From: Escherichia phage vB_EcoM_MM02
Sequence record: MK373784.1
Strand: one strand, 5' to 3'
DNA length: 64,000 bases
Part shown: positions 1 to 64,000 of the stretch, piece after piece
Numbering within the stretch: the stretch's first letter is position 1
Layout of the letters: each line of letters opens with the position of its first letter
Made by a program: the position numbers and the translations under genes
The notes under the pieces: generated by a model
Databases searched by the model: none
What the model saw: only the letters and a program-made list of their open reading frames with translations
Told to the model about the DNA's origin: nothing

Positions 1-1170
1 AGGTTGAACCGGGTGAGAACGACCTTGTGGAATCACCTTGTTCTGCTCTTTAAGGCTATTAAAAATAATAGCATCCCATGTTTTAATTGGGCTAAACACA
101 GATTGAATCTGTATCTTAGCATAATAACCCATGTCCAAACTCAAGTTGATGAACTGACGCTTAGCATCAATTTGCAATACACGATACACATCGATAATGT
201 TATAAGAAATATATCGTTGGTGATTGCTTTCACGAAGTTTAGAAATAGGGCCGTCATATTTCAGTTTACCAACGTTCAATTCAAATTCTGAAATGTAATC
301 CAGAGAATACGACGGTTGATTGGTAAAAGAGAATTTTTTGTAAAGGTCAATGTAATCAAGAACAGAGATACCGAACAATGTAATGATTTCACGAGAACCA
401 TACATGTTTTCGATAACTTTAACACGAGTTTTACGATGCGGCGATAAACGTTTCGCAGTAGATTCGCCAAAAATATTCTTGATTCGGTTATACACATATG
501 GAATATCAAATGACTCAACGTTCCATCCAGTCAAAATGACAGGAGTTTTCTGTTGCCAGAAGTTGAGATATTCCATCAACAATTCTTTTTCGTTATCGAA
601 CGGCATATAAATGATTTTATCGATAATTTCAGATGGAACTTCATCACCGCCTTGTTCTTGAAGCTTAGCAGCGATTTCAATAGACCATTCTTCTACATTA
701 CCATATGGAGAATTCAATAGATCAAATACGTAGAACCTGTCGTCAATTGAGTCATAATGGGTGATAGCATCAATCGGATGTTTTGCTTGTGACGGCTCAG
801 GGAACCCGTCCGGAGATGTTACTTCGATGTCGAAGTTAGCCACACGAATTTTTGTATGGTCGTATTTGATTTCATAGTTATAAGTGTCAGACAAATACGC
901 CAATTTGAAATCGTCCATGCCAAGTGCTTCAAGTCCGATATCTTCCATGCGTTTAATCCATTGGGAGGCATCACGCATATTAGCGAACAACTTACGAGTA
1001 CACGGCTTACCGTAGATATCGAAATATTTCGTAGCCTGACTTTCCGGACAATGAGCAAACAGTGATGGTTTATATTCTACTTCACGAGTACGTTCACGGC
1101 CATTAGAATCGATGTAACGTTCAAAAATTGAATCACCAATCTGTTCAACCGTTAAGTAAAATTCTTTCAT
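1..1170 (-). CDS. 43: DNA polymerase gp43, N-terminal ~390 aa (gene continues beyond window start)
   Basis: Minus-strand frame from ATG at 1170-1168 is open to the window edge and reads MKEFY...RTREVEY...GMDDFKLAYLSDTY..., which I recognise as the T4 gp43 N-terminus. Confidence 0.9.
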   Translation of the reverse strand, partial: MKEFYLTVEQIGDSIFERYIDSNGRERTREVEYKPSLFAHCPESQATKYFDIYGKPCTRKLFANMRDASQWIKRMEDIGLEALGMDDFKLAYLSDTYNYEIKYDHTKIRVANFDIEVTSPDGFPEPSQAKHPIDAITHYDSIDDRFYVFDLLNSPYGNVEEWSIEIAAKLQEQGGDEVPSEIIDKIIYMPFDNEKELLMEYLNFWQQKTPVILTGWNVESFDIPYVYNRIKNIFGESTAKRLSPHRKTRVKVIENMYGSREIITLFGISVLDYIDLYKKFSFTNQPSYSLDYISEFELNVGKLKYDGPISKLRESNHQRYISYNIIDVYRVLQIDAKRQFINLSLDMGYYAKIQIQSVFSPIKTWDAIIFNSLKEQNKVIPQGRSHPVQP

Positions 1171-1228
1171 TTAATTTCCTTTAGACGAGTTATTGTCTTT
1201 TGTTTGTTGATGAACTTATTATACTCCA

Positions 1229-1248
1229 AATGGGACCGAAGTCCCATT
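1229..1248 (-). promoter_or_regulatory. Perfect hairpin (8-bp stem, 4-nt loop) in regA-43 intercistronic region, next to a TATAAT box
   Basis: aatgggac-cgaa-gtcccatt inverted repeat ~55 nt upstream of the gene 43 ATG. Confidence 0.4.
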
Positions 1249-1251
1249 GCT

Positions 1252-1629
1252 TTAATTACCAATTGTATATTTTGCTTTCAAAGTCCAGTCATCTTTCTGT
1301 TTAAAGGAGATAACACGGAAGTTATTAGTCAGGCCAAACAGATCTTCACGAGCAGAGTCTTCAATAACAATCAATCCCCAGTCTTCAAGCAACTGAGCAA
1401 TCGAATCACGTCGCTGATAGTCTTCACCATCAATATCAACCTGACGTCCGTCCATACGCAGCATTTCTTTAAAGTGGACGATGTAATATTTACCTTGCTT
1501 TTGGAGGATATGACAGGACTGATAAAGAACTTTATCCTTGTTATTAGCGATGCCCATACGGGTCAAAGTCTCTTTGACTTTCAGAAAATCTTCGGGGTTC
1601 TTCAATTTAATTTCAATCATTTTTACCAT
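1252..1629 (-). CDS. regA: Translational repressor RegA
   Basis: 125-aa ORF directly upstream of 43, as in T4; sequence recognised as RegA. Confidence 0.85.
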
Positions 1630-2186
1630 TCCAATGCTAATTTTTTAAATTGTTTTTGTTCTTTCACATTTTTTGTAACTTCTTTGAGAAACTCATCAGT
1701 GACCATGGCCTTCAGTTCTTTAAGGACTATTGGCAACTTGTTATTTTTTTCAAGGAGCCGCTTATACTCGGTAGCATCATTCATGTTGATTGTGTAACGT
1801 TTCATCAACAGTTTGATAACTAGTAACTCTGAAGTGTCTTCGACTAGTTTAGCCCATTTAGAGAATCGACGACCACGTGGAATTGCCGCCATCATATAGT
1901 TGAAGTGCGCTTCATCACTTAATTCAGAACCGACTAAGTTCATCATGTAAACAGCTGGCATACATTCTGGGAACTGGGATAATGAGTTCTCAACCATAAA
2001 TTTTGAGTAGTCGACCTGAGCAATTGACATAGATTTCTTTTCATTAATAGCATTAATGATTTTAAAGAATTCATTCTCAGGTTTTTCTTTAAACATGTCA
2101 GCACATTTTTGAATCGCATCAGCGTCGTTAGACTTCCATGCAATTTGGTGATCGTTAAGTTGGACGTCATCATCAAATAAGTTCAT
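1623..2186 (-). CDS. 62: Clamp-loader small subunit gp62
   Basis: 187 aa, between regA and 44, overlapping regA start as in T4. Confidence 0.8.
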
Positions 2187-2187
2187 A

Positions 2188-3150
2188 TTATTTCCAAGTC
2201 AGTTCGCAGGTCAGTTGAAGAAGCATATACATAACATGTAATTCAATATTACTTGCTAATCCATGAAACTTATTATTTTCGCCTGCAATTTCATAAAGCG
2301 AAATAATACTTTTACCTGGTGCAACTTTGTCATAACACTCAGAAACTAATTTATCGATGAACCATGAATAATCTGCGGCATATTTTGGAGCTAACGCACG
2401 AAGCTGTTTGATATCTTTATTTTTCATTGCTTCTATGACATCATCTACCGTGCCACGATCATTGGTTACAATCGACAAAATACCTGCATCAAGAACACCT
2501 TTAGACGAGTACTGGTCTAATTGACCAATTGTACGTCGAAAGTCCGGGAAGTTCTTTTTAACCAGAGCTGCAACAACTTTCATATCAGCGATTTCGATAT
2601 TTTCGTTCTTACAGATTTCAACCATGCGATGAATCATTTTCTTCATCATTGAGATTTTATCTTCTTCGGTTGGACGTCCGAATTCGATAACTCGACAACG
2701 ACTACGTAACGGTTCGATAATTCCATCGATGTTGTTGGCAGTAATAATAATAGAACAGTTACTAGAGAATTCTTCCATGAATGTACGAAGGTGACGTTGT
2801 GATTCAGCGAGGCCACTACGGTCAAATTCATCAATAACAATAACTTTAGGCTTGCCTTCCATTGAGACTGAACGAGCGAATGCAGTTAATGGACCACGCA
2901 CAAAATCAATCTTACAATCAGAACCGTTGACGAACATCATTTCGGCATTGATATCATTACATAATGCTTTTGCTACGGTTGTTTTACCGGTACCAGGAGA
3001 TGGAGAGTGTAAAATAATATGAGGAAGTTTTCCTTTAGATACTAAAGACTTGAATGTTTCATGGTCATACGCAGGCAGAATACATTCGTCAATGGAAGAA
3101 GGACGATATTTCTGTTCTAGAATGTGTTCTTTGGAATTGATAGTAATCAT
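2188..3150 (-). CDS. 44: Clamp-loader large subunit gp44 (AAA+ ATPase)
   Basis: 320 aa; Walker [11 protein letters not shown]; N-terminus [17 protein letters not shown] matches T4 gp44. Confidence 0.9.
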
Positions 3151-3176
3151 GTAATTTTCCTCATTATCATTAAACT

Positions 3177-3192
3177 GGAGGATTTCTCCTCC
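3177..3192 (-). promoter_or_regulatory. Intercistronic hairpin between 45 and 44 (ggagga-tttc-tcctcc)
   Basis: Perfect 6-bp inverted repeat ~25 nt upstream of the gene 44 ATG. Confidence 0.35.
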
Positions 3193-3225
3193 ATAATCGT
3201 ATCACAATAAACGTAAAGCTTTGAC

Positions 3226-3912
3226 TTAGAAGTCGTGAGTAGAATCGGCTTCCATCGCAATAACATAACTTACTTGAGAGCTTTCAAACTTGGCTGCAAC
3301 TTTATCACCAGCTCCCCACAACATTACTTTATAGTTACCTGGCTGGATTTTCATATTAGCCATATTGATTACGAAGTTAAAGTTATTAGAACCATCATAA
3401 TCAGTAAGAGTCAAAGAATACTTAGGACGAGTTAGTCCGGAATCTTCAACTTTATTATAGCCATTGATAACAATTTTACCATCTTTATTTGTAATAGCAA
3501 TTGTATCAATCTGAAGTCCACGTGAAACTCGAAGCAATTGTTGAAGGTCTTCAGCTTTAATTTCAGTAATCACAGAAGCCACTGGGAATTGAATTGGCTT
3601 ATTAGGAAAAACAATGGTGCTCTTGTCAGCGGCAGGCCAATAAACTGTGGAACGTGTATCTGCAATTTTAATATTGCCATCAGTATGCATTGAAATTTCG
3701 GCATCATCAGACACTAGACTCAAAATGCTTAAGAAGCTATTCAAATCATAAAGTGCTACGTCAAAATCAATTTCATCAGAGATATTTGCTTCCGCATAAG
3801 TGGTGCCATTAACTGCACGAGTCATAATAAATTTACCTTGACTCAGCAGAATGCCAGAGTTAATAGAGGCAAAGTTTTTCAGAATAGCGATAGTATCTTT
3901 AGACAGTTTCAT
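3226..3912 (-). CDS. 45: Sliding clamp gp45
   Basis: Starts MKLSKDTIAILKNF (fifth codon of the track ORF) and ends ...ADSTHDF, matching T4 gp45 (228 aa). Confidence 0.9.
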   Translation of the reverse strand: MKLSKDTIAILKNFASINSGILLSQGKFIMTRAVNGTTYAEANISDEIDFDVALYDLNSFLSILSLVSDDAEISMHTDGNIKIADTRSTVYWPAADKSTIVFPNKPIQFPVASVITEIKAEDLQQLLRVSRGLQIDTIAITNKDGKIVINGYNKVEDSGLTRPKYSLTLTDYDGSNNFNFVINMANMKIQPGNYKVMLWGAGDKVAAKFESSQVSYVIAMEADSTHDF

Positions 3913-3954
3913 TTTATTTCCTTTCAAGACAATTCAAAGTTTATAACAAATTTA

Positions 3955-4371
3955 TTATGCAACAACCATCTGCTTTTTAATAGCTTCAGGCAGTGATTCA
4001 ATATATTCTGGAATTTTAGAAGCAACAATTTCGCCAGCTGCAATTAGTTGTTCGTCGGCATCAACACAGTAAAAATCTTCAAGGCGTTCAGAACCGTCTT
4101 TATCAAGAACGATTTTAGCACCTGCTTCGATAGAATCTTTATAGTGCTTACGCATCAGATGAATCCACATATCAGATACATCGTTATCAATAAAACCATA
4201 AATCATAAAACGAGTTTCTTGTGGCAAAGATTGGAGTTTTTTAGCACTTGCGTCATCACAATGCAGGACCCATGCTTTACGAACACGATTATGGTTATGT
4301 GGGTTAGCGTCAGTACGGATAGAAGTAACTTTCAGATCAGCAGCAGTGAAACCTTTAGCAGTAGTAAACAT
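3955..4371 (-). CDS. rpbA: RNA polymerase-binding protein RpbA (by synteny)
   Basis: 138-aa ORF immediately upstream of 45, the T4 rpbA position; no motif check possible. Confidence 0.5.
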   Translation of the reverse strand: MFTTAKGFTAADLKVTSIRTDANPHNHNRVRKAWVLHCDDASAKKLQSLPQETRFMIYGFIDNDVSDMWIHLMRKHYKDSIEAGAKIVLDKDGSERLEDFYCVDADEQLIAAGEIVASKIPEYIESLPEAIKKQMVVA

Positions 4372-4383
4372 ATTATTTCTCTC

Positions 4384-4584
4384 TTATTCGTAGAAGTCGG
4401 TAACTGTCCATGCGGAATTGCGATTAGACATTATTTTATTATACTCATCTTTAAAAGCAGATTTGAGCATTTGTTCAGTAACAATATGTTCTTCACCTGA
4501 AAACGTATTGGTCAAAACATATTTTTTAATTTCAGGGACAACAAGAAGATGTTGACCGGTTGAATACTCCATGTTGTTCTCCAT
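4384..4584 (-). CDS. Hypothetical small protein (T4 45.2 position)
   Basis: 66-aa ORF tightly packed between 46 and rpbA. Confidence 0.4.
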   Translation of the reverse strand: MENNMEYSTGQHLLVVPEIKKYVLTNTFSGEEHIVTEQMLKSAFKDEYNKIMSNRNSAWTVTDFYE

Positions 4585-4591
4585 TTAATTT

Positions 4592-4614
4592 GATGTGGTC
4601 ATTATAACCACATC
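4592..4614 (-). promoter_or_regulatory. Inverted repeat enclosing a TTATAAT box (promoter/stem-loop cassette)
   Basis: gatgtgg ... ccacatc arms flank attataa, just upstream of the 4384..4584 ORF. Confidence 0.4.
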
Positions 4615-4626
4615 GTGTTAAAGCGT

Positions 4627-6315
4627 TTATGAAACAGTCATTACAGTAAATCGTCCAACTTTGCTCATTTGAAGATGTTGTCCATAAGCTTGTGGGTCAT
4701 GGTCTCTGTGACTAATTATAAACACGTTTGCATCGGTTAGAGAGTTAAGAATTGTTGAAATGGCTTTAATACCTTCGGAATCAGTCGCGGAATCCATGAC
4801 TTCGTCCATAATTAATGTATTGATTCTAACACCAGAGACCTTTTCAGCAATATCTCGCCACGTAAACAACAATGCGATATCGATACGCGCTTTTTCGCCT
4901 TGACTAAATGAAGCATAACTGAACTCTTCACGGCCACGTGATTTTATAGATTCATTGAATTCTTCATCAATAGAAAACACGTAATCGGCTTCCATGATTT
5001 TAAGATAATGGTTAATCTGCTTGTTGAACAGAGGCACATATTTTTTAATGATAGCACCTTTAATACCAGAATCTTTTAACATATCTGTGATAATACCACG
5101 ATGGTATTTTTCAAGAACGATATCTGATTTTGTTTTAATGATTTTATCAAGTTCTTTTTGAAGCAAAGCTATCTCATCGGCATGGTCGATAAATTCTGCT
5201 GAGGCTTGCTCTATTGCAGCTTTAACTTTCTTAGCTTTATCAATAGTGGCAATCATTGCTTGTTTCTTGGTACGAATATCAGATGCAAGGTCCTGTTTAG
5301 TCTTAACATTAGCTCTATATTCGTCCACTAGGACACTCAGGTTATCTCTGTGACATGTAAGTTGCTCGAATGAGTGATTACATTCGTGAAGCTTATCGGT
5401 AATCTTAGAGACAATAGGGTCACCCTGGTGCAACTGTGATGCGCAAGTAGGACATGTACCGCCATCGTGATACATCTTAATAACTTTGTTGTATGAGTCG
5501 ATTTTAGATTTAATCAAGAATGCTTCTTGTCCTATCTTGTTGAATGCCTCAGTAGGGTCTTCATCAAGAACGATATTAAGTAGTCGCTCATTAGCTTCTT
5601 CGATTTCTGCTTTTAATGAACGAGCTTCTTTGGCTAGGTCGTCATACATATTCTGTAGACGCGCTACATTATCACCAGATAATTTCTTTTGACGTTCGAT
5701 ATTCTCGTTATAAATCTTAATTTGTTGGATAACACCATCTTTCTTAGCATCGAGAACTTGTCCCTGGGAATTAAGTTCTCGAACTTGAGACTTATTGATT
5801 TTATCCATTTCAGCGAGTGTGCCGACTTCTAAAAGGTCTTCGACAAGTTTTCTACGAGCAGGGGTGCTAAGAGCCATGAAAGGGGTATACCCTGCCGTCC
5901 CAAGCACAACGATCTGTTTAAAAGACGCGTATGACATTCCGATGCTACGTTCAAATTCTTCTTGGAAGTCACGACTGCTGGCAGATTCATCGAGACGAAC
6001 ACCGTCAACGGAGATTTCGAAAATATTGGGCTTTTGGCCGCGTCTAATGAAGTATTTTTTATCATCGAATTCCATCCAAAGCTCAACTAAGAGCTCTTTC
6101 TTGTTCGTGCTATTAATGATTTGTCCTTTCTTAACATCACGAAATGGTTTACCGAAAAGTCCGAAAGTAATGGCTTCTAACATCGTAGATTTACCACCGC
6201 CATTTTTACCAGTGATTAATGTCTTTTGGACTTTATCTAATTGGATATCAATAGGATTCCCACCTACCGACATGATGTTTTGATAACGAACACGATTTAA
6301 TTTAAATGATTTCAT
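4627..6315 (-). CDS. 46: Recombination endonuclease subunit gp46 (Rad50/SbcC-like ATPase)
   Basis: 562 aa; N-terminal Walker A GKNGGGKST, long coiled-coil middle, C-terminal ABC signature region. Confidence 0.9.
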   Translation of the reverse strand: MKSFKLNRVRYQNIMSVGGNPIDIQLDKVQKTLITGKNGGGKSTMLEAITFGLFGKPFRDVKKGQIINSTNKKELLVELWMEFDDKKYFIRRGQKPNIFEISVDGVRLDESASSRDFQEEFERSIGMSYASFKQIVVLGTAGYTPFMALSTPARRKLVEDLLEVGTLAEMDKINKSQVRELNSQGQVLDAKKDGVIQQIKIYNENIERQKKLSGDNVARLQNMYDDLAKEARSLKAEIEEANERLLNIVLDEDPTEAFNKIGQEAFLIKSKIDSYNKVIKMYHDGGTCPTCASQLHQGDPIVSKITDKLHECNHSFEQLTCHRDNLSVLVDEYRANVKTKQDLASDIRTKKQAMIATIDKAKKVKAAIEQASAEFIDHADEIALLQKELDKIIKTKSDIVLEKYHRGIITDMLKDSGIKGAIIKKYVPLFNKQINHYLKIMEADYVFSIDEEFNESIKSRGREEFSYASFSQGEKARIDIALLFTWRDIAEKVSGVRINTLIMDEVMDSATDSEGIKAISTILNSLTDANVFIISHRDHDPQAYGQHLQMSKVGRFTVMTVS

Positions 6316-6566
6316 ATGTATTCTCTTCGAATGAAGTCCTCTACATATTTTAACATGTCATCTCTATCAGCAAAATATTCATCTAGTTCCGCATACATAA
6401 CAACACCTGGTGCATACTCGCAAGTAACATACATTGTTCCAAAGAAACGAGGAGTTGATTCCTCGTAATTCTCAGTCCATTCAACGATGCCAATATAACC
6501 GTCACCAATACTAGATTCATGACGATGGATTTCATAATCAGTCTTCGCCATTATACGCATCCTCAA
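6312..6566 (-). CDS. Hypothetical protein (T4 46.1 position)
   Basis: 84-aa ORF overlapping the gene 46 start by 4 nt. Confidence 0.45.
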   Translation of the reverse strand: MRMRIMAKTDYEIHRHESSIGDGYIGIVEWTENYEESTPRFFGTMYVTCEYAPGVVMYAELDEYFADRDDMLKYVEDFIRREYI

Positions 6567-6795
6567 TACACGCTTCAGCCATTTTAAGAATAGAGCCGGG
6601 AGTATCGTTGTCCATTATATTAAAGCTAAATTCAATAGCCCAGTCGGTGCAGACATGAACTGCTTTAACTTCATTGCCTTCAACGCGTAATGGCTCAATC
6701 CAATACTTGATAGTGTTCTTGAATCCATCATCGTCTTTAACGTCCATTTCAACTTCAAGTCCAAGCCCAGCATTATTAAATTCATCTAAAGTCAT
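6538..6795 (-). CDS. Hypothetical protein (T4 46.2 position)
   Basis: 85-aa ORF between 47 and 46. Confidence 0.45.
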   Translation of the reverse strand: MTLDEFNNAGLGLEVEMDVKDDDGFKNTIKYWIEPLRVEGNEVKAVHVCTDWAIEFSFNIMDNDTPGSILKMAEACIEDAYNGED

Positions 6796-7811
6796 TGTGT
6801 TGCCTCAATATAAAGTTCGTTGGAATATTTGACCAGCGCTTCTCTGTCTTCGTCTGAGATATCTGGAATCGCGTCAATATATTCTTTAATGATATCTTGA
6901 AGTGATTTAATCTCGATTTCCTGGTCGTCATCAGATTCAACACTGTTATCAACTTTAGAAACCATGCGAAGAGAGTGAACTACTTTTTCAAGTTCAGATT
7001 CAAACTTAGTCAACTCTGAATCAATTTCTGATACTATAACACGTACGGCTAGATTAGTATAATCAGAATAATTGATTTTGCCTTTAAACGGATAAGTGAT
7101 TCGTCGATGCCATGTTGTTTCATTAGGAATAAATTCCATACGTTCAACGTCAGTGTCAAATACCCAGAATCCGCGAGGGTCGTTCTCATCACCTGCAGTA
7201 AGGGTCCATGGTGTCCCAATATATTTGACGTTAGCAGCTTCAGAGATTGTGTGGAAGTGGCCAGACCAGACTTGTTTATAGGTCTTTAAGAAATCAGGTT
7301 CAAGCCCATGAGACTTCATTCCTTTATAGAAATAAAAGCCATTCAGTTCCCAGTGCCCAACACAATACGCTGCGGAAGAAGTCTTGATGTGCTCTAAGAT
7401 TTCACCTGTATTTTCTTCACACATCCATGGAACGATATCAATCAGACATCCGTCAAAATCTACAGTAGTTGGATGCTCGTAAATAGTAAAGTTTTCAAAT
7501 TGAGTCAACAATTCAGAAACAGTGTTAGGTGTTATTGTATTCTTAAACGCCATGTCATGGTTTCCTATCGTGACATGAACGTGAATGCCTGCTTTAGAAA
7601 TCATATCAACAATTTCACGATTGAATTCCATTGTACGATGTGTTATTGCTTTACGGACGTCAAACCAATCGCCGTACTGAATCCAAGTTTTAATCCCGTG
7701 TTTCTTAGAGTATTCAATTGCTTGACGAATACCATCACGTTGAATATCTTGAACCCATGGGTCGTCTTGTTTGACTCCGATATGGAAGTCGCCTAAGTGC
7801 AAAATTTTCAT
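6792..7811 (-). CDS. 47: Recombination endonuclease subunit gp47 (Mre11/SbcD-like)
   Basis: 339 aa; calcineurin-like phosphoesterase motifs (LGDFH, GNHD); same length as T4 gp47. Confidence 0.9.
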   Translation of the reverse strand: MKILHLGDFHIGVKQDDPWVQDIQRDGIRQAIEYSKKHGIKTWIQYGDWFDVRKAITHRTMEFNREIVDMISKAGIHVHVTIGNHDMAFKNTITPNTVSELLTQFENFTIYEHPTTVDFDGCLIDIVPWMCEENTGEILEHIKTSSAAYCVGHWELNGFYFYKGMKSHGLEPDFLKTYKQVWSGHFHTISEAANVKYIGTPWTLTAGDENDPRGFWVFDTDVERMEFIPNETTWHRRITYPFKGKINYSDYTNLAVRVIVSEIDSELTKFESELEKVVHSLRMVSKVDNSVESDDDQEIEIKSLQDIIKEYIDAIPDISDEDREALVKYSNELYIEATQ

Positions 7812-7856
7812 ATTATTTCCTCATTAGTTAATTCATTTTATCATCCGTTTATAAAG

Positions 7857-7882
7857 CAAAAAAGGAACTCCGAAGAGTTCCT
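7857..7882 (-). terminator. Rho-independent terminator (aggaactc-cgaa-gagttcct hairpin followed by T-run on minus strand)
   Basis: Perfect 8-bp stem with 4-nt loop followed by TTTTTT on the transcribed strand, overlapping the stop of the upstream small ORF. Confidence 0.6.
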
Positions 7883-8054
7883 ATCCACATAGTACACCGT
7901 ACAGAGGCTCATTTGAACTTTTAAATCGAATGGGCTTGTACGTAATAGTTCCTTCGGCTTTAGCTTTATCATAAGACTCTTTAAAATGTCTCATTCTTTC
8001 TGCTTTGCCTTTACGGATTTTATCGAAATTTTCAGAAGTCGGGATGTTCGTCAT
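7881..8054 (-). CDS. Hypothetical 57-aa protein (below the track's length cutoff)
   Basis: ATG with GAGG upstream; occupies the 47-55 gap where T4 carries a-gt. Confidence 0.3.
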   Translation of the reverse strand: MTNIPTSENFDKIRKGKAERMRHFKESYDKAKAEGTITYKPIRFKSSNEPLYGVLCG

Positions 8055-8093
8055 GCATAAGCACCTCTCAGAAAATGCCTAAATCAATTTCTC

Positions 8094-8315
8094 TCATCGT
8101 TTCCACCATTTCTTAACTTGAAATGAATCGACCCACACGAGTTGTTTTGGGTCTGCCTTTACAATAGGCGGACAAATTTCTGTAATAGAACCGTCGTGAT
8201 ATTCCTTTTCAGAAATTTTAACACAAAGAGGACCTCCCAATTTAAGGGTGAACCCTGCGTTCAGCTTCAGACGTTTAAACTTTGTTTGAACTAGCGCCAT
8301 TAATGATGTCCTCAA
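8094..8315 (-). CDS. Hypothetical small protein
   Basis: 73-aa ORF; true start probably an internal Met because it overlaps the next ORF. Confidence 0.3.
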   Translation of the reverse strand: MRTSLMALVQTKFKRLKLNAGFTLKLGGPLCVKISEKEYHDGSITEICPPIVKADPKQLVWVDSFQVKKWWKR

Positions 8316-8598
8316 TAGCCTGACGAGTAGTAACCCACTGGATTTTAATTAACTTGTCATTGTATGGTTGTCGTAGAATATCCCGAGATTTCTTAATAGC
8401 ATATTCGTAAGCTTCGAAGTTGTTTTGAATTGCTGCTTCTTGAGCATGAGCATAAAGACGGTTTAGTTCAAAACGATTCTTTTTAAGAATCTTTTCGGAT
8501 TTTTTACGTGCTTCAGCTTCATTTTTCTTTTGGATTTCTTGTAGCATTTTAGCTACTGCATCTTCTGCTTCTTTATTTTCAATAATCTCGGTAGTCAT
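8275..8598 (-). CDS. Hypothetical protein
   Basis: 107-aa ORF in the compact minus-strand array. Confidence 0.4.
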   Translation of the reverse strand: MTTEIIENKEAEDAVAKMLQEIQKKNEAEARKKSEKILKKNRFELNRLYAHAQEAAIQNNFEAYEYAIKKSRDILRQPYNDKLIKIQWVTTRQAIEDIINGASSNKV

Positions 8599-8599
8599 A

Positions 8600-8815
8600 T
8601 TATCTCATTAAATTAAAATAAAAACGTCCATCCTCTTCAATACAGAACTCATATTCAACTGGAGTCCCGTTTATCGAAAATGACACGTCATGTGGGTTCA
8701 AAGGGTCGATGTCAAAATTAATTTTAAATTCACGACCCAACAGTTTTACCAAATAAGGGATTGCTTCGTCAAAAGGTTCTTCTAAGTAGTTAGAGATGTC
8801 AATTGTCATCCTCAT
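8600..8815 (-). CDS. Hypothetical small protein
   Basis: Likely starts MRMTIDIS..., a few nt after the gene 55 stop; the track's longer ORF overlaps 55 in another frame. Confidence 0.35.
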
Positions 8816-9356
8816 ATAAAAAATCCAAACTAGGCGAATCGCTAACAACTTCCTTCTTTTCAGCCCCAGGAGCTTTATAAGCGGATTCTTCATAATGCGT
8901 CATTTTATCGTAGATGTCTTGAATAAATGTTTCATCTACCAACGCTACCATATCATCGTCATGACTGTCGTAGACATTATGAACGAAGTAACTATATTTC
9001 TTTGCAACTTCCTTACGTTCTTTTTTGATACGTTGGACAAAAGCATTAAAACAAGCTCGAGTTATGTATGCATGTGGGTTATTGTACTTAGTTTCGTCGA
9101 AATTATGAAGTCCCTTAATAGAGGCTTCAATCCCATCTGCAATCATCTCCTGCTTCCAAGACTGGGTATATCCTGAAAAGTTGAAACGTTTGGACAGGCC
9201 TTCGGCGATAAGCATAATTGCTAAACCGATGGTATCATTCTGACGAATAATTTTGTTTGGGTCTTTATTATTTAAGAGCTCCTTTTTCCACTCGATTATA
9301 GCGGCGAGAAGCTCTTTATTATTCACATAGTTATTTTTAGGTTTTTGTTCAGTCAT
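8799..9356 (-). CDS. 55: Late-transcription sigma factor gp55
   Basis: Sequence ...[16 protein letters not shown]...[28 protein letters not shown]... recognised as T4 gp55; ATG at 9356 with AGAGG SD gives 185 aa. Confidence 0.9.
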
Positions 9357-9377
9357 AAGTACCTCTTGGCTCAATTC

Positions 9378-9412
9378 ATAGGTCTATTATATCATAATAT
9401 TTAGAGACCTAT
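9378..9412 (-). promoter_or_regulatory. Promoter/stem-loop cassette upstream of 55
   Basis: 8-bp inverted repeat ataggtct/agacctat with a TATAAT in the loop; a TGCTTTA (MotA-box-like) lies just upstream on the minus strand. Confidence 0.4.
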
Positions 9413-9428
9413 CTTAAAGCACGAGATA

Positions 9429-9698
9429 CTATCGGAGCAAACAATAAGCCTGAAACACTTTTTCCATTAAACGTTTGAACTCATGGATATCGATATAAAG
9501 CTCAGTAAGACCGGCATTATAAAGAAAATCTAAAAAGTTCTCATGTGTTTCGTTATAGTCGCCTTCGTTTAATTGAGATACATGAGTTTCCCAAAAACCA
9601 ACACCTTTAACGAACGGAAAATACGTGACTTTCATGTATTCGTCAACATAAAATTCGCCCAGCTTTTCTTCAGTTATACTGATTCGAGTTAATTTCAT
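9429..9698 (-). CDS. Hypothetical protein
   Basis: 89-aa ORF. Confidence 0.4.
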   Translation of the reverse strand: MKLTRISITEEKLGEFYVDEYMKVTYFPFVKGVGFWETHVSQLNEGDYNETHENFLDFLYNAGLTELYIDIHEFKRLMEKVFQAYCLLR

Positions 9699-9922
9699 TC
9701 TAGTTCCTTTGCTGCTTCAAGAGCAGCATCCAGCGAATCAAATTGGTCAACGAAATCAATATTCAACGCATCGTCAACCGTAGCATATAACCACCATTGT
9801 TTGAATTCGTATTCTAGAATAAATCCAGGACCTTCAATCTGAGGAAGACCTAGACTATTTGTACCAACTTCGTAACCAGCTAGACGCAGGTCATTAATCA
9901 AAGTTTCTGTTAATACGCTCAT
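9695..9922 (-). CDS. Hypothetical acidic protein
   Basis: 75-aa ORF with 4-nt start/stop overlaps to neighbours. Confidence 0.4.
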   Translation of the reverse strand: MSVLTETLINDLRLAGYEVGTNSLGLPQIEGPGFILEYEFKQWWLYATVDDALNIDFVDQFDSLDAALEAAKELE

Positions 9923-10251
9923 TTTACCGCCTTAACAATTTTAAGGTCAACGAATTTTTTCTTACGTTGATTTTTCATACGACGGATAGTCTTTTCAGAG
10001 ATTTCATGTTTCTGATAAGCTTTAGATTCAACACCAAATGCAGCAACGTCAAATTCAGAAAGAATATATTGTACTAGAATTTCACGAATAGAATTACGTC
10101 CAATTTTCTGGTCGTGTTTTTGCATGATTTCATAAAGACGGAATTCCCACGCATCAAGAACTTGAGGAGTAACAACATTGCCAGATTCCAGAAGAGCAAC
10201 AACTTTATCGAAAGCGAAAGAATTAACTACGTTTTTGATTTTAGTAGACAT
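9919..10251 (-). CDS. Hypothetical protein
   Basis: Likely start MSTKIKN at 10251 with GAGGA SD; the upstream extension lies inside the promoter cassette. Confidence 0.4.
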   Translation of the reverse strand: MSTKIKNVVNSFAFDKVVALLESGNVVTPQVLDAWEFRLYEIMQKHDQKIGRNSIREILVQYILSEFDVAAFGVESKAYQKHEISEKTIRRMKNQRKKKFVDLKIVKAVK

Positions 10252-10269
10252 ATTATTTTCCTCGGTTAT

Positions 10270-10318
10270 TTTATTATCCAACGAGAGAATTATACTCATC
10301 TCTCAAGAGTTTGTATAC
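10270..10318 (-). promoter_or_regulatory. Promoter/stem-loop cassette (gagaga/tctctc arms flanking TATAAT)
   Basis: Near-identical to 41098..41147 apart from compensatory stem changes. Confidence 0.5.
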
Positions 10319-10557
10319 TATTTTTTAAGCATGAAAAGTAAGTAATTTGTATCACGTGGAGTAATATCAACACCCATATCAAAGATGCCTTTATAGATTG
10401 GGTATTTGTTTTCTGTTGTATCGAAGCTGAAACTATTTCCATCACAACTAACAGTAATAGCATCTGTTAAAATGTCATACTCAATCCTAACAATTGAATC
10501 ACCAATTTTAACGTCGAGGTGTTTTTTGAATTTGATAAAATCTAATTCTTGGGCCAT
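10318..10557 (-). CDS. Hypothetical protein
   Basis: 79-aa ORF. Confidence 0.4.
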   Translation of the reverse strand: MAQELDFIKFKKHLDVKIGDSIVRIEYDILTDAITVSCDGNSFSFDTTENKYPIYKGIFDMGVDITPRDTNYLLFMLKK

Positions 10558-10620
10558 GATATTTTCCTCATTTTAAGACGATAGGAAGATAATAACATGT
10601 CTTCCTATCGTTGTACATTA

Positions 10621-10821
10621 TTAACCGAACTTTTTAGCGCCTTTCCAGCCTTCGTACATAACTGCACAAGTCAGTAGTACAGCGTGCTGGCATTCTTTGT
10701 ATTTGTAAATCCAGAACCAGCGTAAGAAGTCTTCATCCTCAACGCCGTTGAGTTTCATATTGGCAAAGAATTCGGCACGTTCTTCACGAAGCTTTTGCGA
10801 TAACATAGATTCAGGATTCAT
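10621..10821 (-). CDS. Hypothetical protein
   Basis: 66-aa ORF. Confidence 0.35.
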   Translation of the reverse strand: MNPESMLSQKLREERAEFFANMKLNGVEDEDFLRWFWIYKYKECQHAVLLTCAVMYEGWKGAKKFG

Positions 10822-11045
10822 TTTGTGTTCCAGGCCCCATTTTCATCGATGAACTTAATCCAGTCATTTACAGACCATTTAGTTGTATCACCCTTTGGAT
10901 TAACATTTAAAGTATATAATCCCTGCTTAAAAAGCATTCGTTTGATATTCATAATTTCCTCAACTGTAACGATAACATTCGTTAGCTTTACGTTTGGCTT
11001 CAGTATGAGAAGTATTATAATCATACTCTTCTTTACTGTAAACAT
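10818..11045 (-). CDS. Hypothetical small protein (start uncertain)
   Basis: 75-aa ORF overlapping 10960..11280; real start probably an internal Met. Confidence 0.25.
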   Translation of the reverse strand: MFTVKKSMIIILLILKPNVKLTNVIVTVEEIMNIKRMLFKQGLYTLNVNPKGDTTKWSVNDWIKFIDENGAWNTK

Positions 11046-11280
11046 CTTTTTTCAACTTACGAACTTCTTTGCGGAGTTGTCGATTCATTTCATTCTTGAC
11101 TTCAGAATCAACGCCTTTCATACGTTTCCATTTATCTGAGCGGAAAATGTTTTCAACCATGTCTTTGTGGCTAACACCGTCAGGAGCTTTACGCTTACCA
11201 AAATAGTCATAATCGCGAACTTTCAAATCTTTACGACGATACGTTTTACCCATAAGTACCTCAGAGGTTGATTGATACAA
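10960..11280 (-). CDS. Hypothetical basic protein
   Basis: 106-aa Lys/Arg-rich ORF. Confidence 0.4.
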   Translation of the reverse strand: MYQSTSEVLMGKTYRRKDLKVRDYDYFGKRKAPDGVSHKDMVENIFRSDKWKRMKGVDSEVKNEMNRQLRKEVRKLKKDVYSKEEYDYNTSHTEAKRKANECYRYS

Positions 11281-11509
11281 CGCGTTTGATAAAATTCACT
11301 TCACTTACTGAAAGGTCTTTAAGACCGATTGATTCTAAACGCTGAGTAAGCGTCAACATCGGGATATAATCCCAATGAGTTTTATTTGCTTGATAAGTAC
11401 GAACGCCATTAGCAATTTCAACATGCAAATCGGAAATGGTAACGAATACCGGACGTTCGTCATTAACTTTAAGGGTTAGAACAACTTTCTTTGAATCTAA
11501 ACTAATCAT
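11261..11509 (-). CDS. Hypothetical protein
   Basis: 82-aa ORF. Confidence 0.4.
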   Translation of the reverse strand: MISLDSKKVVLTLKVNDERPVFVTISDLHVEIANGVRTYQANKTHWDYIPMLTLTQRLESIGLKDLSVSEVNFIKRVVSINL

Positions 11510-11688
11510 GACTTAATTTCCTTCGCAATTGAACAGAAGATACCACGGTCACAAAGCATTTCACCAATTTCTGGATATTTGATTGAACGGTACCAAACAT
11601 CCAGGCTTGAAACTCTGGTTATCTGTATGGCATTACCATTGACAGAATAGTACTGGTCAACCTTAATTTCTTTATCTTCAATTGTCAT
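11506..11688 (-). CDS. Hypothetical small protein
   Basis: Likely start MTIEDKEIK with GAGGA SD; the upstream extension overlaps a promoter cassette. Confidence 0.35.
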   Translation of the reverse strand: MTIEDKEIKVDQYYSVNGNAIQITRVSSLDVWYRSIKYPEIGEMLCDRGIFCSIAKEIKS

Positions 11689-11854
11689 TTTATTTTCCTC
11701 TATAGTAGATGGTTTAATCTTAACACATCTATTGAGGATGTAAACTGTTTTATGAAAATATTTTTTGATTTGAGAGGGGCACAAGGAGATAGTGAAGTGA
11801 AGATTCCAATGGATTATATTAGAAATGAGATAAAGAAGACCAGGCGGCACCTGG

Positions 11855-12178
11855 TCAATCTTCTATGATATCAGAGTCATATCCTAATGAAATCAAGGAC
11901 TTTTTAAACTCTGCAATATTCTTTTGTTTCTTATCATTTAAAAATATGACAGGATAACGAATATTAAGTGAAGTGAATCCTGCACGTTTAGCAAGAGATA
12001 CGATTAAAGGACGGTCATATTCAATCTTACCATTATTAGTGAGGACTTTATAAAATGTATAAGGAGCATTGAGATCCTTTAAAAGTTTTGTAACAGCATA
12101 ACATCCTGGACAACGTCCTACTTCTTCAGGGATGCCATAGATTTCAATCTTGTTCTTTAAGTTCGAGTTTTGTTCCAC
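11855..12178 (-). CDS. Glutaredoxin/NrdH-like redoxin (start uncertain, possibly GTG)
   Basis: CPGC active-site motif after KIEIYGIPEEVGR; the upstream part of the track ORF is the antisense shadow of 12144..12461. Confidence 0.5.
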   Translation of the reverse strand: MEQNSNLKNKIEIYGIPEEVGRCPGCYAVTKLLKDLNAPYTFYKVLTNNGKIEYDRPLIVSLAKRAGFTSLNIRYPVIFLNDKKQKNIAEFKKSLISLGYDSDIIED

Positions 12179-12461
12179 GAGAAATAATTCCTTGGTAAGC
12201 CCAATAAGGAGGATTAACAGAATCCTCGCCAGAGTTTTCTTCAGGAAAATAAACCTGGATAACAAATCCAGATTCATCAAAGGTAAAATAAACCGTAGGC
12301 AATTCACCTAACAATTCGGCACGAGCATTAATTTCTTCTAGATCTCGTTCACGTCCAGCCCAAAAACTAGGATTTAGATTACATTCGTAAAAATAATAGT
12401 CATTACCGAACATATCAAAACCCTTCCAACTCTCTACCACATACCGCTCAAAACTAATCAT
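12144..12461 (-). CDS. Hypothetical protein
   Basis: 105-aa ORF. Confidence 0.4.
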   Translation of the reverse strand: MISFERYVVESWKGFDMFGNDYYFYECNLNPSFWAGRERDLEEINARAELLGELPTVYFTFDESGFVIQVYFPEENSGEDSVNPPYWAYQGIISRGTKLELKEQD

Positions 12462-12463
12462 AA

Positions 12464-12679
12464 TTAAGCCTTTTTATCAAGAACAGAATTCAGTTTATTA
12501 GTAATTTTGTCCAAACGTTCATTGAATTCGCTGGAGGATAAACCCTTTTCTGGAGAAATTAAACTAATCACGAAAAATACACCAGTAAAAGGAATAAGAA
12601 AAATAGCTCCAACTGCCATAAACAAAAAGAACGTTACAGTTGTAAGAAAATCAGCTAAACCTTTACGAAATTTGTACAT
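12464..12679 (-). CDS. Hypothetical small membrane protein
   Basis: 71 aa with one strongly hydrophobic helix. Confidence 0.4.
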   Translation of the reverse strand: MYKFRKGLADFLTTVTFFLFMAVGAIFLIPFTGVFFVISLISPEKGLSSSEFNERLDKITNKLNSVLDKKA

Positions 12680-12789
12680 ATTTACCCTTAATTAACTAAG
12701 CATTGATAATCATTAAACTATATTGCGAATAAAATTCTGGACCAAAACGAAAAATCATATCATTTATAGTATCCATAATGTAATTCAAT

Positions 12790-13260
12790 TTAATCATGTT
12801 TCCACACCCCATCGCTATTTGACCAAAGTCGCTGATTATCTGATCCTCGCCAAAGCTTTTTAGTCGGAAGATTTTTCTCATACTTCCCATCAATAATAAC
12901 ATCAACATATTTAAGCATTTCTAGTTGTTTAATATCTTCAAACTTATATCCTGTCCACAACCAAATGCTTTTATTGGGATAAAGATTTTTTACTGTTTGA
13001 GCAATGCGATGAATAACATCTCGGTTATCAGGATAGAGAGGGTCTCCTCCGGTTATAGTTAATCCTTCTATATAATCATTATTCAAACATTCAATCAATT
13101 GTTCTAGTGTCTCTCCAGTGAATGGAGTACCATTTCTAGCATTCCATGTTGATTTATTATAACACCCTTCACATTTATGCAAACAACCTGTAACGAAAAG
13201 AACGACCCTGCATCCAGGGCCATTCACAAAATCGCAAGGATAAAATCTATCATAATTCAT
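12790..13260 (-). CDS. nrdG: Anaerobic ribonucleotide reductase activating protein NrdG (radical SAM)
   Basis: 156 aa; Cx3Cx2C motif CLHKCEGC; directly downstream of nrdD. Confidence 0.85.
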   Translation of the reverse strand: MNYDRFYPCDFVNGPGCRVVLFVTGCLHKCEGCYNKSTWNARNGTPFTGETLEQLIECLNNDYIEGLTITGGDPLYPDNRDVIHRIAQTVKNLYPNKSIWLWTGYKFEDIKQLEMLKYVDVIIDGKYEKNLPTKKLWRGSDNQRLWSNSDGVWKHD

Positions 13261-15074
13261 TGGTGTTTAACCCTATGCATGATTTCTTTATTTTTACCGA
13301 GATTAAATCCGCGCTCGTTCGGATTTCCCAAATAGCCGCATGTTCTTCTTATAGTGTTCATCTTTTTAGGATCAGTTTCTCCACAAACTGAACAAACAAA
13401 TCCGTTTTCAGTAGGAGTCATCTCATGGGTACTTCCACATGTAAAACATTTATCTACTGGCATATTAACACCAAAATAATCTAAATGTTGTGCAGCATAA
13501 TCCCAGACAGCCTCGAGTCCCTTTAAATTGTTTTTCATATCAGGAAGTTCAACATAAGAAATGTGACCACCTGTCGCAATGAAATGATATGGCGCTTCAC
13601 GAGAAATCTTTTCAAACGGAGTAATATTTTCTTCTACTGAAACATGGAAACTATTAGTGTACCAGCCTTTATCGGTAACATCCTTTACATTTCCATATTT
13701 TTCTGTATCGAGTTTACAGAAGCGATAACAAAGGTTTTCAGCAGGAGTAGAATACAAACTAAAAGCAAATCCAGTTCTTTCGGACCACTGTTTAAGATGA
13801 GCATTCATTTTAGTTAAAATTTCTTGCCCAATATCACGACCGACAAGAATATTCAATTCGTGAATACCAATGTATCCTAAAGACACTGAACTTCTACCGT
13901 TTTTAAATAACTCAATTATGTCGTCATCAGGTTTAAGACGAACCCCGAATGCACCTTCTTGGTAAAGAATAGGAGCAACAGTAGCTTTAACTCCTTTTAA
14001 GGAACTAATTCTACACATCAAAGCTTCAAAACATAAATCCATTCGTTCATTGAATAATTCAACAAATTTCTGTTCGTTAAATTGCGTTCCAATATAAGAA
14101 TCTAACGCGATGCGAGGAAGATTCAATGTTACAACACCAAGATTATTGCGACCATCAAGAATTTCATTACCGGTCGAATCTTTCCATACGCTCAAGAAAC
14201 TACGGCAGCCCATTGGAGAAACAGGAACTGAAGAACCGGTAATAGCTTTATTATTCTTAACCGAAATAATGTCAGGATACATTCTTTTGCTTGCACATTC
14301 TAACGCAAGTTGTTTAATATCATAGTTCGGATCATCTTTATAAAGATTAACACCTTCTTCAACAAACATAACAAGTTTAGGAAAAATAGGAGTTATTCCA
14401 TCACGACCAAGACCTTTAATGCGGTTTTTAAGAATTGCCTTCTGAATCATTCGTTCGGTCCAGTCAGTTCCCGTACCAAATGTAATTGTTACAAAAGGCG
14501 TTTGTCCGTTTGAACTAAAGAGAGTATTTACTTCATATTCATAAGCTTGGAATGCATCGTATACATCTTTTTCTGTTTTGGATTGAGCATAATTCAACGC
14601 ATCAGCGATTTGCCATTTTTCTGCATCCTCAATATGTTTAGCGTATGTGCGTTTAACATAAGGAGAAAGAACTTTATCTACATTCGCAAATGTAGTTCCG
14701 CCATACTGGTGTGAAGCAACTTGTGCGGTAATTTGTGCCATAATTGCAGTAGCAACGCCAATAGATTTAGGCGTTTCAATTTGAGCATTGCCTAATTTAA
14801 ATCCATTCTCAAGCATTCCTTTTAAATCTACTAAACAGCAATTAGTAAAAGGCAATGATATACTGTAATCTAAATCATGAAAATGAATTAATCCAACATT
14901 ATGGGCATTTACAATATGACTTGGAAGAATACGACAAGCGATATGTTTAGAAACAATACCGGCCATTAAATCTCTTTTTGTTGGAAAGACACGAGAATCT
15001 TTGTTGGCGTTTTCGGTATTTAATTCTTTATCTTTATTTGAAATAAAATTTAAAACATCTTTCTCTAAAGACAT
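13257..15074 (-). CDS. nrdD: Anaerobic ribonucleoside-triphosphate reductase NrdD
   Basis: 605 aa; C-terminal Zn-ribbon cysteines and glycyl-radical motif RRTCGYLG; uninterrupted. Confidence 0.9.
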   Translation of the reverse strand: MSLEKDVLNFISNKDKELNTENANKDSRVFPTKRDLMAGIVSKHIACRILPSHIVNAHNVGLIHFHDLDYSISLPFTNCCLVDLKGMLENGFKLGNAQIETPKSIGVATAIMAQITAQVASHQYGGTTFANVDKVLSPYVKRTYAKHIEDAEKWQIADALNYAQSKTEKDVYDAFQAYEYEVNTLFSSNGQTPFVTITFGTGTDWTERMIQKAILKNRIKGLGRDGITPIFPKLVMFVEEGVNLYKDDPNYDIKQLALECASKRMYPDIISVKNNKAITGSSVPVSPMGCRSFLSVWKDSTGNEILDGRNNLGVVTLNLPRIALDSYIGTQFNEQKFVELFNERMDLCFEALMCRISSLKGVKATVAPILYQEGAFGVRLKPDDDIIELFKNGRSSVSLGYIGIHELNILVGRDIGQEILTKMNAHLKQWSERTGFAFSLYSTPAENLCYRFCKLDTEKYGNVKDVTDKGWYTNSFHVSVEENITPFEKISREAPYHFIATGGHISYVELPDMKNNLKGLEAVWDYAAQHLDYFGVNMPVDKCFTCGSTHEMTPTENGFVCSVCGETDPKKMNTIRRTCGYLGNPNERGFNLGKNKEIMHRVKHQ

Positions 15075-15886
15075 AATTCTAATTTATCCTTTTGAAATTC
15101 TTCGTCTAAATATGGGTTCCAACCCATTTTAAACCTTTTGATGAAATTATCAATTCTAAATTTCGGTAAGTTTAAATCCGCAAAAATAGATGATTTACTT
15201 TTAAAATCTGGACCTAAATAATCATATAAAATTTCTGCGTATTTTAACCATAATATACAAGTACCGGATTTAATTGCGTTCGGAGTTTTCCAAGGTTTTA
15301 CACCATACATCGGATTTCCACTTCCTTTATGCCTGATAGAAGATGAAATTCCAATTTTAATTTTAGCTTCCTTTGTATGCGAAAATCCACGATGCGGATT
15401 TTCTTTCCAGTATTTTTTAGAAGCTTCTGATATTTTCTTTCTGGCTAAATTAGTATGATGCTTTCCATAAAATCCATTATTTTTGCCTTTATTACGATTT
15501 CTTTTAATCATGGTTATTGATTGCTTTTCTCTAGTTTCTTTAGAAGGAGAAATACCATATGTCGTAAATTTGCCATCAGCATATGCTAAATTAAAATACT
15601 CTTTATTCCATACATCTTTTTCTATATTCTTTTGAAATTCAGCTTCAATGCTAGTTATTTGTTCATCTCCGACTAATTGAAAATATAATATTTCAACTTT
15701 CGGCGTTTCTTTCAATAAGGCTTTTTGAAATTCGGAAGATGACGAAGACGAATAATAAAATTTACCATTTTTATCAATAATATTCGTTCCATCAAAAGTG
15801 CAATTGGTTTTACTTCCAATGTAATAATATGGTGGGGTTTTAGCATTAATTCTATTAATAAATGATAGTTTATATACTACATTCAT
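15065..15886 (-). CDS. Free-standing GIY-YIG homing endonuclease (Seg-like) with NUMOD3-type repeats
   Basis: N-terminal VVYKL...YYYIGSK pattern; two HTxxAKxKIS-like repeats; overlaps both the gene 49 stop and the nrdD start. Confidence 0.6.
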   Translation of the reverse strand: MNVVYKLSFINRINAKTPPYYYIGSKTNCTFDGTNIIDKNGKFYYSSSSSSEFQKALLKETPKVEILYFQLVGDEQITSIEAEFQKNIEKDVWNKEYFNLAYADGKFTTYGISPSKETREKQSITMIKRNRNKGKNNGFYGKHHTNLARKKISEASKKYWKENPHRGFSHTKEAKIKIGISSSIRHKGSGNPMYGVKPWKTPNAIKSGTCILWLKYAEILYDYLGPDFKSKSSIFADLNLPKFRIDNFIKRFKMGWNPYLDEEFQKDKLELCL

Positions 15887-16356
15887 TTTAAACTCTTTCT
15901 AAGCTGCTTTTTGAATGAAGCTATTAATTGTGTTTTAGTATCAGATTCATTATATTCAAATCCTCTTTGAAGCATCTCAGCCATCATTTCCTCTTTACCT
16001 AGTCTTGAGAACTCTTTAGTTTTGTCTGGAACAAAATTAGGATGGATATTATTATCAGAATAATCTTGTTTCAAATAAGCAAGAAGAGCTTCAAGCCATT
16101 CGAGGTAATCAACGTTTTTACCTTTAAGACCAGAACGGTTGAACTTATGCTTCATTTGGCCTTCTGCTGCGTTGCACAGAGAACAGAGTAACCCACGAAC
16201 TCTACCGGCTTTTGGCCCGTTTAATTCGTGGTCGTGGTCAAGATGGTTACCTTGAACATCAGGGTCTAATTCACGGTGGCAAATAGGACACTTACCATTC
16301 TGTGCATCATAAAATTTTTGTTTTTCTTCTTTATATTTTGCGCCTGATAATAACAT
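15883..16356 (-). CDS. 49: Endonuclease VII (Holliday-junction resolvase) gp49
   Basis: 157 aa; ...KFYDAQNGKCPICHRELDP...HLDHDHELNGPKAG... recognised as T4 gp49. Confidence 0.9.
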   Translation of the reverse strand: MLLSGAKYKEEKQKFYDAQNGKCPICHRELDPDVQGNHLDHDHELNGPKAGRVRGLLCSLCNAAEGQMKHKFNRSGLKGKNVDYLEWLEALLAYLKQDYSDNNIHPNFVPDKTKEFSRLGKEEMMAEMLQRGFEYNESDTKTQLIASFKKQLRKSLK

Positions 16357-16391
16357 GATAAACCCTTACCTTAAATAGATAAGGGTATTTA

Positions 16392-16817
16392 TTAACTTAA
16401 ACGTCTTTCTAAATATTCAATGTATTCTGCGGCTGCTTGCATCAGGTTACCTTCATAGCCGTCGTTATTTTCTTGTCCGGCTAATTTAGCTAATGCATAA
16501 GAAATTCGTTCACCTTCGAATTCACCAAGTTTACTACCTAGCACATCCGCAATATCAGCCGAATCAATTTCTTCGAGTTCATCTATTGAATGGGATTCCC
16601 AGAAGCACCAAAGAGAAGTATCACGGTCATAGATGCAAAGTTTCTCACCTGTGTTCAACATCACTTCAATAATGCCATGGTCGCCATAACCATCTTCGGT
16701 AGTAGTACCAATTACCTTGATGATCGTATCTTTCTTTAATTCAGGAAACTTGACTTGTAGTTCTTCATCTTCTTTAACAATCTTGAACCATTTACCGCGA
16801 GTTTCAGAAATATTCAT
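16392..16817 (-). CDS. Hypothetical acidic protein (T4 pin position)
   Basis: 141-aa ORF immediately upstream of 49. Confidence 0.4.
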   Translation of the reverse strand: MNISETRGKWFKIVKEDEELQVKFPELKKDTIIKVIGTTTEDGYGDHGIIEVMLNTGEKLCIYDRDTSLWCFWESHSIDELEEIDSADIADVLGSKLGEFEGERISYALAKLAGQENNDGYEGNLMQAAAEYIEYLERRLS

Positions 16818-16818
16818 A

Positions 16819-17016
16819 TCAATATTCTCTATAAAAGTTACGATGAGAACGTTTAGCTTTGCGAAGCTGGCGTTTAGTAGGACGAACCGTAAATGGTCGT
16901 CCGGAGAAAAAATTTGGTTCAGTTTTAATCAACACATACCAATCGTGTTCGCCACTTTTTAATAAACGGTATAACAATTTAACTTGCATAATAATCTCTT
17001 CCCATTTCCAAATCAA
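16819..17016 (-). CDS. Hypothetical small basic protein
   Basis: 65-aa ORF with Arg/Lys-rich C-terminus. Confidence 0.3.
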   Translation of the reverse strand: MIWKWEEIIMQVKLLYRLLKSGEHDWYVLIKTEPNFFSGRPFTVRPTKRQLRKAKRSHRNFYREY

Positions 17017-17206
17017 TCATATCGTTTACTGTAGGTTCATCATAACACGTTTCTTCGTCGTTGTAAACTGTTTCGACGTCTGGCTCGACAGTTTCCCATC
17101 GAGCGACATACCATGGCTTAACGGTCACACCAATAGCTCGATACTTCAAAATCGGGTTCATCATCATTCCAGGACCAGGGACCAATAGGAATCCATTTAC
17201 CGTCAT
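16979..17206 (-). CDS. Hypothetical protein (overlaps next ORF in another frame)
   Basis: 75-aa ORF; probable internal start. Confidence 0.3.
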   Translation of the reverse strand: MTVNGFLLVPGPGMMMNPILKYRAIGVTVKPWYVARWETVEPDVETVYNDEETCYDEPTVNDMIDLEMGRDYYAS

Positions 17207-17426
17207 CAGTGACGTTATATTCTTCAGGTTCTAGTCCAACGTATTGCCATTGGACTTCATAAGCAGTGCCACCAATTACGACGGTGTTTTCACCCCAGTG
17301 GTTAGCAACGGCAAAGTCAATACCTTCTTCCTTTGCCAGTGAAACCATGTATTCATAGAGTTTATATTCCAGGTCGTCTTCATTACCGTCACCCAGATAA
17401 ATTGTTTGTCCACTTAATTCTATCAT
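17118..17426 (-). CDS. Hypothetical acidic protein
   Basis: 102-aa ORF. Confidence 0.35.
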   Translation of the reverse strand: MIELSGQTIYLGDGNEDDLEYKLYEYMVSLAKEEGIDFAVANHWGENTVVIGGTAYEVQWQYVGLEPEEYNVTDDGKWIPIGPWSWNDDEPDFEVSSYWCDR

Positions 17427-17448
17427 AATTCCGCCATAAATTCGTCAA

Positions 17449-17616
17449 TCATTTAAAGTTCCAGAATGAAGCACCGACCAGAAATAAAGGCCAACAAATC
17501 ATAGACGTCAGCCACCAACAAAAATCACCTGCACCGAAATCATCTAATTTAGCTAGGGTCTTAGCATAGCCAATACCAATGATAAGATACAAAACACCTA
17601 ACATTAATTCAATCAT
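17449..17616 (-). CDS. Hypothetical 55-aa membrane protein (below the track cutoff)
   Basis: ATG overlaps the nrdC stop (ATGA); two hydrophobic segments. Confidence 0.3.
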   Translation of the reverse strand: MIELMLGVLYLIIGIGYAKTLAKLDDFGAGDFCWWLTSMICWPLFLVGASFWNFK

Positions 17617-17876
17617 TTGAAATATTCTCGCAACTCATTAAAACCGCCAATATGACTTCCGTCAGGAGCAAACACTTGAGGCATAGTCAATCCGACTTGT
17701 GATTCACGTCCAAGCTTAACCAGAAGCTCAGCAATTTTCTCATCATCAAAAACACCTTTTTCTGGCATAACGTTAATGAATTCGAATGGCTGTTTCTTAA
17801 TAGTCAGCAATCGTTTCGCATTATCACAATAAATGCATTTATGAATAGTAGAGTCATACCCGTACACTTTAAACAT
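17613..17876 (-). CDS. nrdC: Thioredoxin NrdC
   Basis: MFKVYGYDSTIHKCIYCDNAKRLL... with CxxC; recognised as T4 NrdC (87 aa). Confidence 0.9.
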   Translation of the reverse strand: MFKVYGYDSTIHKCIYCDNAKRLLTIKKQPFEFINVMPEKGVFDDEKIAELLVKLGRESQVGLTMPQVFAPDGSHIGGFNELREYFK

Positions 17877-18282
17877 TATTTTTCCTTTCATCGATTAAAT
17901 ATGCAACGCCAAATACAATACATGTAATAAAACCTGTGATACAGATAGAAACCAACAACACCGTACCAAAGAACCAAATCAAGTTATCTTTAGTAGTTTG
18001 TTTGATATCCATCTCACGAATTTCTATAGCTATAGTATCACCTTTATTCAGAAGCGTATAAAACGACGGTGATACATGCCTGTCAAAAACTCGTCCTTGC
18101 TCATCTTTATAGACGGCAATAAATTCTAATTTAGAATATTTTCCTGTAGATTGACCTGAAATTAATTCCACTACCTCCACAGGAATTACTTTAGTTTCCA
18201 TGTAAGTATTTTGGCTGTTCCAAATGAATGGAATAATAGCAAAAACTAAAGCTGCGATAAAACAACGAAGGCTATATCTCAT
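17869..18282 (-). CDS. Hypothetical membrane protein
   Basis: 137 aa; N- and C-terminal hydrophobic helices. Confidence 0.45.
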   Translation of the reverse strand: MRYSLRCFIAALVFAIIPFIWNSQNTYMETKVIPVEVVELISGQSTGKYSKLEFIAVYKDEQGRVFDRHVSPSFYTLLNKGDTIAIEIREMDIKQTTKDNLIWFFGTVLLVSICITGFITCIVFGVAYLIDERKNNV

Positions 18283-18587
18283 TATAATGTTCTCTCAAAT
18301 TTGTGGAAGCATTTACGGCATTTCAATTTCAAGTTATCACTGGTCCAGTTAACCAGTTGGACTTGGATAGTTCCACATTCCGGGCATGGATGTTTTGCTG
18401 CCGATTTGGCAGCATTTTCACGTCGTTCAACCATTTTCATTATTTCGTTCCATGCTGGAGGAACGAACTCTTCTTCACCATGAATTTTATCTCGCTGGAC
18501 AAATTCAATCTTTGAACTATCATCAATAAACTTAACTAAGCCATGATTAGTGCTCATATCAATATCCTCTAGAAGACGTAGGTTCAT
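18282..18587 (-). CDS. Hypothetical zinc-ribbon protein
   Basis: 101 aa; CPECG ... CRKC cysteine pairs. Confidence 0.45.
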   Translation of the reverse strand: MNLRLLEDIDMSTNHGLVKFIDDSSKIEFVQRDKIHGEEEFVPPAWNEIMKMVERRENAAKSAAKHPCPECGTIQVQLVNWTSDNLKLKCRKCFHKFERTL

Positions 18588-19537
18588 TATAACACCTCAA
18601 TGGCATTTCGTAAACCATCCGCTTTCGCGTTCAGAGCTTTTAACGATTTAGTTTGTTCTGCAATCTGGGCTTCGACTTCTTTCAGACGAGATTTGAGATA
18701 TTCGCGTTCTTCTCTTAAGTTATCAACTTTTTCTGCTTTAGGCTCTTTAATAGGCTTAGGCTTATACTCGTTAGGGTTCTTCAACTTAATTTGAATGCGA
18801 GAACTGTATAACATTGAACCATTATCTTCGGTTTCATCATACATTTCTACCACGTCCATGATTCTTAACATCATGCGAAGTTTATAAGACAGCGAACGAA
18901 TGGTTTTATTGTGCTTCTTAATTTCTTCAGCTTTCATGGTGCCGAGATTACGTGAGTAATAATAAGGAACCTGAATATCAATTGATAATGATGCGGTACC
19001 ATTACCGGTTGGTTTGAACACTGCAGTAACCCAATCTTTAGCATGAACTGTATTTGTACGATCATCGCCGCCTGTGAATAATTTACGAGAATGTTTAAAA
19101 AGCATATTCACTTGGTTATTGAATTCACAAGCAAATTTATCAGCAAATTTAGTTTCAGGAATGGTAGTTAACCAATCAGCCAAATGAGTCTTTTTAACAT
19201 CATTAACAATAGTGAATTCAACCAAATCGGTTTTAGATGTCACAGATTTAATAAAGCTCGGCTTCATAAAGTTTTTAATGTTATCGCGAGCTACAGTAGA
19301 AGATAATAAACGAGAACGTTTGAACCATTGAAGCAGTGTCCCTAATGAATGAGAATATGCATTTTGAGTATCTTTACAGATATGATTTTCTTGGCCTATG
19401 TATGTACCAAAATCGCGAAGAATACCACTTACTACATCTCGGTGTGGAACATCAAATCCTAGTACACCAGAAGCACGTTGGGCATGAACGTTAGCGATAA
19501 GACCTGCAAAGTATTCAATGTAATGTGAACGTGTCAT
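18587..19537 (-). CDS. Hypothetical 316-aa protein with C-terminal coiled coil
   Basis: First of three consecutive ~320-aa ORFs each preceded by a promoter cassette. Confidence 0.5.
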   Translation of the reverse strand: MTRSHYIEYFAGLIANVHAQRASGVLGFDVPHRDVVSGILRDFGTYIGQENHICKDTQNAYSHSLGTLLQWFKRSRLLSSTVARDNIKNFMKPSFIKSVTSKTDLVEFTIVNDVKKTHLADWLTTIPETKFADKFACEFNNQVNMLFKHSRKLFTGGDDRTNTVHAKDWVTAVFKPTGNGTASLSIDIQVPYYYSRNLGTMKAEEIKKHNKTIRSLSYKLRMMLRIMDVVEMYDETEDNGSMLYSSRIQIKLKNPNEYKPKPIKEPKAEKVDNLREEREYLKSRLKEVEAQIAEQTKSLKALNAKADGLRNAIEVL

Positions 19538-19565
19538 AATATTTTCCTCTCGTTAAGATAAATTC

Positions 19566-19595
19566 ATTATACTCCAACCATCCTTGGTTGTAAAC
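19566..19595 (-). promoter_or_regulatory. Early-type promoter cassette (GTTTAC, 18-nt spacer with caacca/tggttg IR, TATAAT)
   Basis: 27 of its 30 nt recur at 20586..20612. Confidence 0.5.
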
Positions 19596-19599
19596 TGAT

Positions 19600-20559
19600 T
19601 TATGATTTTAACGCATTCATTGCGTTAAAAAGTTTAGAGTACTGCAACTGGAGCTTGGTAACTACTTGTTGAGCATCACGAAGCTTAGCTTGTGCTTTGT
19701 CAAGTTCAACAGACAGTTGGTCCATAGTGGCCTTGATTTGATTATAATGGTAATCTTCGACCGGAAGAAGGTCATTAGAAACATTTAGTTTTACTGCAGA
19801 CAGTTTGCACACATTTGGCAAACCTTTAAACATTGATTTACCCGAAGTAGAATAAGCACTTAGGACTTCGGCCTGTTCAATTGGGGTTGCAGTAATTGAC
19901 GCTTCGAACGTTGCATTTTCCTTTTTAAGATTTTGATAGTATTCAGAGTCTTTGTGCCACCATGGCGCAGGAACCTTTTTACCAATAGATACACGAGCCT
20001 GGATAGCGATATGGCCCTTATTCTTGATAGTGTTGATAATATTAAGCTCACGAGAATAAATTGCTTTAATCTGGTGGATATTATCACCTAAAACTTCCAA
20101 CGCTTGGTGGAATACACGAGCAACGTTATCATTCTTAGGTTTATACGTAAGAGTGAACTCGTTCTCACTGATAACCATGATTTCTAACTTATCGTAAGTA
20201 TATTTCAAATGTTTCATGTTAATTGCTTGAGGACGAATACGAGAAGCAATGGCCATCAGATTGTTAAGGTTATTCCGGAACTGCTTAGCGAAATATTGTC
20301 CTTCACCGCCAATACAAAAATTACGAAGTTTCTGTTTGGCCAATAAACGGCTGAACTCGCCATTTTTAATGAACTCTTTAACGGGTGTGTTAGTAACGCA
20401 TTCAAATTGAGTAAACTTACGAGAAGTAATACCATAATATGAACAGACTTCCTCAATCTCTTCAGGAGTCTTTACAGGCATACGGATAGGATTAGGTCCT
20501 GGAGTATATGCGTTCGAGGTAAATTCTTTGATAAGTTCTCTACGTGTAATAAAAGCCAT
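19600..20559 (-). CDS. Hypothetical 319-aa protein with C-terminal coiled coil
   Basis: Second of the triplet. Confidence 0.5.
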   Translation of the reverse strand: MAFITRRELIKEFTSNAYTPGPNPIRMPVKTPEEIEEVCSYYGITSRKFTQFECVTNTPVKEFIKNGEFSRLLAKQKLRNFCIGGEGQYFAKQFRNNLNNLMAIASRIRPQAINMKHLKYTYDKLEIMVISENEFTLTYKPKNDNVARVFHQALEVLGDNIHQIKAIYSRELNIINTIKNKGHIAIQARVSIGKKVPAPWWHKDSEYYQNLKKENATFEASITATPIEQAEVLSAYSTSGKSMFKGLPNVCKLSAVKLNVSNDLLPVEDYHYNQIKATMDQLSVELDKAQAKLRDAQQVVTKLQLQYSKLFNAMNALKS

Positions 20560-20585
20560 TTTATATTCCTCATGTTGAAAAATTT

Positions 20586-20612
20586 ATTATACTCCAACCA
20601 TCCTTGGTTGTA
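20586..20612 (-). promoter_or_regulatory. Promoter cassette, duplicate of 19566..19592
   Basis: Identical 27-mer attatactccaaccatccttggttgta. Confidence 0.5.
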
Positions 20613-20614
20613 CA

Positions 20615-21610
20615 TCATTCCTTAAGAAGTTTTACTACTTGAATAAGATTAGCTCGTTCTGTTTTATTTTTACCGTTTAAGCCTGCTAATCGTGAGATTT
20701 CATCGTCAGTCTGTTGAATAGTTACATTAAGTTCGTTAATCAAAGCTTCAAAGTATTTGATTTGCTCGGCATGTTTTGATTCAAATTTCTGAACAGGAAT
20801 AACGTCTTGGTTCAGTTCATCAATAAGGTCTTTAAGAGCATCTTCTTGGTTGATATCATATTCAACTTCTTTTATTTCTTCAACGAGCTCGTCTTTATAT
20901 CTAACGTCTTTTAGTCCTGGTGCTGGTCCTGAAATCTCTTCTTTAAGAGTACAAACATATCCAATACGGTATCCAATGCCGTCTCGCTTGATATCAACTT
21001 CGTCGATAAATCCACAATGTTTAAGTCCAGAGCCGATTATGTCAAAATATCCTTGACGTCGTCCTTCAAACGTTACACGAACTACTAAGACAGTTTTGCC
21101 ACCGACCTTTTGAAGCTCACATTTATAAAAGTTTGTTGAACCTGAATAACATGGATGAGTTTTAAAGTTCATCTGACGATCTAGGCCCATTTGTAAACGT
21201 GCTGTTACGGCCATAAAACGTGTTTGGTTCTCGTTAAGATGAGCAACAATCCATTTCAAAGGCATTTTACCCTGTTCACGGCCGAACAAATCAGTACGTC
21301 CTAGATTACGCAGGATGTTGTTAGAGTTAATCATCGACAGAACGTTAAGTTTATTCAGCGCGCTGAAGATTCCATCAGCCATTGATTTTCCATAACCTTT
21401 ACACGCTTTAATAAGTGCTCGCGGCAGATTAGTATAGATTTCAGACGGCATATGAAAATCAAATTTACTAGTCAGTAATTGATGAACTTGGATAGCAATT
21501 TGCTCATAATTAAGTGCTCTGCGATCGTTATGGTCTTTAAACCATACTTTAATCTGTGAAGCACATAAACCGTTAATTTCATGTTTTACCGCATCAGATG
21601 TAATGCTCAT
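20615..21610 (-). CDS. Hypothetical 331-aa protein with C-terminal coiled coil
   Basis: Third of the triplet. Confidence 0.5.
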   Translation of the reverse strand: MSITSDAVKHEINGLCASQIKVWFKDHNDRRALNYEQIAIQVHQLLTSKFDFHMPSEIYTNLPRALIKACKGYGKSMADGIFSALNKLNVLSMINSNNILRNLGRTDLFGREQGKMPLKWIVAHLNENQTRFMAVTARLQMGLDRQMNFKTHPCYSGSTNFYKCELQKVGGKTVLVVRVTFEGRRQGYFDIIGSGLKHCGFIDEVDIKRDGIGYRIGYVCTLKEEISGPAPGLKDVRYKDELVEEIKEVEYDINQEDALKDLIDELNQDVIPVQKFESKHAEQIKYFEALINELNVTIQQTDDEISRLAGLNGKNKTERANLIQVVKLLKE

Positions 21611-21672
21611 AACTATTTCCTCAGATTGAATTGGAACTCAAAACCATTATAACCCGTCCTTGGGTAAAGCGT

Positions 21673-22200
21673 TTATGCGTGAACCGTCTTTAAACGTTCT
21701 TCAAATTTCCGAAGAGTACTAATACGTTCTGCTTTCTGTTTTGTATAGTTTGCAATACGTTCTGAAGTGAGAGCGTATCGTTCGTTTACTGATTCTTTCA
21801 TGAAGTCAGGGATTTCACGAGAAGCTTTAATTTCATCAAACTTATCGAGTACTGCCTGGTCTTCAGCGATTAAATTTTCGTACATCTCGATATCTTTCTT
21901 GATAAACTCGATATCTTCCTGGGTTACTTTGGATAAACGAGATGCTTTATCCTTTTTGTACTGCTCGTTAGTTTCACGAGACCAGAATAATGTACGTTTT
22001 TTGTTAGTGTTTTTGTAGACTTCCACAATTCCAACTGAATCGATGATAACAATCCAATTCCAGCGAGATTTGAAAATCTGGCCTCCGTCCACGGTAATCT
22101 CGTTACCATAAGCAATGTCATTAAAGAACTTACTTTGTGCTTCAGATTTAAATTTACCGTCGTTATAATTTACCAGGTTGAAAATATCTTTAGCGTTCAT
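21673..22200 (-). CDS. Hypothetical protein
   Basis: 175-aa ORF. Confidence 0.45.
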   Translation of the reverse strand: MNAKDIFNLVNYNDGKFKSEAQSKFFNDIAYGNEITVDGGQIFKSRWNWIVIIDSVGIVEVYKNTNKKRTLFWSRETNEQYKKDKASRLSKVTQEDIEFIKKDIEMYENLIAEDQAVLDKFDEIKASREIPDFMKESVNERYALTSERIANYTKQKAERISTLRKFEERLKTVHA

Positions 22201-22218
22201 GTTTTACCTCCAGTAGTT

Positions 22219-22256
22219 GATAGGTCTATAATAACATAACCATAGACCTTGTAAAC
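22219..22256 (-). promoter_or_regulatory. Promoter/stem-loop cassette (aggtctat/atagacct arms, GTTTAC -35)
   Basis: IR flanks an ATTAT-rich -10 region; gtaaac on the plus strand at its distal end. Confidence 0.45.
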
Positions 22257-22258
22257 AA

Positions 22259-22546
22259 CTAAAAGAAACTTTTTTCGGTATTTTTTCCACTGAACCAAAC
22301 AGACTTCGGGATTTTTTGTAATTTTTCAGATTTAAGTTTCTCTTCCTGTTCTTTCTTATATACACCCTTGTCGTACTGGAGCATCTCTATGGCATTCTTT
22401 TGCAAACGATCTAAGGTAATTAAGGCTTTAGTTTTTCCTTTCAAGGAAGAGTCCTGGCGAACCTCCTCGCTATATTGCATAGTAGAACTAACCATACGAT
22501 GAGCATAGAGTTCGACTGCGGCTTTAATTTTTTGCATAAAATCCAT
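22259..22546 (-). CDS. Hypothetical protein
   Basis: 95-aa ORF. Confidence 0.4.
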   Translation of the reverse strand: MDFMQKIKAAVELYAHRMVSSTMQYSEEVRQDSSLKGKTKALITLDRLQKNAIEMLQYDKGVYKKEQEEKLKSEKLQKIPKSVWFSGKNTEKSFF

Positions 22547-22683
22547 AACATATCCTCTTTGATTTGTACATCATTATTTTAAATATTTCTATGCCCTCAG
22601 TAGGTTCCTGGTGTCCTTCTTTGAGGTAAGCCATATGATTATTCATCTTTATGGCTTTTGTTACCTCAGAACTTCCTATAAGC

Positions 22684-23685
22684 TTATTTCAGTAAAGTAA
22701 CTTCCGAGATTTCCTCCCAACCATCTTTATCAGTTGAAATAAAATCTGCTACATAAAGAGCCGTACGTAATGATACATTGCGAAGACGAGATACGTTAGC
22801 CTTCATCCAGGACAATGCTTTATACGTTTCTGCATCAGTCAGACCACGTTTCTGCATCATGTCAGTAGATAATATTACATCTTCAACTCGAACCATAATC
22901 TCTTCATTAGAGTGTACTCCAAGGTCGAGATACACTGAACGAGATACTAAAGCTTGAAGGTGTGGAGCAAGTTTCGAACCCCGTTCTAACTCTTTATCGA
23001 TATCAACGTTTGTAATGAAAACGATAGTACCTTCAAACTCAAATTCTTTATCAATACCCTTATCCTCGAGATAAGATGACGCAGTGCTCCAACAAACTTT
23101 GCGTTTATCTCCGGTGTCTAATGCTGCTTTAAGAAGATTCAAGATGTCCATATCTGAGAATACGTCAACGTCGTCGATTAAGAGAACGCTGTCTGCATCA
23201 CGGTTGAGCCAAAGTTGTTCGTAAAGGCCAATACCAGAGATTTTACCATTAATGCTTTTGTATTTGATGAAACCGTTATCATTAGCATTATTAAGTGCTT
23301 TATCCAGAGAATACGTCTTACCAATACCGGCTGCACCTGAAATAATGAGTGAACGAATTTTGCCATCGATAATGCCATTCGTCATCATGTTCATTACTTT
23401 AAAGCGTTTGTTGATACGAGTTTTCATATCTTCAGTGCTTTCAACAACTGCAACTGGTGATGTCTCAACTCCTTCCATTACGATGTCTGATTTGAAGACC
23501 CATACTCCACGTTCAGAACCATCAATCATAACGAAAATTTTACCATCACCTAAGTGGGAACATTCAGGATTAAGCTTTGCCGGGAACCAGGTCTTTGTGG
23601 CAACATAAGAACCAGAGATTTCGTTATTACGATAGATACCTTTTTTGATTTGAATGTTGAACATTTTATTCTCCAATTTACTCAT
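22684..23685 (-). CDS. Predicted P-loop NTPase (AAA-like)
   Basis: 333 aa; Walker A GAAGIGKT and Walker B VLLIDDVD after a ~110-aa N-terminal domain. Confidence 0.6.
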   Translation of the reverse strand: MSKLENKMFNIQIKKGIYRNNEISGSYVATKTWFPAKLNPECSHLGDGKIFVMIDGSERGVWVFKSDIVMEGVETSPVAVVESTEDMKTRINKRFKVMNMMTNGIIDGKIRSLIISGAAGIGKTYSLDKALNNANDNGFIKYKSINGKISGIGLYEQLWLNRDADSVLLIDDVDVFSDMDILNLLKAALDTGDKRKVCWSTASSYLEDKGIDKEFEFEGTIVFITNVDIDKELERGSKLAPHLQALVSRSVYLDLGVHSNEEIMVRVEDVILSTDMMQKRGLTDAETYKALSWMKANVSRLRNVSLRTALYVADFISTDKDGWEEISEVTLLK

Positions 23686-23782
23686 TTCGTTTCGATAGGT
23701 CTATAGTATCATATCCTAAAAGCATGTACACTACTTTTTAAAAATATTTTAACCCCCTAAAGGGACCCGAAGGTCCCCACAT

Positions 23783-24049
23783 TTACTTATCGCACTTAGC
23801 AACATAATTAGGCATATCACAGAATACGGAGCGAGTAACTACTCGTCCCTTTGACCATGCTTCAGTTGCTTGTCCGGCCGTGCTATTAATATAGCTTGAT
23901 TTGATATTCTCAATACCCTGAGAATGTGATGCATTTACCGAACCGTTGGAAGGCCCAGAAGACTGGTTACCACCAGCTCCTGTACCTGTGGTAGCACCAA
24001 CAGAGAATGCCATCATTACTGCGAATAAACCAATTACTAATTTTTTCAT
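23783..24049 (-). CDS. Hypothetical secreted small protein
   Basis: 88 aa; N-terminal signal-peptide-like MKKLVIGLFAVMMAFSVGA; Gly/Ser-rich. Confidence 0.45.
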   Translation of the reverse strand: MKKLVIGLFAVMMAFSVGATTGTGAGGNQSSGPSNGSVNASHSQGIENIKSSYINSTAGQATEAWSKGRVVTRSVFCDMPNYVAKCDK

Positions 24050-24080
24050 ATTTACCTCAAGTTAAGAGTTATTTATCTAC

Positions 24081-25067
24081 TTATTTATAGTAAGAATTAT
24101 GATTTTCGAGATAGACTTGCTCAAGGAAATCATCCCAGAAACTCATATCTACTTTTTGTTGCATACCGTTCTTAGCGGCTTGTTCTGATGCTTGTTCTAC
24201 CTGGTCAACAATGTCTTCCAGGAATTCTTGTACAGTTTTAAACGTATGTTTACCAAGCTTAACATCGAGAATAAATGGAGCATCCTGAAGTGGGTAAACC
24301 AGGTCGCCGGTTTTGTAAATTTCCAATAATTGAAGTCCACCACGACATGCATGACTCAATGCTTTCCAGTCAATACCTTCGTTAGCTTCTGCCTTACGAG
24401 CACGTTCACCATAGTTCTCTTCCAGTTTAACCAGGATGGCATTGAACTCTTTATTGGTTAACGTATCTTGGAATTTACGGTCTAACAGATTATAGAATGT
24501 TTGCTTACCTGTTTTCTCGTTTTCGGTTTCAACCCACGAAGCAAATTCACCTACAGGCAGAACATTCTTCATATGTGATAAACGAATTACTGCACCATTA
24601 TCAAAGTATTGTCCCCATTCATTAGAACGTTTAAGGGCTTGACGAAGAACAGCCAGTCGAGAACCCTTGACGCCGTATTTAGAAGCTTGCTTACGGACAT
24701 ACCCTAAATAAGATTTCATGTTAGTGGTATAGAAACGAGACCTGTTATCTTGAATATATTTCCATACATCAGGCAAATCAGATTTAACTACTAGACTTTG
24801 TGGAGTGTGAAGCATATCTAATGCGACGGTTTCACCATCCGCAGCTAGTTTAAAGAAATATTTGAGACTATACAACTCATGGTCCACGTCGTCTTTTGTG
24901 TTCTTAGAAGATGTGTTATTCGTGTTCTTGCTCATGTGTTCTTTAACGTTACCAGTCAAGATATCACGAGCATGAGGGACATAAATTTCTTTAAAATCGA
25001 CGTCAGATTCGGGAGTAGACGTTCCGTAAAGGTGGCTACCAAAGTAAGCCTTAACAATCGTTTTCAT
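24081..25067 (-). CDS. Predicted Pol-beta-superfamily nucleotidyltransferase
   Basis: 328 aa; N-terminal FGSHLYGTSTPESDVDF fits the hG[GS]x9-13DhD NTase signature; start overlaps the stop of the upstream membrane-protein ORF. Confidence 0.55.
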   Translation of the reverse strand: MKTIVKAYFGSHLYGTSTPESDVDFKEIYVPHARDILTGNVKEHMSKNTNNTSSKNTKDDVDHELYSLKYFFKLAADGETVALDMLHTPQSLVVKSDLPDVWKYIQDNRSRFYTTNMKSYLGYVRKQASKYGVKGSRLAVLRQALKRSNEWGQYFDNGAVIRLSHMKNVLPVGEFASWVETENEKTGKQTFYNLLDRKFQDTLTNKEFNAILVKLEENYGERARKAEANEGIDWKALSHACRGGLQLLEIYKTGDLVYPLQDAPFILDVKLGKHTFKTVQEFLEDIVDQVEQASEQAAKNGMQQKVDMSFWDDFLEQVYLENHNSYYK

Positions 25068-25540
25068 TATTTAGCCTTATATTCAAGAGTAGGACAGACT
25101 TTTTCTTTACGAGCTTTAAGGTATTCACCTATTAATGATTTCTTACGTTCAATAGGCTCAAGTCCATTTTTAATTCGTTCTTGGTTTTGTGCAATGAGCT
25201 CAATTTCTTTATAATATTTTCTGTCGGTATATTTGTCTAACAACCAAGACGGACCAATTACCAACCCGGTAGCAATAAAAGCCATGACTGCTACCATTAA
25301 AATGCCTACACCAATTGAGGCTGGAACTAATGTCCATAGACTGCTAAAAACAAAGAATTTAGTTAAAATTTCCTGGCCAATGATTGTGACTGCTGCTAAA
25401 ATCGCAAATCCAATAATTGAAACAGCCAATACAGGGATTAACGTTTTCCAAAAATAAGCACACAACGTTTTCGGACGATTCCATGTACTATTGAACGCGG
25501 CATAAATTTTAAAGTGCCAAGAGTTTTCATTGATAATCAT
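25067..25540 (-). CDS. Hypothetical membrane protein (about 3 TM helices)
   Basis: 157 aa; translationally coupled to the NTase gene. Confidence 0.5.
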   Translation of the reverse strand: MIINENSWHFKIYAAFNSTWNRPKTLCAYFWKTLIPVLAVSIIGFAILAAVTIIGQEILTKFFVFSSLWTLVPASIGVGILMVAVMAFIATGLVIGPSWLLDKYTDRKYYKEIELIAQNQERIKNGLEPIERKKSLIGEYLKARKEKVCPTLEYKAK

Positions 25541-25550
25541 AATAATTTCC

Positions 25551-26084
25551 TTATTTCAAGGTTGGGATAATAGAATCAAGATAAGCTTTAAGAGCAACTG
25601 CTTCATCTTTGTCTAATGTAATGATATGTTGACGAAGGTCATCAATTTGGCGAATAACTACGACATCACCATCTTCATAAGAAGGATTAACGCCTAGGAC
25701 TGTTGTATAGTCAGGGCGGTCCTGATTTGTAATAAAAGCATTACGGCATTTAGCCCATTGAAGTTTGGCCTTTTTGGCTGTTTCAGATTCCATTAATTCT
25801 TTCACCTTAGTGACGAATGTTTTCCAATTATTAATAGAAAAACATTCGTCTTCAGTTTCGATATTGGCCGCGTTGTAAAGACCAGGATAAAAACGAACTT
25901 GGAGGTCTTCACCAATGTTAATTACCTCTCGACGACGTCCAGACGGATTGAGTTTCAAAATCTTATCCAGTTCCATAGGAAGAATAGTAGCAGCATCATC
26001 TTCTTGTGTCAGAACATACACATAACCACGTTTTTCGATACATAAATCACCGAACAACTCGGTTGTTTCAATTACAGTTTTCAT
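25551..26084 (-). CDS. Hypothetical protein
   Basis: Likely start MKTVIETTEL at 26084; the track start is a TTG four codons upstream. Confidence 0.45.
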   Translation of the reverse strand: MKTVIETTELFGDLCIEKRGYVYVLTQEDDAATILPMELDKILKLNPSGRRREVINIGEDLQVRFYPGLYNAANIETEDECFSINNWKTFVTKVKELMESETAKKAKLQWAKCRNAFITNQDRPDYTTVLGVNPSYEDGDVVVIRQIDDLRQHIITLDKDEAVALKAYLDSIIPTLK

Positions 26085-26085
26085 A

Positions 26086-26265
26086 TTATTCACCAATTAA
26101 AGTTTCAACAAAATTCACCAAAGCATTCTGGCAAGCGTCAACCTGATTTTCATAAAAATCTCCGTTATCATTTACCGCATGATAAGCTACGTCATTCAAA
26201 TCTGAATCAGCTTCACGTAAGTCACGGATAAGGTCCATCAATTTATTAGCTTGTTCACGGGTCAT
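26086..26265 (-). CDS. Hypothetical 59-aa protein (below the track cutoff)
   Basis: MTREQANKLMDLIRDL...; start overlaps the stop of the next small ORF. Confidence 0.3.
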   Translation of the reverse strand: MTREQANKLMDLIRDLREADSDLNDVAYHAVNDNGDFYENQVDACQNALVNFVETLIGE

Positions 26266-26372
26266 TTTACCATACTCGTTTCAATAAGATTCACTATGCC
26301 GTTTACCATGTTATAGGTAAACATCGGATAATTGTATTGTACTACAACATAAGCGATAAGCAAAAGTTTCAT
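26262..26372 (-). CDS. Hypothetical 36-aa hydrophobic peptide
   Basis: MKLLLIAYVVVQYNYP...; sits directly downstream of a promoter cassette. Confidence 0.25.
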   Translation of the reverse strand: MKLLLIAYVVVQYNYPMFTYNMVNGIVNLIETSMVK

Positions 26373-26383
26373 TTTGTTCTCCG

Positions 26384-26433
26384 TTTGTTTTGATAGGACT
26401 ACTATAACATAGTCCTACCAAGATGTAAACTAC
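26384..26433 (-). promoter_or_regulatory. Promoter/stem-loop cassette (GTTTAC, taggacta/tagtccta IR flanking TTATAGT)
   Basis: 50-mer identical to 45091..45140. Confidence 0.55.
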
Positions 26434-26663
26434 CGATTGTGTTTTAAATGTTGATAAAGTTCTTCAACTTGTTTTGGGTCCAAAACAATTAGGTCATTTT
26501 CTTGGCGAAGATAAATCCATCCATTATCCCCAGGACCATTTTTACAAAACATCACCACCATATCATCATCTTCAGCGCTTTCAGGTAAAAGTTCAAGTAC
26601 ACCGTCTTCAGATTTTCCAGTATAATCGTAAAGCATAATATCCTCACATAATCTCGTTAACAT
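26430..26663 (-). CDS. Hypothetical protein
   Basis: 77-aa ORF. Confidence 0.4.
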   Translation of the reverse strand: MLTRLCEDIMLYDYTGKSEDGVLELLPESAEDDDMVVMFCKNGPGDNGWIYLRQENDLIVLDPKQVEELYQHLKHNR

Positions 26664-26823
26664 ACATTTGCAATTCGGTGTGGGCTTCAGCCATCTTTTT
26701 CATAGCTCTGTTAATGTCGATGTCTCCATCTTCGCAACCATGAGCATTTTCCCAATCGGATACAGAATTAGCATACTCTTCAATCAAAAACATCAACTTA
26801 GAAATCTTTTCTTTACGTGTCAT
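26644..26823 (-). CDS. Hypothetical small protein
   Basis: Likely start MTRKEKISKL with GAGGAG SD; the upstream extension lies inside a promoter cassette. Confidence 0.35.
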   Translation of the reverse strand: MTRKEKISKLMFLIEEYANSVSDWENAHGCEDGDIDINRAMKKMAEAHTELQMYVNEIM

Positions 26824-26829
26824 AACGTT

Positions 26830-26879
26830 CTCCTCTAGTAAGTAAGGACTACTATAACACAACCTGAGGAGAAGTAAAC
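26830..26879 (-). promoter_or_regulatory. Promoter cassette with SD-containing inverted repeat (ctcctc/gaggag)
   Basis: GTTTAC at the distal end; the 3' arm of the IR carries the GAGGAG SD of the downstream ORF. Confidence 0.45.
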
Positions 26880-26894
26880 TGATAGATGCCAAAA

Positions 26895-26918
26895 AGCCCC
26901 AACCATAAGGAAGGGGCT
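26895..26918 (-). terminator. Structured terminator-like hairpin (agcccc..ggggct with internal loop) followed by T-run on minus strand
   Basis: Downstream of the rI stop; a near-identical element recurs at 42243..42264. Confidence 0.5.
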
Positions 26919-26924
26919 AGTAAA

Positions 26925-27227
26925 TTAGATAGATGTAGGCTCTAATTTTATTTTCATGAACTCGGCAAATTGTCTGGCAGTTTTTATGCCTTGTTCATGA
27001 CATTCAAATGCATCATCACAGGGACTATTTTTGTAATGCTTTGCCATATACTTATAGAATTTTTCAGAATTCTCGACATTTTGAATTTCAAACAAAGTAT
27101 ATACGTTTTTAATCCCTGATTCCATAAAGTTATCAAAATATGGGTCGATATGTGCAGTACCAACGATAGGAGTTGTTGCTGCAAAAAACCCCAGCATCGC
27201 TATGACAGCTATCGCTCTTAAGGCCAT
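26925..27227 (-). CDS. rI: Lysis-inhibition regulator RI
   Basis: 100 aa; N-terminal signal-anchor; ...DPYFDNFMESGIKNVYTLFE... recognised as T4 RI; adjacent to tk as in T4. Confidence 0.8.
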   Translation of the reverse strand: MALRAIAVIAMLGFFAATTPIVGTAHIDPYFDNFMESGIKNVYTLFEIQNVENSEKFYKYMAKHYKNSPCDDAFECHEQGIKTARQFAEFMKIKLEPTSI

Positions 27228-27239
27228 ATAGGCCTCCTG

Positions 27240-27452
27240 TTAATTTTGGCCAGTATTTATTTTTCGCCTTTGGACGGCCTTAACATCTGCGAGGTATTTT
27301 TCCAGCTTGCGCTTGCGTGTATAATCAGCTTTAGAACCAGTTTGACGGATATCCTCGTTTAAATGAGAAATAGAATGTCCTAATTCTCTTCGGATTTCAT
27401 CTAATTGGGTTACAGTAAGATTACGAAGTTGTCTTTCGTTTAATTGCTGCAT
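27240..27452 (-). CDS. Hypothetical protein
   Basis: 70-aa ORF between rI and tk. Confidence 0.4.
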
Positions 27453-27479
27453 ATATACCTCTTGGTTAGATATTAGTAT

Positions 27480-28061
27480 TTATAACAACCCTGTCAAATC
27501 GTTCCAATGCTTCCGGCATAATGACACATATCTATCGGTATCACCAATTTCAATTTGACTGCCATCTGTAATTGGAAGTCCGTCTTCCGTGACTCTAGCT
27601 ACCATTGTGGCCTTTTTACCACAATGACAGACACCTTTAAGTTCAACAAGCTTATCGGCAATAGCCATTAATGCTTGAGAACCTTCAAATAGATTACCTT
27701 TAAAATCTGTTCGTAGTCCATATGCCATTACCGGCACATTGTATACGTCAACAATACGACTAAGTTGATACACCTTTTCAGTAGTTAAGAACTGAGCTTC
27801 GTCAACAAATACGCAGTGAATATCCTTTTGTGCTGCAGCCCATTTATAGAATTCAAAGATATCCATGTCTTTTGTAATTATATTGGCGTCCTGACGAATA
27901 CCAATACGAGAGACTATTTCACCTTTTGAATCGCGAGTATCAATAGCCGGTTTAAGAACTAATACACCCATGCCACGTTCTTTATAGTTATGTGCGGCAG
28001 TAAGTAATGAAGCAGACTTACCAGCGTTCATAGCGGCATAGGTAAAAATTAAACTAGCCAT
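27480..28061 (-). CDS. tk: Thymidine kinase
   Basis: 193 aa; P-loop MNAGKS; C-terminal CxxC...CRKHW zinc motif typical of type II TK. Confidence 0.9.
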   Translation of the reverse strand: MASLIFTYAAMNAGKSASLLTAAHNYKERGMGVLVLKPAIDTRDSKGEIVSRIGIRQDANIITKDMDIFEFYKWAAAQKDIHCVFVDEAQFLTTEKVYQLSRIVDVYNVPVMAYGLRTDFKGNLFEGSQALMAIADKLVELKGVCHCGKKATMVARVTEDGLPITDGSQIEIGDTDRYVSLCRKHWNDLTGLL

Positions 28062-28070
28062 AAGAGTCCC

Positions 28071-28253
28071 TTATAGTGAATTCACGTAGTCAATGAGTTC
28101 TTGTTCTTTCCTGTCAAATGATTCCATCAATGCTTGATATTCTTCGTCCGTCAAAGGAGCATATTCATCGTACGCATTGGTGGCTGCTTGCTCATCCAAT
28201 AGGTCATGGATAAGTTCGAACAGTTTAGTTTTCTCTTCTTTAGTCAATTTCAT
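28071..28253 (-). CDS. Hypothetical small acidic protein
   Basis: 60-aa ORF. Confidence 0.35.
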   Translation of the reverse strand: MKLTKEEKTKLFELIHDLLDEQAATNAYDEYAPLTDEEYQALMESFDRKEQELIDYVNSL

Positions 28254-28477
28254 TTAGGTTCACCTTCTTTAACGAAATCTGGGTAAGGGTAAAATCCTGA
28301 GTAAAACCCTTCACCTTTATGATTGCTACAACCTTTGTTCGAACAGTAACACCAATAATCAAAATCACAAGCCATTTCGTCATTGCATAAAGCAAAAACT
28401 ACAGGCCATTCGCATTTTTCGCATTTAGCACCTGTAAGAATTTTTGTTTGACTCATAGCCATGTCACCTTTAAGCAA
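28250..28477 (-). CDS. Hypothetical Cys-rich small protein
   Basis: 75 aa with about 10 cysteines (CEKCEWP...CYCSNKGC). Confidence 0.35.
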   Translation of the reverse strand: MLKGDMAMSQTKILTGAKCEKCEWPVVFALCNDEMACDFDYWCYCSNKGCSNHKGEGFYSGFYPYPDFVKEGEPK

Positions 28478-28680
28478 TATTCTTCTACATGTTGTTTACG
28501 GCCTTTCTTATCAATAAAGGTATATTCAACGAATGTTCCGATGTAGTCTTTATCTACATCATGTGGACTATTAATTGGACATTTGGTACGACAAATGCGT
28601 TCCCATTGACGAATAATTACTGCCTTATTCTTTGGGTCATATGGATGTGGATAATGTATATTCATAATAACGGTTCCCAA
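28453..28680 (-). CDS. Hypothetical protein
   Basis: 75-aa ORF. Confidence 0.35.
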   Translation of the reverse strand: MGTVIMNIHYPHPYDPKNKAVIIRQWERICRTKCPINSPHDVDKDYIGTFVEYTFIDKKGRKQHVEEYCLKVTWL

Positions 28681-29159
28681 TCAACAATCACAATTTCTAG
28701 TTTAGTAGAATACGTATCTAAAATCTCTTCGATGACATCCCAGTTTCCACCACCAATACCTGCACCAATTCTTGGCATATAAATTACAGGCTTTATTATC
28801 TTATTCTTTCCGAATTCATTTAATTCTATTATACAATTCATTAAAGCAGAGTACTCAAAATTAGGTCCCGGCTCAAACTGTGTATAAAGATTAAAGCAAT
28901 AAGCTTTATGGGTCTTAAAATATTTTTCATAAACCGAATAAGTCCCTAGTTTAGACTCGTCTCCGAATTCGGTTTGAAGTTTATCGGCTTCCAGAATTTT
29001 TGGATAAGCCTTTGCTAATTGTCCTGCCACACCCGCGCCCATTGTATGAAAACAATTACACCCATGAGCAATATTATTACCTTTAGAAAACAGGGCGACA
29101 ATATCGCCCTTGATATAGTTTTTAATCACTTGCTGCAAGTCCTCTATTATAAGAGTCAA
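28662..29159 (-). CDS. Macrodomain protein (TARG1/DarG-like ADP-ribose hydrolase fold)
   Basis: 165 aa; GDIVALF...IAHGCNCFHTMGAGVAGQ resembles the GD(I/L)F...AHC...MGAGIA signature as I recall it for TARG1-type macrodomains. Confidence 0.6.
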   Translation of the reverse strand: MTLIIEDLQQVIKNYIKGDIVALFSKGNNIAHGCNCFHTMGAGVAGQLAKAYPKILEADKLQTEFGDESKLGTYSVYEKYFKTHKAYCFNLYTQFEPGPNFEYSALMNCIIELNEFGKNKIIKPVIYMPRIGAGIGGGNWDVIEEILDTYSTKLEIVIVDWEPLL

Positions 29160-29469
29160 CTAGACGGTCCACCATAGAATTGCATGCTGCCTTATCTTTA
29201 GGTTCCGCCACCGAGCATTCTAATATTTGCCATTTTTTATAGTATCTTTTAATTAAGGTAGACGCCTTGAACCTACTAGACGCCCCATCTTTTTCTCCGT
29301 CTTTATACGCGTATAACAATTTTTGTGAAAAATCTACTTTACACTCTTGACTTTTACCACAGTAATCAGACGCCGTTCTGTTTGTATACTCCGTTACATC
29401 AGTATATGTAGTATTAGCAAAAGCGTTAAATGAAACCAAGCCAACTATTAAAGCCAACATTTTGGTCAT
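29122..29469 (-). CDS. Hypothetical secreted protein
   Basis: 115 aa; signal-peptide-like N-terminus MTKMLALIVGLVSFNAFA; four cysteines. Confidence 0.45.
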   Translation of the reverse strand: MTKMLALIVGLVSFNAFANTTYTDVTEYTNRTASDYCGKSQECKVDFSQKLLYAYKDGEKDGASSRFKASTLIKRYYKKWQILECSVAEPKDKAACNSMVDRLVDSYNRGLAASD

Positions 29470-30008
29470 TCTTTTATTTCCAGTAGTTTATTTGATTTAA
29501 GGTAATTAGCCTTTTCTAGGACTTCAGAAGCATATTTACTTCCAGCACTTGTCTTCCATCCCGCATTATATGAGGATATAGCTTTTCTTATATCCCCGTT
29601 ATGTATATTTAACCAATAAGAAAATTCGATATAAGCCCATCTGGCTGAATTAGACCGCTTAGATAGCATTTTCTTAATTTGGGCATCAGTCATATTATAA
29701 CCAAGTTGGTTAATTCTTGCCCTCATCGTTGGTAGATAATTTTGGAACATTCCATACGCATGGTGACCTTTCTTATCTTTAAGATTAATACCGGCTGATG
29801 ATTCCTGCCATAGTATTGCGGCCATTATGTATCCAAGTCCTTTCTTATGCATATTTTCATGCGTTTTAAATTTTCCATCCTTAGAAAACTGTTCCCCAAA
29901 CTGATAAGCATAATTCAAGTTATCGAGTTGGACATTACTAAAAGTATGCTCGGAGCTATGTGCTGATAATGAAAGAGCAAATAGACCAGCGAGTAGTGCT
30001 TTTCTCAT
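29466..30008 (-). CDS. Secreted lytic-transglycosylase-like (SLT domain) protein
   Basis: 180 aa; signal peptide; SLT motifs QESS, AYGMFQ, SYNAG. Confidence 0.6.
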   Translation of the reverse strand: MRKALLAGLFALSLSAHSSEHTFSNVQLDNLNYAYQFGEQFSKDGKFKTHENMHKKGLGYIMAAILWQESSAGINLKDKKGHHAYGMFQNYLPTMRARINQLGYNMTDAQIKKMLSKRSNSARWAYIEFSYWLNIHNGDIRKAISSYNAGWKTSAGSKYASEVLEKANYLKSNKLLEIKE

Positions 30009-30016
30009 GTTTACCT

Positions 30017-30475
30017 CTAGATTTTAATCACTGCTTTAGAAGCTTTTCCTGGTAGTCGTTTATTGTTAATAATAGCCATTCTGCATTGAAGAGTCTTCAT
30101 TTTGAATGCCGGATTTTCGCGACAAACTGTAAGTCCTAACCAAAGATTTCCGTCAGTTATTTCTAAACGGCCTGGACGATACTCGACACCTTCGACAAAA
30201 TCTTCATCAACATCTGGACGTGCCGGCATTGATAAAAATTCTGCAACTTCTTTAACGTGATTTTTTACTTTATGAAATAATTCAAAAACGTAATTCTCAT
30301 CTATTTCTCTCTGGATGGCACGATCTAAGAGATGTTGAGAATACTTGATATGAAAGCCTGGTAGTCCAAGAGACTTTGCAGCATCTTTTATACCGACATT
30401 TATTTTGCGGAACTCCGTTTCAAAGATTCGACGGAGTTTATTACGGCGGATAAAAACTTCCGAATTGATAGTCAT
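30017..30475 (-). CDS. regB: Endoribonuclease RegB
   Basis: MTINSEVFIRRNKLRR... recognised as T4 RegB; ATG at 30475 with GAGGAG SD. Confidence 0.85.
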   Translation of the reverse strand: MTINSEVFIRRNKLRRIFETEFRKINVGIKDAAKSLGLPGFHIKYSQHLLDRAIQREIDENYVFELFHKVKNHVKEVAEFLSMPARPDVDEDFVEGVEYRPGRLEITDGNLWLGLTVCRENPAFKMKTLQCRMAIINNKRLPGKASKAVIKI

Positions 30476-30483
30476 TTTGATTT

Positions 30484-30532
30484 CTCCTCTAGTTGACAAG
30501 TCTATAGTAACACAACTAGAGGAGAAGTAAAC
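30484..30532 (-). promoter_or_regulatory. Promoter cassette with 12-bp inverted repeat sequestering the regB SD
   Basis: GTTTAC, 17-nt spacer, TACTAT; IR arms ctcctctagttg/caactagaggag; the 3' arm is the regB Shine-Dalgarno. Confidence 0.5.
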
Positions 30533-30831
30533 TACTCTTTGAAAGGAATTAACTTTTTAACTGCTTTAGATACTTCGTCACGAACCTGATGGAAGTTCTT
30601 GAGCTGTTCAAGGCGTTGTTCGTAATACGCAATCTCATCTTCTTCAAGACAATCGTCAGCGTCTTCTTTCAGATATGCCTTGTACTCATTAAAGAGGGCC
30701 CATAGGCGGTTCTCAAAGTCATCAAGGCTTTGAATTTTCTTGTGCTTCAGAACAAGGCCAAAAGGATTGCTTTCAGTTATGCGTCTAGATGCTTCATAAT
30801 GAGTTCCAAAGCCTGATAGGATTTGAGCCAT
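30532..30831 (-). CDS. Hypothetical protein
   Basis: 99-aa ORF. Confidence 0.4.
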
Positions 30832-31265
30832 TAGTATTTTTCCTCAGGTCGAAATACTGCACGACATGCCCACATGCTGGCTTCTTTTAGATGTTGCTTA
30901 GCATACTTAAGAGCCTGCACTGCATCCATATCTTCTTTGGTTTGTTGCTCTGTTTCATTTTCTTTCAAGATATATGCTTCTTCAATCAGAGCATCAAACA
31001 ACAATCCAAGACGGACTTCTGCATCTTTAATAGCGTTCACTTTACCGATTTTATCATCGGTATGCGGCTTGTAGCCTTTGATGTCTTCAATCGACATAAG
31101 GAATTTCCTCATCTGTGGCAAGGTCATATTCGACCAATTGGATAGGCTCATTAATACCATATCCACGTACAGTGATATCAGTTGTCGGATAGTTTCCAGT
31201 AATATCACCCATTCTAAATGATTCAATGAATGATTGCTCGCCTGAGCAACTAAACCAGGCGGCAA
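30831..31265 (-). CDS. Hypothetical protein (start uncertain)
   Basis: 144-aa ORF partly overlapping 31087..31311; real start may be the internal MSIEDIKGY. Confidence 0.3.
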
Positions 31266-31311
31266 AACATTTTAAAACATCTTCAGACCCTTCTATAAAC
31301 AATTTAGCCAT
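31087..31311 (-). CDS. Hypothetical protein
   Basis: 74-aa ORF. Confidence 0.3.
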   Translation of the reverse strand: MAKLFIEGSEDVLKCFAAWFSCSGEQSFIESFRMGDITGNYPTTDITVRGYGINEPIQLVEYDLATDEEIPYVD

Positions 31312-31673
31312 TATAGACTCTCAGTAAAGGTGCGAGCGATAACGTCACGCTGCTGTTCCGGAGTTAGAGAGTTAAAGCGAACTGCATAACCGGATACACG
31401 GATGGTCAGCTGCGGATATTTTTCCGGATGCTTAACTGCATCTTCTAGAGTTTCACGACGCAGAACGTTAACGTTCAGATGTTGTCCACCTTCAATTTTA
31501 ACTTTAGGTTGATGTTCAATTTCAATTTCACGGGCATTCAAACCGTAGAAAATTTCTGGGTCTACAATAGCGTCTTCTTTAAAAGTCTTAGAGACAATAA
31601 TCCGGGCTTGAGTACCGTCTTCAAAATAAATAGTGCCTTTGTGTGTGCCTTCAAGAATTTGATATGCTTTCAT
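31311..31673 (-). CDS. GrcA/YfiD-like autonomous glycyl-radical cofactor
   Basis: 120 aa; C-terminal half ...[60 protein letters not shown] matches the glycyl-radical domain as I recall it for E. coli GrcA. Confidence 0.8.
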
Positions 31674-31679
31674 ATAACC

Positions 31680-31988
31680 TCAATTAGAAAATAAATTTAT
31701 CCAAGTTTTTTCTTTAATCAAAAATGGGTCGGAATTAAACGCCATTAAACTTTGAGTGATTAATCCCTTAAATGGCCCATCAATAAATTCCATTTTGAAA
31801 TGCGGAATACTAGTCATCAACCGTGCATTAGGAGCAGTACAAAGAACCTGCTGCCCTGCGAACGGACCTTTAGTCAAACGATATCGTTTAGGTTTAAAAT
31901 GGTAAATCTCGTAATTTTCTACAAGGGCCCTTTTATTGCATACTGGGCTGTTATAACAATATTCAAAAACTTCAATAGTGGTCATCAT
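31680..31988 (-). CDS. Hypothetical protein
   Basis: 102-aa ORF. Confidence 0.4.
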   Translation of the reverse strand: MMTTIEVFEYCYNSPVCNKRALVENYEIYHFKPKRYRLTKGPFAGQQVLCTAPNARLMTSIPHFKMEFIDGPFKGLITQSLMAFNSDPFLIKEKTWINLFSN

Positions 31989-32560
31989 TGCATTCCAATC
32001 ACAAAAAATTGAGGACGAGCATTACCGCCGATGCAATATTTGCTTTTGCAACAATGTTGGACTGTTTTAATATGTACATTGTAAATCTTATCCATATCAG
32101 GAGCTTTAATAGGCTCGTCAATTATATACAGAATACGAGAAAGCGTTAATCCACGGAATTTAGAACCTTCATTGCCAATAAAACTACGAACAGAATCGGT
32201 AAATAAACGGAATCGAATATCGTCGCTAGAATATCGAGAAAATTCTTTTTCAATGTTGCCAGCAGAAATTTTAGCATAAGCTGAAGTATTAGAAAGAACA
32301 ATAACTGTTCCGCCATCATACAGCCAATTAGCAGCAAAGTTAGTCACAGCAATTGATTTACCTGATTGTCGGCCGCCGTCTAAACGAAGTGTACAGTACT
32401 GCTTGAGTACGTCTTCAAATGGTGGGACATAACCGTTCTTACAAATTTCTTCTACTCTAGCATCAGAATGGTGTGTAAAAGCATTCATCAGGGATAGATA
32501 AGGTCCAGTTAAAAATGTTCTCATATTATTTCTCTTAAGGTTGGGGCCATTCCGTGGCAC
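31985..32560 (-). CDS. Hypothetical protein with P-loop-like motif
   Basis: 191 aa; GGRQSGKS. Confidence 0.4.
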   Translation of the reverse strand: MPRNGPNLKRNNMRTFLTGPYLSLMNAFTHHSDARVEEICKNGYVPPFEDVLKQYCTLRLDGGRQSGKSIAVTNFAANWLYDGGTVIVLSNTSAYAKISAGNIEKEFSRYSSDDIRFRLFTDSVRSFIGNEGSKFRGLTLSRILYIIDEPIKAPDMDKIYNVHIKTVQHCCKSKYCIGGNARPQFFVIGMQ

Positions 32561-32637
32561 ATGAATTGTCCATTTCTGTATTTACCCCTCCAAGTAATTA
32601 TGAATATACTATCACAATTCTAGGAGAAAGTAAACTG

Positions 32638-32940
32638 TTATTTACCTTTAATTACTTTAGCTGCTTCGATAGCCGCTTGCTGAAGGTCATCCATAGACAT
32701 ACCGAATTTAGAAGCAAAGTTATCAATTTTCTTTTCGACAGCATTCAAAGGCTTGGCCTGTTTACCTTCATTAGCGCCAGGAAGAGCGAGAATACGCTCT
32801 TTGTCAATATAAAGGCTTACAAGTTTCTTACGGTCTTTATCGGACAAATCATGAAATGAATGAGCCTTTTTATTTATAGCGGCTTCTAATTTACCTGCAC
32901 TCACTCGCGCTTCAGTAATAAATTCTTTATATGTTTTCAT
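32638..32940 (-). CDS. Internal (capsid-packaged) protein, IPII/IPIII-like
   Basis: N-terminal MKTYKEFITEA capsid-targeting sequence; T4 ipII/ipIII position next to denV. Confidence 0.65.
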   Translation of the reverse strand: MKTYKEFITEARVSAGKLEAAINKKAHSFHDLSDKDRKKLVSLYIDKERILALPGANEGKQAKPLNAVEKKIDNFASKFGMSMDDLQQAAIEAAKVIKGK

Positions 32941-33004
32941 TTTTTGTTTCCTTGTTTGTTTTGATAGAGTAATTATACCATATTAATACTTAAGCGTAAA
33001 CAAT

Positions 33005-33265
33005 TTAAGCTTTACCGCCAGAAATAATTCCGAAGTTGTTAAAATCGTATCCAATATCGTCAACATCTACTTTAGGATTTACTACAACATAAGCAATTTC
33101 ACTACGTTTTGCATAGGTGTTGATTTCTTTACCATCGCCACCTAAGAAAGAATACCCATTACGTTTTAATGAGCCAAAGTCTTCGGCATCACCAATGAAA
33201 GCTTTAACTTTAAATTTAGGACCTTTGGCATCTGCTTCAACGATAAATTCTTGATACATTTTCAT
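33005..33265 (-). CDS. Internal protein-like (CTS-bearing)
   Basis: N-terminal MKMYQEFIVEA. Confidence 0.55.
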   Translation of the reverse strand: MKMYQEFIVEADAKGPKFKVKAFIGDAEDFGSLKRNGYSFLGGDGKEINTYAKRSEIAYVVVNPKVDVDDIGYDFNNFGIISGGKA

Positions 33266-33271
33266 TTTTCC

Positions 33272-33685
33272 TTAGTAAATTGATTTACCATAGTATTTGT
33301 ACCAAGTCGGACGTTGAGCAATTTTTTCATCTAAGCGTGCTTGACTTATCGCAATGGACGCTTCGGACGGGACGTAATTATTACGAAATTCTACAGGAAT
33401 GTCGGAAATATCCTGGACAGTCGTGTCCTTGATTTTGAAACCACGTTTCAAGCATTCAGCGATTAGCTCGATTTGACGTAAACGTAAAAATTCGAGTTTG
33501 TCGTAAAAGAATGTTACGTGACCTGTGCCTAAGATAAATGTTGGAGAGATTTTAAAATCCTTTACACGTTTACCGTTTTGAACATGTTTACGGACTGCAC
33601 CAAATACGCGTGGTAATTCACGATACTCAGCCATAAGATGTTGGTCGGACAGTTCAGAAACAAGTGTTAAATTGATACGAGTCAT
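33272..33685 (-). CDS. denV: Endonuclease V (pyrimidine-dimer glycosylase) DenV
   Basis: [31 protein letters not shown]... recognised as T4 DenV; 138 aa from ATG at 33685. Confidence 0.9.
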
Positions 33686-33690
33686 AATTT

Positions 33691-33742
33691 CCTCCAAGTA
33701 GTTGATGAATGTATAGTATCAAAACCCTTGGAGGAAGTAAAC
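33691..33742 (-). promoter_or_regulatory. Promoter cassette with inverted repeat sequestering the denV SD
   Basis: GTTTAC, TACTAT-like -10; arms cctccaag/cttggagg, the 3' arm being the denV Shine-Dalgarno. Confidence 0.45.
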
Positions 33743-33743
33743 A

Positions 33744-34025
33744 CTATTTTTCTGAAGCGCCTGAAATATATTTTTCAAGACGTTGTTTCATCAGCGAGCC
33801 GTTCTTAGCGATTTCTTCTGGTTTATCGCACATACGCAACAAGGCTTCAAGCTTAGCGATATCGCTGGTACGTTCAAATTTGCGAGTATCTATCTTACTA
33901 GCAAGTTCAGAAATACGTGCTAATAGACTTTCAGCTTCAACCAAAGCTGCACCTAGCTTAGTTGCAAATGTGTCAGTAGCTTCGTTAAGAATAGATTCTG
34001 ATAAAAATTCACTATATGTTTTCAT
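33744..34025 (-). CDS. Internal protein-like (CTS-bearing)
   Basis: Starts [11 protein letters not shown]; its ATG overlaps the e stop (ATGA). Confidence 0.5.
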
Positions 34026-34510
34026 ATATACGCTTTCCAAGTTCCTGTTTTAAATGTTGAGATTACGCGTTTCGCGCGATTAGGTGTCTGACGATACCAT
34101 TTAGATTGGGCTAGATTTACTGCCGCTTCATCCCAACGTTTCTGTTGAAGCATACGAAGAGAATTAGTAAAACCGGCGACGCCTGATACACCCATTTGGA
34201 AGACCATATTGACCAATGCACACCGACGAACCGCATCTAAAGAATCATATACCGGTTTAAGTTTAGCATTACCCAAGATTCCGCGAACGGCTTTATCAAC
34301 GTCTTCATTAAATAGCTTTTCAGCCTCATCAAGGGTAATTGTACCGTTGCATTTACGTCCGATCATTCTGTCAAGTTCAGCTTTAGCTACGGCTAAAGAC
34401 GGGGTCTTTGTTACTAAATGGCCTATGCCAATAGTCCAAAAGCCTTCGGTGTCTTTGTATAAAGTCAGTCTAAGACCTTCGTCATTACGAAGCATTTCAA
34501 ATATATTCAT
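34022..34510 (-). CDS. e: Lysozyme (endolysin) e
   Basis: [31 protein letters not shown]... recognised as T4 lysozyme; 162 aa from ATG at 34510. Confidence 0.9.
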
Positions 34511-34512
34511 AA

Positions 34513-34536
34513 TACCTCCCACGTTTATAGGAGGTA
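34513..34536 (-). promoter_or_regulatory. Hairpin sequestering the lysozyme SD with late-promoter-like TATAAAC in the loop
   Basis: Minus-strand TACCTCC-TATAAACGT-GGGAGGTA immediately before the ATG; matches the transcript-specific translational control described for T4 gene e. Confidence 0.55.
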
Positions 34537-34544
34537 TTTATTAC

Positions 34545-35003
34545 TTATAGGAGTGTAGTGAGCACCTTATATAATGATTTGCCCATTACATATTCCCATT
34601 GAGAAGGTTTAATTAAAGCGAATGCATCAAATTCAGGAATCTGTCGTCCGTCCGGGAATGCATGATAGGAATTACAAACACTGTTTCTGAATTGCTCGTG
34701 CTCTACAGGGATGGTATATAGGAACAGATGAATATTCTTATTGTCTGAGTAATGATGTTCACCTAGGTCTTTCAGGAAGGCAGGGTCATATTGTGTAAAC
34801 CCAGTTTCTTCTTCGCATTCACGAATAGCGGCTTCAATAGGAGATTCGCCAGGTTCGACACGGCCTTTAGGAATATCCCACCGATGAGCTAATGCACCTT
34901 TAGGACGAGAACCAGTTACACGGCCCATGAATAACTCTTTATCTTTTGACATGAAGATAATACCGGCTGATAGCTCTTTCACTTTATTTTTCTTACTCAT
35001 CAT
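34545..35003 (-). CDS. nudE: Nudix hydrolase NudE
   Basis: 152 aa; Nudix box GRVEPGESPIEAAIRECEEETG; downstream of e as in T4. Confidence 0.8.
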   Translation of the reverse strand: MMSKKNKVKELSAGIIFMSKDKELFMGRVTGSRPKGALAHRWDIPKGRVEPGESPIEAAIRECEEETGFTQYDPAFLKDLGEHHYSDNKNIHLFLYTIPVEHEQFRNSVCNSYHAFPDGRQIPEFDAFALIKPSQWEYVMGKSLYKVLTTLL

Positions 35004-35229
35004 CTCGGTCCCATGATTTGGCCATTAATTCGGACATAAATTCTTCAATACGCGTTTCTTTAGATGGACTTTCACTATTAGAGACCGCAAGTTTGTAATC
35101 TGCAATAGGACAGAACATATCAAGGTCCATATTAAAATCGTCTTTGATTTTTTCTTCTGACACATCTTTATCGTATGTGTACAGATAACTATCACATGAT
35201 TCTGATTTAATGTAAATTGCTATACTCAT
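34993..35229 (-). CDS. Hypothetical small protein
   Basis: Likely start MSIAIYIK with AGGAA SD. Confidence 0.3.
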   Translation of the reverse strand: MSIAIYIKSESCDSYLYTYDKDVSEEKIKDDFNMDLDMFCPIADYKLAVSNSESPSKETRIEEFMSELMAKSWDRDDE

Positions 35230-35717
35230 CTCAAATTCCTGCATTCGGTAATAAAACGTTCAACTTCATTATTCTTGGCCTTTATCTTGTCTTTACGTTC
35301 CTGTAAACTACTTTTAACAAGATTAATAATGATGCCTACAGTACCGCCGCCAATGATGCCACCAACAACACTTATGATAATAGATGCTAATAAGATAGCA
35401 ATAATATCAACAAAACCGAAAGAACTCACCTTAGTACTAAAAAACCATACCGACGGTACAAATATAATCCATCCTGTTATCCATTGGCACTTATTGAAAA
35501 ACTTTTCAAGCTCAGCTTGAGTTGTTCGTATTACTTCATCGATAGGTTGATATCCATTAATGTATCTGTTCACGATAATACCTGCTGGCTGGTCGATTTT
35601 AAATTCTTGGCAAATATGTTTCACTAAGTAGGATGGACATCCTGTCCAATCTACTGAATAGTATGAAATACCTTCGTTGCCATCGTCTATATTAGACCAA
35701 TATGTTTTGTTAATCAT
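35226..35717 (-). CDS. Hypothetical membrane protein, C-terminal FITECR motif
   Basis: 163 aa; one or two TM helices; ends ...ERFITECRNLR. Confidence 0.45.
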   Translation of the reverse strand: MINKTYWSNIDDGNEGISYYSVDWTGCPSYLVKHICQEFKIDQPAGIIVNRYINGYQPIDEVIRTTQAELEKFFNKCQWITGWIIFVPSVWFFSTKVSSFGFVDIIAILLASIIISVVGGIIGGGTVGIIINLVKSSLQERKDKIKAKNNEVERFITECRNLR

Positions 35718-36403
35718 TACCAGCCTTCCATAGGGAATTCCAGATAAACTTGAGCATTGACACGAATTTCATTGGTAATCTTTTTAACTCGGTCTGTATT
35801 ACGAGATACACGTCCGAACCAACGCCATCCGTTACTAATTGCACGAGAACCAGTGTGCCATGTTTGCCAATCAAACTGAAGAAGAGTACGATCTGGAGCT
35901 TCCCATTTCTCTAGTTCACCTTTTTCAATTTTTTCGAGGACTTCTTTGTGCCACTGGCGATAGATAAGTTCGCCATCAGGAATCTGACTGAACTCTGCAG
36001 TTCCTGTTGCAAAATGAGTAGGACACACGTCAGCGTTAACAAGACCAAGAATATGTTCAGAATGGTAACGAGGGTTGTCATAGTCAGGTTGTCCTGCAGT
36101 AATAAAGTGTTGACCAACTGGAATATCAGGGCGAGGAACATCGTCATGGTGGTATCCAGGAATAGCAGGATACCAACCAGGCATCAGCATATGAACCCGA
36201 GAATCAAATACAACATGTTGATTAGTCCAATCAATTGGGAGATTGGCAATAAAGCTACGAGTGATTGAGCCACCATTATCCCAAGCAAAACCCAAATCAC
36301 AATTAAAGAACATTGGTTCATTTTTGATTCGGTCATTTTGTACGTTATGTGCAAAACTACCAACTGCACGAGCTTGACTATTAAAAGTTTTAGAACTATT
36401 CAT
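35717..36403 (-). CDS. Hypothetical 228-aa protein
   Basis: His/Asp-rich segments (GYHHDDVP); no confident family assignment. Confidence 0.45.
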   Translation of the reverse strand: MNSSKTFNSQARAVGSFAHNVQNDRIKNEPMFFNCDLGFAWDNGGSITRSFIANLPIDWTNQHVVFDSRVHMLMPGWYPAIPGYHHDDVPRPDIPVGQHFITAGQPDYDNPRYHSEHILGLVNADVCPTHFATGTAEFSQIPDGELIYRQWHKEVLEKIEKGELEKWEAPDRTLLQFDWQTWHTGSRAISNGWRWFGRVSRNTDRVKKITNEIRVNAQVYLEFPMEGW

Positions 36404-36404
36404 A

Positions 36405-36710
36405 TTATTTTCCTCGACATTCTTTAATGAAATTTTCTAGATTGGTAGATTCAATAGCTTTTTTACGAGCTTCTGCATGTTCTTCTTCAGACAATTTACA
36501 TTTATAATTAACCCAGACATTATGGTCGAAACTAGTCGTGGCATATAATAACAATGCTCCAACGAATAGCAAAAACGGCGATAAGAATACAAAACCAGGA
36601 ACACCATCCATACTGTAAGCCTTTTGTAATACTGCAACAGAAAGAGCTGCGTAAAAAAGTGATACAAATATTGTTAAAAGACCAATTCGGTTGGTTTCGC
36701 CTAATTTCAT
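36405..36710 (-). CDS. Hypothetical membrane protein, C-terminal FIKECR motif
   Basis: 101 aa; two TM helices; ends ...ENFIKECRGK. Confidence 0.45.
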   Translation of the reverse strand: MKLGETNRIGLLTIFVSLFYAALSVAVLQKAYSMDGVPGFVFLSPFLLFVGALLLYATTSFDHNVWVNYKCKLSEEEHAEARKKAIESTNLENFIKECRGK

Positions 36711-36768
36711 AATATTCTCCTCATGTTTTAATAGGACTACTATAACATAGTCCTATCAGTTTGTACAC

Positions 36769-36987
36769 TTATTTTGACATTTCTTCGATGTCACGACGAT
36801 ACCCATCACGAACTTCACGAAGAGCTTCAAGGCCACACATAGGCTCGATACCAGTAATGTGAACTTGATTAATCTGATACTCTACATCTTCTAACTGAGC
36901 GAAAACATAACGACGTTCTGCTGCACAACCAGGTTTAGCTTTACCGAAACGTTTATTCAAAGTAGTCATTTTTATATCTCCATTCAC
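36769..36987 (-). CDS. Hypothetical protein
   Basis: 72-aa ORF. Confidence 0.4.
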   Translation of the reverse strand: MNGDIKMTTLNKRFGKAKPGCAAERRYVFAQLEDVEYQINQVHITGIEPMCGLEALREVRDGYRRDIEEMSK

Positions 36988-37049
36988 TCATTTGTTTTGA
37001 TAGGTCTATAGTATCAACAACTACAGACCTTGTAAACTGTTTTGCGAAA

Positions 37050-38006
37050 TTATTTGAAAGGTTTTACCATATGGAAATTTTGTTTGAAACGTTTGACGTA
37101 ATCGTCGTGTCCTAAGCTTTGGTACATACTTACTACTTTGCTATAATTTTCCCAAGCGAACTCACGGAACCATCCTGATGTGATTGATGTACAGACCTTT
37201 TCAAGGGCCATCATAAAACTATCACGTGGATGGATTTTAAAGTCGTTAGGAATCTGTGAACGTTCAAGAGCTAATACACAAGCTTCTTCATATACACCGG
37301 CTAATTTAACCATTTCTGGGAATGATTCGAACTTCTCGCGCGATGTCATAACTTCTGAGCCTTCTTTCATATAAAACTTATAAGCAGGCTGGTCAGTTAG
37401 TGCAATGGCTTCATGGATAGTATCATGGTCATACGTATAGATGTCATCTTTAAAGAACGCACTTTTAGAAGTGTCAAGAACTGGGTGAGCATAATTCAAG
37501 GTTTCTTTCTGGCGTTTCAGCATAATTTCAGTAAGTTCATCGTTCAGTGTAACACCTTTACCACGAAGATACTGAATATGGTTCATAGTCTTTAAAAAGA
37601 ATGGATTATTTTTCTTGAAACGATGAGACATCTTAATTGCAAGACATATCTCAGGAGTTGCCCAGTAAAACCCGTTCAAACGGTCTTTAGTCAAATTTTT
37701 CTTGGCGTATTTTAAAAGGTCATAAGAAGACGTGAAATCTTCAGGAGTGAGTTCACCGACTAGTTCGCGAACGTTAGTGATAGCCGGAACGATGTATGCT
37801 TCAAAATGAGTTTCGCGTCCATTATGGAAGCATTTGAAAACTTGGACATCAGGGTTATCTTGGTGAACATATACACCCATCATTTGATTTTTGAATGCAT
37901 TCCAAGAACCTTGGTCCGCAATAAAGTCCCAATCACTATTTTTAATAGCGCTAGAATCAATAAGACCGTGATAGTGAAGTGCACGAGAACCAATAACTAA
38001 CATCAT
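37050..38006 (-). CDS. Hypothetical 318-aa protein
   Basis: Largest ORF in the e-tRNA island; N-terminal VIGSRALHYHG...SDWDF is weakly NTase-like. Confidence 0.45.
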   Translation of the reverse strand: MMLVIGSRALHYHGLIDSSAIKNSDWDFIADQGSWNAFKNQMMGVYVHQDNPDVQVFKCFHNGRETHFEAYIVPAITNVRELVGELTPEDFTSSYDLLKYAKKNLTKDRLNGFYWATPEICLAIKMSHRFKKNNPFFLKTMNHIQYLRGKGVTLNDELTEIMLKRQKETLNYAHPVLDTSKSAFFKDDIYTYDHDTIHEAIALTDQPAYKFYMKEGSEVMTSREKFESFPEMVKLAGVYEEACVLALERSQIPNDFKIHPRDSFMMALEKVCTSITSGWFREFAWENYSKVVSMYQSLGHDDYVKRFKQNFHMVKPFK

Positions 38007-38034
38007 AATATTTTCCTCGGATTAATTCATTAAC

Positions 38035-38286
38035 TTAAATTTCACGACATGCGATATTATATTCATCCCAGAGGTCATCATGTGAAGCCTCTACCAATGG
38101 AACGATTGTACCGTTTATGTCTTCATTATAAGGGCAAATTGTACAGTGCGCATCTTCGAATCGGATGCCTTTGTGTTCAGATTTTTTATAACGCATATCG
38201 AATATCTTTGCAAACTTTTCACGAGTAATGGTTTTACCAACCACTTTGGTTCCTATACTTTCGTAATAAATCATTGTGGACTCCAT
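38035..38286 (-). CDS. Hypothetical protein
   Basis: 83-aa ORF. Confidence 0.4.
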   Translation of the reverse strand: MESTMIYYESIGTKVVGKTITREKFAKIFDMRYKKSEHKGIRFEDAHCTICPYNEDINGTIVPLVEASHDDLWDEYNIACREI

Positions 38287-38336
38287 TTGTTTTGATAGGA
38301 CTACTATAACATAGCCCTATCTTGTTGTAAACTGTT

Positions 38337-38534
38337 TTAGCAAGAATAACTAGATGATACCCAGCCTTGAACAGTGATACTATTGTGGGATAATGAGATC
38401 GCGTCCTGGAGATTCAGACCTGCGTTATCTTCAATCCATAATGTAACTTCTTCGCGTTCTTCTGTTGCAATTTGGAACAGGTTTTCCAGAGCAGCTACTG
38501 CCGTACGTACAGCACAATCTAATTCACGAGACAT
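38337..38534 (-). CDS. Small protein of the C-terminal GWVSSSxxC family
   Basis: 65 aa; ends ...VQGWVSSSYSC. Confidence 0.4.
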   Translation of the reverse strand: MSRELDCAVRTAVAALENLFQIATEEREEVTLWIEDNAGLNLQDAISLSHNSITVQGWVSSSYSC

Positions 38535-38543
38535 ATTGTTTCC

Positions 38544-38816
38544 TTAGCAAGTGTGAGAAGATGCGACCCAACCACCGGTTTCGAGGCTCAGGTTGTAGTC
38601 GTATTGGTAAACGTCAGCCCATTCAGCATAGCCGTTTTTTGTACAACGTTCAAGATCGGCTTTAAGATGTCCGGGTGAATGATAGGTTCCACCCATACCA
38701 TAAGCTGGGTACAAGTTGAACGTTGTGTTTTGTTTATCAGCAATTTCTTTGGCAGCCTCAATAGCTGCATAGATTTTTGCTACAGCTTCAGCCAGTTCGG
38801 TTTGTTCTTTAGACAT
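38544..38816 (-). CDS. Small protein of the C-terminal GWVSSSxxC family
   Basis: 90 aa; ends ...ETGGWVASSHTC. Confidence 0.4.
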   Translation of the reverse strand: MSKEQTELAEAVAKIYAAIEAAKEIADKQNTTFNLYPAYGMGGTYHSPGHLKADLERCTKNGYAEWADVYQYDYNLSLETGGWVASSHTC

Positions 38817-38825
38817 AATGATTCC

Positions 38826-39131
38826 TTAGCACAACGCAGAAGACGAAACCCAAGCACCTTCAGTAATAACGTAACCATTACCTTCACGCTTAACATCGCC
38901 ACCATTATTTTCAATTTCATCTTTCATCCACTGGGATACGATTTCACCCTTAGGATAATAAGTACGACCGCTACCATAATCACCTACAGAAAATGATACG
39001 GCATATTGGTCTGCGATCTTTGTTGCTTCTTCTTCGATACGTTCAGCTTGATTCAGAAGTTTATAAATTGCATCTGAAGCGGATTTGGCATCATTAAACT
39101 CTGGTACTTTAATTTCAATAATCTTACTCAT
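38826..39131 (-). CDS. Small protein of the C-terminal GWVSSSxxC family
   Basis: 101 aa; ends ...TEGAWVSSSALC. Confidence 0.4.
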   Translation of the reverse strand: MSKIIEIKVPEFNDAKSASDAIYKLLNQAERIEEEATKIADQYAVSFSVGDYGSGRTYYPKGEIVSQWMKDEIENNGGDVKREGNGYVITEGAWVSSSALC

Positions 39132-39487
39132 TTTCTACATTCCTTAATAAAGTTTTCGATTGTTTCATTTTCACGTCTAGCTAGGAGTTCATTATAACTA
39201 ATCATTTGAGAAGCGTAAACCTTTTTATTTTTCTTGTTGTGGTTTATAAAATCGTAGTAAAAATAGACTATAGTACAAAATGATGCGATGGATGCAAAGG
39301 CTTGGGTATACCGTAAGTCCTGCCATTGGTCTGTGAATCCACCAGTGTTCCCTATAAATCCTAACACAACGCCGTCAATAAGAAATCCAACTAATCCAAA
39401 GGCAAATCCCATGCCAATACTCATAATAAAAATTAGAATGTTCTCACCAAGAGAAGGCCATACGGTTAAGAGTTGAGGCTTTTGCAT
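39128..39487 (-). CDS. Hypothetical membrane protein, C-terminal FIKECR motif
   Basis: 119 aa; about 3 TM helices; ends ...ENFIKECRK. Confidence 0.45.
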   Translation of the reverse strand: MQKPQLLTVWPSLGENILIFIMSIGMGFAFGLVGFLIDGVVLGFIGNTGGFTDQWQDLRYTQAFASIASFCTIVYFYYDFINHNKKNKKVYASQMISYNELLARRENETIENFIKECRK

Positions 39488-39861
39488 CTTATTTCCTTAA
39501 CGAATTCCATAGCTTCTTCATATTCATACTTTTTAACAGCTTCATCATACTGAGCTTGGGCTTTTGCGCACTGAACTCTCCATTCTCTTAATCGGGCTCT
39601 GTGATGACGGCCTTGGTGCCAATATCCTACCCAATTAATAGGCATTAATAAAAACGGTACAATAAGTGGTGCGACGAACATTAATGAAAATGCTGCATCA
39701 GACGATATAACTTCACTAGAATCTAAAACAGCTCCTATAATCATAAAGATTAAAAATGCTAAAGCTAAAATAGGGCCAAATAGTACTTCATTTGGGATTA
39801 ATTTACGCTTGTATTCATACGCCCAGGGCTTACTTGGCATGTATAGGGTTGGCTTTGACAT
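39466..39861 (-). CDS. Hypothetical membrane protein
   Basis: Likely start MSKPTLYMPSK; two TM helices; C-terminus ...EFVKEIRCK. Confidence 0.4.
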   Translation of the reverse strand: MSKPTLYMPSKPWAYEYKRKLIPNEVLFGPILALAFLIFMIIGAVLDSSEVISSDAAFSLMFVAPLIVPFLLMPINWVGYWHQGRHHRARLREWRVQCAKAQAQYDEAVKKYEYEEAMEFVKEIRCKSLNS

Positions 39862-40453
39862 ATTCTCTACATTCCATAATAAATTGCTCAAGGATTAAAT
39901 TGTTAGTGAAATTAGGACTAACAACCATAGTTTCATAAAGCGCATCAATAGCACTTAAAGCATCAACTCTTTTAAGCAAAGGCTTGCCTTCATACATAGT
40001 TTCAGAATCGATGATTAACGTAAAGTAATATTTTTTATTATCGACTAGAACTTCTGTATCGATATAAAACATATTAGACCTCAGAAGCTTATCTCTAAAA
40101 CCATAATAATCTTCAGAGCGTTCGCTGATATATTCCCATTCAGTGTTTAAACAACAAACAGACCATGTAGGAGCAACGAAATCAGTGAATCTAATATCAT
40201 GGTCTGCAACTAGTTTAGCAATAGCTCCGATATCATGAATCATAATACCTGGGGCTAATAAAGATTTTCTGCTATGGCTAGCCGTTTTCTCGGTGGTCTC
40301 ATAAGAAGACGACCAGTACCATTTACGTCCGGTTGCAACATATCGTAATGAATCAACTAAAGACGTAGGTGGATTTACCTTATCTCGGAACTCTTCGAAC
40401 ATTGAGTCAATATCATTATTTTGGTTTCGCATGTTAACTCCTTTATTATCCAA
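39830..40453 (-). CDS. Hypothetical protein with FIMECR motif near C-terminus
   Basis: 207-aa ORF. Confidence 0.4.
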   Translation of the reverse strand: MDNKGVNMRNQNNDIDSMFEEFRDKVNPPTSLVDSLRYVATGRKWYWSSSYETTEKTASHSRKSLLAPGIMIHDIGAIAKLVADHDIRFTDFVAPTWSVCCLNTEWEYISERSEDYYGFRDKLLRSNMFYIDTEVLVDNKKYYFTLIIDSETMYEGKPLLKRVDALSAIDALYETMVVSPNFTNNLILEQFIMECREYVKANPIHAK

Positions 40454-40481
40454 AAGGAGGACCGGAGTCCTCCGTATTATT

Positions 40482-41075
40482 TTATTTCAAAGAGTTAATA
40501 TATTCTTGTACATCAGCAGAAGTGGTTTCGACGCCGGCTGGAGTGCCATTGAACGTTTCAACACGAGTCAGAGTGTCTTCGATATCAACCTTAGTCAGTG
40601 CAGCTATTTCAATTACATCATCGGCCGTAGAGATACCAAGGGCATTGGCTGCTCGAGTTTCACGAATGTATTCGAGTTTGATTGCCAGGTTCTGACGAGC
40701 ATCGTCAAGTTCAACCACCTTACGAGCAATTTCAATTCGCATAGCGGCGTACCCGTCAGCTTTTGTATTAAGTTGTTCGGCAGTTCGACGATACAGAAGA
40801 CCAAGCTTAGCATGCATAGTAACATCTTGTCCTTCAGCCAGGAGCTTACGAATTTCACGTTCCTTAGAAGCGGCTTGCTTGTTCTTTTCATTAACAAGTT
40901 CGCGAATACGTTTTTCTTCATTAATAGATTTAACAGAAGCCGTTTTTAGTTCTTTGATTTGGGTAATCAACTTATCTGCAGCTGCGTTATACTGTTCTTC
41001 GACAGTCAGATTTTTAGCCATAGCAGTATCCAGTTTAGTGCGAATGAATTCAACAAGTTTCTTCAGTGTGTTCAT
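40482..41075 (-). CDS. Hypothetical coiled-coil protein
   Basis: Likely start [10 protein letters not shown] with AAAGG SD; predicted all-helical. Confidence 0.45.
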
Positions 41076-41097
41076 ATTATTACCTTTCAATTGGTGG

Positions 41098-41147
41098 TTT
41101 ATTATCCAACGAGAGCATTATACTCTGCTCTCAAGAGTTTGTAAATT
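41098..41147 (-). promoter_or_regulatory. Promoter/stem-loop cassette (gagagc/gctctc arms flanking TATAAT)
   Basis: Near-copy of 10270..10318 with compensatory stem substitutions. Confidence 0.5.
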
Positions 41148-41373
41148 ATTTTTTAATCAAATTGACATAAAACTTGGCGTCTTCGGGGTGCATGCCTTCG
41201 CAGTATTCTTCAACCATGAACTTCTTAACAGCTTCATAAGGACCACTCAGATTAAGCTCAGTTGTCCAGAACTTGGAATCTTGGACTGAATCGATACGAA
41301 CTTCAGGGTGGCGGTTGCGAATAACTTCTTCTGTGTATTCATAATCAACGACATCAATACTAACTTTAGCCAT
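41146..41373 (-). CDS. Hypothetical protein
   Basis: 75-aa ORF. Confidence 0.4.
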   Translation of the reverse strand: MAKVSIDVVDYEYTEEVIRNRHPEVRIDSVQDSKFWTTELNLSGPYEAVKKFMVEEYCEGMHPEDAKFYVNLIKK

Positions 41374-41419
41374 TTTGTTTTCCTCTTGATTTGATAGGAC
41401 TACTATAACATAAACTTAC

Positions 41420-41584
41420 TTAGATGTAAATTATTTCAACGTCACCTTTAGCTGCTTTATAACCTTCAGCCCAAGATACAACAGAGTTTTTATCCGAGGA
41501 TTCAAATTCAGGCATTGGACTTTCACCAATATTCACACAGTATGTTTCTTCATTTTCATCGAACCAAATAATTAAAGTAGTCAT
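41420..41584 (-). CDS. Hypothetical small protein
   Basis: Likely start MTTLIIWFDE with GAGGAG SD. Confidence 0.3.
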   Translation of the reverse strand: MTTLIIWFDENEETYCVNIGESPMPEFESSDKNSVVSWAEGYKAAKGDVEIIYI

Positions 41585-41643
41585 TTTGTTTACTCCTCTG
41601 TAGTTGATAAGTCTATAGTACCACCATCCTTGGCGTTTGTACA

Positions 41644-42147
41644 TCATTTATTTTTAATTTTGCAAATTTTTTCTGCTTCAGCAATTGCAGCGTCAATGAT
41701 GCTTTGTGCAATTTTATTACTAGTTGACCTGGCAATCACACTAAGAACAATTTCTTTTTCTTCACCACCCCAACCCCAAGTCCTTTGTTCGTGGGTACCT
41801 TTAACTACAGCTGAAACTTCAACAGAACGTCCACCATCAGAAGTTTTAACATCTACAACCCAATCACCATCTTTCTCTTCTACCCTTGATTTATCCCAAG
41901 AAATACTAATATATGATTCGCCGTCAATAGAAGTCGCCGGGTTTTTCTCTACCGTAAGACCTTCACTTTCCAGCCATTCAATAGTATTTGCGCATAAATC
42001 AGAAGAACACCTCATCGGAAACCGGCAAGATTTTTCACCTTTAGATGCTGCATCGTACATCTTTTCCAAAATACGCTTTTGCACGTTTTTAAAAATAGTT
42101 TCAGCAGATTCTTCAGATTTTTTATTCAGTTCAGTGTAAAGACTCAT
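41644..42147 (-). CDS. Hypothetical protein
   Basis: 167-aa ORF. Confidence 0.45.
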   Translation of the reverse strand: MSLYTELNKKSEESAETIFKNVQKRILEKMYDAASKGEKSCRFPMRCSSDLCANTIEWLESEGLTVEKNPATSIDGESYISISWDKSRVEEKDGDWVVDVKTSDGGRSVEVSAVVKGTHEQRTWGWGGEEKEIVLSVIARSTSNKIAQSIIDAAIAEAEKICKIKNK

Positions 42148-42242
42148 AACATTTTCCTCTATGGTTGATAAGTCTATAGTATCATGTCCTTAGAAGAAGT
42201 AAACATCTTTATGAAATATTTTTATGCCCTAGATACCAAAAG

Positions 42243-42264
42243 GCCCCAACCATAAGGAAGGGGC
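42243..42264 (-). terminator. Structured terminator-like hairpin (gcccc..ggggc with internal loop)
   Basis: Downstream of the 42271..42735 stop; same element as 26895..26918. Confidence 0.45.
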
Positions 42265-42270
42265 ATTCTA

Positions 42271-42735
42271 TTATTTAATTTGTTTAGCAGACCAGATACG
42301 GTCTTTAATAAGTTTTTGGATATCTTCAACATACTCAAGGCTATGAGCGTGAGGATTATCTTTGAAGCTATGTGCTCGTGCCAGTTTCTGGCCTTCTGTT
42401 TTGATTACTAAAAGCTCTTTAAGAATTGCTTCATACTTAGAAATAATTCCTTTGGCGATATTTTTTTCTTGAGCTGCTTTAGGGTCTGTTTTTGGCGCAG
42501 GTGCTTTACCTGTAGCTTTCTGGAACAATTCACCTGATGCAGCTAGGCTTTTAAAAACTCGGCTAACAGTATTAGCATTAGTAAAACCTTCGGCTTTAAA
42601 ATCTCTAATAAAACGGAAACGTTCTTCATCAGAGGCGTCTTTGTAAGAATATTTACCTGCTTGAATTGCTGCAATCGCAGCGGCTTTTACATCTGAACTA
42701 GATTGTTCAGTCAAAAATTCAGCGTATGATTTCAT
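42271..42735 (-). CDS. Internal protein-like (CTS-bearing) 154-aa protein
   Basis: N-terminal MKSYAEFLTEQ resembles the capsid-targeting sequence. Confidence 0.5.
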   Translation of the reverse strand: MKSYAEFLTEQSSSDVKAAAIAAIQAGKYSYKDASDEERFRFIRDFKAEGFTNANTVSRVFKSLAASGELFQKATGKAPAPKTDPKAAQEKNIAKGIISKYEAILKELLVIKTEGQKLARAHSFKDNPHAHSLEYVEDIQKLIKDRIWSAKQIK

Positions 42736-42781
42736 GTTGCTTTTCCTAAGTTAATTAACTTATCTATTTATTATGCCAAAA

Positions 42782-42805
42782 AGCCCCGACCTTTCGGAAG
42801 GGGCT
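42782..42805 (-). terminator. Structured terminator-like hairpin (agcccc..ggggct) followed by T-run on minus strand
   Basis: Third copy of the architecture; lies between the tRNA region and the downstream ORF. Confidence 0.45.
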
Positions 42806-43116
42806 AAGCCTTGCGGCAACCTTGTCGGGGTTCCACCTGCTAAGGCAAGTGTTTGTACGAAACGCCGGGATTCGAACCCGGTTATTAAGCAGTTGACGCT
42901 ACTCAATATTTTTAAAAGGCCATATCTCGACCATATCCGAACGTTCCGTCAAAAACGCTACTCGGCTTACGGCAAAGATATTTCCTCGAATCGATAATTC
43001 GGTGCGCCGTTTCTGCTGTGATGTAAGGGGATATTAACAAATCGTAAAGATTTATTAAGACCAGTCCTTACTCAGGGAACATCAGTCCGACGACTTGCCG
43101 GTAGCGACCCGGCTTC

Positions 43117-43463
43117 TTATTTTGGCATATCATCAATTTGCTCTCGACGCCGACGCCATAGATTAATCGCTTCATTAACACATTCAGCATTTGGTATATG
43201 ACGACAATAGTATAGTGATTCGCGTTTCTGGAACCGATGTTGTAATGGAATTTCGTTTAAAAGGTCTTTACGGTCAAAGTATTCAAAACTAGTTAACCCT
43301 GAACGGTTTTTAAGAAACTTCCAATGGCCAAATTCATTTTGGAAATAAACGTAATCAGCGTGTTGATATAACGAATTAATCAACCGGTCGGAAATAACTG
43401 TTTCACGTTCGTTAAAATAAAACGTTAAGTCATGAACTACCAGATAAATATTGCCTTTCATAT
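43117..43463 (-). CDS. Hypothetical protein adjacent to tRNA genes
   Basis: Likely start MKGNIYLVVHDL with GAGGA SD 17 nt after tRNA-Arg; the track ORF's upstream extension runs into the tRNA. Confidence 0.4.
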
Positions 43464-43479
43464 TTTCCTCACTTAAAGT

Positions 43480-43556
<77 letters not shown>

Positions 43557-43559
43557 GAT

Positions 43560-43634
43560 TGGTGACCCTGGCTGGTTTCGATCCAGCTACCTATCAGTTA
43601 TGAGCTGACAGCTCTCCCATTGAGCTACAGGGCC
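43560..43634 (-). tRNA. tRNA with CAT anticodon (Ile2 or Met type), CCA encoded
   Basis: Hand-folded cloverleaf: acceptor GGCCCTG/CAGGGTC, D stem GCTC/GAGC, anticodon loop CTCATAA, T stem GCTGG/CCAGC, 3' ACCA. Confidence 0.7.
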
Positions 43635-43713
43635 TAAATAACTTTCTATTATGAAAGGCACTTTAGAGCACCTTTGGTAATAGAGGGTATGAATTAATAA
43701 TAACACATAATTC

Positions 43714-44229
43714 TTAAAGCAAATCAATCATTTTAACAGTCGGCAAAACGATTTCTTCTTCAATATAAGCAAATTCAACACATTCAACTACACGCAAGAA
43801 ATCATAATCATAATATTCAGAAGCATGGCCAAGAATATCAATGAGACCTTCTGATACTAAATATCCATTCTCATGGAACAGGTCGAATACACGCGATTCG
43901 TCTTCTTCAGATTTATTACCGAGGTCGACTTCAATATCAAAGACCTTTTTAATGAATTCTGGATAAAGCTGGTCTGAGAACAGTCCTTCAACCAAGTATT
44001 CATAGATTAAAAGCGAACAATCACTGAATAGTGTATTACCACAGTAACGTTCAGCTTTAGTGCTGGAATGACGGCTCTTAAATTTCTTTAAGAGATATTT
44101 AAACTGTTGGAGCTCATGCTCTTCTACACCAAATAATGTTTTGGTTTTATAGTTGTCGCCGTCATTTTCCCAAGTAGTGACATCAATTACGTAACCCTTA
44201 GGAATTGTACTGCCTAAACAAATATTCAT
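43714..44229 (-). CDS. Hypothetical acidic protein
   Basis: 171-aa ORF. Confidence 0.45.
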   Translation of the reverse strand: MNICLGSTIPKGYVIDVTTWENDGDNYKTKTLFGVEEHELQQFKYLLKKFKSRHSSTKAERYCGNTLFSDCSLLIYEYLVEGLFSDQLYPEFIKKVFDIEVDLGNKSEEDESRVFDLFHENGYLVSEGLIDILGHASEYYDYDFLRVVECVEFAYIEEEIVLPTVKMIDLL

Positions 44230-44233
44230 TTAC

Positions 44234-44524
44234 TCACCGTACCATATTAATGTAATTATATTCAATGCAACGTAATTTCAAAGGATTCTTGAAAATATCA
44301 TATTCAAGAGGGCCTTTTTCTGTTTCAATAAAGAAATCAAAGTTAACTGTGTTAAATTTATCGTCTTCACAGAGTAATTTAACTTGCGAAGATGAACGGT
44401 CGATATAAACCTTTTCAACCTCAAAGTTAGTCAGAATACCGTAGTCATCAACTAGTGCTTTAGCTGCACGTTGATCGCTTTCATATCCATTCTCAATGGA
44501 CGATACTTTAGCATAAAGAATCAT
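44234..44524 (-). CDS. Hypothetical protein
   Basis: 96-aa ORF. Confidence 0.4.
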   Translation of the reverse strand: MILYAKVSSIENGYESDQRAAKALVDDYGILTNFEVEKVYIDRSSSQVKLLCEDDKFNTVNFDFFIETEKGPLEYDIFKNPLKLRCIEYNYINMVR

Positions 44525-44883
44525 GAATGTTCCACCATTTCAAAGGTATGAGCATCAACAATATGATACCAGTCAAAATTTTCTTCTGCGTTTTTATAAA
44601 TTTCGCGAAGAGCCTCAACAGTTTTTCCTGTAGCAACAAGGTCGTCAATACCACCAAGAGGATAACAGTCATAACCAGCAAACAGAAGGAAATTAATAGT
44701 TTCTGTAGGTTCTGGATGCAGTGTACCGTTGTCATCGACTACTTCAAAGAACATATAACCAGGCGATTTAGATTTAATCCAAGCCCATGCTTGAGCTGCT
44801 GAATCAAATGGTCTGCGTATCAAACGACAATCATGGTCTTTAGAAGGATTTGCTTCAAAATCCGCATATACGTGATATTTCAT
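44521..44883 (-). CDS. Hypothetical protein
   Basis: Likely start MKYHVYADFE with AAGGTGAG SD right after the upstream stop. Confidence 0.4.
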   Translation of the reverse strand: MKYHVYADFEANPSKDHDCRLIRRPFDSAAQAWAWIKSKSPGYMFFEVVDDNGTLHPEPTETINFLLFAGYDCYPLGGIDDLVATGKTVEALREIYKNAEENFDWYHIVDAHTFEMVEHS

Positions 44884-44884
44884 T

Positions 44885-45091
44885 TTACTCACCTTTTGCA
44901 ATTTTATCCATAACAATAGCGATTAAACCGATTAGAAATGCTACTACCAATGAGATAGAATTTTCAGTTGTTGTCAGTAGTCCGCAAATGAATCCTACAA
45001 ACATCGAAAAACTAAAAGCCATTGAAGCAATTACTACAGCAACATTACGAATCAGTTCAGCGCGTTTCATTTTATTTCTCCATTTACTCAT
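44885..45091 (-). CDS. Hypothetical small membrane protein
   Basis: 68 aa; two hydrophobic helices. Confidence 0.35.
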   Translation of the reverse strand: MSKWRNKMKRAELIRNVAVVIASMAFSFSMFVGFICGLLTTTENSISLVVAFLIGLIAIVMDKIAKGE

Positions 45092-45140
45092 TTGTTTTGA
45101 TAGGACTACTATAACATAGTCCTACCAAGATGTAAACTAC
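45091..45140 (-). promoter_or_regulatory. Promoter/stem-loop cassette, identical 50-mer to 26384..26433
   Basis: tttgttttgataggactactataacatagtcctaccaagatgtaaactac. Confidence 0.55.
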
Positions 45141-45428
45141 TTACAGAAGAGTTTTTGCAATAATTTTAAGCTGAGCTACAGAAATATGCTTAGCTTTAAA
45201 CAGTGCAGTCTCTTCGGCCGGAGAGATAACAATAGTAGCGCCGTCTTTCTTAGCAGACCATCCATCCCCTAAGTAAACAGTACCTTTTACTTCTTCGCCG
45301 TCAACCAGACTAATCATTGGTTTACCCTCACGTCCTTTATTTGCTTTAATAACTTCGGAAGTAAGGGTTGCTTCGGTCAGAGTAGAAACGTTAGCAACAG
45401 GTGATATAAATTCTTTATAGGTTTTCAT
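45141..45428 (-). CDS. Internal protein-like (CTS-bearing), T4 ipI position
   Basis: N-terminal MKTYKEFISP; upstream of 57B as ipI is in T4. Confidence 0.5.
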   Translation of the reverse strand: MKTYKEFISPVANVSTLTEATLTSEVIKANKGREGKPMISLVDGEEVKGTVYLGDGWSAKKDGATIVISPAEETALFKAKHISVAQLKIIAKTLL

Positions 45429-45505
45429 TTTATTTCCTTGAGGTTGTTTATTTGATAGGATGATAGTAACACACCATCATCCTTATGTAAACTGTTTTGT
45501 GAAAA

Positions 45506-46191
<686 letters not shown>

Positions 46192-46195
46192 TTTA

Positions 46196-46930
46196 TTACC
46201 TTAAGATTGTTTCAATTTTAGAATAAAGCTCTTCTAAAGAGCCGTCGTTTGTAATAACTAAATCGCCTTCTTCAATAGGCAACCCAGCTTCTGTAATATG
46301 TTTATCGGTGGATTCCGTACCAGAGCGAACCACATGAATAACTGTAGCACCCATCGCTCTAGCGGTTTCCATTTCATGGACTTGGCGTGTATCGGTTACA
46401 ACATAGTAATCGAAATCACTTCCAATATAATCCATATAGTTTAATGCAAAAAGTTTAACCCAATACATACGGTCAAATAAATTAACGACAACATCCGTAC
46501 CGAGGGCTTGCATAAGACGGCGGACTGACCATGTGTCGTTGATATTATTTATAGCTTCACGCAGGGCTTCATATGGTTTAATATCTAGATACGAATATCC
46601 ACCTTCTAACGATGATAATACTTTAACATTATTAATCGGTAAATAATGACTTTGCAAATAAATTAGCGCTTCTTCCAATAATTCAATAACATCCAACTTA
46701 TTGAGATTTAATGGTGTTTCACGGTCGTATCCAATGCCTTCAAAGTATTCGTATTTCAACTCGGTGAATACATCAGGGTTTTCAGCATGTTTACGACCCC
46801 ATGCGATTGCCAATGCATCTTTAATTGGATATGCTAATTGATATTTTACAGATTTAAAGTTTGAATTGATATAATCAGCAGTAGTATCTTTGCCACTACG
46901 TTTGATGCCACTTAAAAAGATTAGCTCCAT
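46196..46930 (-). CDS. 1: dNMP kinase gp1
   Basis: 244 aa; P-loop GIKRSGKDT; ...RQVHEMETARAMGATVIHVVR... recognised as T4 gp1. Confidence 0.9.
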   Translation of the reverse strand: MELIFLSGIKRSGKDTTADYINSNFKSVKYQLAYPIKDALAIAWGRKHAENPDVFTELKYEYFEGIGYDRETPLNLNKLDVIELLEEALIYLQSHYLPINNVKVLSSLEGGYSYLDIKPYEALREAINNINDTWSVRRLMQALGTDVVVNLFDRMYWVKLFALNYMDYIGSDFDYYVVTDTRQVHEMETARAMGATVIHVVRSGTESTDKHITEAGLPIEEGDLVITNDGSLEELYSKIETILR

Positions 46931-46983
46931 AGGTTTTCCTCATATAATTTATGAGTGATTATAACATACGGAGCTAGAAGCGA

Positions 46984-47568
46984 TTAACGCAAGGAAGGGT
47001 GTCTAGAAATGGATTTAGATTCGACTGCTTGACGTGGTTGTTGAGATACAATGACTTCACCATCCTTTTCTATCGTCATATACGCATAGTGAATAGTTGC
47101 TACGCATGTAACGGCAGGGTCAGAGTCTTCAGTGTAACTAAATTCAATTTCACTCAAATCAGAAATCCATGGTTTATAGAAATTCGCCGTCAAAACTACT
47201 TCAGTCTTATTGTTGTTTAAAATGTGCAAAGTAACAAACTCAGGACCATCGGAGTGGGCTGTATTATGACCGGTTATATAGTTATTAGTGCTGAGCATCC
47301 ATTTATACATGTTCATCCAGGACGTCATGTCTTCATCAACTATAAATCGTACAACAAAAGGGTCATATTCAAATGTGGTGCCTGCACGCATTGCACGTCC
47401 TAGCCCCATCGTGCCTGTCACAGTTTCAACAACAGGAATTCTCACACCTGGCAATGGAGCCGTTTGGGCATTGAGCACAAAACCTGAAGTTCGTGTACTA
47501 TCTGGGATATCCACAACAAAGTTTGTTATATTTGTTTGGTTAAAAATCTGTCTCGCTGGACGAGTCAT
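46984..47568 (-). CDS. 3: Tail completion / sheath stabiliser gp3 (by synteny)
   Basis: ATG at 47568 with GAGG SD; between genes 1 and 2 as in T4. Confidence 0.6.
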   Translation of the reverse strand: MTRPARQIFNQTNITNFVVDIPDSTRTSGFVLNAQTAPLPGVRIPVVETVTGTMGLGRAMRAGTTFEYDPFVVRFIVDEDMTSWMNMYKWMLSTNNYITGHNTAHSDGPEFVTLHILNNNKTEVVLTANFYKPWISDLSEIEFSYTEDSDPAVTCVATIHYAYMTIEKDGEVIVSQQPRQAVESKSISRHPSLR

Positions 47569-47670
47569 AAGCACCTCAAAAACGCTTTAATAAAAATGCA
47601 GTATAATGGTTTTAGGTCTCTTCCATTAATCCGGTTCAACAGAATATCAGAAGAACGGAAGAGAATAGAA

Positions 47671-48492
47671 TTAAGATTTCCAAACAGTATTCGCAGAGAA
47701 ACGTTTTCCTTTTGACATAAACTGCTGAGTAGGTAACATGATTATGTTAGCCCAGTCTTTAGGAGCTATTTCTGTTATTGTTCCTCTAATGTGGCCTGGC
47801 AGGTATGCTTTAATCATTTTGTCAGCACCTTGAAATCCTTTCACCTTGCTCCAGTCTATCTTCAACTTTGTGTTATTAGTAATAGTAGTTGTGCTAGCAT
47901 ATTGCTTCAGCAATTCTTCAAGAAACTGTTGTCGTGCTTTAGGTGGGATATAGTGCAAGTTTAACCCGTACATCAAATTATGTTTACCTAATCCTAAATA
48001 AATAATCAAAGGATATCTGTCCCAATACGGCAGAGTATCTTTATGTTTAGCATCATACACGTAAGTATAAATTTTGCCTGGCGTAGGCTTGACTACTTTA
48101 TGACCTTTTACACTTTTCTTAATTGTTTCAACAAACCACTTAGATGATTTATTGTTTACTGCTGCGCCTTCATTTCTAATCTTTTCTCGTATTGAACTGC
48201 GAAACGAGTTTATCATCAGAAGTTGACGTTCTTGCTTATTGAGTTTATTTTTAGGTTTAGATTCAAGCGTTTCAATTTTCTGTGCAGTCTTAATAGATGA
48301 TGCATATCTAGACATTGCAGATGTAAACGACGAGTATTTTATTCCTTTTGATTCTGCAAATGCTTTTGCAGTGATTCCTTTCTCTTTAGCTTTCTTGTAT
48401 TCTAATCCTATCTCAATCCATTTTCTTTCATTCATAGACTGAGCAATCTTAGGGGCTTGTACGCCTTCAGATATAATTTGGAATATGCTCAT
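47671..48492 (-). CDS. 2: DNA end-protector gp2
   Basis: 273 aa; basic protein in the T4 gene 2 position and of the T4 gp2 length. Confidence 0.8.
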
Positions 48493-48494
48493 AA

Positions 48495-48944
48495 TTACCC
48501 CTTGTATCCGAGTTTCCTAAGTCCATCTTCGGTTAGAACTCGAAATTTTATATTTCTCTTTTCAGCAACAGCTGAGGCAGCTTTCCATTTGTCGCAGTTT
48601 ACAGACCAGGTATATATTTCATTCATATAACGTTTCTTTGCTGCGGTAGTAAGATTTGCAGGCTTAATAGGTGGTTGAGTTTCTTTCTTTGGTTTTATTT
48701 CTACAAAGAACTCTTGACCTGATGCATCTTTCATCCATATGTCCATATAGTATCGACGTTTCTTACCTTCTGCGTTACAGAAATATGGAATTACTGCTGT
48801 TTCACTACCCCATGCAATAATTTCTGGATTTTTATCCAACCATTCGAAAAAGAATTTTTCCCAGTTTGAACGATACGTTATTTTGGTATGGTCTCCACGG
48901 TATTTTTTTAAATTTTTTGGGACCCATTTACCAGAGTAGGCCAT
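48495..48944 (-). CDS. 4: Head completion protein gp4
   Basis: [54 protein letters not shown]... recognised as T4 gp4; ATG at 48944 with AAGGAGGA SD. Confidence 0.9.
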
Positions 48945-48955
48945 GTTGTCCTCCT

Positions 48956-48963
48956 TATAAATA
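48956..48963 (+). promoter_or_regulatory. Late promoter TATAAATA for gene 53
   Basis: Exact T4 late consensus ~43 nt upstream of the gene 53 start. Confidence 0.6.
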
Positions 48964-48970
48964 GTATTAT

Positions 48971-48978
48971 TATTTATA
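48971..48978 (-). promoter_or_regulatory. Late promoter TATAAATA (minus strand) for gene 4
   Basis: Plus-strand tatttata is TATAAATA on the minus strand, ~27 nt upstream of the gene 4 ATG. Confidence 0.5.
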
Positions 48979-49005
48979 CCAATTTCATATTGGAAGGAGA
49001 CTATC

Positions 49006-49581
49006 TTGTTATTTACATTCTTCGACCCAATAGGATATAGTGCTAAAACAGTTGATAAGAATGCACCTACTATTCCTATGACAGACATATTTCGTAACTA
49101 TAAAGAGTACTTTAAGCGTGTTGCTGCCAATTATAGATTACGTTCTTATTATATTAAAGGCTCTCCGCGTCCTGAAGAACTAGCAAACATAATTTATGGC
49201 AACCCTCAATTATACTGGGTCCTTTTGATGTGTAATGACAACTACGACCCGTATTATGGTTGGATTACATCTCAGGAAGCAGCGTATCAAGCTTCTATTC
49301 AGAAATATGCTAATGCAGGCGGCGACCAAATTCTTTATCATATTAACGAGAACCGTGAGAAATTTTACAATTTAGTTTCATATCCAGACGAGCCTTTAGT
49401 GTGGTACGATAAAGGTGATGAAGCTCGTAAGTATCCGCAATATAAAGGACCTTTAGCTGCAGTAGATATTTATGAAGCGGCAGTATTAGATAATGAAAAA
49501 CTTCGTAAAATAAAAATTGTTGCAAAAGAAGATATAAACTCGTTTATTACTGATTTGATTCGTGAGATGGAGATTGCATAA
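49006..49581 (+). CDS. 53: Baseplate wedge protein gp53 (TTG start)
   Basis: MLFTFFDPIGYSAKTVDKNAPTIPMTDIFRNYKEYFKR... recognised as T4 gp53; GGAAGGAGA SD. Confidence 0.9.
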   Translation: MLFTFFDPIGYSAKTVDKNAPTIPMTDIFRNYKEYFKRVAANYRLRSYYIKGSPRPEELANIIYGNPQLYWVLLMCNDNYDPYYGWITSQEAAYQASIQKYANAGGDQILYHINENREKFYNLVSYPDEPLVWYDKGDEARKYPQYKGPLAAVDIYEAAVLDNEKLRKIKIVAKEDINSFITDLIREMEIA

Positions 49582-51314
49582 TGGAAATGATTAGCAGTAG
49601 CCTTAATTGGTTCGTGGGTGTTGTCGAGGACAGAATGGACCCATTAAAACAAGGGCGAGTTCGAGTTCGAGTCGTTGGTCTTCATCCAGCACAGAGAGCA
49701 CAAGGTGATGTACAAGGTATTCCTACAGAAAAACTTCCATGGATGACTGTTATTCAACCTATTACGTCTGCATCAATGTCAGGTATTGGTGGTTCTGTTA
49801 CAGGTCCTGTTGAAGGAACTCGAGTATATGGTCATTTCTTAGACAAATGGAAAACAAACGGGATCGTACTTGGTACATACGGCGGAATCGTACGTGAAAA
49901 GCCTAATAGACTTGAAGGTTTTTCAGACCCGACAGGCCAGTATCCGCGACGTTTAGGTAATGATACGAACGTATTAAACCAAGGTGGTGAAGCCGGTTAT
50001 TATTCAAACTCTAACGTAATTCAAGATAACAACTTGGATTATGGTATAAACCCAGACGATACAGATTTAGCAAATATTCCAGAAGATGATGACCCTAATT
50101 TTACAATAACAGAAATGTTACGTCGTGACGAAGGTCTTCGTGATAAAGTGTATTGGGACCATCTCGGGTATCCTACAGTAGGTATTGGACACCTTATCGT
50201 AATGGAAAAGACCCGAGATATGTCTCGAATTAATAAATTGTTATCTGATCAAGTAGGGCGTGAAGTAACAGGAAATCCAGGAACTATTACATTAGAAGAA
50301 GCAACAGCGTTATTTGAGAAAGACCTTGCTAAGATGCAGAAAGACATTCGTTCTAATTCTAAAGTAGGTCCTGTTTATGCTAAAATGAACAGGTCTCGTC
50401 AAATGGCATTAGAAAACATGTGCTTCCAAATGGGCGTTGGTGGTGTAGCAAAATTCAATACTATGCTTAAAGCAATGGCCACAGGCGATTGGAAAACTGC
50501 ATACAAATCTGGACGCGATTCATTATGGTTCCAACAGACTAAAGGACGCGCTTCGCGTGTAACAACAATTATTTTAACCGGTAACATGGAATCATACGGT
50601 GTTCCTGTTAAAACACCGCCTTCACCAGGAGTTGGTGCCGATTTAGTTACTAGAAATACCGATCCAGAAGACCCGGCCGGTCCTCCTGTTCCATTAGATT
50701 CACGCATCCTTTTTAAAGAACCGGAATCAAGTTATCGTGGTGAGTATCCATACGTTCATGCTATGGAAACAGAAAGTGGTCATATCCAAGAATTTGACGA
50801 TACTCCAGGTAATGAACGTTATCGCTTAGTTCATCCAACAGGGTCATATGAGGAAGTTTCTCCGTCTGGGCGTCGTACTCGTAAAACTGTAGAAGACCTT
50901 TTTGACATCACTAATGGCGATGGGAACTTTTTGATTTCTGGCGATAAGCTTGTTAACGTTGGTGCTAATGAAATATATTATAACATGGCAGACCGCCTCC
51001 ATCAAATAGACGGCAATGACACAATCTTTATTCGTGGTAACCAATCTAAAACTGTTGAAGGCGATGGAACTCTTTACGTTAAGGGTAATATCAAAATAGT
51101 TGTTGACGGAAATGCAGATATTCTTGTTAAAGGTGATGCTAAAACTCAGGTCGAAGGGAATCATGATTACACCGTCAACGGAAACGTTAAATGGACTGTT
51201 AATGGTAATGTTGATATGACTGTTGCCGGGGATTGGGCAGAAACAATGTCTACAATGAGCTCAGTAGCTTCAGGACAATACACTGTTGACGGATCTCGTA
51301 TTGATATTGGGTAA
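49581..51314 (+). CDS. 5: Baseplate hub / tail-associated lysozyme gp5
   Basis: 577 aa; N-terminal OB domain, central lysozyme domain, C-terminal beta-helix VxGxxxxx repeats; matches T4 gp5. Confidence 0.95.
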   Translation: MEMISSSLNWFVGVVEDRMDPLKQGRVRVRVVGLHPAQRAQGDVQGIPTEKLPWMTVIQPITSASMSGIGGSVTGPVEGTRVYGHFLDKWKTNGIVLGTYGGIVREKPNRLEGFSDPTGQYPRRLGNDTNVLNQGGEAGYYSNSNVIQDNNLDYGINPDDTDLANIPEDDDPNFTITEMLRRDEGLRDKVYWDHLGYPTVGIGHLIVMEKTRDMSRINKLLSDQVGREVTGNPGTITLEEATALFEKDLAKMQKDIRSNSKVGPVYAKMNRSRQMALENMCFQMGVGGVAKFNTMLKAMATGDWKTAYKSGRDSLWFQQTKGRASRVTTIILTGNMESYGVPVKTPPSPGVGADLVTRNTDPEDPAGPPVPLDSRILFKEPESSYRGEYPYVHAMETESGHIQEFDDTPGNERYRLVHPTGSYEEVSPSGRRTRKTVEDLFDITNGDGNFLISGDKLVNVGANEIYYNMADRLHQIDGNDTIFIRGNQSKTVEGDGTLYVKGNIKIVVDGNADILVKGDAKTQVEGNHDYTVNGNVKWTVNGNVDMTVAGDWAETMSTMSSVASGQYTVDGSRIDIG

Positions 51315-51317
51315 TAT

Positions 51318-51833
51318 ATGGCACAAATACTTCCTTTAAATACCGACTTAGGAGAAGACATGGAAGGGGCGTCTATTGACGTCCTTTTTACTCCACAGTT
51401 AGAAACAACCGAAACTTTAGTGTCAATAAATATAACAGATTATGAACCGACACAAGGCATTACGGTAGATGGTAATCGTTTATATGGAACATATGAAAGT
51501 GTGTTTAGCTTTTCTTCGGACGCATTGAAATACCGATTAAATGATGATTTTGAAACCGCATCTTCATGGGATGATTTACCAAAAGATGAGTCCACACAGT
51601 TATATTTGTGGAGAGCTCCTCAGAATCTTCGTAAAGTGTTTAGTTATACGGTTGAAATGATTTATAACTACCAAGAAGAAAGTTCATCAGGCGGTTCTAG
51701 AAGTGACTCTGGTGTAGAACCTCCACCAGCTCCAGTACAAAAAACTCTTACTAAGGTTTATACAAAAACTATAGTAGGAAATTGGAGCAAATGGGCTCAT
51801 CAATTACGAAACTATGTTTATGTGAGGCCGTGA
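51318..51833 (+). CDS. Hypothetical protein gp5.1 (by synteny)
   Basis: 171-aa ORF between 5 and 5.4. Confidence 0.55.
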
Positions 51834-51835
51834 AA

Positions 51836-52129
51836 ATGTCTGGCTTAAGTTACGACAAGTGCGTTACAACAGGTCATGAAGCATGGCCTCCTACTGTAAT
51901 AAATGCTTCCCAATCTAAAGTGTTCACCGGCGGTATTCCTGTTCTTGTGGCAGGAGACCAAATAACACCTCATACAGAAATTAAAAAACCATACGAGACT
52001 CATGGAGGTGTTACTGAACCTCGTACATCTAAAGTATACGTCACCGGTAAAAAGGCCGTTCAAATGGCTGACCCAATTTCATGCGGGGATACTGTTTCTC
52101 AGGCCTCGTCAAAAGTCTTTATAAAATAG
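51836..52129 (+). CDS. Spike-tip PAAR-like protein gp5.4
   Basis: 97 aa from the ATG at 51836; position and size as for T4 gp5.4. Confidence 0.65.
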
Positions 52130-52137
52130 GAATTAAA

Positions 52138-54111
52138 ATGGCAAACACTCCTGTAAATTATCAATTAACCCGAACAGCGAATGCTATTCCCGAGATTTTT
52201 ATCGGGGGCACATTTGCCGAAATCAAACAGAACATTATTGAATGGCTCAATGGGCAGAATGAATTTCTTGATTATGATTTTGAAGGTTCACGCTTAAACG
52301 TATTGTGCGACCTTTTAGCATATAACACTCTTTACATCCAACAGTTCAGTAATAGTGCAGTGTATGAAAGTTTTATGCGTACTGCAAACTTGCGTAGTTC
52401 TGTTGTACAAGCGGCTCAAGATAACGGATATCTGCCTTCATCTAAATCAGCAGCACAAACAGAAATTATGCTCACATGTACAGATGCATTAAATAGAAAC
52501 TATATCACCATTCCACGTGGCACTCGTTTCTTAGCATACGCTAAAGATACTTCTGTTAACCCGTATAACTTTGTTTCTACTGAAGATGTCATTGTAGTTA
52601 AAGACAAAAATAACCAATATTTTCCACGTCTTCGATTAGCTCAAGGACGTATTGTTCGCACTGAATTAACATTTGATAGATTAAAACCTATCATTATTCG
52701 TGATAAGAATATTGACCGTAATTTGGTTAAGTTGTATGTTGACGGAGCAGAATGGATTAACTGGACTCGTAAGTCGATGGTTCACGCTGGTTCTACGTCA
52801 ACAATCTATTATATGCGTGAAACAGTTGATGGGAACACCGAATTTTATTTTGGTGAAGGCGAAATCTCTATTAACACGTCAGAAGGTGCGTTAACATCTA
52901 ACTATATTGGTGGCCTTAAACCTGTTCAGGGTTCTAAAATCGTAATTGAGTATATTTCTACTAATGGCGCAGATGCTAACGGTGCTGTAGGATTTTCTTA
53001 TGCTGATACATTAGCTAATATCACGGTAATCGATATTAATGAGAACCCTAGCAATAACCCAGACTTTGTTGGGGCCGACGGCGGTGGTGACCCTGAAGAT
53101 ATTGAACGTATCCGCGAATTAGGCACAATTAAACGCGAAACTCAACAACGTTGTGTAACCGCTTCCGACTATGACACATTCGTTTCTGAGCGGTTTGGTT
53201 CTATTATTCAAGCGGTTCAAACATTTACAGATTCATCTAAACCAGGGTACGCCTATATTGCTGCTAAGCCTAAATCTGGATTGTATTTGACTTCTGTCCA
53301 ACGTGATGATATCAAAAACTATTTGAATGATTATAACTTAGGGACTATTACACCTGTTGTTATTTCGCCTGATTATTTGTTTATCAAAATGAATATCAAA
53401 GTTACATACGCGTTGAATAAACTCCAAGAATCAGAACAATATCTTGAAGGGCAGATTATTAATAAAATTGACCGTTATTATATTGAAGATGTAGAAATTT
53501 TTAACTCATCGTTTGCAAAATCTAAAATGCTAACTTATGTCGATGATGCAGATATTTCTATTATTGGTTCTTCAGCTACTATTCAAATGGTTCGCGAAGT
53601 ACAAAACTTCTATAAAACGCCTGAGGCCGGTATTAAATACAATAATCAGATTAAAGATAGATCGATGGAATCTAATATATTCTCGTTTGATTCGCACAGA
53701 CCTAATCCAGAAAATGCAAACGAAACTATTAAATATGGTGTTCGCATAGTATCTTCTGACCGTAATGACCGTGGCATAGGTCAAGTTATTATTGGTCCAT
53801 TTGCAGATGGCGATGTTGTTGAAAACGAAAATATACAACCTTATACAGGTAATGATTTTAATAAACTTACTGTTACTGACGGACGAAACAAATACTATTC
53901 AATTGGTGAAGTGAATTATCCTGCCGATTCGATTTATTGGAACATTGCTAAAATTGACCTCACTTCAGACCGTTTTGAAGTTCAAACAATTGAACTTTAT
54001 TCCGACCCTGCAGATGATATTATTTTTACAAAGGATGGTTCTTTAATCGTATTCGAAAATGACTTACGTCCTCAGTACTTAACTATAGATTTGGAGCCTA
54101 TTTCACAATGA
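52138..54111 (+). CDS. 6: Baseplate wedge protein gp6
   Basis: ATG at 52138 with AGGAA SD; about 657 aa as for T4 gp6. Confidence 0.85.
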   Translation: MANTPVNYQLTRTANAIPEIFIGGTFAEIKQNIIEWLNGQNEFLDYDFEGSRLNVLCDLLAYNTLYIQQFSNSAVYESFMRTANLRSSVVQAAQDNGYLPSSKSAAQTEIMLTCTDALNRNYITIPRGTRFLAYAKDTSVNPYNFVSTEDVIVVKDKNNQYFPRLRLAQGRIVRTELTFDRLKPIIIRDKNIDRNLVKLYVDGAEWINWTRKSMVHAGSTSTIYYMRETVDGNTEFYFGEGEISINTSEGALTSNYIGGLKPVQGSKIVIEYISTNGADANGAVGFSYADTLANITVIDINENPSNNPDFVGADGGGDPEDIERIRELGTIKRETQQRCVTASDYDTFVSERFGSIIQAVQTFTDSSKPGYAYIAAKPKSGLYLTSVQRDDIKNYLNDYNLGTITPVVISPDYLFIKMNIKVTYALNKLQESEQYLEGQIINKIDRYYIEDVEIFNSSFAKSKMLTYVDDADISIIGSSATIQMVREVQNFYKTPEAGIKYNNQIKDRSMESNIFSFDSHRPNPENANETIKYGVRIVSSDRNDRGIGQVIIGPFADGDVVENENIQPYTGNDFNKLTVTDGRNKYYSIGEVNYPADSIYWNIAKIDLTSDRFEVQTIELYSDPADDIIFTKDGSLIVFENDLRPQYLTIDLEPISQ

Positions 54112-57100
54112 CAGTAAAAGCGCCAGCAGTCACAAGTCTCAGAATATCCAAGTTGTCCGCTAACCAAGTTCAAATACGCTGGGATGACGTTGGTGCTAAT
54201 TTCTACTATTTCGTAGAAATCGCTGAGACTAAAACGGCAGACGGTGAAATAATTCCCCCTGCCAGCTACAGATGGATAAATTTAGGATATACTCCTAATA
54301 GCAACTGGTTCGAAAGTAGCTTAGACCCATTAACTTCTTATATTATTCGTGTATCAACTGCCGCCGAAGGCTTCGAGAGATCTGATTGGGTATATACCGA
54401 AATATTTGAATCATTTCAGACTAACGCGTATACATTTCAACATATGATTGAAATGCAATTGGCTAACACTTTTATTAGAGAAAAATTTACAAATAACAAC
54501 ATGGCTTATGTCGATTTTAATAACGACACTATAATGGCAGCTCTAATGAATGAATCGTTCCAATTTAGCCCTGCTTATGCGGATATTTCATCTATTAAAA
54601 ATTTCATTATTGGCGAAAATGAGTATCATGAAATTCAAGGTTCGATTCAACAGGTGTGTCATGATATAAACCGTGTTTATTTGATGGAATCCGAAGGAAT
54701 TCTTTATTTGTTTGAACGGTATCAGCCTGTGGTTAAAGTCTCTAATGATAAGGGACAAACCTGGAAATCGGTTAAATTGTTTAATGACCGTGTAGGGTAC
54801 CCTGTATCAAGAACAGTGTATTACCAGACAGGTTATACCACGTATGTTCTTGGGTATGATAAATTATTTTACGGCCGTAAATCAACTGACGTTCGTTGGT
54901 CTGCTGATGATGTGAGATTTAGTTCTCAAGATATAACATTTGCTAAAATTGGTGACCAGTTAAATTTAGGATTTGATGTAGAAATATTTGGTAACTACGC
55001 ATCATTACCTGCTAACGTATCACGTATTGCAGAAGCTATCGTTTGCAACGACGATTATGTATACGTTGCTGCTCGAGATAAAGTTCGTTTTATTAAAACT
55101 AGTAATGCCCCTATTGATTCAGACCCGTTATCTCCGACATATTCCGAACGTTTGTTTGAACAAGAAACATTTAACATCACAGGTAACCCTAAGGCAGTTT
55201 GCTATAAAATGGATTCTGTTGGCGGTAAAATATTTGCACTGATTATCGGCGAAGTTGTTAATCTTAATGACGACCCGAGGACCACTCCTATTGTTGATTC
55301 TGCTGATAAGGGCGTTTACGTTCTAGACCATGATGCTGGCACATTTAAACGTGTGTTTGGTAATACTGAAGAAGAACGCCGTCGTATTGAACCTGGGTAC
55401 ACCAGTATGTCTACTGATGGTGTTGAGTTATCTATTTCATCTAGTAATTTTAAATTTCTAGAATCGGATATTGTTGATGACCCAAAAACACAAATCAAGT
55501 ACGGTTTAATCGGTGCTGTTAAATATGAGTATCCTCGCGAATGGTTGGCTGATAAACATTATCATATGATGGCATTTATTTCAACTGAAGACTCTCAATG
55601 GGAATCGTTCACTCCTCAACCGATGGAATACTATGCTGAGCCATTCTTTAGTTATTCTAGAAAGTCCGGTACTCGATGTTGGATTAATAACTCAGACAAG
55701 GCTGTTGTAATTTATTCTGATTTACTTTACACTAAGGTTATTGAGAATCATCCACTTAGTTCTTCAGACCGTGAAGTTCATGAATATTGGAAGGACGGTG
55801 ACTGTACAATAGTGATGCCTAACGTAGATTTCACCGGATTTAAAAAATATGCATCCGGCATGATTTTCTATAAATCATCAGGTGAGATTATTTCTTATTA
55901 TGATTTTAGTTATCGTGTTAGAGATAATGTTTCTATAATTTGGAAGCCTACTAATATATTCTTAACAGCATCGTTACAAAACCAAGAAAAAGATACCACA
56001 TGGACTCCTGTAGAAGAGAATGGTATTGCAGACCCAGATTTACGACCATTGCTCACTACAATGATGCCGGAGTCTTATCTTTTAGATAATACAAACTTCG
56101 AAGCATTCTGCGAGGCTTATATTCAGTATCTTTCTGACGGTTATGGGACCCATTATAACAACCTTTTGAATCTTATTAAAAATCAATATCCGCGCGAAGA
56201 ACATGCGTGGGAATATTTATGGTCTGAGATTTATAAACGAAACATTTACTTAAACGCCGAAAAACGCGATTTAGTGTCTCGTTTCTTTGAATCAAGAAGT
56301 TATGACTTCTATTCAACTAAAGGAACTGAAGCGTCATATAAATTCTTGTTTAAAGTGCTTTATAACGAAGATGTTGAAATTGAAATTGAATCTAGTTCCG
56401 GGACCGAATATGATATCATCATTGAATCTGATTCGTTGACAGAAGATTTGGTCGGACAAACCATATACACCGCTACAGGACGTTGTAATGTGACGTATAT
56501 CGAGAGAAGTTACTCTAAAGGTAAATTACAATGGACTGTAACAATTCACAACCTCTTAGGTCGTTTAATCCAAGGGCAGGAAGTTAAAGCTGAAAGACTC
56601 CCTGGTTTTGAAGGTGAAATTGTTCGTGGTATTAAAGGTAAAGAGCTTTCTCAGAACAACATCGATTACATAAATCGTGGTAGAGCATACTACGTAATGA
56701 AGATTAAATCTAAACTTCCATCATCTCGTTGGAAATCAGACGTATTACGTTTTGTTCATCCGGTTGGATTTGGATTTATCGCAATTACCCTTCTCACAAT
56801 GTTTATTAACACCGGATTAACACTTAAACATGTTGAAACCATTATTAATAAATACAAAAACTATAAGTGGGATTCTGGATTACCGACTAAATATGCAGAC
56901 CGAGTGGCTAAATTAGACCCACAAGGAAATGTTGAGTTTGACCCTATTACAGGTAAAGCGATATATGAAATAGGCCCTATGGCTGGTCAAGATTATCCAT
57001 TGCCTGAAGATTATAACGCTGAAAACAATAACTCCATATTTCAAGGTCAACTTCCATCGGAACGACGTAAACTGATGAGCCCATTATTTGATGCGTCCGG

Positions 57101-57206
57101 AACAACATTCTCTAGATTTAGAGATTTGGTTGAACAACGGTTAATCGATAATGTAGGAAATCCAAGAGACCCCGTGAATCCACCACAGGTTAAATTAGAT
57201 GAATGA
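54108..57206 (+). CDS. 7: Baseplate wedge protein gp7
   Basis: 1032 aa, same length as T4 gp7; overlaps the gene 6 stop. Confidence 0.9.
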   Translation: MTVKAPAVTSLRISKLSANQVQIRWDDVGANFYYFVEIAETKTADGEIIPPASYRWINLGYTPNSNWFESSLDPLTSYIIRVSTAAEGFERSDWVYTEIFESFQTNAYTFQHMIEMQLANTFIREKFTNNNMAYVDFNNDTIMAALMNESFQFSPAYADISSIKNFIIGENEYHEIQGSIQQVCHDINRVYLMESEGILYLFERYQPVVKVSNDKGQTWKSVKLFNDRVGYPVSRTVYYQTGYTTYVLGYDKLFYGRKSTDVRWSADDVRFSSQDITFAKIGDQLNLGFDVEIFGNYASLPANVSRIAEAIVCNDDYVYVAARDKVRFIKTSNAPIDSDPLSPTYSERLFEQETFNITGNPKAVCYKMDSVGGKIFALIIGEVVNLNDDPRTTPIVDSADKGVYVLDHDAGTFKRVFGNTEEERRRIEPGYTSMSTDGVELSISSSNFKFLESDIVDDPKTQIKYGLIGAVKYEYPREWLADKHYHMMAFISTEDSQWESFTPQPMEYYAEPFFSYSRKSGTRCWINNSDKAVVIYSDLLYTKVIENHPLSSSDREVHEYWKDGDCTIVMPNVDFTGFKKYASGMIFYKSSGEIISYYDFSYRVRDNVSIIWKPTNIFLTASLQNQEKDTTWTPVEENGIADPDLRPLLTTMMPESYLLDNTNFEAFCEAYIQYLSDGYGTHYNNLLNLIKNQYPREEHAWEYLWSEIYKRNIYLNAEKRDLVSRFFESRSYDFYSTKGTEASYKFLFKVLYNEDVEIEIESSSGTEYDIIIESDSLTEDLVGQTIYTATGRCNVTYIERSYSKGKLQWTVTIHNLLGRLIQGQEVKAERLPGFEGEIVRGIKGKELSQNNIDYINRGRAYYVMKIKSKLPSSRWKSDVLRFVHPVGFGFIAITLLTMFINTGLTLKHVETIINKYKNYKWDSGLPTKYADRVAKLDPQGNVEFDPITGKAIYEIGPMAGQDYPLPEDYNAENNNSIFQGQLPSERRKLMSPLFDASGTTFSRFRDLVEQRLIDNVGNPRDPVNPPQVKLDE

Positions 57207-58203
57207 TTCAAGTGTTATCTATCGTGCAATAGTTACATCAAAATTTAGAACAGAGAAAATGCTGAATTTTTATAATTCAGTTGGGGATGGAGATGATAAG
57301 AACTCCATTTATATTACGTTTGGACGTTCAGAGCCTTGGGCGTCAAATGAAAATGAGGTGGGCTTCGCCCCACCTTATCCTACAGATTCTGTTCTTGGTG
57401 TTACTGATATGTGGACCCATATGATGGGTACCGTTAAAGTTTTACCTTCAATGTTAGATTCTGTTATTCCTAGACGTGATTGGGGAGATGTGCGATATCC
57501 AGACCCTTACACGTTTAGAATTAACGATATAGTCGCATGTAATACTGCTCCGTACAACGCGACAGAAGTTGGAGCTGGTTGGTTAATTTACCGTTGTTTA
57601 GATGTCCCTGACGTAGGGCTCTGTTCAATAGAATCTTTAGATAATAAAGATGAATGTCTTAAATTGGGTGGTAAATGGACTCCGTCTGTTCGTTCTATGT
57701 CTCCTCCTGAAGGCAGAGGCGATGCTAATGGGGTTATCGAAACCGGTGATGGATATATTTGGGAATATCTTTATGAGATTCCTGCTGATGTGTCAATTAA
57801 CCGTTGCACTAACGAATATCTTGTAGTTCCATGGCCGGAAGAAATTAAAGAAGACCCCACCCGTTGGGGATATGAAAATAACTTAACTTGGCAACAAGAT
57901 GACTACGGTTTGATTTACCGTGTTAAAGCTAATACGATGCGGTTTAAAGCATATTTTGATTCTGTTTATTTCCCTGAGGCAGCTTTGCCTGGTAACAAGG
58001 GTTTTAGACAGATATCAATTATCGCAAACCCGTTAGAAGCTAAGAAAAATCCAAATGACCCTAATATTAAAGCAGAAAAGGATTATTACGACCCTAGAGA
58101 CCTGCAACGTCATTCCGGTGAAATGATTTATATGGAAAACCGACCACCTGTTATTATGGCAATGGACCAAACAGAAGAAATTAACATTTTGTTTATGTTT
58201 TAA
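57199..58203 (+). CDS. 8: Baseplate wedge protein gp8
   Basis: 334 aa, same length as T4 gp8. Confidence 0.9.
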   Translation: MNDSSVIYRAIVTSKFRTEKMLNFYNSVGDGDDKNSIYITFGRSEPWASNENEVGFAPPYPTDSVLGVTDMWTHMMGTVKVLPSMLDSVIPRRDWGDVRYPDPYTFRINDIVACNTAPYNATEVGAGWLIYRCLDVPDVGLCSIESLDNKDECLKLGGKWTPSVRSMSPPEGRGDANGVIETGDGYIWEYLYEIPADVSINRCTNEYLVVPWPEEIKEDPTRWGYENNLTWQQDDYGLIYRVKANTMRFKAYFDSVYFPEAALPGNKGFRQISIIANPLEAKKNPNDPNIKAEKDYYDPRDLQRHSGEMIYMENRPPVIMAMDQTEEINILFMF

Positions 58204-58206
58204 TTA

Positions 58207-58230
58207 GGGAGCCTTCGGGCTCCCATTTTT
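58207..58230 (+). terminator. Rho-independent terminator after gene 8
   Basis: gggagcc-ttcg-ggctccc hairpin followed by a T-run. Confidence 0.65.
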
Positions 58231-58235
58231 GTATC

Positions 58236-58243
58236 TATAAATA
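58236..58243 (+). promoter_or_regulatory. Late promoter TATAAATA for gene 9
   Basis: Exact late consensus ~33 nt upstream of the gene 9 ATG. Confidence 0.6.
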
Positions 58244-58275
58244 GAATATAATATCGGACAACAAAAGGCAGAATT

Positions 58276-59148
58276 ATGGCATTTTTTAAGCAAACTCCTA
58301 AACAATTAATCGATACCGGCGAAATTGGTAATGCCTCAACAGGTGATATCTTATTCGACGGTGGTAATAAAATAAATGACGATATCAACGCTATTTACAA
58401 TGCATTTGGCGATCAACGTAAAATGGCCGTAGCAGATGGAACCGGACCTACAGGTCAAACTATTCATGCCACAGGTTATTATCAAAAAGGAAAGGCGGTC
58501 GATTATCAAACTCCTATTAAACCAGGCACCATGCATGATATTGATGCTTCTGATGGTGGTGTGATTGTTATTATCGACCGTCCTGAATTAGGTGACTCTG
58601 TAGAATTCATAAACTCTAATGGGTCTATTTCTGTTAACAATCCTTTAAGTATCCAAGTAACCGATGGTTCGATTAAAGGTGTTCTTAATAATCTTGTTAT
58701 TTCAACCCCTTATACCCATGTTGTTCTTCGTTGTGTTGAACTTAACGGGCCAACTTCAGTATGGAATTATTCTACTGATAGCATGTTTGGGCAGAAAGAA
58801 TCTCCTGTCGATGGGACTTGGAGTCTTACAGGAAACTCAGTTTCTATTCCTCTGTTTTATCGCACAGATTATAACATGGCTAAATTGCTTGTTACATGCC
58901 AATCCGCAGACGGTAGAAAAATAAAAACATGCGAAATAAATATTCTAATAGATACAATTAACTCGGAAGTTCTTTCTACCGAATTTGCAGTAATGCGAGT
59001 TGGTAATGTAGATGAAACCGACGAGATTGCTAATATTAGCTTTAGTATTATTAACAACTTTGCTACTATGACGATTACATCCGATATTATTGGATTACGT
59101 TCGGCAGTTAAAATTATCTCAACTCAGAAAATTGGGGTCGCTCAATAA
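58276..59148 (+). CDS. 9: Baseplate protein gp9 (long-tail-fibre socket)
   Basis: 290 aa in the T4 gene 9 position. Confidence 0.85.
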   Translation: MAFFKQTPKQLIDTGEIGNASTGDILFDGGNKINDDINAIYNAFGDQRKMAVADGTGPTGQTIHATGYYQKGKAVDYQTPIKPGTMHDIDASDGGVIVIIDRPELGDSVEFINSNGSISVNNPLSIQVTDGSIKGVLNNLVISTPYTHVVLRCVELNGPTSVWNYSTDSMFGQKESPVDGTWSLTGNSVSIPLFYRTDYNMAKLLVTCQSADGRKIKTCEINILIDTINSEVLSTEFAVMRVGNVDETDEIANISFSIINNFATMTITSDIIGLRSAVKIISTQKIGVAQ

Positions 59149-60953
59149 TGAAACAAAATATTAAAATTGGTAACGTCGTTGATGACGGACAAGGCGATTA
59201 CCTTCGTCGAGGTGGTGAAAAAATAAATGAGAACTTTGACGAAATCTATTATGAATTAGGTGATGGTGAAGTTCCTTATGCCGCTGGCGCATGGAAGACT
59301 TATGATGCGGCTGATGGTCTTAATCTTAAGGCTGCTTGGGGTAAATCTTATGCAATTAATACTACTTCTGGGCGAGTTTCGGTAAATCTTCCTAAAGGGA
59401 CAATTGCAGACTATAATAAAGTTATTCGTGCTCGTGACGTATTTGCAACTTGGAACATTAACCCTGTTACTTTAATTCCGGCAAACGGAGACACGATTAA
59501 AGGTTCTTCATCTCCGGTAGAAATTAACGTTCAGTTCTCTGATTTAGAATTAGTTTATTGTGCTCCTGGACGTTGGGAATACATCAAGAACAAACAAATT
59601 GATAAAATAGTTAGCTCTGACATTAGTAATGTTGCTCGTAGAGAATATCTGGTTGAAACCCAAGGTCAGACCGATTTCATGGATGTTTTTAACGGTACCT
59701 CTTATAACGTTAACAACATTCGCGTAAAACATCGTGGCAACGAATTGTATTATGGTGATGTATTCAGTGATAATAGTGATTTTGGTTCTCCAGGCGCTAA
59801 TCCTGGTGAACTGGTTGCACTTGATGGATTTAATATTAGATTACGCCAACCATGTAATGTTGGAGACACTGTACAAATTGAGACATTCCTAGATGGTGTT
59901 TCTCAGTGGCGTAGTTCATATACTCGTCGCCAAGTTCGCATTTTAGATAGTAAATTGACTGCTAAAAAGTCTATTGACGGAAGTATTTACGTCACTGATT
60001 TGAGTACATTCAGGTCTATTCCATTTACAGCATTTGGTATTAATCCTACAGAACCACCTAACCCGAATTCATTAGAAGTTCGCTTCAATGGTATTCTCCA
60101 AGAATTAGCGGGTACTGTTGGAACTCCTATTTTCCGTTGTGAAGGTGTGGATGCTGATTCTGAAGAGTCATGCGCTAATCTCGGTGGGACATGGACTCAA
60201 TCGTATACAGATTATGCGATTGAATATACTGATAATATCCCTAGCGCAATTCTGTTTGACCGTCAATTTGAAGACCAAGACATTATTACCATCACATGGT
60301 TTAATAACGATTTAGGAACTCTTCTTGAAATGGAAGAAATTCTTGATGTCGCTGATGAGAAATATGTTTCTCAAGGGTCTAACATTGAAATTACTGGTGA
60401 CGTTGCATTAACCGATTTCGATAAAATTGGATGGCCTAATGTAGAACCTGTTCCTAAGTATGAACGTGAATTCTCGACTATCTCAGCAATATTTGATACA
60501 ATTTATCCTGTCGGGACTATTTACGAAAATGCGGTTAACCCTAATAATCCGGCCACTTATTTAGGTTTTGGTTCATGGAAAATTTGGGGACAAGGCAAAG
60601 TATTAGCAGGTTGGAATGACGACGCGTCGGATCCTAATTTTGCATTAAATAATAATGACCTTGACGTCAATGGTAACCCTACTCATACCGCAGGTGGTAC
60701 CGTTGGTGTAACAACCATCACATTAGAAAATGCTGATTTACCGGCTACACAAACCGATGAAAAGGTTCTTATTTCTGATGATAATGGTACAGTAATTATA
60801 GGCGGTTGCCAATACGACCCGGATGAAGAAGGTCCTATTTACACTAAATATCGTGAAGACCATGCAAAGACTAATGGATCTCATGTTCCAGCGCGTTCTA
60901 TAACTAATATTCAGCCATCTATAACTGTATACCGTTGGGTAAGGATTGCATAA
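59148..60953 (+). CDS. 10: Baseplate protein gp10
   Basis: 601 aa in the T4 gene 10 position. Confidence 0.9.
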
Positions 60954-61612
60954 TGACTGTACTTAATACAAAGGCGGGAGTTATTTCCCGTCATGCTGAT
61001 TTTTTGAATTACAGAAAAAATCCAGATCAAATTGATGTTTTAAACAACCAAGCTGTAGGTTCCGTGACTATTTCTCAGTTAGCTCGCGGTTTTTATGATG
61101 CTAACGTAGAATCTGCAATAAATGATGTCCATAATATGGCACGAGCTGATATTGGTACTGTTGTCACAAACACTTCAGGCGTATCGCCTGAAGGTACAGC
61201 ACAAGTTGATTATTGGACTTTTTCTGGTGATGTTCTCGACGATACTTTGGCCCCTGGAACGCCGGTCGTTATTAACGTATTTGGACTTGCTGTTAAAGCA
61301 ACAATCGGTATGACTGATAACGAATTAACGGCACAAGTTCGTATAGCTTTACAAGAAGCCATTGCTAATCAAATCGCTATTTCTTCTTATAAAGACCATC
61401 CGTCCGAAGGTAATAAACTTCAGGTGACATATTTAGATAACCAACGTCATGTGTTGCCAACATATGCTTCGTTTGGTGTAACAATTTCGCAAGAAATTTT
61501 GTCTGAAGCAAAATCCGGATACGGAACATGGAATTTATTGGGTGCCCAAACGGTTACTCTTGATAACCATGATACTCCTACCGTTTTCTACCACTTTGTG
61601 AGAGCCTCATGA
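60953..61612 (+). CDS. 11: Baseplate protein gp11
   Basis: ATG overlaps the gene 10 stop (TAATG); ...[15 protein letters not shown]... recognised as T4 gp11. Confidence 0.9.
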
Positions 61613-63192
61613 GTAATAACAATACATACCAACACGTTTCAAATGAATCTATTTACGTTGAATTCGACCCTACGGGGTCGAATTTTCCAGACACGGTCAC
61701 TAATGTCCAAGCCGCATTAGCTGCTATTTCTCCTTCAGGTGTTAATGGCGTACCGGAAGCAACAACTACTACACCTGGAATTATTCAAATAGCTACTCCA
61801 CAAGAAGTTATTGATGGATTAGATAATAGTAAAGCTGTTACTCCGGCAACACTGAATGCTCGACTACAATATCCTAATGCAACCGAAACTCAATATGGCT
61901 TAACTCGTTATGCTACTGAAGATGAAGCAGTAACAGGAACTATTGACGATGCATCAATTACTCCGCTTAAATTGAATCAAAAAATAGACAATGTATTTCA
62001 GACAAAAGTGTCAACAGAAGCAACAAATGGTGTAATTAAAATTTCAACTTCTGCTGCGGCATTAGCCGGTTCTGACGATACGACGGCAATGACTCCGTTA
62101 AAAACGCAACAATTAGCAATTAAACTTATTTCGCAAATTGCTCCAAATAATGGTGACGCAACCGAATCTATTACTGGTGTTGTTCGTTTGGCTACAGTTG
62201 CTCAAGCGCAACAAGGCACCCTTCGTGAAGGCTATGCAATTTCACCTTATACCTTTATGAATTCAGTAGCATCAGAAACTAATAAAGGTGTCGTTAAACT
62301 AGGGACACAGACCGAAGTAAATAGTAACAACTCTTCAGTTGTAGTGACCGGCGCAACATTAAACGGGCGTGGGGCTACAACTTCTTTACGTGGAGTTGTT
62401 CGTTTAACTACACAAGCGGGTAGCCAATCAGGTGGTGATGGTTCTTCTGCCCTTGCTTGGAATGCTGATGTTATCCACCAACGAGGCGGACAAACTATTA
62501 ATGGCACGCTTCGCATTAATAATACGTTGACGGTTGGTTCTGGTGGCGCTAATATAACGGGTAATGTCAATATGACCGGTGGTTATATTCAAGGCAATCG
62601 TATTGTGACTCAAAATGAATTGGACCGAATTCTTCCAGTTGGCGCTATTACAATGTGGGCTGCAGATAGTTTACCGAGTTCTGACTGGCGCTTCTGTCAT
62701 GGTGGGACCGTTTCTGCTTCAGAATGTCCTGTATATGCTTCCAGAATTGGGACACGATATGGTGGTAGTTCTTCTAACCCAGGCTTGCCTGATATGCGTG
62801 GATTATTTGTTCGCGGCTCAGGTCGTGGTAACCATTTAACTAACCCTAATGTTAATGGTAATGACCAATTCGGTAAGCCTCGTCTGGCGGTAGGTTGTAC
62901 CGGTGGATATGTCGGTGAAGTGCAAAAACAACAGATGTCGTATCATAAGCATGCTGGTGGTTTTGGCGAACATGACGATTCCGGTGCATTTGGTAATACT
63001 CGTCGTTCAAACTTTGTTGGTACTCGTAAAGGACTTGACTGGGATAACCGTTCATATTTTACTAACGAAGGATATGAAATTGATCCAGCGTCTCAGCGTA
63101 ACTCTAAATATACCATGAATCGCCCAGAATTAATTGGAAATGAAACTCGTCCATGGAATATTTCTTTAAACTATATCATTAAGGTAAAATAA
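61609..63192 (+). CDS. 12: Short tail fibre gp12
   Basis: 527 aa, same length as T4 gp12. Confidence 0.9.
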
Positions 63193-64000
63193 TGGCTGAT
63201 ATAACTCTGGTAGATTTACCATATGTTGACGGCCCGCCAGACGCGGGTCAGAGTCGTATTGAATGGATTAAAAACGATGAAGAAATAACAGGTGCTGACA
63301 CAAAATACGGTTCTGAAGGTGTAATGAACCGTCCTATTGTTGAAGTTCAACGTAACGTAGAAGCGTTAGATGTTAATATTAAAACTATAGCATCTTCTTT
63401 GAATACGGCCAATGAAGATATCAAAGTTATTCAAGGTATTTTAGATGTTTCTGGGGATGTTGATGCTCTTGCACAGATAGGCCAGAACACCCAAGATATT
63501 GATGTCATTAAAGTCACAGTTCAAACCCATGCTAGTGAATTGAATGATTTGAATGAACATATTGATGCGAATACTGATGATATTGGTGTTTATAATCAGG
63601 AAACAGATTCAGTTTATAGAACGGTTCGTAACGACCTGCTTTGGATTAAAAATGAATTAGGACAATATACTGGTCAAGATATTAATGGGGTTCCTACTCC
63701 AGGAAATGATAGCACTGGTATGAAACGCCGTATTATGACTAATAGCTCCGTAATTGTTGACCACGGTGTTCGATTAACTGATCTAGAAACTAAATTTGCT
63801 GATTCTGACGTCGGCTCTTTAACTATTGAAGTTGAACACTTGCGCGAAGAAATGGGACCTCGCACTTCTTTCACTACTCCGGTGTTTAGTCGTCTTTCCA
63901 GTATTGATTTAACTTTGTCGCGTCAAAATGCTGACTTGGACGGCATTAAACAGTCTATTGGGTATCCTAATACGACTTCTATTATTACTACCACTAATGC
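63192..64000 (+). CDS. wac: Fibritin (whisker) Wac, N-terminal part (runs off window end)
   Basis: ATG at 63192 overlaps the gene 12 stop; [27 protein letters not shown]... recognised as T4 fibritin. Confidence 0.9.
   Translation, partial: MADITLVDLPYVDGPPDAGQSRIEWIKNDEEITGADTKYGSEGVMNRPIVEVQRNVEALDVNIKTIASSLNTANEDIKVIQGILDVSGDVDALAQIGQNTQDIDVIKVTVQTHASELNDLNEHIDANTDDIGVYNQETDSVYRTVRNDLLWIKNELGQYTGQDINGVPTPGNDSTGMKRRIMTNSSVIVDHGVRLTDLETKFADSDVGSLTIEVEHLREEMGPRTSFTTPVFSRLSSIDLTLSRQNADLDGIKQSIGYPNTTSIITTTN

What the first reader, a model, noticed from the sequence alone, without database searches (positions are those of the whole stretch)
35226..40453. Family of small membrane proteins ending in (E)NFIKECR
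At least four ORFs share a C-terminal motif: 35226..35717 (...ERFITECRNLR), 36405..36710 (...ENFIKECRGK), 39128..39487 (...ENFIKECRK) and 39830..40453 (...EQFIMECREY...). A fifth, 39466..39861, has ...EFVKEIRCK. Three of these are predicted TM proteins. The motif codons overlap the RBS or start of the next gene, but synonymous differences between copies argue for protein-level conservation. This could be a cytoplasmic tail signal shared by a set of membrane proteins, or a conserved gene junction that promotes cassette exchange.
Basis: seen in the sequence. Interest (0 to 1): 0.55.

Follow-up and report, generated by a model that had tools for sequence, protein, structure and literature searches.

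The report
Shared tail motif, T-even early proteins
Five neighbouring early genes of an RB69-like T-even phage end in the same short peptide (L-x-x-F-I-x-E-C-R), which is conserved as protein rather than as DNA, overlaps the next gene's ribosome-binding site, and marks the points where whole genes have been cleanly deleted in related phages.

Summary
F[IV]xECR occurs four times in the six-frame translation of the 64 kb, against about 0.04 expected. All four lie within 11 residues of a stop, in adjacent minus-strand genes.

The window is a Mosigvirus (RB69-like). The genes are T4 e.5, e.4, e.3, e.2 and the Mosigvirus-only paralogue RB69ORF133c. Four of the five are two-helix inner-membrane proteins; e.5 is soluble.

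The motif is conserved at the protein level. Across 19 distinct tails from five genera, Phe is 19/19, Arg is 18/19 using four codons, and Cys is 15/19. Synonymous sites are saturated. In e.2 relatives of 24-31% identity, three of the five invariant columns are the tail's I, C and R.

The ribosome-binding site of the next gene sits at different codons in different tails, so the motif is not simply that site. AlphaFold places the e.2 tail at the tip of a cytoplasmic helix continuous with TM2.

The repeated tail DNA is also a recombination junction. e.2 is precisely deleted in T2, RB32 and a third T4-like (Tequatrovirus) contig, and e.4 is missing in JS98.

Function is unknown. I infer a shared docking or assembly helix. 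This is a new variant of known kinds and moderately interesting.

The parts
39830..40432 (-). e.5 homologue. Soluble, 200 aa. Ends ...LILEQFIMECREYVKANPIHAK, with motif codons at 39866-39883. Its last 32 nt overlap the start of e.4.
   Evidence: phrog_2607, E 1.7e-95. RB69 and T4 annotation as e.5. 47% identical to T4 e.5, with the tail invariant. No hydrophobic segment.
39466..39861 (-). e.4 homologue. Two-TM protein, 131 aa. Its 56-residue cytoplasmic tail ends ...AMEFVKEIRCKSLNS, with degenerate motif codons at 39487-39504. Its last 22 nt overlap the start of e.3.
   Evidence: phrog_2604, E 1.2e-63. Topology from charge distribution. Full-length paralogue of e.3 by hhalign, probability 95.7%, E 8.7e-9.
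39128..39487 (-). e.3 homologue. Membrane protein, 119 aa. Ends ...ETIENFIKECRK, with motif codons at 39134-39151. ATGA overlap with the next gene (38826-39131).
   Evidence: phrog_2330, E 5e-50. tblastn finds T4 e.3 at 36% identity. The tail is kept in T4 as EFVIDCRKIK with different codons.
36405..36710 (-). RB69ORF133c homologue. Mosigvirus-only two-TM protein, 101 aa. Ends ...NLENFIKECRGK, with motif codons at 36414-36431. The next gene's ribosome-binding site (GAGGAAA) lies after the motif, and its ATG is at 36403.
   Evidence: phrog_9798. Restricted to Mosigvirus. TM2 plus tail is homologous to e.2: phrog_2203 E 1.2e-4; hhalign probability 93.7%, E 1.8e-7.
35226..35717 (-). e.2 homologue. 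N-terminal soluble domain, two TM helices and a 32-residue tail, 163 aa. Ends ...NEVERFITECRNLR, with motif codons at 35238-35255. ATGA overlap with the next gene (34993-35229).
   Evidence: phrog_2203, E 3.3e-55. Pfam PF26896 Phage_T4_Y06M is recorded on relatives. AlphaFold2 model, pLDDT 74.6: residues 102-162 form one helix comprising TM2 and the tail.
39130..39151 (-). Reference copy of the 22-nt direct DNA repeat that encodes the tail (TTTATTAAGGAATGTAGAAAAT on the coding strand). The other copies are at 39862-39883 (91% identical) and 35234-35255 (77%).
   Evidence: the repeat finder family D4.

Best explanation
The thing is a short C-terminal peptide, consensus [LI]-[EN]-x-[FW]-[IV]-x-[ED/x]-[C, or I/V/L/S]-[RK]. 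It closes the products of the T-even early genes e.5, e.4, e.3 and e.2 and of the Mosigvirus paralogue ORF133c.

Shown:
- The peptide is conserved as amino acids, not as nucleotides.
- It lies on the cytoplasmic side, at the far end of a long, charged helix that continues TM2. It sits 30-55 residues from the membrane in the four membrane proteins, and at the end of a predicted C-terminal helix in soluble e.5.
- L(i-3), F(i), I(i+1) and C(i+4) fall on one face of that helix.
- Its codons are dual-coded with the next gene's translation start. The Shine-Dalgarno sequence is placed on whichever purine-rich codons (K-E, E-E, R-K, R-N or R-G-K) give the right spacing.
- e.3 and e.4 are full-length paralogues. 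ORF133c is a paralogue of the TM2-plus-tail part of e.2.
- Because the tail DNA recurs in direct orientation at gene ends, crossovers within it have removed exactly one gene in frame. e.2 was lost this way in T2, RB32 and a third T4-like (Tequatrovirus) contig, and e.4 in JS98.

Inferred:
- The tail is a shared helix-packing determinant.
- Through it these co-transcribed early proteins, membrane-anchored and soluble, either bundle with one another or dock onto one common partner at the inner face of the membrane.
- The family grew and shrinks by unequal recombination in a unit that runs from tail to tail, which carries the tail along with the downstream start site.
For: Non-chance occurrence: 4 observed against 0.04 expected, all at gene ends.

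Protein-level selection:
- In 19 distinct tails from Mosigvirus, Tequatrovirus, Dhakavirus, Gaprivervirus and Kanagawavirus, Phe is 19/19 (TTT 15, TTC 4). Cys is 15/19 (TGT 9, TGC 6). Arg is 18/19 through AGA 7, AGG 4, CGA 3 and CGT 4.
- At the core codons pS is about 0.8-1.0 and pN about 0.16-0.22.
- The e.3 and ORF133c tails are both ENFIKECR, with 4 synonymous and 0 non-synonymous differences.

e.2 family:
- Found by phmmer against 1.84 billion representatives. In 15 sequences at 24-31% identity the invariant columns are P58, G124, I156, C159 and R160.

Spacing and RNA structure:
- The motif-to-ATG distance varies from 0 to about 40 nt, and the Shine-Dalgarno sequence sits on different codons.
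- There is no shared RNA structure. Four of the five junctions fold no better than shuffled sequence.

Helix and topology: AlphaFold2 model of e.2; charge distribution.

Paralogy.

The motif also closes a fourth, soluble family and divergent e.5-like proteins.

Recombination:
- T4 e.3 end, contig L011 and T4 e.2 end align so that the crossover falls in TGCAGGAAA, an in-frame deletion of about 486 bp.
- The same junction is present in T2 and RB32.
- 64 of 505 Tequatrovirus records fall below 80% coverage of the T4 e.5-nudE stretch. Six of the sampled records show the two-piece 76% pattern and T2 a single piece of 72%.
- JS98 versus SP18: the e.4 indel is bounded by GRGGTTCnnAATG.
Against: - No partner, oligomer or phenotype is known, so the docking or assembly role is inference from helix geometry and conservation only.
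- Amphipathicity of the tails is modest and not significant against shuffles.
- The Cys is replaced by I, V, S or L in e.4 and in some e.3-like proteins. The Glu is replaced by G, Q, N or M in other lineages, so only F, [IV] and R/K are general.
- I looked for lineage-wide co-variation of the fourth position among paralogues, which a common partner might produce, and did not find it.
- The genes are individually dispensable in nature: e.2 is deleted or frameshifted, e.3 is internally deleted, and e.4 is lost.
- The tail instances are not phylogenetically independent, so the pN and pS figures are descriptive.
- The e.5 structural model was unusable (pLDDT 36.5).
Confidence: 0.6

Rival explanations
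1. Nucleotide-level element. The conserved thing is the translation initiation region of the next gene (Shine-Dalgarno sequence plus an A/U-rich upstream enhancer, used for translational coupling). The amino-acid motif is a by-product of reading it in the upstream frame.
For: - Every tail overlaps or abuts the next start.
- Arg is AGG or AGA exactly where those codons form the Shine-Dalgarno sequence, for example TGC AGG AAA ... ATGA.
- TTT ATT is A/U-rich.
- The e.5/e.4 junction is identical over 24 nt between T4 and RB69.
- Four of the five junctions are unstructured, as start regions usually are.
Against: - The Shine-Dalgarno sequence sits on different codons in different tails (K-E, E-E, R-K, R-N, R-G-K), and the motif-to-ATG spacing ranges from 0 to about 40 nt.
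- Arg is also encoded by CGT or CGA (7 of 18), Cys by TGT or TGC, and Phe by TTT or TTC.
- pS is saturated while pN is low.
- Cys codons have no role in a ribosome-binding site.
- The JS98/SP18 ORF124 tail (FLEYCR) is followed by no overlapping gene.
Confidence: 0.07
2. Recombination signal. The junction is maintained because it lets gene cassettes be swapped, duplicated or deleted, as a coding-region analogue of PeSLs. The peptide itself has no function.
For: - Two gene-sized in-frame indels have both end-points in the repeat.
- The e.2 deletion form accounts for up to about 13% of Tequatrovirus records.
- The DNA repeat is 22 nt at 77-91% identity within the window.
- Proteins with little or no detectable similarity to one another sit in front of e.4/e.3-type genes with the same tail.
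- The e.5/e.4 and e.4/e.3 junctions are alike on both sides of the ATG.
Against: - Between paralogues the DNA is mostly too divergent for homologous recombination. Only 9-13 nt are identical at the observed crossovers, which is microhomology.
- Selection for evolvability would conserve nucleotides, but synonymous sites are saturated.
- The e.2 tail is invariant across lineages with different neighbours.
- Other indels in the cluster do not use the junction: the internal e.3 deletion and the VR7 replacement that ends inside e.4.
Confidence: 0.15
3. Passive relic of common descent. All tail-bearing genes descend from one ancestor by tandem duplication, and the tail is simply the slowest-diverging remnant with no specific role.
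For: - e.3 and e.4 are full-length paralogues.
- ORF133c and e.2 share TM2 plus the tail.
- The genes lie in tandem in one hyperplastic region.
Against: - A relic would not be the most conserved segment of families that have otherwise diverged to 24-36% identity.
- e.3 and e.2 share only the 16 tail columns.
- Soluble e.5 and the ORF124/gp134 family have no other similarity to the membrane proteins.
Confidence: 0.1
4. Prohead-protease or capsid-targeting-like site. F-I-x-E resembles the (L/I)-x-E cleavage rule of T4 gp21 and the internal-protein targeting sequence MKTYQEFIAE. Both of these are recalled from memory.
For: The neighbouring internal-protein-like ORF 33744-34040 begins [10 protein letters not shown] after its upstream residues. 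Several tails read E-F-[IV]-x-E.
Against: - The tails are C-terminal, on early membrane proteins, and cleavage would remove only 2-15 residues.
- The Glu is not conserved in the wider families (G, Q, N, M, Y).
- The invariant residues are F, C and R, which the protease rule does not require.
Confidence: 0.02

Closest known systems
T4 genes e.2, e.3, e.4 and e.5 (UniProt Y06M-type 'uncharacterized protein in e-segB intergenic region'; Pfam PF26896 Phage_T4_Y06M for e.2 and PF26876 for e.5; PHROGs 2203, 2330, 2604, 2607) and RB69ORF133c (phrog_9798)
   Same: The window genes are orthologues of these. They occupy the same position between e.6 and nudE and have the same architecture and the same tails.
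   Different: Nothing differs at the gene level. The databases list them as separate families of unknown function. The motif shared across the families, and its use as a junction, are not annotated, and I found no paper that contains the motif strings.
PeSLs (promoter-early stem-loops), which mediate modular shuffling in T4-type hyperplastic regions (PMC2839356, PMC4122927)
   Same: Both are short conserved repeats at gene boundaries in a hyperplastic region, and indel end-points fall in them. Three elements that look like PeSLs lie within this very cluster, at 36717-36774, 36989-37045 and 38281-38338.
   Different: PeSLs are intergenic, combine a promoter with a stem-loop, and are conserved as DNA. 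The tail junction is coding and only about 18-22 nt long. It has no promoter or hairpin and is conserved as protein with saturated synonymous sites.
Deletions between short direct repeats in T4, such as the classical rII deletion end-points (recalled from memory, not checked here)
   Same: The crossovers observed here lie in 9-13 nt of identity: TGCAGGAAA and GRGGTTCnnAATG.
   Different: Here the repeats are functional gene ends in the same reading frame. The product is therefore an intact upstream gene still coupled to the next start, not a null allele.
C-terminal docking peptides shared by many proteins, such as the SSB C-terminal tail, the FtsZ C-terminal peptide and clamp-binding tails of T4 gp43, gp33 and gp55 (recalled from memory)
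   Same: A short, terminal, conserved peptide carried on otherwise unrelated bodies is the working analogy for the inferred role.
   Different: There is no sequence similarity, no partner is known here, and nothing was tested.
T4 internal-protein capsid targeting sequence (MKTYQEFIAE; recalled from memory)
   Same: It is a short tag shared by divergent proteins encoded nearby, with an E-F-[IL]-x-E core. The window ORF 33744-34040 carries [10 protein letters not shown].
   Different: That tag is N-terminal, cleaved, and carried on late virion proteins. The Glu it depends on is not conserved in the tails.

Membership tests
T4 e.2 family (phrog_2203 / Pfam PF26896 Phage_T4_Y06M) | Significant full-length profile match | tested here: met
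   Window 35226-35717 against phrog_2203: E 3.3e-55 over residues 1-161 of 163. Relatives found by phmmer carry PF26896.
T4 e.2 family (phrog_2203 / Pfam PF26896 Phage_T4_Y06M) | N-terminal W..[LI]D[DE]...G....[VI]DW domain, two hydrophobic helices, and position directly upstream of the 130c/nudE genes | tested here: met
   Alignment A5, hydropathy and synteny.
T4 e.3 / e.4 families (phrog_2330, phrog_2604) | Profile match and synteny e.5 > e.4 > e.3 | tested here: met
   E 5.2e-50 and 1.2e-63. The order is identical in RB69 and T4. The two families are homologous to each other (hhalign probability 95.7%).
T4 e.5 family (phrog_2607 / PF26876) | Profile match; soluble protein upstream of e.4 | tested here: met
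   E 1.7e-95. PF26876 is precomputed on the close homologue P0008. No TM segment. My local Pfam copy gave no hit.
PeSL (promoter-early stem-loop) shuffling cassette | Intergenic early-type promoter (-35 and -10 hexamers) | tested here: not met
   The tail junctions are coding, and no promoter-like site lies on them. The promoter-like sites with a TG motif lie in the true intergenic repeats at 38331-38303, 37036-37008 and 36767-36739.
PeSL (promoter-early stem-loop) shuffling cassette | Conserved stem-loop | tested here: not met
   Four of the five junction RNAs fold no better than shuffles (z +0.3 to +1.3). The one hairpin, at e.2/130c, is not shared.
PeSL (promoter-early stem-loop) shuffling cassette | Indel end-points fall in the repeat | tested here: met
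   e.2 deletion (L011, T2, RB32) and e.4 indel (JS98 versus SP18). So it works like a PeSL in this one respect without being one.
Pure ribosome-binding-site / translational-coupling element | Fixed spacing to the downstream start and nucleotide-level conservation | tested here: not met
   Spacing ranges from 0 to about 40 nt. The Shine-Dalgarno sequence sits on different codons. pS is 0.8-1.0 against pN 0.16-0.22.
T4 capsid targeting sequence / gp21 cleavage site | N-terminal location and a conserved (L/I)-x-E site | tested here: not met
   The location is C-terminal. The Glu is replaced by G, Q, N, M or Y in many family members. The definition of the site itself is from memory.
Shared docking or oligomerisation helix (functional class, not a sequence family) | Demonstrated tail-dependent interaction | not testable with these tools
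   Only single-chain prediction is available. The e.2 model shows a helix, but no partner could be tested.

The most novel reading that the evidence does not exclude
The tail is a portable address tag. It would be a short helix tip through which a changing set of early phage effectors, both membrane-anchored (e.2, e.3, e.4, ORF133c) and soluble (e.5, the ORF124/gp134 family), plug into one common hub at the inner membrane. That hub could be a bundle of the tails themselves or a single host or phage protein. Because the tag's DNA coincides with the next gene's start site, recombination within it would swap, add or remove effector bodies while always regenerating an intact tag and intact coupling. 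That would be an exon-shuffling-like, plug-and-play arrangement in a phage operon.
Probability: 0.2. Interest if true: 0.75.

Novelty: new variant of a known kind. Interest (0 to 1): 0.45.

Why it matters
T4 is the best-studied large phage, yet roughly half of its genes, including e.2 to e.5, still have no function.

A motif that ties at least four otherwise unrelated orphan families in one early operon to a common determinant gives a concrete handle. Point mutants of F, C and R, tail peptides as bait, and multimer prediction could reveal a shared partner or complex.

It also shows a way, other than PeSLs, in which hyperplastic regions gain and lose whole genes without breaking reading frames or translational coupling. 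In addition it corrects annotation: T4 e.2 is a frameshifted remnant of a 162-residue protein.

If the tail has no partner, the finding is an ordinary paralogue family with dual-coded gene ends.

Tried and rejected
1. The search for related loci in IMG/VR with single proteins and with an e.3 alignment gave only close relatives.
2. The three homologous-protein searches returned only relatives of at least 72% identity or fragments.
3. Pfam, NCBIfam and PADLOC gave no meaningful hit for the five proteins. PDB sequence searches gave none.
4. The AlphaFold2 model of e.5 from a shallow alignment had pLDDT 36.5 and was not used for fold search. Foldseek of the e.2 model against BFVD found only its own family. 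The afdb50 library was unavailable.
5. I tested the idea that the fourth motif position (E, G or other) co-varies among paralogues within a genome, as a common partner might cause. Contig L018 has D, Q, E and G in its four tails, so I rejected it.
6. I tested the idea that the JS98 and Kanagawavirus proteins upstream of e.4/e.3 are unrelated replacements carrying a captured tail. The result is only partly supportive. Kanagawavirus gp140 aligns weakly with e.5 over 153 residues (E 9e-4), so they may be very divergent e.5 homologues.
7. A conserved RNA structure at the junctions was rejected.
8. The capsid-targeting or gp21-site resemblance was rejected (see rival explanations).
9. The RegB site (GGAG) is present at only some junctions and was not pursued.
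10. Literature searches for the motif strings and for e.3, e.5 and e.6 in T4 found nothing relevant.
11. A whole-genome scan of T4 or RB69 for the motif outside this cluster was not done. Only the 64-kb window and loci of about 16-18 kb in five other phages were scanned.

Full report
**Identity of the region.** The window is 98-99% identical over 35000-40700 to many Mosigvirus (RB69-like T-even) phages. All genes concerned are on the minus strand. By annotation of RB69 and T4 and by PHROG profiles, the five ORFs are:
- 39830-40432, e.5
- 39466-39861, e.4
- 39128-39487, e.3
- 36405-36710, RB69ORF133c
- 35226-35717, e.2

They lie between e.6 and nudE, next to the lysozyme gene e and denV. In T4 the genes e.5, e.4, e.3 and e.2 are contiguous. 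In Mosigvirus about nine further genes sit between e.3 and e.2.

**Check of the observation.**
- F[IV]xECR occurs four times in the six-frame translation of the 64 kb. All four are in these genes, 1-11 residues from the stop. The looser FVKEIR of e.4 is the fifth copy.
- Shuffled DNA gives 0.04 matches on average, and residue-shuffled ORFs give 0.007.
- The tails overlap or abut the next gene's start at every junction.
- Two corrections apply. Four of the five proteins, not three, have two hydrophobic helices (the second helix of e.3 is read from its sequence and the RB69 annotation). And e.5 most likely starts at the ATG at 40432 rather than the TTG at 40453.

**Protein-level or DNA-level conservation.** I collected 19 distinct tails from the window, RB69, T4 and other Tequatrovirus contigs, JS98 (Dhakavirus), SP18 and VR7 (Gaprivervirus) and IME523 (Kanagawavirus).
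- Phe is 19/19 (TTT 15, TTC 4).
- The next residue is I, V or L through six codons.
- Cys is 15/19 (TGT 9, TGC 6), and otherwise I, V or S.
- Arg is 18/19 through AGA 7, AGG 4, CGA 3 and CGT 4.
- Over the core codons the proportion of synonymous differences is about 0.8-1.0, and of non-synonymous differences 0.16-0.22.
- The window's e.3 and ORF133c both end ENFIKECR, with four synonymous and no non-synonymous differences.
- T4 e.3, which is 36% identical overall, keeps EFVIDCR with largely different codons.
- A phmmer search of 1.84 billion representatives with e.2 found eleven relatives of 26-36% identity. All end in [FW]IxxCR[KRN].
- In the 15-sequence e.2 alignment the only invariant columns are P58, G124, I156, C159 and R160, so the tail is the most conserved part of the protein.

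These instances are related by descent, so the counts are descriptive.

**Relation to the ribosome-binding site.** The Shine-Dalgarno sequence of the next gene is built from different codons in different tails:
- K-E (AAGGAA) in e.3 and e.4
- E-E (GAGGAA) in the JS98-type e.2
- R-K or R-N (AGGAA) in the T4 and window e.2
- R-G-K (GAGGAAA), after the motif, in ORF133c

The distance from the Cys codon to the downstream ATG runs from 0 to about 40 nt. Arg is AGG or AGA where it supplies the purines, and CGT or CGA where it does not. The tails are therefore dual-coded, but the motif is not the ribosome-binding site. Four of the five junction RNAs fold no better than shuffles, and no structure is shared. 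No promoter-like site or terminator lies on the junctions.

**Who shares the tail.**
- e.3 and e.4 are full-length paralogues (hhalign probability 95.7%, E 8.7e-9, 112 columns). The similarity includes the N-terminus M[SQ]KPxL.
- At the DNA level the e.5/e.4 and e.4/e.3 junctions resemble each other on both sides of the ATG. This fits a tandem duplication whose unit runs from tail to tail.
- ORF133c, which is confined to Mosigvirus, matches TM2 plus the tail of e.2 (phrog_2203 E 1.2e-4; hhalign probability 93.7%).
- e.3 and e.2 share only the 16 tail columns.
- Soluble e.5 keeps F[IV]xECREY[VA]K in T4, RB69, JS98 and SP18. The JS98 protein matches it only in the tail. The Kanagawavirus counterpart (FVDQCR) aligns weakly over 153 residues.
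- A fourth, soluble family of 92-109 residues ends in F[IL]xxCR[GRS]. Its members are JS98/SP18 ORF124, Kanagawavirus gp134, L018 2951-3250 and L020 6685-6981.
- Looser versions (F[AV]xx[LI][RK]K) close further small membrane proteins in metagenomic relatives.

The general pattern is [LI]-x-x-[FW]-[IV]-x-x-[C or aliphatic]-[RK].

**Structure and topology.**
- Positive charges cluster at the N-terminus and in the tail, and the inter-helix loops are acidic or neutral. This puts the tails in the cytoplasm.
- AlphaFold2 with a 12-sequence alignment models e.2 with mean pLDDT 74.6. Residues 102-162 form a single helix, so TM2 continues straight into the charged tail with the motif at its tip.
- L(i-3), F(i), I(i+1) and C(i+4) fall on one helical face, the arrangement used in helix-helix packing.
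- Amphipathicity is modest.
- The e.5 model was too poor to use.
- Fold and sequence searches against viral models and the PDB gave nothing beyond the family itself.

**The tail as a recombination junction.** Within the window the tail DNA is a direct repeat of 22 nt (39130-39151, 39862-39883 at 91% identity, 35234-35255 at 77%).
- In a T4-like (Tequatrovirus) contig, L011, the e.3 tail reads ...EFVIDCRKLK* and runs directly into nudE. A three-way comparison with T4 places the crossover in TGCAGGAAA, the Cys-Arg-Lys codons. It removes about 486 bp, that is e.2 exactly and in frame.
- T2 and RB32 carry the same junction.
- 64 of 505 Tequatrovirus records cover less than 80% of the T4 e.5-nudE stretch. 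Six of the sampled records show the two-piece 76% pattern and T2 a single piece of 72%.
- JS98 lacks e.4. Its e.5-like gene ends in a hybrid of the SP18 e.5-like and e.4 tails, with the switch inside GRGGTTCnnAATG.
- Other changes in the cluster do not use the junction. phiE142 and the LF82 phages have a 240-bp deletion inside e.3. VR7 has a replacement ending inside e.4. T4 itself has a 1-nt deletion in an A-run that splits e.2.

Recombination at the tails is therefore documented, but whether it is enriched there remains to be counted.

**Interpretation.**
- The descriptive part is well supported. The feature is a protein-level C-terminal motif at the tip of a cytoplasmic helix, dual-coded with the next start. 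It is shared by paralogues and by otherwise unrelated neighbours, and it is used as a deletion junction.
- The functional part is inference. I think the most likely role is a common helix-packing surface through which these co-transcribed early proteins bundle together or bind one partner.
- The family's spread is most simply explained by unequal recombination in a tail-to-tail unit. That process also explains why the soluble protein upstream of the array carries the tail.
- The pure ribosome-binding-site explanation is refuted as a sole cause.
- The pure recombination-signal explanation fits the indels but not the saturated synonymous sites.
- The relic explanation does not fit the tail being the best-conserved segment.
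- The resemblance to the internal-protein targeting sequence fails on position and on the non-conserved Glu.

**Comparison with what is known.**
- The genes are known orphan genes with PHROG families, and e.2 and e.5 also have Pfam families.
- The closest known system for the junction behaviour is the PeSL (PMC2839356, PMC4122927). PeSL-like elements lie in the true intergenic gaps of this same cluster. The tail junction differs in being coding, much shorter and conserved as protein.
- I found no paper containing the motif strings. The library searched is incomplete.

**Verdict.** The feature is real. It is a new variant of known kinds (paralogue family with a shared terminal motif; repeat-bounded gene loss in a T4 hyperplastic region). 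It is of moderate interest, mainly as a handle on a set of T4 orphan genes.

Noticed in passing
L007 (T4, MT984581.1) 6360-6847: The annotated T4 e.2 (102 aa) is a frameshifted remnant. A 1-nt deletion in an A-run (TATA-AAAATCC, against TATAAAAAATCC in three relatives) splits a 162-aa gene. The unannotated second ORF (6656-6847) carries TM2 and the tail ...NNFITECRKLK and ends in an ATGA overlap with an in-frame ATG of nudE, 15 nt inside the start annotated in this record.
   Followed up: yes
window 38337-38534, 38544-38816, 38826-39131 (minus strand): A second tandem family of small acidic proteins (RB69ORF136c, 137c and 139c) all end in G-x-W-[VI]-S-S-S-x-x-C-stop. A conserved 48-nt junction (75% identical) covers the tail and the next start. 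JS98, SP18, VR7, Kanagawavirus and metagenomic relatives have 3-5 copies each. The profile hit is phrog_899, of unknown function. In the RB69 reference the 139c gene is split into 139c and 138c, but it is one 101-aa ORF here.
   Followed up: partly
window 36717-36774, 36989-37045, 38281-38338: PeSL-like repeats lie in the true intergenic gaps upstream of ORF133c, the 72-aa ORF 36769-36987, and the 135c homologue. Each has an early-type promoter (TTTACA/TGTACA, 17 nt, TATAGT/TACTAT, with TG) wrapped around an inverted repeat. The first and third copies are 81% identical over 58 nt.
   Followed up: partly
L005 (Escherichia phage phiE142) 9975-10000; also LF82 phages and ECO26.1: Some Mosigviruses have an internal deletion of about 240 bp in e.3. 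It removes the TM region and shifts the frame but retains the last 90 nt, which include the tail DNA and the next gene's start region.
   Followed up: yes
L023 (RB32) 1351-1720: RB32 e.3 is frameshifted in a long A-run, and the record annotates only a 98-aa product. This is either a sequencing error or a real mutation. The downstream frame still reads ...EFVSDCRKLK*.
   Followed up: partly
window 38035-38286 (minus strand): The RB69ORF135c homologue ends ...WDEYNIACREI*, a partial look-alike (aromatic-x-I-x-C-R). Its JS98 and Kanagawavirus homologues end differently (...DYVAEI, ...TYCYEI), so this is probably chance.
   Followed up: partly
window 33744-34040 (minus strand): This 98-aa ORF carries [10 protein letters not shown] near its start. 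That looks like the capsid targeting sequence of T4 internal proteins (recalled from memory). It is probably an internal head protein, annotated only as hypothetical in relatives.
   Followed up: no
L012 6829-7260; L018 4561-4968; L020 8656-9051: A further family of 131-143-aa two-TM proteins lies upstream of the 132c homologue in Kanagawavirus-like phages. It ends in G-F-[AV]-[DG]-x-[LI]-[RK]-K, a degenerate form of the same tail pattern.
   Followed up: no
window 37050-38006 (minus strand): A 318-aa protein with Pfam DUF7277 plus DUF7275 (E 9e-28 and 3e-78). It is conserved in every T-even genus examined, within the otherwise variable insert between e.3 and e.2.
   Followed up: no
window 40456-40473: A strong GC-rich hairpin followed by a T-run (GGAGGACTCCGGTCCTCC TTTTGG) lies between e.6 and e.5. 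It is the only terminator-like site bordering the e.5-e.4-e.3 block.
   Followed up: no

Follow-up and report, generated by a model that had tools for sequence, protein, structure and literature searches.

Nucleotidyltransferases of the Pol-beta type act on nucleic acids as well as on proteins, and several of them are encoded together with a small cognate partner. The MenT/AbiE toxins (DUF1814), built on this fold, are used by bacteria for growth control and abortive infection, and MenT1 is controlled by MenA1, a 68-aa, mostly helical protein encoded with it (PMC10435456, PMC11375011). MenT-type enzymes and RlaP (PF10127, T4 NrdC.11), a phage-encoded RNA-ligase-associated nucleotidyltransferase that repairs RNA 3' ends, act on RNA 3' ends and not on proteins (PMC10435456, PMC12776372). 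Pol-beta-type nucleotidyltransferases that modify proteins include GlnE, GlnD, DrrA and MntA, the last belonging to the MntA-HepT (MNT-HEPN, type VII) toxin-antitoxin system; such enzymes transfer NMP to a hydroxyl side chain of a cognate protein, and the acceptor is usually Tyr. The present analysis deals with a phage locus in which a predicted nucleotidyltransferase of this type is encoded near three small proteins that share a C-terminal tail.

The locus lies in a 64,000-nucleotide stretch of DNA from Escherichia phage vB_EcoM_MM02 (MK373784.1), hereafter referred to as the window, which belongs to a Mosigvirus, an RB69/APCEc01-like T4-type phage. Bases 38000-39500 are 99.5% identical to Escherichia phage APCEc01 and Shigella phage JK36, and the region lies between e/nudE/e.2 and e.3-e.6. 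The features of the locus are collected in the table; the three tail-bearing proteins are referred to as F1, F2 and F3, and all three are annotated as hypothetical proteins in the public records.

Features of the tail-protein locus and its surroundings (positions are those of the window)
Feature	Coordinates	Strand	Length	Description
F3	38826-39131	-	101 aa	RB69ORF139c equivalent, intact here; phrog_899 (E 1.3e-22); N-terminal amphipathic helix, DYGSGRTYYP loop, acidic variable segment; ends in ...GAWVSSSALC
F2	38544-38816	-	90 aa	RB69ORF137c; phrog_899 (E 5e-19); AYGMGGTYHSP loop; ends in ...GGWVASSHTC
F1	38337-38534	-	65 aa	RB69ORF136c; phrog_4882 (E 7.7e-37); short form with the N-terminal helix and the tail but without the YGxGxTY loop; ends in ...QGWVSSSYSC
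Tail of F3	38826-38852	-		W-V-S-S-S-A-L-C plus the stop codon
Tail of F2	38544-38570	-		W-V-A-S-S-H-T-C plus the stop codon
Tail of F1	38337-38363	-		W-V-S-S-S-Y-S-C plus the stop codon
Predicted nucleotidyltransferase gene	37050-38006	-	318 aa	DUF7277+DUF7275 (Pfam E 9e-28 and 2.9e-78); RB69ORF134c, phrog_2141
Intervening gene	38035-38286	-	83 aa	RB69ORF135c, phrog_3723; between the trio and the nucleotidyltransferase gene; not a family member
Intergenic signals after F1	38294-38331	-		Hairpin (GATAGG...CCTATC, 38294-38321), annotated as a terminator in a 99% identical phage (locus coordinates 4287-4320 there), overlapping a promoter-like site (TTTACA-17-TATAGT, 38331 to 38303); consensus matches only
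Promoter-like site	39191-39219	-		Inside e.3, upstream of F3 (TTTACG-17-TATAAT); annotated as a T4-type middle promoter in a near-identical phage (locus 5192-5215)

The three tandem ORFs and their shared ending, as noted in a preliminary description made from the sequence alone, are confirmed, the ORFs being on the minus strand. The pattern W[VIL][AS]SS..C-stop occurs exactly three times in the six-frame translation of the window, only at these three ORF ends, and even the shorter W[VIL][AS]SS occurs nowhere else. The coupling of each stop to the next ribosome-binding site, also noted there, is correct, since each stop is part of TAAGGA, 9 nt before the next ATG. The use of different synonymous codons holds in part: Val is encoded by GTA, GTC and GTT and the first Ser/Ala by TCA, GCA and TCG, while Cys is TGC in all three; the conservation is therefore at the protein level. 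The possibility that the terminal Cys is forced by the overlap of the stop codon and the ribosome-binding site was considered and rejected, because the Cys is invariant in phages with other gene junctions.

The statement that the N-terminal parts are unrelated is, however, wrong as a general claim. F2 and F3 align over 73 residues (BLASTP E 2e-6), both match phrog_899, and with the last ten residues removed each still matches a profile built from other, tail-less family sequences (E 3e-19 and 1e-33, respectively). The body of F1 shows no direct similarity to the other two, but F1-type proteins without the tail match the N-terminal helix and first strand of F2-type proteins from other phages (E 3e-5), and F1 is best read as a shortened relative that lost the central loop. 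Thus, the reading of three unrelated proteins sharing a tag is rejected for F2 and F3 and weakened for F1; these are diverged tandem paralogues. The common plan comprises an amphipathic helix ending in I-A-D-x-x-G, usually a (D/A)YG(S/M)G(R/G)TYYP loop, an acidic variable stretch and the tail G-x-W-x-(S/A/P)-S-S-x-x-Cys-COOH. An AlphaFold2 model of F3 based on a 40-sequence alignment is confident (pLDDT 92.4) and shows a 29-residue helix (15-43) packed on a small sheet, with W-V-S of the tail forming the last strand (93-96) and S-S-x-x a short terminal turn; this fold has no match in the PDB.

Searches for known domains in the three proteins with Pfam, NCBIfam and PADLOC gave nothing significant, and the weak hits (XkdF-like protease, E 0.007; tail fiber gp32, E 0.01; PDC-S49, E 0.01) fall below the curated cut-offs and were rejected. 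Sequence searches of the PDB returned only coiled-coil noise for the small proteins and nothing for the predicted nucleotidyltransferase. Relatives of F3, F2 and F1 were found by tblastn in 394, 282 and 251 phage records, respectively, spanning Escherichia, Klebsiella, Enterobacter, Serratia, Yersinia, Aeromonas and a Xanthomonas jumbo phage. A word-seeded profile search gave 60 proteins, of which all complete ones end in the motif, and an exhaustive HMMER search of 1.84 billion representatives gave 734 clusters at E<=1e-3, the profile match running to the last residue in nearly all hits. Among the 136 new representatives listed, 130 end in Cys, 129 have Trp at -8, 133 have Ser at -5 and 129 have Ser at -4; position -6 is S, A or P, while positions -7, -3 and -2 vary. 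These proteins are short (median 86 aa) and acidic (median pI 4.5), and in 87 of 136 the terminal Cys is the only Cys. The absence of the motif from homologues in related phages had been named beforehand as the observation that would refute its significance; instead, the motif recurs in essentially every homologue, and far beyond related phages, and it is the most constrained part of these proteins. It is also kept on truncated relatives and on a few bodies with no detectable similarity.

The gene neighbourhoods provided the new finding. A distant family member on a metagenomic contig is followed at once by a DUF7277+DUF7275 protein, and the window encodes the same two-domain protein two genes downstream of the trio, on the same strand. 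The association was examined in several ways. Firstly, Aeromonas CC2 (Emmerichvirinae), Yersinia TG1, Xanthomonas XbC2 (a 368-kb jumbo phage), Klebsiella FKP3 (Stephanstirmvirinae) and the metagenome contig carry one to three tail-bearing ORFs within about 1 kb upstream of a homologue of this protein, with flanking genes that differ among them. Secondly, of 80 IMG/VR loci fetched with the alignment of the 318-aa protein, 73 were scored automatically and two more on inspection as carrying one to six tail-bearing ORFs upstream on the same strand, although the 80 loci are not phylogenetically independent. In those loci the C-terminal pattern W.{1,2}SS.{0,3}C.{0,1}$ hits 222 of 6635 ORFs shorter than 220 aa, all 222 of which are upstream on the strand of the predicted nucleotidyltransferase and none elsewhere. 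Single-linkage clustering of the tail-less bodies placed 201 of the 222 in one cluster, a figure that chaining may inflate. Acinetobacter (Twarogvirinae) and Pseudomonas (Otagovirus) phages show the same arrangement, while in a Stenotrophomonas phage and one contig the small genes lie downstream of the 318-aa-type gene.

In the reverse direction, a DNA pattern for the tail plus a stop codon retrieved 120 stretches; all 14 family-positive loci with at least 3 kb of downstream DNA carry the predicted nucleotidyltransferase, eight were too short to judge, six further hits linked to it have bodies that the profile does not recognise, and one possible orphan tail protein has no such gene within 4.5 kb. 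Across one genome for each of 185,579 bacterial and archaeal species, the gene appears in only five contigs, all from metagenome-assembled genomes (2.3 to 167 kb) and all with tail ORFs upstream. There are exceptions to the pairing. One clade of close homologues (the IMG/VR loci L048, L049, L052 and L074), together with L029, lacks tail genes nearby; in that clade the gene is split in L052 and the otherwise invariant W279 and D193 are replaced. The divergent homologues in Streptomyces and Gordonia phages and in roseophage DSS3_VP1 also lack them. The intervening 83-aa gene of the window was not found between the two in the other lineages examined, and its membership of the module is doubtful.

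The 318-aa protein belongs to a large family (2115 clusters), annotated almost everywhere as hypothetical and present in 733 of 50,697 deposited phage genomes across several unrelated groups, which include therapeutic-candidate coliphages and Klebsiella, Acinetobacter and Pseudomonas phages. In 24 aligned homologues G6-S7, D25-x-D27 and E69 are invariant, corresponding to the three Pol-beta nucleotidyltransferase motifs (hG[GS], [DE]h[DE]h, h[DE]h) as defined in PMC10435456, and K125, H128, K139, H194-D195, H198, E240-E241 and E248-R249 in the helical C-terminal domain are invariant as well; these residues also hold in nine more distant homologues. The structural model of the protein best matches the MenT/AbiEii tRNA nucleotidyltransferases, MenT1 being the best match, though with modest scores. 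Genes for RNA ligase, polynucleotide kinase or tRNA lie within a few kb in some loci, but only 23 of the 80 loci have one within 5 kb and there is no baseline for this count; this is a weak hint toward RNA ends as a substrate, as for MenT and RlaP, and the association is much weaker than that with the tail family.

The analysis itself establishes the existence of the family, the conservation of the tail at a fixed distance from the C-terminus, the paralogy of the proteins, their tandem amplification, the gene linkage, and the presence in the neighbour of nucleotidyltransferase residues with a modest fold match; that the small proteins and the putative enzyme work together, that they interact physically, that the tail is the interface, and any binding, modification or other chemistry are inferences. 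A functional link between the two is considered highly likely, whereas recognition of the tail by the predicted enzyme, the explanation favoured here, is about as likely as not. In this view each paralogue would present the same exposed Ser-Ser-(Ser)-x-x-Cys-COOH end to the enzyme. This is suggested by four considerations: the tail is the only element common to all the array members, including truncated ones and a few with unrelated bodies; the predicted enzyme is unusually conserved between very different phages, at 40-50% identity; the conserved tail residues are nucleophiles (Ser, Ser, Cys) rather than core residues; and the strict end position suggests that the free carboxylate is read as well. 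On the other hand, direct evidence of binding or modification is lacking, the placement of W-V-S in the last strand of the F3 model indicates that at least the Trp may be conserved for structural reasons, MenT-type enzymes and RlaP act on RNA 3' ends and not on proteins, the real substrate may be tRNA with the small proteins peripheral, and in the window an unrelated gene and promoter/terminator-like signals separate the trio from its putative partner gene. Within this view the leaning is towards the tail being an acceptor, with O- or S-nucleotidylylation of a tail Ser or Cys, although covalent modification is less likely than not, and the next most likely role is that of a pseudosubstrate that plugs the active site. 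The placement of the Trp in the fold, the action of MenT-like enzymes on RNA and the sequences between the trio and the putative partner gene count against an inhibitor or adaptor role as well.

The preliminary interpretation, that the tail could be a shared recognition tag for a protease, a modification enzyme or a binding partner, is thus partly supported: the tail matches no known signal in the libraries searched and behaves like a shared C-terminal element, and a concrete candidate partner now exists, but nothing points to a protease and the role as a recognition tag remains an inference.

Among the alternatives, antitoxin-like regulation survives best and a pseudosubstrate or antitoxin-like inhibitor is nearly as likely as an acceptor, although it remains no more than a possibility. 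The small proteins would bind and restrain a potentially toxic MenT-like nucleotidyltransferase, mainly through the long N-terminal helix, as MenA1 does for MenT1, while the tail would either plug the active site without being modified or induce auto-modification of the enzyme. The gene order, with small genes directly upstream of the nucleotidyltransferase gene and often abutting or overlapping it, resembles MenA-MenT and AbiEi-AbiEii, MenA1 is dominated by a long helix (PMC10435456) as F3 is predicted to contain one, and the acidity of the small proteins is as expected for something that blocks a nucleic-acid-binding cleft. However, one to six different paralogues per nucleotidyltransferase gene is unlike any described toxin-antitoxin pair, the most conserved part is the tail and not the helix, the C-terminal region of MenA1 is dispensable for antitoxicity (PMC10435456), and no sequence match to DUF1814 or to known antitoxins was found.

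A structural or independent function of the tail is somewhat less likely. The tail would simply close the fold (last strand plus capping turn), or bind a metal or a host target through the terminal Cys, and the co-location would reflect co-inherited accessory genes rather than direct interaction. The model of F3 and the common origin of most family members, by which the tail could be an inherited structural feature, are consistent with this, and the window has other tandem small-gene families with conserved ends. Against it, Ser, Ser and a terminal Cys are unusual as the most invariant residues of a purely structural element, the tail survives loss of the central loop in F1 and occurs on bodies with no detectable similarity, and the linkage holds across unrelated phage groups with different flanking genes, in a fixed orientation apart from the two loci mentioned above. 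The terminal Cys is usually the only Cys, so no intramolecular disulfide or zinc site is possible.

An adaptor role, in which the tail docks every paralogue onto the same enzyme and the variable bodies recruit different targets such as different RNAs or host proteins, is doubtful and entirely inferential. The architecture of a variable body plus a conserved terminal peptide, with several paralogues per genome next to one highly conserved gene, and the presence of extra N-terminal domains of 140-175 aa in some tail-bearing proteins would agree with it, but the bodies are small, acidic and mostly homologous to one another and none has a recognisable binding domain. A RiPP-like precursor, with dehydrated tail serines and a thioether ring at the terminal Cys or with the tail cleaved off as a small product, is very unlikely, since despite a Ser-x(2-4)-Cys spacing that resembles lanthionine-forming cores and several 'precursor' genes next to one enzyme gene, no LanB, LanM, LanKC, radical-SAM, protease or exporter domains were found in the neighbours, F3 is predicted to be well folded rather than a leader-core peptide, and the conserved part would be the core, the opposite of typical RiPP families.

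A more far-reaching possibility, unlikely on present evidence but not excluded, is a phage-specific enzyme-substrate system in which the MenT-like nucleotidyltransferase covalently attaches one or more nucleotides to the tails of a set of one to six small acidic proteins, the protein-nucleotide conjugates acting as effectors during infection, for example as RNA-end mimics, primers or decoys. This would be a new kind of C-terminal post-translational tag and a new use of the MenT/AbiEii fold. If the tail is a nucleotidylylation or docking site, it would define a new protein tag and would clarify what nucleotidyltransferases of this kind do in phages; if it is an inhibitor, that would be a new way of controlling such enzymes. 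The eight-residue tail offers a simple experimental handle that could give access to a widespread, phage-only module built, as predicted, on the fold of the MenT/AbiE toxins, and the finding is worth experimental follow-up. RB69-type phages carry the module between e.2 and e.3, where T4 has nothing, which offers a tractable genetic comparison.

The components of the module are already listed, without function, as phrog_899, phrog_4882 and phrog_2141 and as DUF7277/DUF7275, of which the proteins of the window are full-length members; the entries retrieved describe neither a tail nor any pairing, and full-text searches for the RB69 ORF names, the DUF numbers and the tail in an anti-defence context found nothing relevant, so that the family and the gene pairing appear to be undescribed. 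The small proteins do not resemble the ubiquitin-like, ThiS or MoaD proteins, which have a beta-grasp fold with a C-terminal Gly-Gly, as the tail ends in x-x-Cys and the fold has no PDB match. RlaP is likewise a phage-encoded Pol-beta nucleotidyltransferase, but the 318-aa protein does not match PF10127 and tail-bearing small partners have not been described for RlaP (PMC12776372). With MntA-HepT and with GlnD, GlnE and DrrA the module would share the chemistry proposed here for the tail serines, but the partners have no HEPN Rx4-6H motif (F3 contains no His at all and is modelled as a helix plus a small sheet, not a HEPN helical bundle) and are unrelated to PII or glutamine synthetase. The closest described arrangement is a nucleotidyltransferase with a small cognate partner, as in MenAT/AbiE and MNT-HEPN. 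The 318-aa protein carries Pol-beta motifs I-III as the MenT enzymes do, but it is not a member of DUF1814/AbiEii by sequence, motif IV included, and the module is phage-restricted rather than chromosomal; in place of a single upstream antitoxin gene of the COG5340 or MenA1 type it has one to six tandem partner genes that match no known family in the libraries searched, and the defining feature of these partners, the C-terminal W-x-S-S-S-x-x-C tail, has no counterpart in MenA1.

A second set of neighbouring genes, distinct from the small tail-bearing genes, was also found to share a C-terminal motif. The e.3/e.4/e.5-like membrane proteins and RB69ORF133c end in ...ENFIKECRGK, ...ENFIKECRK, ...EFVKEIRCK... 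and ...EQFIMECRE..., and a related phage locus (L029) has five such genes in a row, ending in ...ENFIRMCRK, ...ECFINDCRK, ...EEFITECRGK, ...ENFISRCRIK and ...LNFIQGIRG. These are predicted membrane proteins and are unrelated to the W-x-S-S-S-x-x-C family. The coordinates of these and the other features considered below are collected in the following table.

Coordinates of additional features observed in the window and in the related loci (L, numbered locus retrieved for comparison)
Sequence	Coordinates	Strand	Feature
Window	36405-36710, 39128-39487, 39466-39891, 39830-40453	minus	e.3/e.4/e.5-like predicted membrane proteins and RB69ORF133c
L029	4576-7363		Row of five genes with the same type of C-terminal motif
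L004	8250-8477		Array protein with the tail motif twice
L007	7649-7873		Array protein with the tail motif twice
L009	3764-4117		Array protein with the tail motif twice
L034	4709-4954		Array protein with the tail motif twice
L095; L096; L097 (Streptomyces, Gordonia and roseophage loci)	4594-4893; 4872-5357 and 5354-5797; 5217-5612		Other small-protein family near the divergent enzyme homologue
L052	4788-4955 and 5085-5714		Enzyme gene split into two ORFs
L171 (IMG/VR contig of 168 kb)	6997-7197		66-aa ORF, possible orphan tail-bearing protein
Window	38035-38286	minus	83-aa protein between the three tail-bearing genes and the nucleotidyltransferase gene (phrog_3723)
Window	about 36405-39131		Block carrying the nucleotidyltransferase and the tail genes
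L223 (phage T4, NC_000866 55000-80000)	12653-13320		e.2 directly abutting e.3

Variation in the tail itself was observed in several members of the W-x-S-S-S-x-x-C family. One subfamily of the array proteins carries the motif twice, with an internal D-W-(L/Q)-(N/S)-S-(S/D)-C-Y-G-E copy and a shortened terminal W-x-(P/T/E/Q)-S-S-C copy, in which Cys directly follows the two serines. Another member, the 84-aa protein P0053 from the profile search, ends in ...GDRWESSSEGWESSSEGWVSSSSQC, with two extra internal GWESSSE units before the terminal tail, which looks like local duplication of the tail. In some deposited genomes, including the RB69 reference, homologues of F3 or F2 (the 101- and 90-aa members in the window) are truncated and lose the tail, as in P0002 (RB69ORF139c, 71 aa), P0046 (mar005P1, 75 aa) and P0006 (64 aa). 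This may come from frameshifts or sequencing errors, and RB69ORF139c plus 138c probably equal the intact 101-aa gene seen in this window. The 66-aa ORF of L171, with the same protein type also present in L116, ends in ...AESGWQSSSYNC; it has a body that the family profile does not recognise and no enzyme gene within 4.5 kb downstream, and it may be an orphan tail-bearing protein or a chance match.

The neighbourhood of the gene for the predicted nucleotidyltransferase (the enzyme) also differs in some lineages. In the Streptomyces, Gordonia and roseophage loci, the divergent enzyme homologue has no tail-bearing neighbours, and another small-protein family with a shared ...G(W/Y)Y.S(Y/W).GG.(Y/W)DG..EEV.P..K.ITV ending lies within about 0.8 kb downstream of the enzyme gene, which may be an alternative partner. 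One clade of close enzyme homologues, found in the IMG/VR loci L048, L049, L052 and L074, has no tail genes within 5 kb. In this clade the otherwise invariant W279 is Arg and D193 is Gln or Glu, and in L052 the enzyme gene is split, which may mark residues tied to the tail partners or decay of the module. In the window, the 83-aa protein lying between the three small genes and the enzyme gene contains ...HCTICPYNEDINGT... and three Cys residues; it has no known family and was not seen between the small genes and the enzyme gene in the other lineages examined.

Annotations of these genes in the deposited genomes are inconsistent and probably wrong. F2 homologues are labelled 'tail completion protein' or 'helicase', an enzyme homologue is labelled 'prohead assembly scaffold protein' and the e.4-like membrane protein of phage JK36 is labelled 'sulfurtransferase', while several copies are filed as Shigella or E. 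coli proteins.

A comparison with phage T4, in which e.2 directly abuts e.3, shows that the whole block carrying the nucleotidyltransferase and the tail genes is an insertion relative to T4 at this position. T4 carries a different nucleotidyltransferase, NrdC.11 (RlaP), elsewhere.

Follow-up and report, generated by a model that had tools for sequence, protein, structure and literature searches.

The internal proteins (Ips) of phage T4 and its relatives are the closest described counterparts of the gene considered here. Ip1, Ip2, and Ip3 were shown in 2025 to each block one GmrSD-type type IV restriction enzyme (PMC12373910), and Ips have in common a leader only (PMC12373910; PMC3012670). In this capsid-targeting (CTS) leader, residues 4 and 7 determine targeting while residues 8 and 10 determine processing, according to the amber-suppressor work of Mullaney and Black as summarized in PMC9026906, and the prohead protease gp21 cleaves at the motif (I/L)xE (PMC12991175). 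The published picture (PMC12373910) comprises two ip loci with about ten to thirteen ip genes, among which Ip4-Ip10 and further T-even ip genes are placed at the ipI locus (Repoila et al. 1994, cited therein).

Here, we analyzed a gene in a 64,000-nt stretch of DNA from Escherichia phage vB_EcoM_MM02 (MK373784.1; this whole stretch is hereafter the window). The phage is a Mosigvirus, i.e., an RB69-like relative of T4, and Mosigviruses have arabinosyl-hmC DNA (PMC6024577). The minus-strand frame at 42271..42735 is a real gene of 154 aa (the end coordinate takes in the stop), and the initial annotation was right about both this ORF and the tag-like start of its product, MKSYAEFLTEQ. The protein is 100% identical to APCEc01_157 and Shf125875 gp140, and the identical 154-aa protein also occurs in O157 typing phage 3, JK36/JK45, and others, in all of which it is labeled hypothetical. 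We consider it probable, at roughly three chances in four, that this product is a head-packaged, gp21-processed internal protein of the T4 type. The features that enter this comparison are listed here in transcribed order, followed by the ipI homologue.

42857..43120, minus strand: rnaD homologue (about 43002-43120) and rnaC homologue (about 42857-42995), which together border the locus upstream (blastn against T4).
42773..42804, minus strand: terminator copy 1, the left-hand cassette repeat, at the end of the tRNA/rnaD/rnaC unit (hairpin at 42783-42804, then a T run).
42765..42772, minus strand: AATAAATA, which agrees with the T4 late promoter TATAAATA at 7 of 8 positions and adjoins the upstream terminator, 37 nt 5' of the ATG.
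42744..42747, minus strand: Shine-Dalgarno AGGA, 8 nt 5' of the ATG, read from the sequence.
42271..42735, minus strand: coding sequence of the 154-aa precursor, PHROG 2280 family (dN/dS 0.07 against the RB68 orthologue).
42706..42735, minus strand: codons 1-10, MKSYAEFLTE, the predicted CTS or propeptide (CTS score, IPIII alignment, family conservation, low pLDDT).
42274..42705, minus strand: predicted mature protein, 144 aa (composition and AlphaFold2).
42461..42467, minus strand: A7 run within the linker-coding part, where shorter alleles of other phages shift frame.
42233..42264, minus strand: terminator copy 2 (hairpin at 42243-42264, then a T run), the right-hand cassette repeat, which matches T4's single terminator.
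45141..45428, minus strand: ipI homologue at the classical 57B-side ip locus (Pfam IPI_T4, E = 1.3e-50).

On the transcribed minus strand, the order is tRNA-Met and tRNA-Arg (43480-43634), ORF 43117-43461, rnaD, and rnaC (about 43120-42857), followed by terminator 1, the 154-aa gene, terminator 2, an early-promoter-like site, and the next ORF. The gene had been described as lying just upstream of the tRNA region, which this order corrects: it is downstream of tRNA-Met, tRNA-Arg, and rnaD/rnaC. Its reported separation from the classical ip loci holds, with the gene lying outside both denV/e and 57B/ipI. The rnaC/rnaD homologues, to which Rfam gave no match in the window, were located by blastn, with 92.6% identity to T4 over 351 nt. 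A 317-nt rnaC/rnaD query retrieved 719 phage records (486 at at least 95% identity), and these RNAs are far better conserved than the adjoining protein genes (dS about 1.9 for the 154-aa gene against RB68), though they carry no annotation in APCEc01. The ORF at 43117-43461 (minus strand), between tRNA-Arg and rnaD, is likewise conserved (PHROG 3355; RB68_139 and RB69ORF150c), while in T4 the tRNA-Arg and rnaD genes are adjacent.

To assess the leader, we scored for likeness to the T4 CTS MKTYQEFIAE every ATG-started ORF that reaches 40 aa in any of the six frames, 673 in total. Five of them (32638-32940, 33005-33265, 33744-34025, 45141-45428, and 42271-42735) scored 6-8 out of 10, the next best being 4. 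The start MKSYAEFLTE has six of ten identities to the T4 sequence, Y4 and F7 included, and presents all four critical positions (Y4, F7, L8, and E10), so that the capsid-targeting tag originally proposed is a genuine CTS-type leader. Aligned with T4 IPIII, the family profile matches over residues 1-10 and nowhere else, which is the relation described among Ips. The L8-T9-E10 triplet fits the gp21 motif (I/L)xE, and a gp21 cut is predicted after Glu10 (L-T-E|Q), where P1' is Gln in the Mosigvirus allele and Ala in most family alleles as well as in T4 IPII/IPIII. The L-K-E within the mature part, at residues 105-107, was weighed as a further gp21 site and set aside, as in the model it falls in the middle of a confidently predicted long helix.

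The relatives of this gene preserve the same pattern over considerable divergence. Down to about 31-35% identity, the critical leader residues are Y/F at 4, F/I at 7, L/V at 8, and E at 10, giving a family pattern of aromatic-4, acidic-6, hydrophobic-7/8, and Glu, which can be followed from closer alleles (MKSYAQFLNE, MKTYNEFLMTE) to divergent ones (MKFKEFLAE, MLKFNEFLAE, MLEYSEFLKE, MITFNDILVE, and MISFNEFVDGNLITE). Among close alleles, the leader measures 10, 11, or 15 aa (FLTE|Q, FLNE|A, FLMTE|A, and FLNEAVLNE|A, the 15-aa form arising from an inserted xVLNE), and whatever its length, Glu directly precedes the conserved mature start [AQ]S[AS]SDV. A leader of variable length with a fixed Glu|mature junction is, at the level of these alignments, the expected look of a cleaved propeptide. 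The member in Klebsiella phage AmPh_EK29 begins MITFNDILVE, while the resident Ip-like proteins of that phage keep MKTYKEF, indicating that the leader is not uniformly constrained; no co-variation of leader and resident Ips was seen in AmPh_EK29, an outcome that neither supports nor kills the CTS reading.

The other four high-scoring ORFs of the window lie at the classical loci. The fifth tagged protein that the initial annotation had placed in the ipI position, at 45141..45428, is a true IPI homologue by the Pfam match given above. T4-early-type promoters (GTTTACA ... TAnnAT) occur on both sides of this gene (45429-45505 and 45060-45140, minus strand), each with an inverted repeat between its two hexamers, and we take them to resemble the promoter-early stem-loop cassettes of T4-type hyperplastic regions. 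At 32638-34522 (minus strand), the order is e, ip (33744-34025), denV, ip (33005-33265), and ip (32638-32940, IPII-like), compared with e, ipIII, ipII, denV at the corresponding T4 locus, and no IPIII homologue was seen in this e/denV locus of the window.

The gene is framed by recurrent regulatory signals. A terminator hairpin of the form GCCCCTTCC-N4-GGTYGGGGC followed by a T run has three matches in the window (42783-42804, 42243-42264, and 26896-26917) against 0.03 expected, and the first two bear out the two terminator copies that had been reported around the gene; these form a 32-nt direct repeat with 81% identity. The stem-loop of the third copy (26896-26917, minus strand) is identical to that of copy 2 and is followed by an early-promoter-like GTTTAC...TATAGT, so this terminator module is reused elsewhere in the genome. 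At the promoter box the window reads ggCATAATAAATAg, i.e., AATAAATA, while in RB68, fD1, CrRp10, and Klebsiella phage RCIP0032 the terminator upstream of the gene is immediately followed by a perfect TATAAATA, and AmPh_EK29 has CATAAATA at the corresponding position. Genuine TATAAATA sites in the window are located 32-40 nt 5' of their ORFs. The 64 kb contain 7 perfect TATAAATA sites, no more than chance would give. T4 gene e has late promoters, and the window carries AATAAATA upstream of its lysozyme gene e where T4 and RB68 have TATAAATA, which indicates that the variant is tolerated at such a gene. The region upstream of e (34511-34580, minus strand) contains both AATAAATA and TATAAACG, where T4 has two perfect TATAAATA late promoters; judged from these sites, late-promoter boxes of this phage seem to tolerate a first-position change. 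A sigma-70 promoter scan returned nothing above chance, and late transcription of the 154-aa gene from the predicted AATAAATA promoter is likely.

As predicted from these signals, the gene is a self-contained cassette of late promoter, gene, and terminator, bounded by two copies of one terminator. Mobile cassettes in which promoter/stem-loop repeats flank variable ORFs were reportedly described for T4-type hyperplastic regions by Arbiol, Comeau and Krisch in 2010. As in those cassettes, stem-loop repeats stand on either side of the present ORF and could allow it to be gained or lost, but the repeat here consists of a terminator plus a late-type promoter box rather than an early promoter with an embedded stem-loop.

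Searches with tblastn recovered the family from 511 phage records, and in 469 of these the coverage is 80% or more. Seventy records stand at 95% identity or more, the examples listed being Mosigvirus-type phages; 399 fall at 60-80% identity, with Tequatrovirus-type examples listed (RB32ORF133c, RB68_138, AR1, PP01, wV7, and Bas42); and 41 are partial matches below 60% identity, for which the listed examples are Klebsiella T4-like phages. The family is labeled hypothetical in every record and belongs to PHROG 2280, function unknown. Beyond phage records, a word search of 5.8 billion proteins gave 9 matches to the family, and an exhaustive HMMER search of 1.84 billion representatives gave 10, adding a few distant T4-like members; by these searches, the family is confined to T4-like phages, where about 470 of the 719 rnaC/rnaD-bearing genomes carry it. 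Its position is constant: in Mosigvirus, Tequatrovirus, and Klebsiella T4-like phages alike, the gene immediately follows the tRNA cluster or rnaC. The protein has an N-domain that is preserved between genera and a C-terminal domain that is not the same in Escherichia phages as in Klebsiella phages, and the window gene and its RB68 orthologue give a dN/dS of 0.07, i.e., strong purifying selection. The suggestion that this was a newly recruited protein is not supported, because the family is syntenic across genera with dN/dS of about 0.07, and the empty site in T4 (described below) looks like a precise loss; read from synteny and substitution rates, the gene is not newly recruited but a member of an old, widespread family. 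Several phages (e.g., vB_EcoM-G28 and T4_ev240) have alleles of 93-108 aa that change frame at the A7 run and retain leader, N-domain, and linker only; these could be slippage-prone pseudogenization, sequencing error, or a deliberate short isoform. A metagenomic 94-aa protein joins a trna.3-like N-terminus (compare ORF 44521-44916 of the window) to the last 30 residues of the family, a chimera that by its composition is a trace of illegitimate recombination in this hyperplastic region.

Between rnaC and e.8, relatives differ in what they carry. T4 has no gene there, and in its 285-nt rnaC-e.8 interval the left portion of terminator copy 1 runs straight into what lies beyond copy 2 in RB68 and fD1. 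As aligned, the T4 site is precisely empty, the crossover falling within the terminator repeat, and T4 looks like it lost the gene precisely between two terminator repeats. RB69 has a different gene at this position, RB69ORF149c, whose product begins MKTYAEFLTE and is otherwise dissimilar. In the RB69 reference (NC_004928; 9429-9991 of the analyzed stretch), this gene is split into ORF149c and ORF148c by a frameshift that could reflect either a sequencing error of the Sanger era or a genuine pseudogene. The product belongs to a second CTS-bearing family (MKTYAEFLTE..., 187 aa) that is present in 165 phage records without functional annotation. CrRp10 has both families in tandem, with the second gene at 1601-2164 of the analyzed stretch, in the order rnaC, terminator, TATAAATA, target-family gene, terminator, AATAAATA, second gene, terminator, e.8, such that each gene has its own promoter-like box and terminator. 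Both families are also found in G9062 and G4500, whereas the second occurs alone in RB69 and is absent from the window, RB68, fD1, and T4. The two fall in one PHROG (2280, E = 1.4e-53 each), and their C-terminal helical hairpins are weakly alike (hhalign E = 1.3e-3, probability 18%), while direct comparison of their N-terminal domains detected no similarity.

Occupancy of the rnaC-e.8 site among relatives therefore takes four forms, namely the target gene, an RB69ORF149c-type gene, both, or none (T4), and this variation points to a third, variable ip-type locus. On sequence evidence, the site behaves like the known hyperplastic ip loci, with alternative CTS cassettes, a constant leader, and repeat-mediated gain or loss. 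Comparison with the repertoire of related phages thus bears out an extra CTS gene, as the initial annotation had it, but not an isolated one, since RB69 and CrRp10 vary at the site. Annotators had named Ip5 in RB68 and an "internal head protein" in RB69, yet left the rnaC-e.8 genes unnamed.

The predicted mature form (144 aa, 16.0 kDa) has a pI of 9.6 and a net charge of +8 (20 Lys and 6 Arg versus 18 acidic residues), and is basic like the window's ipA (IPII-like) and IPI products. In the AlphaFold2 models (pLDDT 75-79), residues from about 13 to 75 form a small helical N-domain and residues 85-151 a long C-terminal helical hairpin, joined by a Pro/Lys/Ala linker (about 76-84), with the leader disordered and at low pLDDT in both models. 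The predicted fold consists of plain helical hairpins, and fold searches gave no functional hint, so the structural comparison that had been proposed for this protein was uninformative on its helical mature fold. Pfam and NCBIfam gave sub-threshold noise only (GemA, MerR, and others), the family profile had no meaningful match among PDB sequences (Old Yellow Enzyme, E = 0.04), and the protein matched neither Pfam IPI_T4 (PF11634, the IPI* family, a GmrSD inhibitor; noise only at Pfam E <= 1) nor DUF7412 (PF24183), the latter being weakly matched by the N-termini of the window's IPI and IPII-like products (residues 1-51 and 1-85).

With regard to the virion, data come from Yersinia phage fD1 (Tequatrovirus), whose orthologue Gp140 (157 aa, about 78% identical) carries the PPAP mark, at the strict threshold, in an LC-MS/MS analysis of virions purified by ultracentrifugation (PMC8309999, Table S3). 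By the count of the same dataset, 113-137 of the 277 proteins of the phage are particle-associated, as are 672 from the host, and DenV, NudE, and lysozyme are among those listed (PMC8309999); because it is this unspecific, the listing of Gp140 raises the odds of packaging only about two-fold. Absence from virions, which the initial annotation had named as the refuting outcome, is therefore not what the orthologue shows, and the listing weakly favors packaging, within a dataset of low specificity. No Mosigvirus virion proteome was found in the literature, and virion proteomics is absent from the RB69 arabinosyl-hmC paper (PMC6024577) and the fPS-2/65/90 paper. In fD1 (HE956711), a 157-aa "head protein" (g129, 62785-63258) adjoining denV is also particle-associated in Table S3 of PMC8309999, and it has the same length as the Tequatrovirus allele of the target family.

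Set against T4 IPI, IPII, and IPIII, the gene shares a 10-residue MKTYQEFIAE-type leader ending in (L/I)xE, known here from sequence, a small and mostly basic mature protein, dispensability with presence or absence among relatives, and mature parts without similarity. It differs in its locus (between rnaC and e.8, not beside 57B or denV/e), in a mature part that is unrelated to all three and that, with 144 aa and two domains, exceeds IPI and IPII in size, and in being much more conserved across genera. T4 Ip1-3 each inhibit one GmrSD variant (PMC12373910), whereas the likeness of the present family to them is one of leader and locus behavior. Like the Ip4-Ip10 site, the rnaC-e.8 site houses alternative CTS genes with a constant leader at one hypervariable position, but Ip4-Ip10 are situated on the 57B-tRNA side, where RB68 Ip5 is labeled while RB68_138 goes unnamed. 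That two Ip loci are described (PMC12373910) speaks against the target family being one of ip4-13, and among the ip4-10 genes tested by Silas et al., no match to the family was established from the supplements. A further comparison is the RB69ORF149c/RB14ncORF136c/CrRp10 gp089 family, with the same locus, nine of ten leader residues, and the same cassette layout. T4 Alt, as presented in PMC9026906, is also head-packaged, gp21-processed, injected, and encoded outside the two ip loci, as we propose for the target; it is, however, a large enzyme with different propeptides at both ends, unlike the target with its Ip-type CTS and no enzyme domain.

With the leader, cleavage motif, promoter box, cassette, and locus behavior read from the gene and its relatives, we infer packaging, processing, and injection of the product. 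Transcription would be late, from the promoter-like AATAAATA 3' of the rnaC terminator, and MKSYAEFLTE, acting as a CTS, would dock the precursor on the scaffolding core while the prohead assembles. The prohead protease gp21 would then cut after Glu10 (L-x-E) and remove the leader, and the 144-aa, 16-kDa, lysine-rich helical mature protein would stay with the packaged DNA and be injected with it. After injection, it might neutralize a host defense, by analogy to T4 Ip1, Ip2, and Ip3, which do so for distinct GmrSD enzymes.

The analogy behind this last step is weakened by purifying selection and cross-genus synteny, which are unlike the fast-changing classical Ips, and between an anti-defense and a DNA-associated or structural role we see roughly even odds. 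A protein that is packaged and processed but inhibits no defense, and instead serves the DNA through charge neutralization, condensation, or help in ejection in a conserved, housekeeping-like role, would fit a predicted mature form as basic as this one (20 K, pI 9.6), given that in T4 heads only Lys of the internal proteins contact DNA phosphates (PMC3012670). It would also fit the plain helical-hairpin fold of the model, as well as a dN/dS of 0.07 and an N-domain conserved across genera, unlike arms-race proteins. However, T4 and about a third of the rnaC-bearing T-even genomes lack the gene and frameshifted alleles are common, indicating that it is dispensable; all three T4 Ips, including the basic IPIII, are specific GmrSD inhibitors (PMC12373910); and the C-terminal domain differs by host group, as expected for host-specific targets. 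Weighing these points, we regard a packaged protein with no defense target as unlikely, although deserving of real weight.

A further possibility is that the protein is cytoplasmic and never packaged, its CTS-like start being a recombination relic and the leader DNA a homology patch for cassette exchange. The near-identical leader (MKSYAEFLTE versus MKTYAEFLTE) on an unrelated protein at the same site in RB69 and CrRp10 could be read this way, as could the divergent leader in AmPh_EK29 and the weak virion evidence from fD1. We find it improbable, since positions 4, 7, 8, and 10 retain their amino-acid pattern despite saturated DNA divergence (dS 1.4-2.4), indels respect the Glu|mature-start junction, and the late promoter is conserved in orthologues. 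Moreover, the 10-residue CTS alone suffices in T4 to package foreign proteins (PMC9026906), so a late-made protein with such a leader would be expected to be packaged. The lack of a named domain might even suggest a chance ORF or an annotation artifact, an idea that has almost nothing left to it in view of 511 homologue records (469 at at least 80% coverage), a dN/dS of 0.07, the Shine-Dalgarno, promoter box, and terminator, and orthologue peptides detected by mass spectrometry. A head-packaged, gp21-processed internal protein thus remains our preferred reading.

We tentatively go one step further, to a broader proposal that we judge possible rather than probable. Accordingly phrased, the rnaC-e.8 site might be a third, undescribed ip locus with two distantly related families of two-domain helical CTS proteins. 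The target family, which in contrast to the classical Ips is conserved between Escherichia and Klebsiella phages and combines a constant N-domain with a C-terminal hairpin specific to the host group, might then be an injected effector against a conserved host function or against some defense other than the GmrSD variants that Ip1-3 inhibit. Both families would have been overlooked because the T4 site is empty and every database calls them hypothetical, although hundreds of sequenced T-even-type phages carry them, among these therapeutic candidates and phages of the BASEL collection. Both families are candidate injected anti-defense effectors.
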